From: Candidatus Methanomethylicia archaeon | GTDB taxonomy: Archaea; Thermoproteota; Methanomethylicia; CALHIW01 | Assembly (NCBI GenBank): GCA_038845975.1 | Contig: JAWBQF010000048.1 | Location: forward strand, 1-12,971 | DNA length: 12,971 nucleotides | Direction: 5' to 3' | Shown here: positions 1 to 12,971 of the stretch, one piece after another | Layout of the letters: every line of letters begins with the position of its first letter | How positions within the stretch are numbered: the first letter of the stretch is position 1 | Notes under the pieces: model-generated | Seen by the model: only the letters and a program-made list of their open reading frames with translations | What the model was told of the DNA's origin: nothing | Database searches by the model: none | Position numbers and translations under genes: made by a program

Positions 1-675
1 TCTTTGTAATCCATATACCGTTCAAACCCGCTATAATCTAGACTCCACGATGCTAGAAAACTTCGATGTTTCCTTCACATCTACAAATGATATATCCTTC
101 TAGTAGATCGATAGATTCATAGTTTCACTTAAGCTCCAGCTTATTCTTATAATCGATATATGAAGACATTTAAGAAAATATATCAGAAGAAATTTTGCTC
201 AAAGTATACGCGAGTAGGAAATACAGTTTTAGTTCTATTGTTAAAGTTAGTTGACAGATCTTGCATTGATACCTTTAGTAAACTCTTCTGTATTAAACCA
301 ACTTAATGACAGTTTCAGAGTAGTAAGCGGAATCATACAAAGCCCAGTAATATAGATTATCTAAGAAGAGGTTTAGGATCTCCATTAGCATGGGATAAGT
401 TTAGGTGAGACAATAAATTAACTTACTCCTACAATAAACTCCATGATTAGGAGTATGAACTTTAGTACTTCTATTATCCTCTACGTAGCTTCAGCTACAG
501 ATATAAGTTTAAGCAGAAATACTTACAGAGAGCTTTTCACTAATTTCCTATATCTTAATATCTTTAGCAAGTCCTCTTAATAGTTACAGTAAGATCTAAA
601 CTTGCTCTAATAGCTTTCTAGTTACTTGCAGCTTCATGAAGCTTATTTAAACATTGTTATAGCTCATATATAACT

Positions 676-2139
676 TCACACAGGTACTTCTTTCATACCA
701 TGCTTTTTAGCTATAGTATTAATAAACTTGTTTAGATCTTTCTCAACATCTAATGGTAAAGGCTCAGGTTTATGTTCCTTCAGTATCCTATCAACTGTTT
801 CCCTTGCTCTATCTAATGAGTTTGTCTTCCCTTTTTCTCTTAGTAATAGTTTAAGAGGTTTCCTATCGATGACTTCACTTGGGAAATAAAGCTCTTTTCT
901 AAACCATTTTAATGTATGCTTTAACGATATGAATACACCCCTATTTACAGCTTCCTCAAATATTTCTAGAGGTGATATTTCTTCAGAGATTGAAGCTCCC
1001 CTTGCAACCCTATAGGCATAGCCACAAATTTCATTATCTAAAACTAATTTTTCTAGGCTTTGAGTAGTCTCAAAGTATAACATGCCAGGACCTGAAATGA
1101 CATTAATTCCTTTTAATACCCCTATTAGTATTCCTATTCCTGTTTCAAAGCCTGCCTGATTATCTACAACTTTTGAATCTGATAGCCCTAAATAGCCGTG
1201 TGTAGGTAATCCAAGGTATTTTCCTATTTCAACATATCCCATCACCATTAAAGTAACTTCAGGTGCACCTAGACAGGCTGTACCATACTTTAAGTCAAAT
1301 GCTGTTGGCGATCCACCATAAATTACCGGTGCTCCCTTATTTGCAAGCTGACTTATAACAATTCCTGAAAGTGTTTCAGCAGTATGCTGAGCTATACAGC
1401 CAACTATTGTTGACGGGCCTGTTGCGGCTAGTTGAGGCATAGATATGAGTTCGCATGGAATATTATATCTTGCACAATCAATTAAATTACTAATTGATAA
1501 GCTGCTCCATTTAAGTGGTGGTGATGGACATACACCAAAAATCGCTATTGGTCTCTTGCTAACATCCTCTACAACTATATCAAGCATCTTCTTCATATCA
1601 TGTATTCCCTCAAAAGTCAGAGGCGCGGCAAATACAGGTTTAACCGAGTATTTTAGGGGGATATACAATCTAAACCGGTCACTAATTAATTCTGGAACGT
1701 CTTTCGGAATTTGTCCGCTTTGAATTTGAATATTCCCCAGATAATCAACAACAGTAACTAGATCTTTAGAGTCTTTTAGAAGGAGATCTCGAATTTCCAT
1801 TGTTTCGCTATCCAGTATAAATATTGCAGCTGATCCAGGTCTAAAGTAGACATTATCCCCTTCAAGAACTATATCATGTTTACCGTCTCTACTATAAATC
1901 TTTATAGATGATGGAGCAGATTTAACAGCCTCTTTCACTAAGTCTGAACATATTTTCACTCTACTCCTCTTTTCATCAATCTCACATCCCGCCTTCCTTA
2001 AAAGATCTAGGGCATCTCTAAACTTTACCTCAATACCTATCTTTTCAAGAAGCTGAAAGCTAATATTAACAATCTCCTCAATGCTTTCACGTGAAAGAAA
2101 ACTTATTTTAGGTATGTTTGAATAAGAAAACTTGCTCAT
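676..2139 (-). CDS. Trimethylamine methyltransferase (MttB) superfamily protein, non-pyrrolysine type (quaternary/methylated amine:corrinoid methyltransferase)
   Basis: 487-aa uninterrupted ORF with family-typical segments: SPPLKW, ATGPSTIVG..AQHTAE, GAPVIYGG, GAPE, GLP....GLSDSKVVDNQAGFE and SLEKLVLDNE. Leu319 (CTA, 1183-1185) occupies the position just before SDxK where methanogen MttB has pyrrolysine. Confidence 0.9.
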   Translation of the reverse strand: MSKFSYSNIPKISFLSRESIEEIVNISFQLLEKIGIEVKFRDALDLLRKAGCEIDEKRSRVKICSDLVKEAVKSAPSSIKIYSRDGKHDIVLEGDNVYFRPGSAAIFILDSETMEIRDLLLKDSKDLVTVVDYLGNIQIQSGQIPKDVPELISDRFRLYIPLKYSVKPVFAAPLTFEGIHDMKKMLDIVVEDVSKRPIAIFGVCPSPPLKWSSLSISNLIDCARYNIPCELISMPQLAATGPSTIVGCIAQHTAETLSGIVISQLANKGAPVIYGGSPTAFDLKYGTACLGAPEVTLMVMGYVEIGKYLGLPTHGYLGLSDSKVVDNQAGFETGIGILIGVLKGINVISGPGMLYFETTQSLEKLVLDNEICGYAYRVARGASISEEISPLEIFEEAVNRGVFISLKHTLKWFRKELYFPSEVIDRKPLKLLLREKGKTNSLDRARETVDRILKEHKPEPLPLDVEKDLNKFINTIAKKHGMKEVPV

Positions 2140-2162
2140 ACCATTCTTAAAGAGATTTTAAA

Positions 2163-2177
2163 TATTTAAACTTTTTC
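2163..2177 (-). promoter_or_regulatory. BRE-TATA promoter of the MttB-family gene
   Basis: Minus strand reads GAAAAAG-TTTAAATA, with the TATA box about 24 nt upstream of the ATG at 2139. This fits a leaderless archaeal transcript. Confidence 0.7.
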
Positions 2178-2187
2178 ATAGTCCAGG

Positions 2188-2248
2188 GGCTTTGTTAACT
2201 TTAGATTTATTTGGATTCTTCCTTATTTGTGGTGTGTTTATGGTTAAA
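2188..2248 (+). mobile_element. Truncated left-end fragment of the IS6-family element
   Basis: 2187-2214 is identical over 28 bp to 3162-3189 (GGGCTTTGTTAACTTTAGATTTATTTGG). Similarity continues to ATGGTTAAA, the putative transposase start, and then stops. Confidence 0.8.
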
Positions 2249-2353
2249 TGAATTATTATATGATAGACATAATACTAAGGCATTAAAGCTAATAGATAAC
2301 CACTCTGGAGATTACTTGCCATACTGTTTATCGAGCTTGATTCACTCCCTACC

Positions 2354-2866
2354 TTAACTTTCAGTCTTTCCTTTCATGTGCAGATAGTGTTTCATGTATT
2401 CATGGTATTGTTTTATAAGTTCTTTTGGGAATGGATTAACCACCACTACTTCCTTTACTTTGCTAAGCTCTTCATCCAGGGTATATATTATTGAGTTTCC
2501 TAGCCTCTTAGCTAGCTCTATGATGTAGCCATCCCATGCCTCTATATTATAGTATGTAGCATAATCTATTGCTTGTATCGCTATATCTGGTGTTATATGG
2601 GGGTAGAAGGCAGGAGATTTTGTTAAGATCATCTCCGTTAAAACATGTTTCACCTCGAGTCTAGGGAGTTTAAGATATCTCGTCGCTACATGGTATGCAC
2701 CTATAACTGTTGAGACAGGTATAGCAATTCTTCTCTTCTGTTTCAGTATGTCTGCTAGGAACTCAACTGCCCAGTTCTTCAGGGGATTATTAAATAACGT
2801 TACTACTATTATGCTTACGTCAGCTACGCCTTCCAGATATGCCAAGCTTCCTCTCAGCATATTCAT
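2354..2866 (-). CDS. vapC: PIN-domain (VapC-like) toxin/ribonuclease
   Basis: Acidic PIN residues: N-terminal VADVS, WDGYI and TLDEEL. It overlaps the 3' end of the upstream AbrB-type gene. The true start may be the TTG at 2845, which is preceded by GAGAGGA. Confidence 0.8.
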   Translation of the reverse strand: MNMLRGSLAYLEGVADVSIIVVTLFNNPLKNWAVEFLADILKQKRRIAIPVSTVIGAYHVATRYLKLPRLEVKHVLTEMILTKSPAFYPHITPDIAIQAIDYATYYNIEAWDGYIIELAKRLGNSIIYTLDEELSKVKEVVVVNPFPKELIKQYHEYMKHYLHMKGKTES

Positions 2867-3113
2867 GACTCATCCACTTCCAGCTTTCCTCAATATCTTC
2901 TGAGAATGGCTTTAGATTAGTCTTTAATGCAGCTTCAACCCACCTATTAGTAGAGCCTTCAAGATCTTTTGAGGAGAGCTCAATAACTATCCTTCCCCCT
3001 TCAACCCTTACTAATACCTCTACTTCCCCATTTATTCCTAGAGTTCTTCTCACGCTAGCCGGTATAACTAGCCTACCCTGTTTATCGATCTTAACGTATT
3101 CCACTTTATACAC
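2820..3113 (-). CDS. AbrB/MazE/SpoVT-family antitoxin (VapB-like)
   Basis: Has the swapped-hairpin motif VKIDKQGRLVIPASVRRTLGI...EGGRIVI. The ORF track starts at 3137, but that overlaps the TATA box (3137-3144), so GTG 3113 or TTG 3116 is the more likely start. Confidence 0.85.
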   Translation of the reverse strand: MYKVEYVKIDKQGRLVIPASVRRTLGINGEVEVLVRVEGGRIVIELSSKDLEGSTNRWVEAALKTNLKPFSEDIEESWKWMSHEYAERKLGISGRRS

Positions 3114-3136
3114 CAAATGGATTAAATCACACCACA

Positions 3137-3151
3137 CTTATAAATCTTTTC
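3137..3151 (-). promoter_or_regulatory. BRE-TATA promoter of the AbrB-VapC operon
   Basis: Minus strand reads GAAAAGA-TTTATAAG, about 24 nt upstream of GTG 3113. Confidence 0.65.
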
Positions 3152-3162
3152 CTAGAACAGAG

Positions 3163-3860
3163 GGCTTTGTTAACTTTAGATTTATTTGGGAGCTCTCTCC
3201 CCTATTTATGGTGTTAATATGGTTAAAGTTGTTAAGTTTGTTAGGAGAGAACTCCATTTACTCTAGTTGTTTATTGCTTATATATTTTCGTTCATCTAGA
3301 ATGGCTTCAGATATTCTAAGCTTATTGTTGTTAGGAGTTATTCTATATTATCGTGGTTTATCTTAATCTTCTATTGATAGGAGGGATGTTAGGATTATGG
3401 TTGATGATACTATTGTAAGTGTAGGTTTTAAGAGTAAGGTTATTTATGTTGTGTTTTGAGCCATTATTGAGGAGGATTCTATATGTATGGGTTTGCGATG
3501 TTTCAAATATACTTACATCACTAACATTCCTTAAGAAGATTAGAGCTATCTATGGTTCAAATATAGTTGTATTAAGTGATGGAGCTCAATACTATAAGCA
3601 TCATGAGAATATTAAAATTAAACATTATATAGTTTAGAGGTTAGAATTAATGGAGGGAATAATACAGTATACTAGGATAGATAAACTATTCGATAACTAC
3701 ATACCATATGAAGGATAGATGTGATGGTGAACATGTATTAATTCTTATAAAATCAATAATATAGCTAAAAAACATGGATTAATAAGAGGATAAAAGCTAA
3801 TAATTCACAGAAACACAATATCAAAATATAGGTAATAAACATGCTTAAGTTAGCAAAGCC
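3163..3860 (+). mobile_element. Degenerate IS6-family insertion sequence, copy 1 (~698 bp)
   Basis: 14-bp terminal inverted repeats GGCTTTGTTAACTT (3163-3176) and AAGTTAGCAAAGCC (3847-3860), with 1 mismatch and GG termini typical of IS6. Internal DDE transposase remnants are present. No target-site duplication is visible. Confidence 0.85.
3219..3800 (+). pseudogene. IS6-family DDE transposase pseudogene (multiple stops/frameshifts)
   Basis: Fragments lie in different frames: ATG MVKVVKF at 3219, RIMVDDTIVSVG at 3391, FEPLLRRILYVWVCDVSNILTSLTFLKKIRAIYGSNIVVLSDGAQYY (ORF 3446-3637), LMEGIIQY and LFDNYIP. They match the archaeal IS6 VDET / TDGxxxY / (N)xxER...FDN pattern. The 3' boundary is approximate. 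Confidence 0.75.
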
Positions 3861-4055
3861 GTTATAGGAGTAAAAAAGTTTATAACAAATACAATGTTAA
3901 AGATGAATTCTATAAATTTATTTAATCATTAAATCTTAAATATACCTCTTGTGTTTTAGCTCCTAAATCACTCTAAATTATGGATGCCTGAGGCCTTATG
4001 AGGCTATATTAATCTAATAGTTATTACTTAGGTTTATGAAAAAGCTTAATCATGC

Positions 4056-4069
4056 AAAAATAGAAAAAA
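4056..4069 (-). terminator. Putative oligo-T terminator of the substrate-binding protein gene
   Basis: Minus strand TTTTTTCTATTTTT begins about 22 nt after the stop at 4091. Confidence 0.4.
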
Positions 4070-4090
4070 TAGAATGTTATGCTAGCTATT

Positions 4091-5374
4091 TCATTTCCAT
4101 GATGGTTTAGGGAATATTAGTTCCCCTTCCTTTATAGCTTCAGGTGCTAATGCGATTAGTTTTCCGTTTTGAACTTGGATTACTACCAGATACTTAGCAA
4201 GCTCTATGTTTACATGCCAGTGTGCTTCCTCTGTTGAGAATTTTATTGGTCCAAGAATTGTTTCAACAGTTGCTTCCTCAGCTGCTTTTCTTAAAGCTTC
4301 GCGTTTCTCAGCATTAAATGGTGGAGTTAATTTTTTGGTTTCAAGTAGTTTCTGTACAAAAACACCTGTTGCTGCACAGCTCGCTTCACTATAATCAGGT
4401 TCTCTGCCATGAATGTTTTCAAATAGTTTTAAGAAGTTGCTTGGTGAATTAAAAACAGGATCTTTCCATGAGGCTTTGGGTGACCACATTGTAACGCCTA
4501 AAGCATAGTTGGCATCAGGTCCTAATTGACCTAGGAAATCTGCAGTATCTATGCCCCAGTGGAATACCATGATTTTAGGGTTAAAATCAAGCTCTTTAGC
4601 ATTTCTTACAACTACGACATGATTAGATGGATGTCCAGCATTAATAAGAACATCGGGATTTAAGGGTTTTATCTTGGTAATTAGTGGGGATAGGTCAGTA
4701 CTTCCTAATGGGTAAATCTCGTAGAAGACTACTTGAAATCTTTTTCTTTCACATTCAGCTTTAAAGCTTTCAGCTAAACTCTTAGAGAAGGCATCATCAG
4801 CACCTATTATAGCAACAGTTTTTAATGGTAGTTTAGATATGAATTCAATTATAGGTATTGGTGTTTCTCTAGTTGTTACTAAAAATTGAAATGTCCATTT
4901 AGATTTCTTTTCCGGTATTAAGTGGGATTCAGGTGAACCGCAGAAGTATGGTATCCCATACTTATCGATTACCGGTATTGTTCCGAGACAAACAGCACTA
5001 CTATATGGTCCGAAGAGAAAGTCTACACCATCAGCTATAGCTTTATCAACAGCTTTAGCTCCCTCTGCAGGATCGCTCTTAGCATCATAGTAAATCAATT
5101 CTACCCTATAGGATTTTCCATCAATTGTAATTCCTCCTTTATCATTAACTACCTTAACCCAAAGATCGTACCCCCTTTTACAAACATAGCCTCCCCTTGA
5201 AAGTTCTCCTGTTAACTCCAGTATAACACCTATTTTAAAATAATCTCTTTCAGGAGCTGGTTTAAGTAGCATATATGCGGCCACGGCAATAGCAGCTATT
5301 ATAATGACAACGATGATGATAATTACTAGTACTCTAGCAATAGCACTTTTACTAGAAATACTTATTTTATTCAT
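4091..5374 (-). CDS. ABC transporter substrate-binding protein, LIV/HAAT (periplasmic binding protein type 1) family
   Basis: N-terminal membrane anchor, KIGVILELTG, YYDAKSDP, FLFGPYSSAV, DDAFSKS, DLSPLITKIK..NPDV and TILGPIKF motifs. Cognate LIV-type ATPases and permeases are nearby. Confidence 0.9.
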   Translation of the reverse strand: MNKISISSKSAIARVLVIIIIVVIIIAAIAVAAYMLLKPAPERDYFKIGVILELTGELSRGGYVCKRGYDLWVKVVNDKGGITIDGKSYRVELIYYDAKSDPAEGAKAVDKAIADGVDFLFGPYSSAVCLGTIPVIDKYGIPYFCGSPESHLIPEKKSKWTFQFLVTTRETPIPIIEFISKLPLKTVAIIGADDAFSKSLAESFKAECERKRFQVVFYEIYPLGSTDLSPLITKIKPLNPDVLINAGHPSNHVVVVRNAKELDFNPKIMVFHWGIDTADFLGQLGPDANYALGVTMWSPKASWKDPVFNSPSNFLKLFENIHGREPDYSEASCAATGVFVQKLLETKKLTPPFNAEKREALRKAAEEATVETILGPIKFSTEEAHWHVNIELAKYLVVIQVQNGKLIALAPEAIKEGELIFPKPSWK

Positions 5375-5395
5375 CAGTAAATATAATACATAACA

Positions 5396-5419
5396 AATAT
5401 ATAACTATTTCGCTAAATT
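5396..5419 (-). promoter_or_regulatory. BRE-TATA promoter of the SBP gene
   Basis: Minus strand reads GCGAAATAG-TTATATATT, about 22 nt upstream of the ATG at 5374. Confidence 0.55.
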
Positions 5420-5440
5420 TATGAGGTGTGGCAATTTAGC
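5412..5440. promoter_or_regulatory. Inverted repeat GCTAAATT-N13-AATTTAGC, candidate operator
   Basis: Perfect 8-bp arms at 5412-5419 and 5433-5440, abutting the BRE of the SBP promoter. Confidence 0.35.
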
Positions 5441-5764
5441 ATATTATAGCTTTCTTCTTAAGTTGTAATGTTGTCCAAACAAGCCAGGTTTATGTCTTGG
5501 CTTCCTCCTATTCCTTTTTATGAATATTCTTAATTTATGATTTTATGCTGGGTAAGATGAGTATGAAAAATAGTTCAATAATACTTAAATTAAATATGTG
5601 TTAGGTAATTCGAAAGAATTTACTAGTCCATTTTAAAAAGGATAAGAATCTAAATATATTCCTAAGTTTATTCATATCCTACTACTTCTACTACTATTAT
5701 ACCATGAAACATGGAGGTGTTTAAGAATACTTATTTAACAGTATCCAAGTTGCTACGTCCTGCT

Positions 5765-5813
5765 AATTCTGCGAAATACTTAAATAGTCTTAGATGTTGT
5801 TAGGTATGGTGAT
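5765..5813 (+). promoter_or_regulatory. BRE-TATA promoter and SD of the aminotransferase-ATPase operon
   Basis: GCGAAATAC-TTAAATA at 5771-5786, and GGTGAT at 5808-5813 just before GTG 5817. Confidence 0.55.
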
Positions 5814-5816
5814 TTC

Positions 5817-7202
5817 GTGAGTTTGGTTTATGAGGAATTGTTTAGGAATTTACATTACTTAAATGCTCCAAGTATTAATGTGGTTCCTCCAGGACCTAGG
5901 GCTAGAGTTCTTTTAGAGAGGCAGAGTAGGCTTGAAGGTAAAGCAGTATTGTATCCATTATCTATCCCTCTTGTTCCTGAGGAGGGATTTGGGGCTACGG
6001 TTAAGGATGTCGATGGTAATGTCTATATAGATTTCTTTGCTGGAATTTCTGTTGCAAACTTCGGATACTCTAATCCATATATTGTTGAGGCTGCATTAAA
6101 TCAGTTAAGAAAGATTGTGCATACATTGGATTTTCCAAGTGAGCCTAGGGAGGAGCTTGCTGAGAAGCTTATTTCAATAGCTCCTGAAGGATTAAGGGGT
6201 AAATGTAAGGTTTTATTTGGTGGACCTACAGGTTCCGATGCTGTTGAGGCTTCTATAAAACTTGCTAAATGGTTTACTAAGAGGAGGGTTATTCTTGCCT
6301 TTGAGGGGAGTTATCACGGGCAGACATCGATGGCTTTAAATCTATCTAGTGGAAGAATCTTTAAGGATCCATACATACCTCTAGCTCCGGAAGTACATTT
6401 TCTACCATATCCATACTGTTATAGATGTCCATTTAAGCTACAGCATCCAGAATGCAATATTGTATGTGTAGATTATGTTGAGCATTTAATTGAGGATCCA
6501 TACTCGGGAATACCATCACCTGCAGCAATAATAGTTGAGCCAATACAGGGTGAGGGGGGAATAATAGTTCCACCATTAGAATTCCTCCCAAAGCTTAGAA
6601 GAATATCTGAAAAATATGGAGTCCCACTAATAATTGATGAGATACAGTCAGGTATGGGTAGAACCGGAAAATGGTTTGCATGTGAGCATAGCGGTATAGA
6701 TCCGGACATAATGACGGTATCTAAGGCTATAGGTGGACTTGGACTACCATTATCGGCAATAATGTATAGGGAGAACTATGATGTATGGGATCCTGGAGCA
6801 CATTTAGGAACCTTTAGAGGGCATGTATTAGCAATGAAGGCAGGAATAGCAGCAATAGAGTTTGCAGAAAAGAATAAATTGCTAGATCATGTTCAGAGAA
6901 TAGGTGAGGAAGCATTAAAATACTTGAAAGATCTTGCTGAAGAGATTAAAATTATCGGTGATGTTAGGGGGAAAGGATTAATGATAGGAATGGAAATTGT
7001 TAAGGATAAAGAAAGCAAAAAGCCAAATAAAGAAGCAACTGTAGAAATACAGATTAAAGCATTCAAAAAAGGATTAATAATATGGAAAGCAGGACACTAC
7101 TCAAACGTAATTAGACTCTTACCGCCTCTAACAATTACTAGAGAACTAATGATTAAAGGATTAGAAATACTTAGAGAGACACTAATTGAGGCTAAAGGAT
7201 AG
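5817..7202 (+). CDS. Class III PLP-dependent aminotransferase (4-aminobutyrate / 2,4-diaminobutyrate transaminase-like)
   Basis: Motifs DVDGNVYIDF, TGSDAVEASIKLA, FEGSYHG, EPIQGEGG, DEIQSGMGRTG, DIMTVSKAIGG (PLP lysine), HLGTFRG, DVRGKGLMIG and IRLLPPLTI. Confidence 0.9.
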   Translation: MSLVYEELFRNLHYLNAPSINVVPPGPRARVLLERQSRLEGKAVLYPLSIPLVPEEGFGATVKDVDGNVYIDFFAGISVANFGYSNPYIVEAALNQLRKIVHTLDFPSEPREELAEKLISIAPEGLRGKCKVLFGGPTGSDAVEASIKLAKWFTKRRVILAFEGSYHGQTSMALNLSSGRIFKDPYIPLAPEVHFLPYPYCYRCPFKLQHPECNIVCVDYVEHLIEDPYSGIPSPAAIIVEPIQGEGGIIVPPLEFLPKLRRISEKYGVPLIIDEIQSGMGRTGKWFACEHSGIDPDIMTVSKAIGGLGLPLSAIMYRENYDVWDPGAHLGTFRGHVLAMKAGIAAIEFAEKNKLLDHVQRIGEEALKYLKDLAEEIKIIGDVRGKGLMIGMEIVKDKESKKPNKEATVEIQIKAFKKGLIIWKAGHYSNVIRLLPPLTITRELMIKGLEILRETLIEAKG

Positions 7203-7229
7203 TAAGTATAAAGGCTGAAGGGGTAATCA

Positions 7230-7955
7230 TTGCTTGAAGGCATAAATGTAACTAAGTATTTCGGGGGGCTAGTAGCCTTAAAAAATATAAATTTCAGCAT
7301 TAGGAAAGGTGAAATACTAGGTTTAATTGGACCTAATGGAGCAGGTAAAACTACACTGTTCAACATTATTTCCGGAGTTATTAAACCAACAGCTGGTACT
7401 ATTAGATTCCAGGGTAATGATATAACTGGAGAACCACCACATAAAATATGTAAAATGGGTATTGCAAGAACGTTTCAAATAGTTCAACCATTCCTTAACA
7501 TGAGTACTCTTGAGAACGTAATGGTTGGCTTACTTTACGGTAGGAGGAATATGAGTGTTCTGGAAGCCAGAAAAGAGGCTTTAAGTATTTTAGAGCTTTT
7601 AGGAATTAAGGAGAAAAGCATGATTCCAGCTGGAAAACTTACGCTTATTGAGAGGAGAATGCTTGAATTAGCAAGAGCATTATCAACAGAACCTCATATA
7701 ATACTCCTAGATGAAGTGCTTGCAGGACTTAACCCTACCGAAACTATGAAAGCTGTAGGCATAATTAGGAGGCTTAGAGATGAATATGGAATAACCATTT
7801 TCTGGATTGAGCATGTAATGCGTGCTATAATGACTGCAGCTGATCGAATAATTGTCCTTCATTACGGTGAAAAAATAGCTGAAGGAACCCCTAAGGAAAT
7901 AGTGAAAGACTTAAAAGTTATTGAGGCATACCTAGGGAGGAAGTATAGATCTTAA
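7230..7955 (+). CDS. livG: Branched-chain amino acid-type ABC transporter ATP-binding protein (LivG-like)
   Basis: KYFGGLVAL, Walker A GPNGAGKTT, GIARTFQ, Walker B LLDE, IEH switch and C-terminal EAYLG. TTG start after GAAGGGG. Confidence 0.9.
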   Translation: MLEGINVTKYFGGLVALKNINFSIRKGEILGLIGPNGAGKTTLFNIISGVIKPTAGTIRFQGNDITGEPPHKICKMGIARTFQIVQPFLNMSTLENVMVGLLYGRRNMSVLEARKEALSILELLGIKEKSMIPAGKLTLIERRMLELARALSTEPHIILLDEVLAGLNPTETMKAVGIIRRLRDEYGITIFWIEHVMRAIMTAADRIIVLHYGEKIAEGTPKEIVKDLKVIEAYLGRKYRS

Positions 7956-7966
7956 CGGTGTAGCTC

Positions 7967-8671
7967 ATGCTTGAAGTTAATGAAATAAACGTTTTTTACG
8001 GTTATCTTCAAGCTCTATGGAGTGTTTCATTCAATGTAAATAGTGGTGAAATACTATGTGTTGTCGGCTCTAACGGAGCTGGAAAAACCACAATTCTCAG
8101 AACAATTTCAGGACTTATACATCCAAAATCAGGAAACATCAAGTTCCTCGGTAAGGAAATACATAATATTCCCCCTCATAAAATAGTAGAGATGGGAATA
8201 GCTCACGTTCCTGAAGGTAGACAAGTATTTCCCCAAATGACTGTACTAGAGAATCTAAAGATGGGAGCCTTTACGAGGAGGGCTTGGAGTAAAATGGAGG
8301 ATACTCTTGAATTCATCTATCAACTATTTCCAATCCTAAAGGAGAGAGGGAAACAGCTTGCAGGTACTTTAAGTGGAGGAGAACAGCAAATGTTAGCGAT
8401 AGCGAGGGGATTGATGGCTAAGCCATCACTTTTAATGATTGATGAGCTTAGTCTAGGTTTAGCTCCTAAAATAGTAGAACTCCTTTTTGAAGCTATTAAG
8501 AATATTAATGATCAAGGCGTAACAATACTGCTTGTAGAGCAAAATATAAGAGCTGCATTAGAAGTCTCAGATAGAGGATATGTTTTAGAGAATGGAAGAA
8601 TAGTTCTTAGCGGTAAATCTGAAGAATTAATAGAAGACGAAACCATTAAAAAAGCTTATTTAGGACTATAA
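7967..8671 (+). CDS. livF: Branched-chain amino acid-type ABC transporter ATP-binding protein (LivF-like)
   Basis: Walker A GSNGAGKTT, VPEGRQVF, signature LSGGEQQML, DELSLGLAP, LVEQN and C-terminal AYLG. Confidence 0.92.
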   Translation: MLEVNEINVFYGYLQALWSVSFNVNSGEILCVVGSNGAGKTTILRTISGLIHPKSGNIKFLGKEIHNIPPHKIVEMGIAHVPEGRQVFPQMTVLENLKMGAFTRRAWSKMEDTLEFIYQLFPILKERGKQLAGTLSGGEQQMLAIARGLMAKPSLLMIDELSLGLAPKIVELLFEAIKNINDQGVTILLVEQNIRAALEVSDRGYVLENGRIVLSGKSEELIEDETIKKAYLGL

Positions 8672-8886
8672 CTAGAATATAAGTAGTAAGCCTCCAACTC
8701 TTCCAATTCTAACTAGCTTAACTGTGAATTGTTATAAACTATTTAAATCCTATTCTTTGCATTTAAACGTCCACATAATTAGTTAGAAATAGTCTAGAGT
8801 ACTATAGAGTTATTATGGAGTAACGAAGATGGGAGTATCAAGTAAGCGCATTAAATGTAAGCTATTCTCTCTAATAATGATGAGAG

Positions 8887-9879
8887 TTAGCTTTGCCCTA
8901 TCAATGCTTCTCTTAGAATTCTACGTATAGAAATAAATTCTCTACGTTTAAGTATTAGTCCTACAATTCCTTGAGGCATAAGTAAAACTATAAACATTAT
9001 AACAGTACCGAGAAATACCATATACCATATTTCAGTCCAGTAGGTCCAGAGAACCTCCAGAATAGTTAGTAGTACTGTAGCTCCAATAATGGGTCCCAGA
9101 TAGCTTCCAACTCCACCTAGCAGTAGCATTACGAACATTTGATCTGTCTTCAATCCAGCAAAAGCATCTCCTGGATATACATAGTTTATCCATAATGCAT
9201 ATGCACCACCTAAGAAACCAGCATATAAAGCACTTATCATGAAAGCTATTAATCTATACTTCGAAATATTTACACCTAATGTAGCTGCAGCTATTTCTCC
9301 ATCTCTTATAGCTCTAAATGCAAATCCTAACTTATGCTTTTCAATAGTGATGTTAGTTATTATGGAGGACACCGTTAAAAATAGTATTAAGTAATATGCA
9401 TCAATACTACTTAGGATTGCTGGTACAGATATACCGTAAGATGCTCCTGTCTCCCTTAATACGTTGAATAGCTGTTTAAGAGCTTCGGCGAAAGACCATG
9501 TAGCAATGGCGAAATATGCGCCATGTAAACGTAGTGTAGGAGCACCAATCAATATAGCAAGCAATAGTGCAAATATTCCTGATAAAACCAATCCTATAGG
9601 CCAATAGAATCCATAGCTTATACTAATAGCTACTGTATAGGCTCCAACTCCGAAGAATGCAACATGTCCAAAATCAACTCTTCCCGTATAGCCAGTAATA
9701 ATATTTAGACTTTCAGTTAATCCAATCCATAGGAGAATATTTGTTATAAATCTTATCCAGTAAAACGGTACTTTAAATATAGGTAATAGGAGTAGAACTA
9801 CTACAATTACTAGTAGGATATAGAGGAATTTTAACTCTTCCCTTAATAAGTAAAAAACTTCACTAAGAGTTTTCTTCAA
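8887..9879 (-). CDS. livM: Branched-chain amino acid-type ABC transporter permease (LivM-like)
   Basis: Hydrophobic protein with NIITGYTGRVDFGHVAFFGVGAY, LRLHGAYFAIAT, AIRDGEIAAATLGVN and LLGGVGSYLGP. TTG start lies 2 nt after the livH stop. Confidence 0.9.
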   Translation of the reverse strand: MKKTLSEVFYLLREELKFLYILLVIVVVLLLLPIFKVPFYWIRFITNILLWIGLTESLNIITGYTGRVDFGHVAFFGVGAYTVAISISYGFYWPIGLVLSGIFALLLAILIGAPTLRLHGAYFAIATWSFAEALKQLFNVLRETGASYGISVPAILSSIDAYYLILFLTVSSIITNITIEKHKLGFAFRAIRDGEIAAATLGVNISKYRLIAFMISALYAGFLGGAYALWINYVYPGDAFAGLKTDQMFVMLLLGGVGSYLGPIIGATVLLTILEVLWTYWTEIWYMVFLGTVIMFIVLLMPQGIVGLILKRREFISIRRILREALIGQS

Positions 9880-9881
9880 GC

Positions 9882-10751
9882 TTAAACACCCTTGCCGAAT
9901 ATGCCTTTAGGCCTTGTAAGGAGAACTATATAAAGCACTAGAAATGCTAGGAAGTATACAAGTATTGGATTATAGTAGGTCATTATATATGATTGAAGAA
10001 GCCCCAGTATTAATCCACCTATAAATGTACCGGGTAAATACCCCATTCCACCCATTACGGTAATGAAGAAAGCAAATAAAGTATATAATGGGCCAAGTGG
10101 AGGATGAAATGATGTTATTTGAGCAATTAAGGATCCTGCTACACCTGCAGTTCCAAATCCTATTCCAAGAGTTATCTTATACATTTTACTAACATCAACA
10201 CCCATTAGTTTAGCTGCATCCCTATTCTGGTATGTAGCTACAATAGCCATACCGGTTCTAGTTCTCTTAAGAAATATATAAAGCATTGTAATAATCAATA
10301 TTGAAATCATAAATGCTATCAGTCTTACTACTGGAATACTTACACTATATACTTCAATACTAACTCCTGAAAGCTCGGTTGTAAGTATTCGTGTAAATGG
10401 ACCCCATAAAATCAGAGAAGTGTTAGAAAGTAATATTGAAAAACCAAAGAAAAATACAAGACTCATTAGTGGAGGAGCCTCCATGATTTTATTAACTAAA
10501 AGCCCCTGCATAATATATCCGAATATGAAGAACCCTATGAACAATACAGGTACCATTAATATAGGGTCAACATGATACATTAAATACACCCAGTAAGTCA
10601 AATATGCTCCTAAAATTACAAGATCACCCTGCGCAACATTTATTATATGCATTACACCAAACGTGAAGGACAAACCTATCGATAACAATACATAAACACC
10701 ACCAAAAAGTATACCATTAACTAAAGCCTGAGCAAACATAGAATCCATCAT
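9882..10751 (-). CDS. livH: Branched-chain amino acid-type ABC transporter permease (LivH-like)
   Basis: NGILFGGVY, GLSFTFGVMHIINVAQG, RTRTGMAI..QNRDAAKLMGVD, GGMGYLPG and RPKGIFG motifs. Confidence 0.9.
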   Translation of the reverse strand: MMDSMFAQALVNGILFGGVYVLLSIGLSFTFGVMHIINVAQGDLVILGAYLTYWVYLMYHVDPILMVPVLFIGFFIFGYIMQGLLVNKIMEAPPLMSLVFFFGFSILLSNTSLILWGPFTRILTTELSGVSIEVYSVSIPVVRLIAFMISILIITMLYIFLKRTRTGMAIVATYQNRDAAKLMGVDVSKMYKITLGIGFGTAGVAGSLIAQITSFHPPLGPLYTLFAFFITVMGGMGYLPGTFIGGLILGLLQSYIMTYYNPILVYFLAFLVLYIVLLTRPKGIFGKGV

Positions 10752-10778
10752 GTCAACCTAAATATATTTTACGGAAAT

Positions 10779-10792
10779 TATTTAAATCTTTC
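10779..10792 (-). promoter_or_regulatory. BRE-TATA promoter of livH-livM
   Basis: Minus strand reads GAAAGA-TTTAAATA, about 28 nt upstream of the ATG at 10751. Confidence 0.65.
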
Positions 10793-10849
10793 TTCTCCCT
10801 AAACGGCTTTGTTAACTTAAGCATGTTTTATCACTCTATTTTGGTATTG

Positions 10850-11431
10850 TATTTTCTATGAATTCTTAGCCTTTCTTCTTATTAATCCATGTTTGTTTAG
10901 TTATAATATTGACTTATAAGCTAGGTACATGTTCACTATTACATTATCCTCATGTATGGTATATAATTATCAAATAGCACATCCTAATATGCTGTATTCT
11001 CTCCATAAATTCTAATCTCTAAATATTAATGTTTAATTAATATTTACATGCTATAGTAGTGAGCATCATCACCAAGTACAATTATATTAGAGTCTAAGTA
11101 CCCTAATCTTCTTAATGTTAAGGATGTAAATGTATTTGAAACATCACAAAATATGTAGAGAACTCTTCTCAATAATGCCCAGCAAAATACGTAACTTAAT
11201 TTTAGAGTACACTTTAACAGTATCATTAACAATCAGTCCTAATATTTCCTTAAATCAAATTCAAATAAGGCTTAAATACTAAATCATAATATAGATACAT
11301 ATAACAATAATAAGCTTAGAATATCTGAAGTATCTAAATGAACGGAAATATATAAGTAAACGGAAATATATAAGTAATAAATAACTAGAATAAATAGAGT
11401 TCTCTTCTACAAACCTAATAACTTTAGCCAT
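10850..11431 (-). pseudogene. IS6-family transposase pseudogene, copy 2
   Basis: Frameshifted fragments homologous to copy 1, including ORF 11044-11232. The 3' boundary is approximate. Confidence 0.7.
11341..11376 (+). repeat. 18-bp perfect tandem duplication (AACGGAAATATATAAGTA x2)
   Basis: Units at 11341-11358 and 11359-11376. The equivalent site is single-copy in IS copy 1 (~3275-3295). Confidence 0.9.
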
Positions 11432-11573
11432 GCTATCACCATAAATAGGGGAGAGCTTCCAAATGAAGCTAAAATGTTAAGTTCTGTAAGTTTAGATATA
11501 TTATCAACGTCTTTTAAATGAGAGTGAATAATACTTATCGACTTATATTTTATCTCAATAATATTCATAGCTT

Positions 11574-11588
11574 AATAAGATTTATATA
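11574..11588 (+). promoter_or_regulatory. BRE-TATA promoter of homoserine dehydrogenase
   Basis: AATAAGA-TTTATATA ends 20 nt upstream of ATG 11609. There is no SD, so the transcript is probably leaderless. Confidence 0.5.
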
Positions 11589-11608
11589 TTTTTAATCTAT
11601 GTTTTAAT

Positions 11609-12640
11609 ATGAAGCTTAAAATAGCAATTATAGGGTTTGGTGTTGTTGGTCAGGGGCTTGCAAGACATTTAATCAGTAAAAAGCAGTATTTGAGAAGTAG
11701 ATATAATATTGACTGTGATGTTGTAGCTATATGTGACTTAAAGCATGGATCTATTATATGTGATTCAGGAGTTGATTTAGTTAAAGTTTTAAGACTTATA
11801 GATTATGGTAGGAGAATTGATGAATATGAAGGAGTTGCAAGAGGGTTTTCAGCTCTTGAAGTAATTGATCAGACAACAGCTGATATTATTGTTGAGGCTA
11901 CATGGACAAATCTTGAAACAGGAGAACCTGGATTAACACATATAAAGAGGAGTTTAGAAAGGGGGATTCATGTTGTAACATCTAATAAGGGACCTATAGC
12001 CCTAGCTTACAAGGAATTAAGGAGAATAGCTGAGTCTAAAGGGGTTTTTTTAAGGTTTGAAGCTACAGTTATGAGTGGGACACCAGCAATAAATCTTGGA
12101 CTTGAATGTTTAGCAGGAGCTGAAATAAAGTGTTTAAGAGGAATATTGAATGGAACAACAAACTACATACTAACAGAAATGGGTAGAGGAGTAGACTATA
12201 TTGAAGCTTTAAGGAAGGCTCAAGAGCTTGGATATGCTGAAGCAGATCCAACAGCTGATGTTGAGGCTTGGGATCCAGTAGCTAAAATAGTTATATTATC
12301 AAATGTTTTAATGAATGGTGATTTAAGAATTAAAGATGTTGAGAGGAGGGGGATAACAAATATATCTCTTAAGGATATTGATGAAGCTAAAAGAAGATCT
12401 AAAGTAATAAAGCTAATAGCTAAAGCCGAAAAAATAGATGGAAGAATTACTGCAAGTGTTAAACCTGAAGAGATACCTTTAACTGATCCGTTAGCACATG
12501 TAGATGGAGTTCTAAATGCATTAACATATGTAACAGATGTACAGGGAGATGTAACAATAATTGGTCCAGGAGCTGGAGGAGACTCTGCAGGCTATGCTTT
12601 ACTGAGTGATATATTAGCAATAGCACACTACATTACCTAG
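11609..12640 (+). CDS. hom: Homoserine dehydrogenase (short form, no ACT domain)
   Basis: Rossmann motif GFGVVG, VVTSNKGP, FEATVMSGTP, GILNGTTNYIL, AQELGYAEADPTADVE and GPGAGG. Confidence 0.93.
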   Translation: MKLKIAIIGFGVVGQGLARHLISKKQYLRSRYNIDCDVVAICDLKHGSIICDSGVDLVKVLRLIDYGRRIDEYEGVARGFSALEVIDQTTADIIVEATWTNLETGEPGLTHIKRSLERGIHVVTSNKGPIALAYKELRRIAESKGVFLRFEATVMSGTPAINLGLECLAGAEIKCLRGILNGTTNYILTEMGRGVDYIEALRKAQELGYAEADPTADVEAWDPVAKIVILSNVLMNGDLRIKDVERRGITNISLKDIDEAKRRSKVIKLIAKAEKIDGRITASVKPEEIPLTDPLAHVDGVLNALTYVTDVQGDVTIIGPGAGGDSAGYALLSDILAIAHYIT

Positions 12641-12971
12641 ACTTTACCTTTCCTTTTTAGTATTTCCTCACATGATGCTATAATATCTTCCTCTATTCCG
12701 GCAAGATATTTTCCAATACCTACATACTCCTTAAAATCTATTAAGCTACCTATAGCTGCTCTAGCAGTATATGGAGAACCTCCACCATGCATACATCCAG
12801 GAACACCTGCACCCATAGTTACCCATTCAACAAGTCTTGCAGCTCTCATTCTCGATTCAGCTGTTGAAGTAGTCTTCAAGTATTTCTCAATGTATTTACC
12901 TATTCTTGAATCCTTAAAGTCAGCATAATAGGGCATACATCCAGTTTCACCAATTCCACCAGCTATATCCT
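12637..12971 (-). CDS. 3' part of a 4-hydroxybutyryl-CoA dehydratase / 4-hydroxyphenylacetate 3-hydroxylase (AbfD/HpaB) family protein, running off the window edge
   Basis: The frame stays open beyond the ORF-track ATG to the window edge: DIAGGIGETGCMP...IEKYL...RMRAARLVEW...MHGGGSP. This resembles the AbfD C-terminal DIAGG...RLIE...MHGAGSP pattern. Confidence 0.8.
   Translation of the reverse strand, partial: DIAGGIGETGCMPYYADFKDSRIGKYIEKYLKTTSTAESRMRAARLVEWVTMGAGVPGCMHGGGSPYTARAAIGSLIDFKEYVGIGKYLAGIEEDIIASCEEILKRKGKV

Follow-up and report, generated by a model that had tools for sequence, protein, structure and literature searches.

A few transposable elements of bacteria and yeast are known to aim their insertions at sites upstream of promoters. 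In yeast, the LTR retrotransposon Ty3 integrates where Pol III starts transcription, and structures have shown that its integrase is tethered by TFIIIB. Our literature searches found no published archaeal case of promoter-anchored insertion. The TnGBS ICEs, the ISLre2 family and the ISKra4 group represent bacterial Mutator-like DDE transposases, according to the parts of Guerillot et al. 2014 (PMC3942029) consulted here; the same parts report a circular intermediate for TnGBS/ISLre2-type elements, propose contact with the transcription initiation complex for them by analogy with Ty3, and mention an AT-rich target, without a BRE/TATA ruler, for the archaeal ISH6. For IS6/IS26, the corresponding parts of two reviews (PMC7986276, PMC6807381) describe hybrid promoters to which the element contributes the -35 box, and one of the two questions whether the archaeal elements should be placed in the IS6 family at all. 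Short inverted repeats with a GG tip and a TG core are described for this family in the part of PMC7986276 consulted.

The window, which is the whole 12,971-nucleotide stretch of hot-spring archaeal DNA analyzed here, contained four exact matches to the inverted repeat GGCTTTGYTAACTT, at 2188 (+), 3163 (+), 3860 (-) and 10805 (+) (Table 1). In the shuffle control, the mean was 0.28 matches, and none of 200 shuffles reached four. An outward BRE/TATA box was observed 17-18 nt from each of the four ends, and an A-rich BRE-like hexamer preceded the TATA in every case. In a random control, the relaxed BRE/TATA motif occurred at offsets 18-21 in 4.0% of 100,000 intergenic-like positions, and our own arithmetic from this background gave a chance probability of ~3e-6 for four of four. 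The original prediction had stated that the four ends share spacing and polarity, and this was confirmed, with the flanks as it had quoted them. It had also placed three of the boxes correctly for genes, in agreement with the TATA-to-start distances measured for mttB (31 nt), the AbrB-like gene (28 nt) and livH (35 nt); genome-wide, TATA-to-start-codon distances had peaks at 28-29 and 36-37 nt. Pfam matches were MazE_antitoxin and PIN for the AbrB/MazE-like antitoxin and PIN operon, and BPD_transp_2 for livH-livM. Behind the orphan box, no ORF, tRNA or Rfam match was found. The element at 3163..3860 lacked a target duplication and faced a promoter box with both ends, and no recognizable target duplication was found for the element at 10805..11487.

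Table 1. Elements, candidate promoter boxes and one flanking gene in the window.
Feature	Position	Strand	Basis
mttB	676-2139	minus	Pfam MTTB, E 2e-83
mttB BRE/TATA	2163..2176	-	TATA 2170-2163; 17 nt gap to end 2188; TATA start 31 nt before ATG 2139
Family-1 IS6-like element, 61-bp left-end fragment	2188..2248	+	Exact inverted-repeat match at 2188; blastn to copy consensus positions 1-65, 83% identity
AbrB/MazE-like antitoxin + PIN operon BRE/TATA	3137..3150	-	TATA 3144-3137; 18 nt gap to end 3163; TTG 3116 28 nt past TATA start
Family-1 element, full-length but decayed, 698 bp	3163..3860	+	89% identity to consensus (blastn); longest ORF 70 aa
Orphan BRE/TATA-like box	3873..3886	+	TATA 3879-3886; 18 nt from right end 3860
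Periplasmic-binding-protein gene BRE/TATA	5398..5411	-	18 nt from family-2 MITE end; ATG 5374; Pfam Peripla_BP_6
Family-2 MITE, decayed, ~50 bp, inverted repeat GGACGTGGCAACTTA type	5424..5473	+	blastn 95% identity over 38 nt to genomic family-2 MITE
Family-2-like inverted-repeat end, 2 mismatches	5746..5760	-	Pattern match at 5760; decayed element to left, extent undefined
Class-III aminotransferase + livG-livF unit BRE/TATA	5773..5786	+	18-nt gap to family-2 end; GTG 5817 38 nt past TATA start
livH-livM BRE/TATA	10779..10792	-	TATA 10786-10779; 18-nt gap to end 10805; ATG 10751 35 nt past TATA start
Family-1 copy, older, inverted, degenerate left end	10805..11487	-	blastn 10805-11480 vs consensus 728-8, 75% identity; end ~11487 read from sequence

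The spacing was compared across element ends genome-wide. Among 231 ends, which are partly non-independent events, the relaxed motif had 82 starts at offset 19, with 9, 11 and 7 at offsets 18, 20 and 21, respectively; the remaining offsets held a mean of 2.3 and a maximum of 6 each. At offset 19, the motif was present in 1.0% of random intergenic-like positions, which yielded a binomial P of ~3e-100 for the genome ends. The core TTTAWA behaved in the same manner, with 48 ends at offset 19, five at offset 18 and at most four at every other offset from 1 to 60. The signal was strictly polar, since A16 lay toward the element in 48 of 48 flanks and no mirror signal was seen on the far side, and orientation was unbiased (21 left and 26 right ends, with six of neither type). 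In total, 99 of 230 unique end flanks carried an outward BRE/TATA at window-like spacing, against 4% at random, so that the proposed check against random intergenic positions came out in favor of enrichment. The wording that "every" end faces a box held in the window but not across the genome, where an insertion has approximately one promoter-facing end. The same offset was found in 13 of 48 ends of the 60-bp MITEs and in 16 of 94 ends of the second repeat family (family 2), and in metagenome relatives, offsets 19, 20 and 21 accounted for 37, 16 and 8 of 163 unique flanks, respectively. Loci with this offset included transposase relatives down to 42% identity to P0001. No offset-19 TATA was found at two Thaumarchaeota loci, which carry a distant relative (~30% identical transposase) with a nearly identical inverted repeat.

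The conserved part of the flank was indistinguishable from an ordinary promoter: its profile (R13, W14, W15, A16, TTTAWA, T, A) equaled that of 104 gene promoters without a nearby element. Target information was confined to flank positions 12-26, in a run of 14-15 contiguous bases; positions 1-11 held at most 0.24 bit, and positions beyond 27 were also unconserved. ORFs of 80 aa or longer began 20-60 nt past the box in 32 of 53 strict-motif flanks, compared with 41 of 178 other flanks, and a Shine-Dalgarno-like G-rich signal appeared in the flank profile 29-32 nt past the TATA start. Judged from this geometry, the boxes are probably promoters in use.

The target duplications located these boxes with respect to the element. 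Of 75 paired copies, 26 had a perfect 8-bp duplication abutting the repeat tips, and six more had one with a single mismatch. From the repeat tip, the duplication ran toward the TATA and ended 10 bp short of it. In the duplication-bearing copies (n = 35), the TATA motif was found on one side in 24, on both sides in three and on neither side in eight. Several of these eight, which lack the motif by our criterion, show near-motifs by eye. Because most duplication-bearing copies have a TATA on one side only, the promoters are owned by the host and not borne by the element. The length of the duplication acted as a ruler: of the motif calls with 8-bp duplications, 21 of 26 (genome) and 10 of 13 (metagenome loci) were at offset 19, and of those with 9-bp duplications, which occurred in a minority of metagenome loci, four of seven were at offset 20.

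The original prediction had offered, as a second reading, that the element extends ~26 bp past its inverted repeat and donates outward BRE/TATA boxes to its neighbors. Such a reading would suit the window, where all four ends have a box and the sole full copy that has kept both its ends intact (3163-3860) is boxed on both sides, but it conflicts with the perfect 8-bp duplications set directly against the GGCTTTG tips, with the flanks that lack a TATA and with the unconserved flank positions. Two-sided boxes, the class to which the element at 3163..3860 belongs, were mostly in duplication-less copies (8 of 40, compared with 3 of 35 with a duplication), as recombination between copies predicts. 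The resemblance between flanks, once taken as a sign of a longer element, amounted to the BRE/TATA consensus alone. We therefore consider an element-borne promoter barely credible, and we hold with high confidence that insertion is aimed at promoters with a fixed spacing and polarity, and that the TATA boxes lie outside the element, in the host DNA of the neighboring genes. No empty-site alleles were seen: the sole same-genus genome has ~65% DNA identity, and hot-spring contigs carry elements at the same window sites. Since 40 of 75 copies lacked a duplication, flanks appear to have been rearranged after insertion; this fraction is also an indirect hint of replicative transposition via cointegrates.

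Sites were also hit repeatedly. Flank position 9 was the precise start of a further element end in each of three sets (5, 4 and 15 unique flanks), and any other flank position served as the start of another element end at most twice, which indicated that successive insertions re-use the same 8 bp. When the sites were restored, 1 of 31 fell inside an open frame of 150 codons or more, and such frames make up 67% of the genome. This sparing of genes would also be expected if insertion were random or AT-biased and selection against gene-damaging copies had left intergenic survivors, and the host genome is AT-rich (33.7% GC). However, such a history leaves unexplained a one-base-sharp peak within intergenic DNA, the strict polarity and the repeated hits on identical 8 bp by different elements, and random intergenic-like positions reach 1% at offset 19; we regard it as very improbable. 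Targeting just upstream of promoters, as originally proposed, was strongly supported by the single-base peak, the tip-abutting duplications with a one-sided TATA, the 8-bp re-use, the recurrence of the peak in MITEs, family 2 and metagenome relatives, and the near absence of sites in long frames.

The family-1 elements were identified as decayed archaeal IS6-like insertion sequences of ~700 bp, with 50-60-bp MITE derivatives. Paired copies were mostly 660-735 bp and metagenome relatives 705-800 bp; a single transposase gene fills the element, whose length agrees with the archaeal IS6 range of about 700-890 bp. The inverted repeat, at both copy ends, has the GG tip and TG core of archaeal IS6 clades. 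All 75 paired copies in the genome were broken (longest ORF, 145 aa), and the one intact transposase, of 228 aa, was found in metagenome relative L040, where the ORF runs into the right repeat. P0001 matched NF033587 over its full length (E 5.7e-14), with 52 bits against a cut-off of 125 bits, and had no Pfam match. All 33 aligned relatives matched NF033587 (best E 2.1e-44), two of the 33 also matched IS256, and the transposase remnants of the window genome matched NF033587 only at E ~5e-4. The IS6 label of the original prediction is retained in a loose archaeal sense and does not extend further. The transposase is IS6-like rather than of the Mutator-like class (p-MULT 3/4). In the 33-sequence alignment, D74 and E160 were invariant, and D132, K167 and R169 were conserved in at least 90%. 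An AF2 model of the transposase (pLDDT 83.6) placed helices at 14-56 ahead of a beta-alpha core, and its best PDB matches were retroviral integrase cores (E ~1e-6, target TM 0.65-0.75). The model suggests an N-terminal helix-turn-helix, an RNase-H-like DDE core and a C-terminal helix, with no spare domain. In the copies that we read, the left end of the element carries its own TATA-like box from position 19 inside the tip, and the transposase ATG lies at ~57.

Taken as a whole, promoter-anchored transposition by an archaeal IS6-like transposase is the explanation that we favor, with some confidence. One such DDE transposase would have moved the ~700-bp insertion sequences, the 50-60-bp MITEs and a second non-autonomous set with related inverted repeats. 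It would transfer strands with an 8-bp stagger, sometimes 9 bp, and make the promoter-side cut 10 bp upstream of the first TATA T, i.e., ~4 bp upstream of the BRE; therefore, the element would land directly beside DNA expected under TBP and TFB. Landing would occur in either orientation and leave the host core promoter and gene intact. To locate the spot, the transposase would make contact with the complex of TBP and TFB on the bent promoter, much as the integrase of Ty3 relies on TFIIIB. Involvement of TBP and TFB is suggested because the target profile equals the ordinary promoter profile; by this analogy, we judge it an even call that the spot is found by contact with the complex rather than by base reading of the transposase.

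Because the 228-aa transposase is predicted to have no spare domain, direct reading of the DNA by the helix-turn-helix is a serious alternative, although we rate it as rather unlikely. The transposase would then read a BRE/TATA-like sequence and cut at a fixed distance without TBP or TFB, or, in a variant, mistake the promoter for a "pseudo-end," given the BRE/TATA-like box at equal distance in the element's own left end. The 14-15 contiguous informative bases could be read by a DNA-binding domain, the spacing is rigid, the predicted protein is small (helix-turn-helix, core and C-terminal helix), and the left-end box with the ATG at ~57 mirrors the target geometry. However, the degenerate target positions are those of ordinary promoters, as TBP/TFB specificity predicts, and the transposase's own preference need not match them. 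Moreover, an internal position-19 TATA-like box is missing from one metagenome sub-family and from the ends of family-2 MITEs, both of which nevertheless sit at offset 19, and the loci with this offset include relatives as divergent as 42% identity to P0001. Physical guidance by the TBP-TFB-promoter complex, as an old and widespread archaeal route of multiplication that spares genes, is proposed tentatively. If it were true, Ty3 and TFIIIB would have a prokaryotic equivalent in the archaeal IS6-like transposase, element ends would mark promoters that are occupied in vivo, and the enzyme could be used as a tool for inserting DNA next to promoters.

Compared with Ty3, the elements here share a target expected to be marked by a complex of TBP and a TFIIB-like factor, a few-base insertion window and the sparing of genes; unlike Ty3, they are DNA transposons that insert upstream of the BRE, with a tethering that we infer. 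The likeness to IS6/IS26 lies in the size (~700-750 bp), the GG-starting short repeats with a TG core, the 8-bp duplications and the frequent copies without duplication, and in a single ~220 aa transposase with a helix-turn-helix, a DDE core and the archaeal E..x...K.R motif; in contrast, promoter-anchored target choice is not described for the family in the parts of the two reviews consulted (PMC7986276, PMC6807381). The nearest known parallel is the bacterial TnGBS/ISLre2 group. As far as the consulted parts of PMC3942029 describe it, this group inserts 15-17 bp upstream of an upstream promoter element and keeps the promoter intact, and its members with near-perfect inverted repeats insert both ways, as the elements here do. 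It differs in its Mutator-like transposase, compared with the IS6-like one here, and in its sigma-A -35/-10 promoter targets, compared with archaeal BRE/TATA (PMC3942029). The two share the same working mode and do not belong to the same class.

The repeat GGCTTTGYTAACTT had four exact matches in the window (2188+, 3163+, 3860- and 10805+), compared with 0.28 in shuffled sequences. These matches mark the ends of family 1, a set of decayed archaeal IS6-like elements of ~700 bp. The original prediction held that each of these ends faces an outward-pointing BRE/TATA box after 17-18 nt and that three boxes are correctly placed for genes, and both statements agreed with the sequence read outward. 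The gap to TATA was 17 nt at end 2188 and 18 nt at ends 3163, 3860 and 10805, and an A-rich BRE-like hexamer preceded TATA at all four. The boxes were located 31 nt before the start of mttB, 28 nt before that of an AbrB/MazE-like antitoxin gene with a PIN partner, and 35 nt before that of livH. The PIN-domain toxin and AbrB/MazE-like antitoxin pair (2354-3116) lies between two element ends. Behind the fourth box (3879-3886), ORF, tRNA and Rfam searches found nothing recognisable. This orphan BRE/TATA-like box (3873-3886 in full) points at the 3' end of a convergent binding-protein gene and is probably a promoter parted from its gene by flank-reshuffling recombination between copies. Two further cases, additional to those listed earlier, belonged to family 2, a second repeat family of the same genome. 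Family 2 filled the intergenic region 5375-5816, and both outer ends were 18 nt from the boxes of two divergent genes. Elements flanked five of the window's six promoter regions, the exception being that of the homoserine dehydrogenase gene. The window is one complete contig (12,971 bp) of an archaeal assembly (2.77 Mb, 76 contigs, 33.7% GC), and hot-spring metagenomes contain DNA near-identical to the window.

Repeat elements and element ends in the window
Feature	Coordinates	Remarks
Family-1 left-end fragment, 61 bp	2188-2248	
Family-1 full copy, 698 bp	3163-3860	Without duplication; box on both sides
Decayed family-2 MITE	5424-5473	Left end 18 nt from BRE/TATA of binding-protein gene (ATG 5374)
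Family-2-like end	5746-5760	18 nt from BRE/TATA of aminotransferase gene (GTG 5817)
Older inverted family-1 copy	10805 to ~11487	Other end degenerate

The genome-wide set comprised 231 ends that fitted the repeat with one mismatch or none, each read outward, and the offset was defined as the position, counted from the element tip, at which the TATA motif starts (an 18-nt gap equals offset 19). The strict hexamer TTTAWA was observed at offset 19 in 48 of the 231 ends and at offset 18 in 5, against no more than 4 at each other offset from 1 to 60. With a relaxed motif (at most one hexamer mismatch, A 3 bases before and A or T 4 bases before), the counts were 82 at offset 19, 9 at 18, 11 at 20 and 7 at 21, while the background at offsets 31-120 had a mean of 2.3 and a maximum of 6. 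Among 100,000 random intergenic-like positions, the relaxed motif was found at offset 19 in 1.0% and at offsets 18-21 in 4.0%. The binomial P for 82/231 was ~3e-100, a value that overstates independence because many ends share a history through recombination; when near-duplicate flanks were removed, 99 of 230 carried the motif at offsets 18-21. The comparison of IS-end TATA distances with random intergenic positions, proposed earlier as a check, thus revealed the expected peak, and these results confirmed the observation genome-wide rather than in the window only.

One of the two readings offered earlier was that the true element extends ~26 bp past its repeat and donates portable promoters. 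To this reading the target duplications were decisive. Convergent end pairs 300-1000 bp apart numbered 75, mostly spanning 660-735 bp; a perfect 8-bp direct repeat was present against the repeat tips in 26 of them, and one with a single mismatch in 6 more. Starting at the tip, the duplication took up flank positions 1-8 and ended short of the BRE/TATA box. Among the 35 duplication-bearing copies (7-9 bp, or 8 bp with one mismatch), the motif was on one side only in 24, on both sides in 3 and on neither in 8, several of the motif-less copies showing near-motifs by eye. The position of the duplications, adjoining the tips and lying between them and the TATA box, rules out the element-borne promoter, as the mostly one-sided boxes also argue; the BRE/TATA boxes are host DNA rather than element. 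The likeness of the flanks to one another was real as a promoter consensus, but it did not reflect a longer repeat, since the flanks held almost no information up to position 11 or past position 27. In the 40 copies without a duplication, 14 had no motif, 18 had one and 8 had two, a split close to the 1:2:1 that flank exchange through recombination between copies would give. The window copy 3163-3860 falls among these 8 two-box copies.

The distance between element and promoter behaved as a ruler. Where the duplication was 8 bp, 21 of 26 genomic motif calls and 10 of 13 at metagenome loci had the box at offset 19; where it was 9 bp, 4 of 7 had it at offset 20, these counts being small. The constant was thus the 10 bp between duplication and TATA. 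The same sites were also used repeatedly. The tip of another element was found exactly at flank position 9 in 5 family-1, 4 family-2 and 15 metagenome flanks, against at most 2 at other positions, the pattern left by a second insertion into the same 8 bp at one promoter. One 8-bp-duplicated metagenome site carried, on different contigs, full elements in both orientations and a 59-bp MITE. The metagenome loci sharing this site were L045, L048, L071, L072, L073 and L102, and their promoter-proximal site has the look of a repeatedly hit hot spot. Of 31 restored sites, just 1 fell within an open frame of 150 codons or more, though such frames cover 67% of the genome. Random insertion followed by selection was considered and rejected, as it cannot yield a one-base-sharp peak, polarity or same-site re-use. 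The elements inserted in either orientation with an 8-bp stagger; the edge facing the promoter lies 10 bp upstream of TATA and ~4 bp upstream of the BRE, and the core promoter stays intact. The other earlier reading, targeting of DNA just upstream of promoters, was supported by the sharp peak, the polarity, the one-sided boxes and the re-use of sites.

The target profile was that of an ordinary promoter. The 48 strict-motif flanks had the consensus V, R, W, W, A, R, R, TTTAWA, T, A at positions 12-26, with A at position 16 in 48/48, and a mirror signal beyond the box was absent. We take the crenarchaeal BRE consensus to be RNWAAW, directly upstream of TATA, so that the flank signal corresponds to a BRE on the element side; transcription accordingly runs away from the element. 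For comparison, we selected 104 gene promoters with TTTAWA at the canonical distance and no nearby element as the sole criteria. These element-free promoters gave the same profile (A16 84%, A15 65% with T 26%, T25 61%), of which the element-flanked set was a somewhat stronger version. Genome-wide, TTTAWA peaked 28-29 and 36-37 nt before the ATG of long ORFs. An ORF of at least 80 aa started 20-60 nt past the box in 32 of 53 strict-motif flanks, compared with 41 of 178 other flanks, and a G-rich Shine-Dalgarno-like signal was observed 29-32 nt past the TATA start. This ORF spacing and the Shine-Dalgarno-like signal are further signs, at the level of sequence, of working promoters. The promoter-facing ends were left in 21 cases, right in 26 and of neither type in 6, and similar use of both ends is as expected for near-identical repeats.

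The elements themselves are decayed. The longest ORF among the 75 paired copies was at most 145 aa, and family-1 copies were 85-90% identical to the window copy. Long in-frame pieces were kept in two copies; one gave weak matches to NCBIfam IS6 models (E ~5e-4) and the other none. The matching piece retrieved P0001, an intact 228-aa transposase relative from a metagenome, at 67% identity. P0001 aligned over its full length with NF033587 (IS6 family transposase; E 5.7e-14, under the model's strict cut-off), and a Pfam search gave no match. In an alignment of 33 full-length relatives, all 33 of which matched NF033587, D74 and E160 were invariant and D132, K167 and R169 were conserved in at least 90%. 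In the P0001 structure model (pLDDT 83.6), three N-terminal helices precede an RNase-H-like core, which is followed by a long C-terminal helix, and the closest solved structures were retroviral integrase cores. These transposase features, together with the GG...TG tips, the 8-bp duplications and the element length, fit the archaeal 'IS6' elements of two reviews, one of which, in the text available, questions whether the archaeal clades are true members of the family (PMC7986276/PMC6807381). The idea that the founding copy was already non-coding was set aside: a 31-copy majority consensus has stops in every frame, yet single copies keep long in-frame pieces, and the stops are probably an indel artefact. 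A genome-contig scan with P0001 found nothing. A PF13610 search of the window's own genome gave only two matches, both unrelated broken IS6-like copies; the one at G000:C7:63589-64290 is GC-richer, has different repeat tips and is the only match above cut-off. The genome also contains 24 MITEs of ~60 bp consisting of two ends only. Family-2 repeats begin GGACGTGGCAACTTA and comprise 50-bp MITEs and elements of roughly 230-660 bp, lengths that leave no room for a 228-aa transposase gene.

The peak was reproduced in other element sets. In the 60-bp MITEs, 13 of 48 ends had the box at offset 19, with at most 2 at other offsets; in family 2, the 94 ends gave 16 at offset 19, 6 at 18, 4 at 20 and 5 at 21. 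A metagenome scan with P0001 yielded 79 loci whose best tblastn segments were 42-96% identical to it, with slightly different repeat tips and duplications of 8-9 bp. Their 163 unique flanks gave 37 at offset 19, 16 at 20 and 8 at 21, and at most 5 at each offset outside 18-21. The ORF was intact in 1 of 45 unique paired metagenome elements. When locus L040 was compared with L025, L028 and L036, a (TA)n run ~160 nt into the element varied by gains or losses of 1-2 nt. This run spans transposase codons A-Y-I-Y-F, and length changes among copies break the frame; the run could act as a slippage hot spot for turning off the transposase. Scanning with P0010, a relative from Nitrososphaerota, found two distant Thaumarchaeota loci, neither with TATA at offset 19 and too few to judge generality. 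A 672-bp IS6 element at 1409-2080 of L128, a named Thaumarchaeota MAG record, has a tip that hardly differs from the family-1 tip; its transposase is only ~30% identical, and the element lacks both an 8-bp duplication and a TATA at offset 19. Across the class, an NF033587 search gave matches in 7 of 62 genomes, with copies too few for statistics. The sole same-genus genome (62% complete) shared DNA identity of only ~65%, its intergenic regions being unalignable for empty sites; it held a single case, a decayed copy separated by 19 nt from the BRE/TATA that serves an electron-transfer-flavoprotein-like gene. Hot-spring contigs (4 runs, 4 studies) break ~27 nt inside elements at the same window sites, and in the 4 runs no joint skipping 3163-3860 or 10805-11487 was found, a result that such contigs cannot turn into evidence of absence.

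As to how the site is found, the transposase may well contact the TBP-TFB-DNA complex, a reading to which we give about even weight. It is favoured by the match of the target profile, degenerate positions included, to that of ordinary promoters, and by the same offset across loci of widely diverged transposase relatives and different repeat families. The genome has one gene for TBP and two for TFB, and a 423-bp family-1 derivative (G000:C9:50235-50657) is located ~200 bp downstream of its only TBP gene. A serious rival, which we regard as possible and rather unlikely, is direct base read-out by the small transposase. Its appeal is that the family-1 left end has its own BRE/TATA-like box from position 19 inside the tip, mirroring the target geometry, although family-2 ends lack a box inside the tip and still show the peak; in addition, the transposase is without a spare domain. 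The left-end box occupies positions 13-26 inside the element (e.g., window 3175-3188), with the transposase ATG at ~position 57, and is presumably the transposase promoter. Collectively, the sequence comparisons support targeting, reject portable promoters and leave the TBP/TFB route as a candidate mechanism.

Targeting accounts for several hundred element ends in a 2.77-Mb genome with hardly any broken genes. Each insertion separates a core promoter from its former upstream DNA, as at five of six promoters in the window, and the effect on regulation could be broad. Element ends also give a sequence-only means of locating promoters. The question of whether a DNA transposase reads the archaeal pre-initiation complex becomes directly testable, with an intact 228-aa enzyme sequence at hand. 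In the available text of the IS6 reviews (PMC7986276, PMC6807381), hybrid promoters are described and promoter-anchored target choice is not; that of a paper on Pyrococcus IS elements likewise held nothing on promoter-anchored insertion. In the main texts of the papers searched, we found no report of promoter-aimed insertion for archaeal BRE/TATA promoters or IS6-like elements. The bacterial TnGBS, ISLre2 and ISKra4 elements target sigma-A promoters, landing 15-17 bp upstream of the -35 box, and those whose repeats are symmetric insert both ways; on the model of Ty3, their authors suggested that the elements contact the initiation complex, and the only mention of archaea in the available text is the AT-rich target of ISH6 (PMC3942029). 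The elements studied here act like the TnGBS/ISLre2 class as that text describes it, whereas their transposase family is unrelated and the promoter type is different. Yeast Ty3 is an analogous case of promoter-aimed insertion at a fixed distance.
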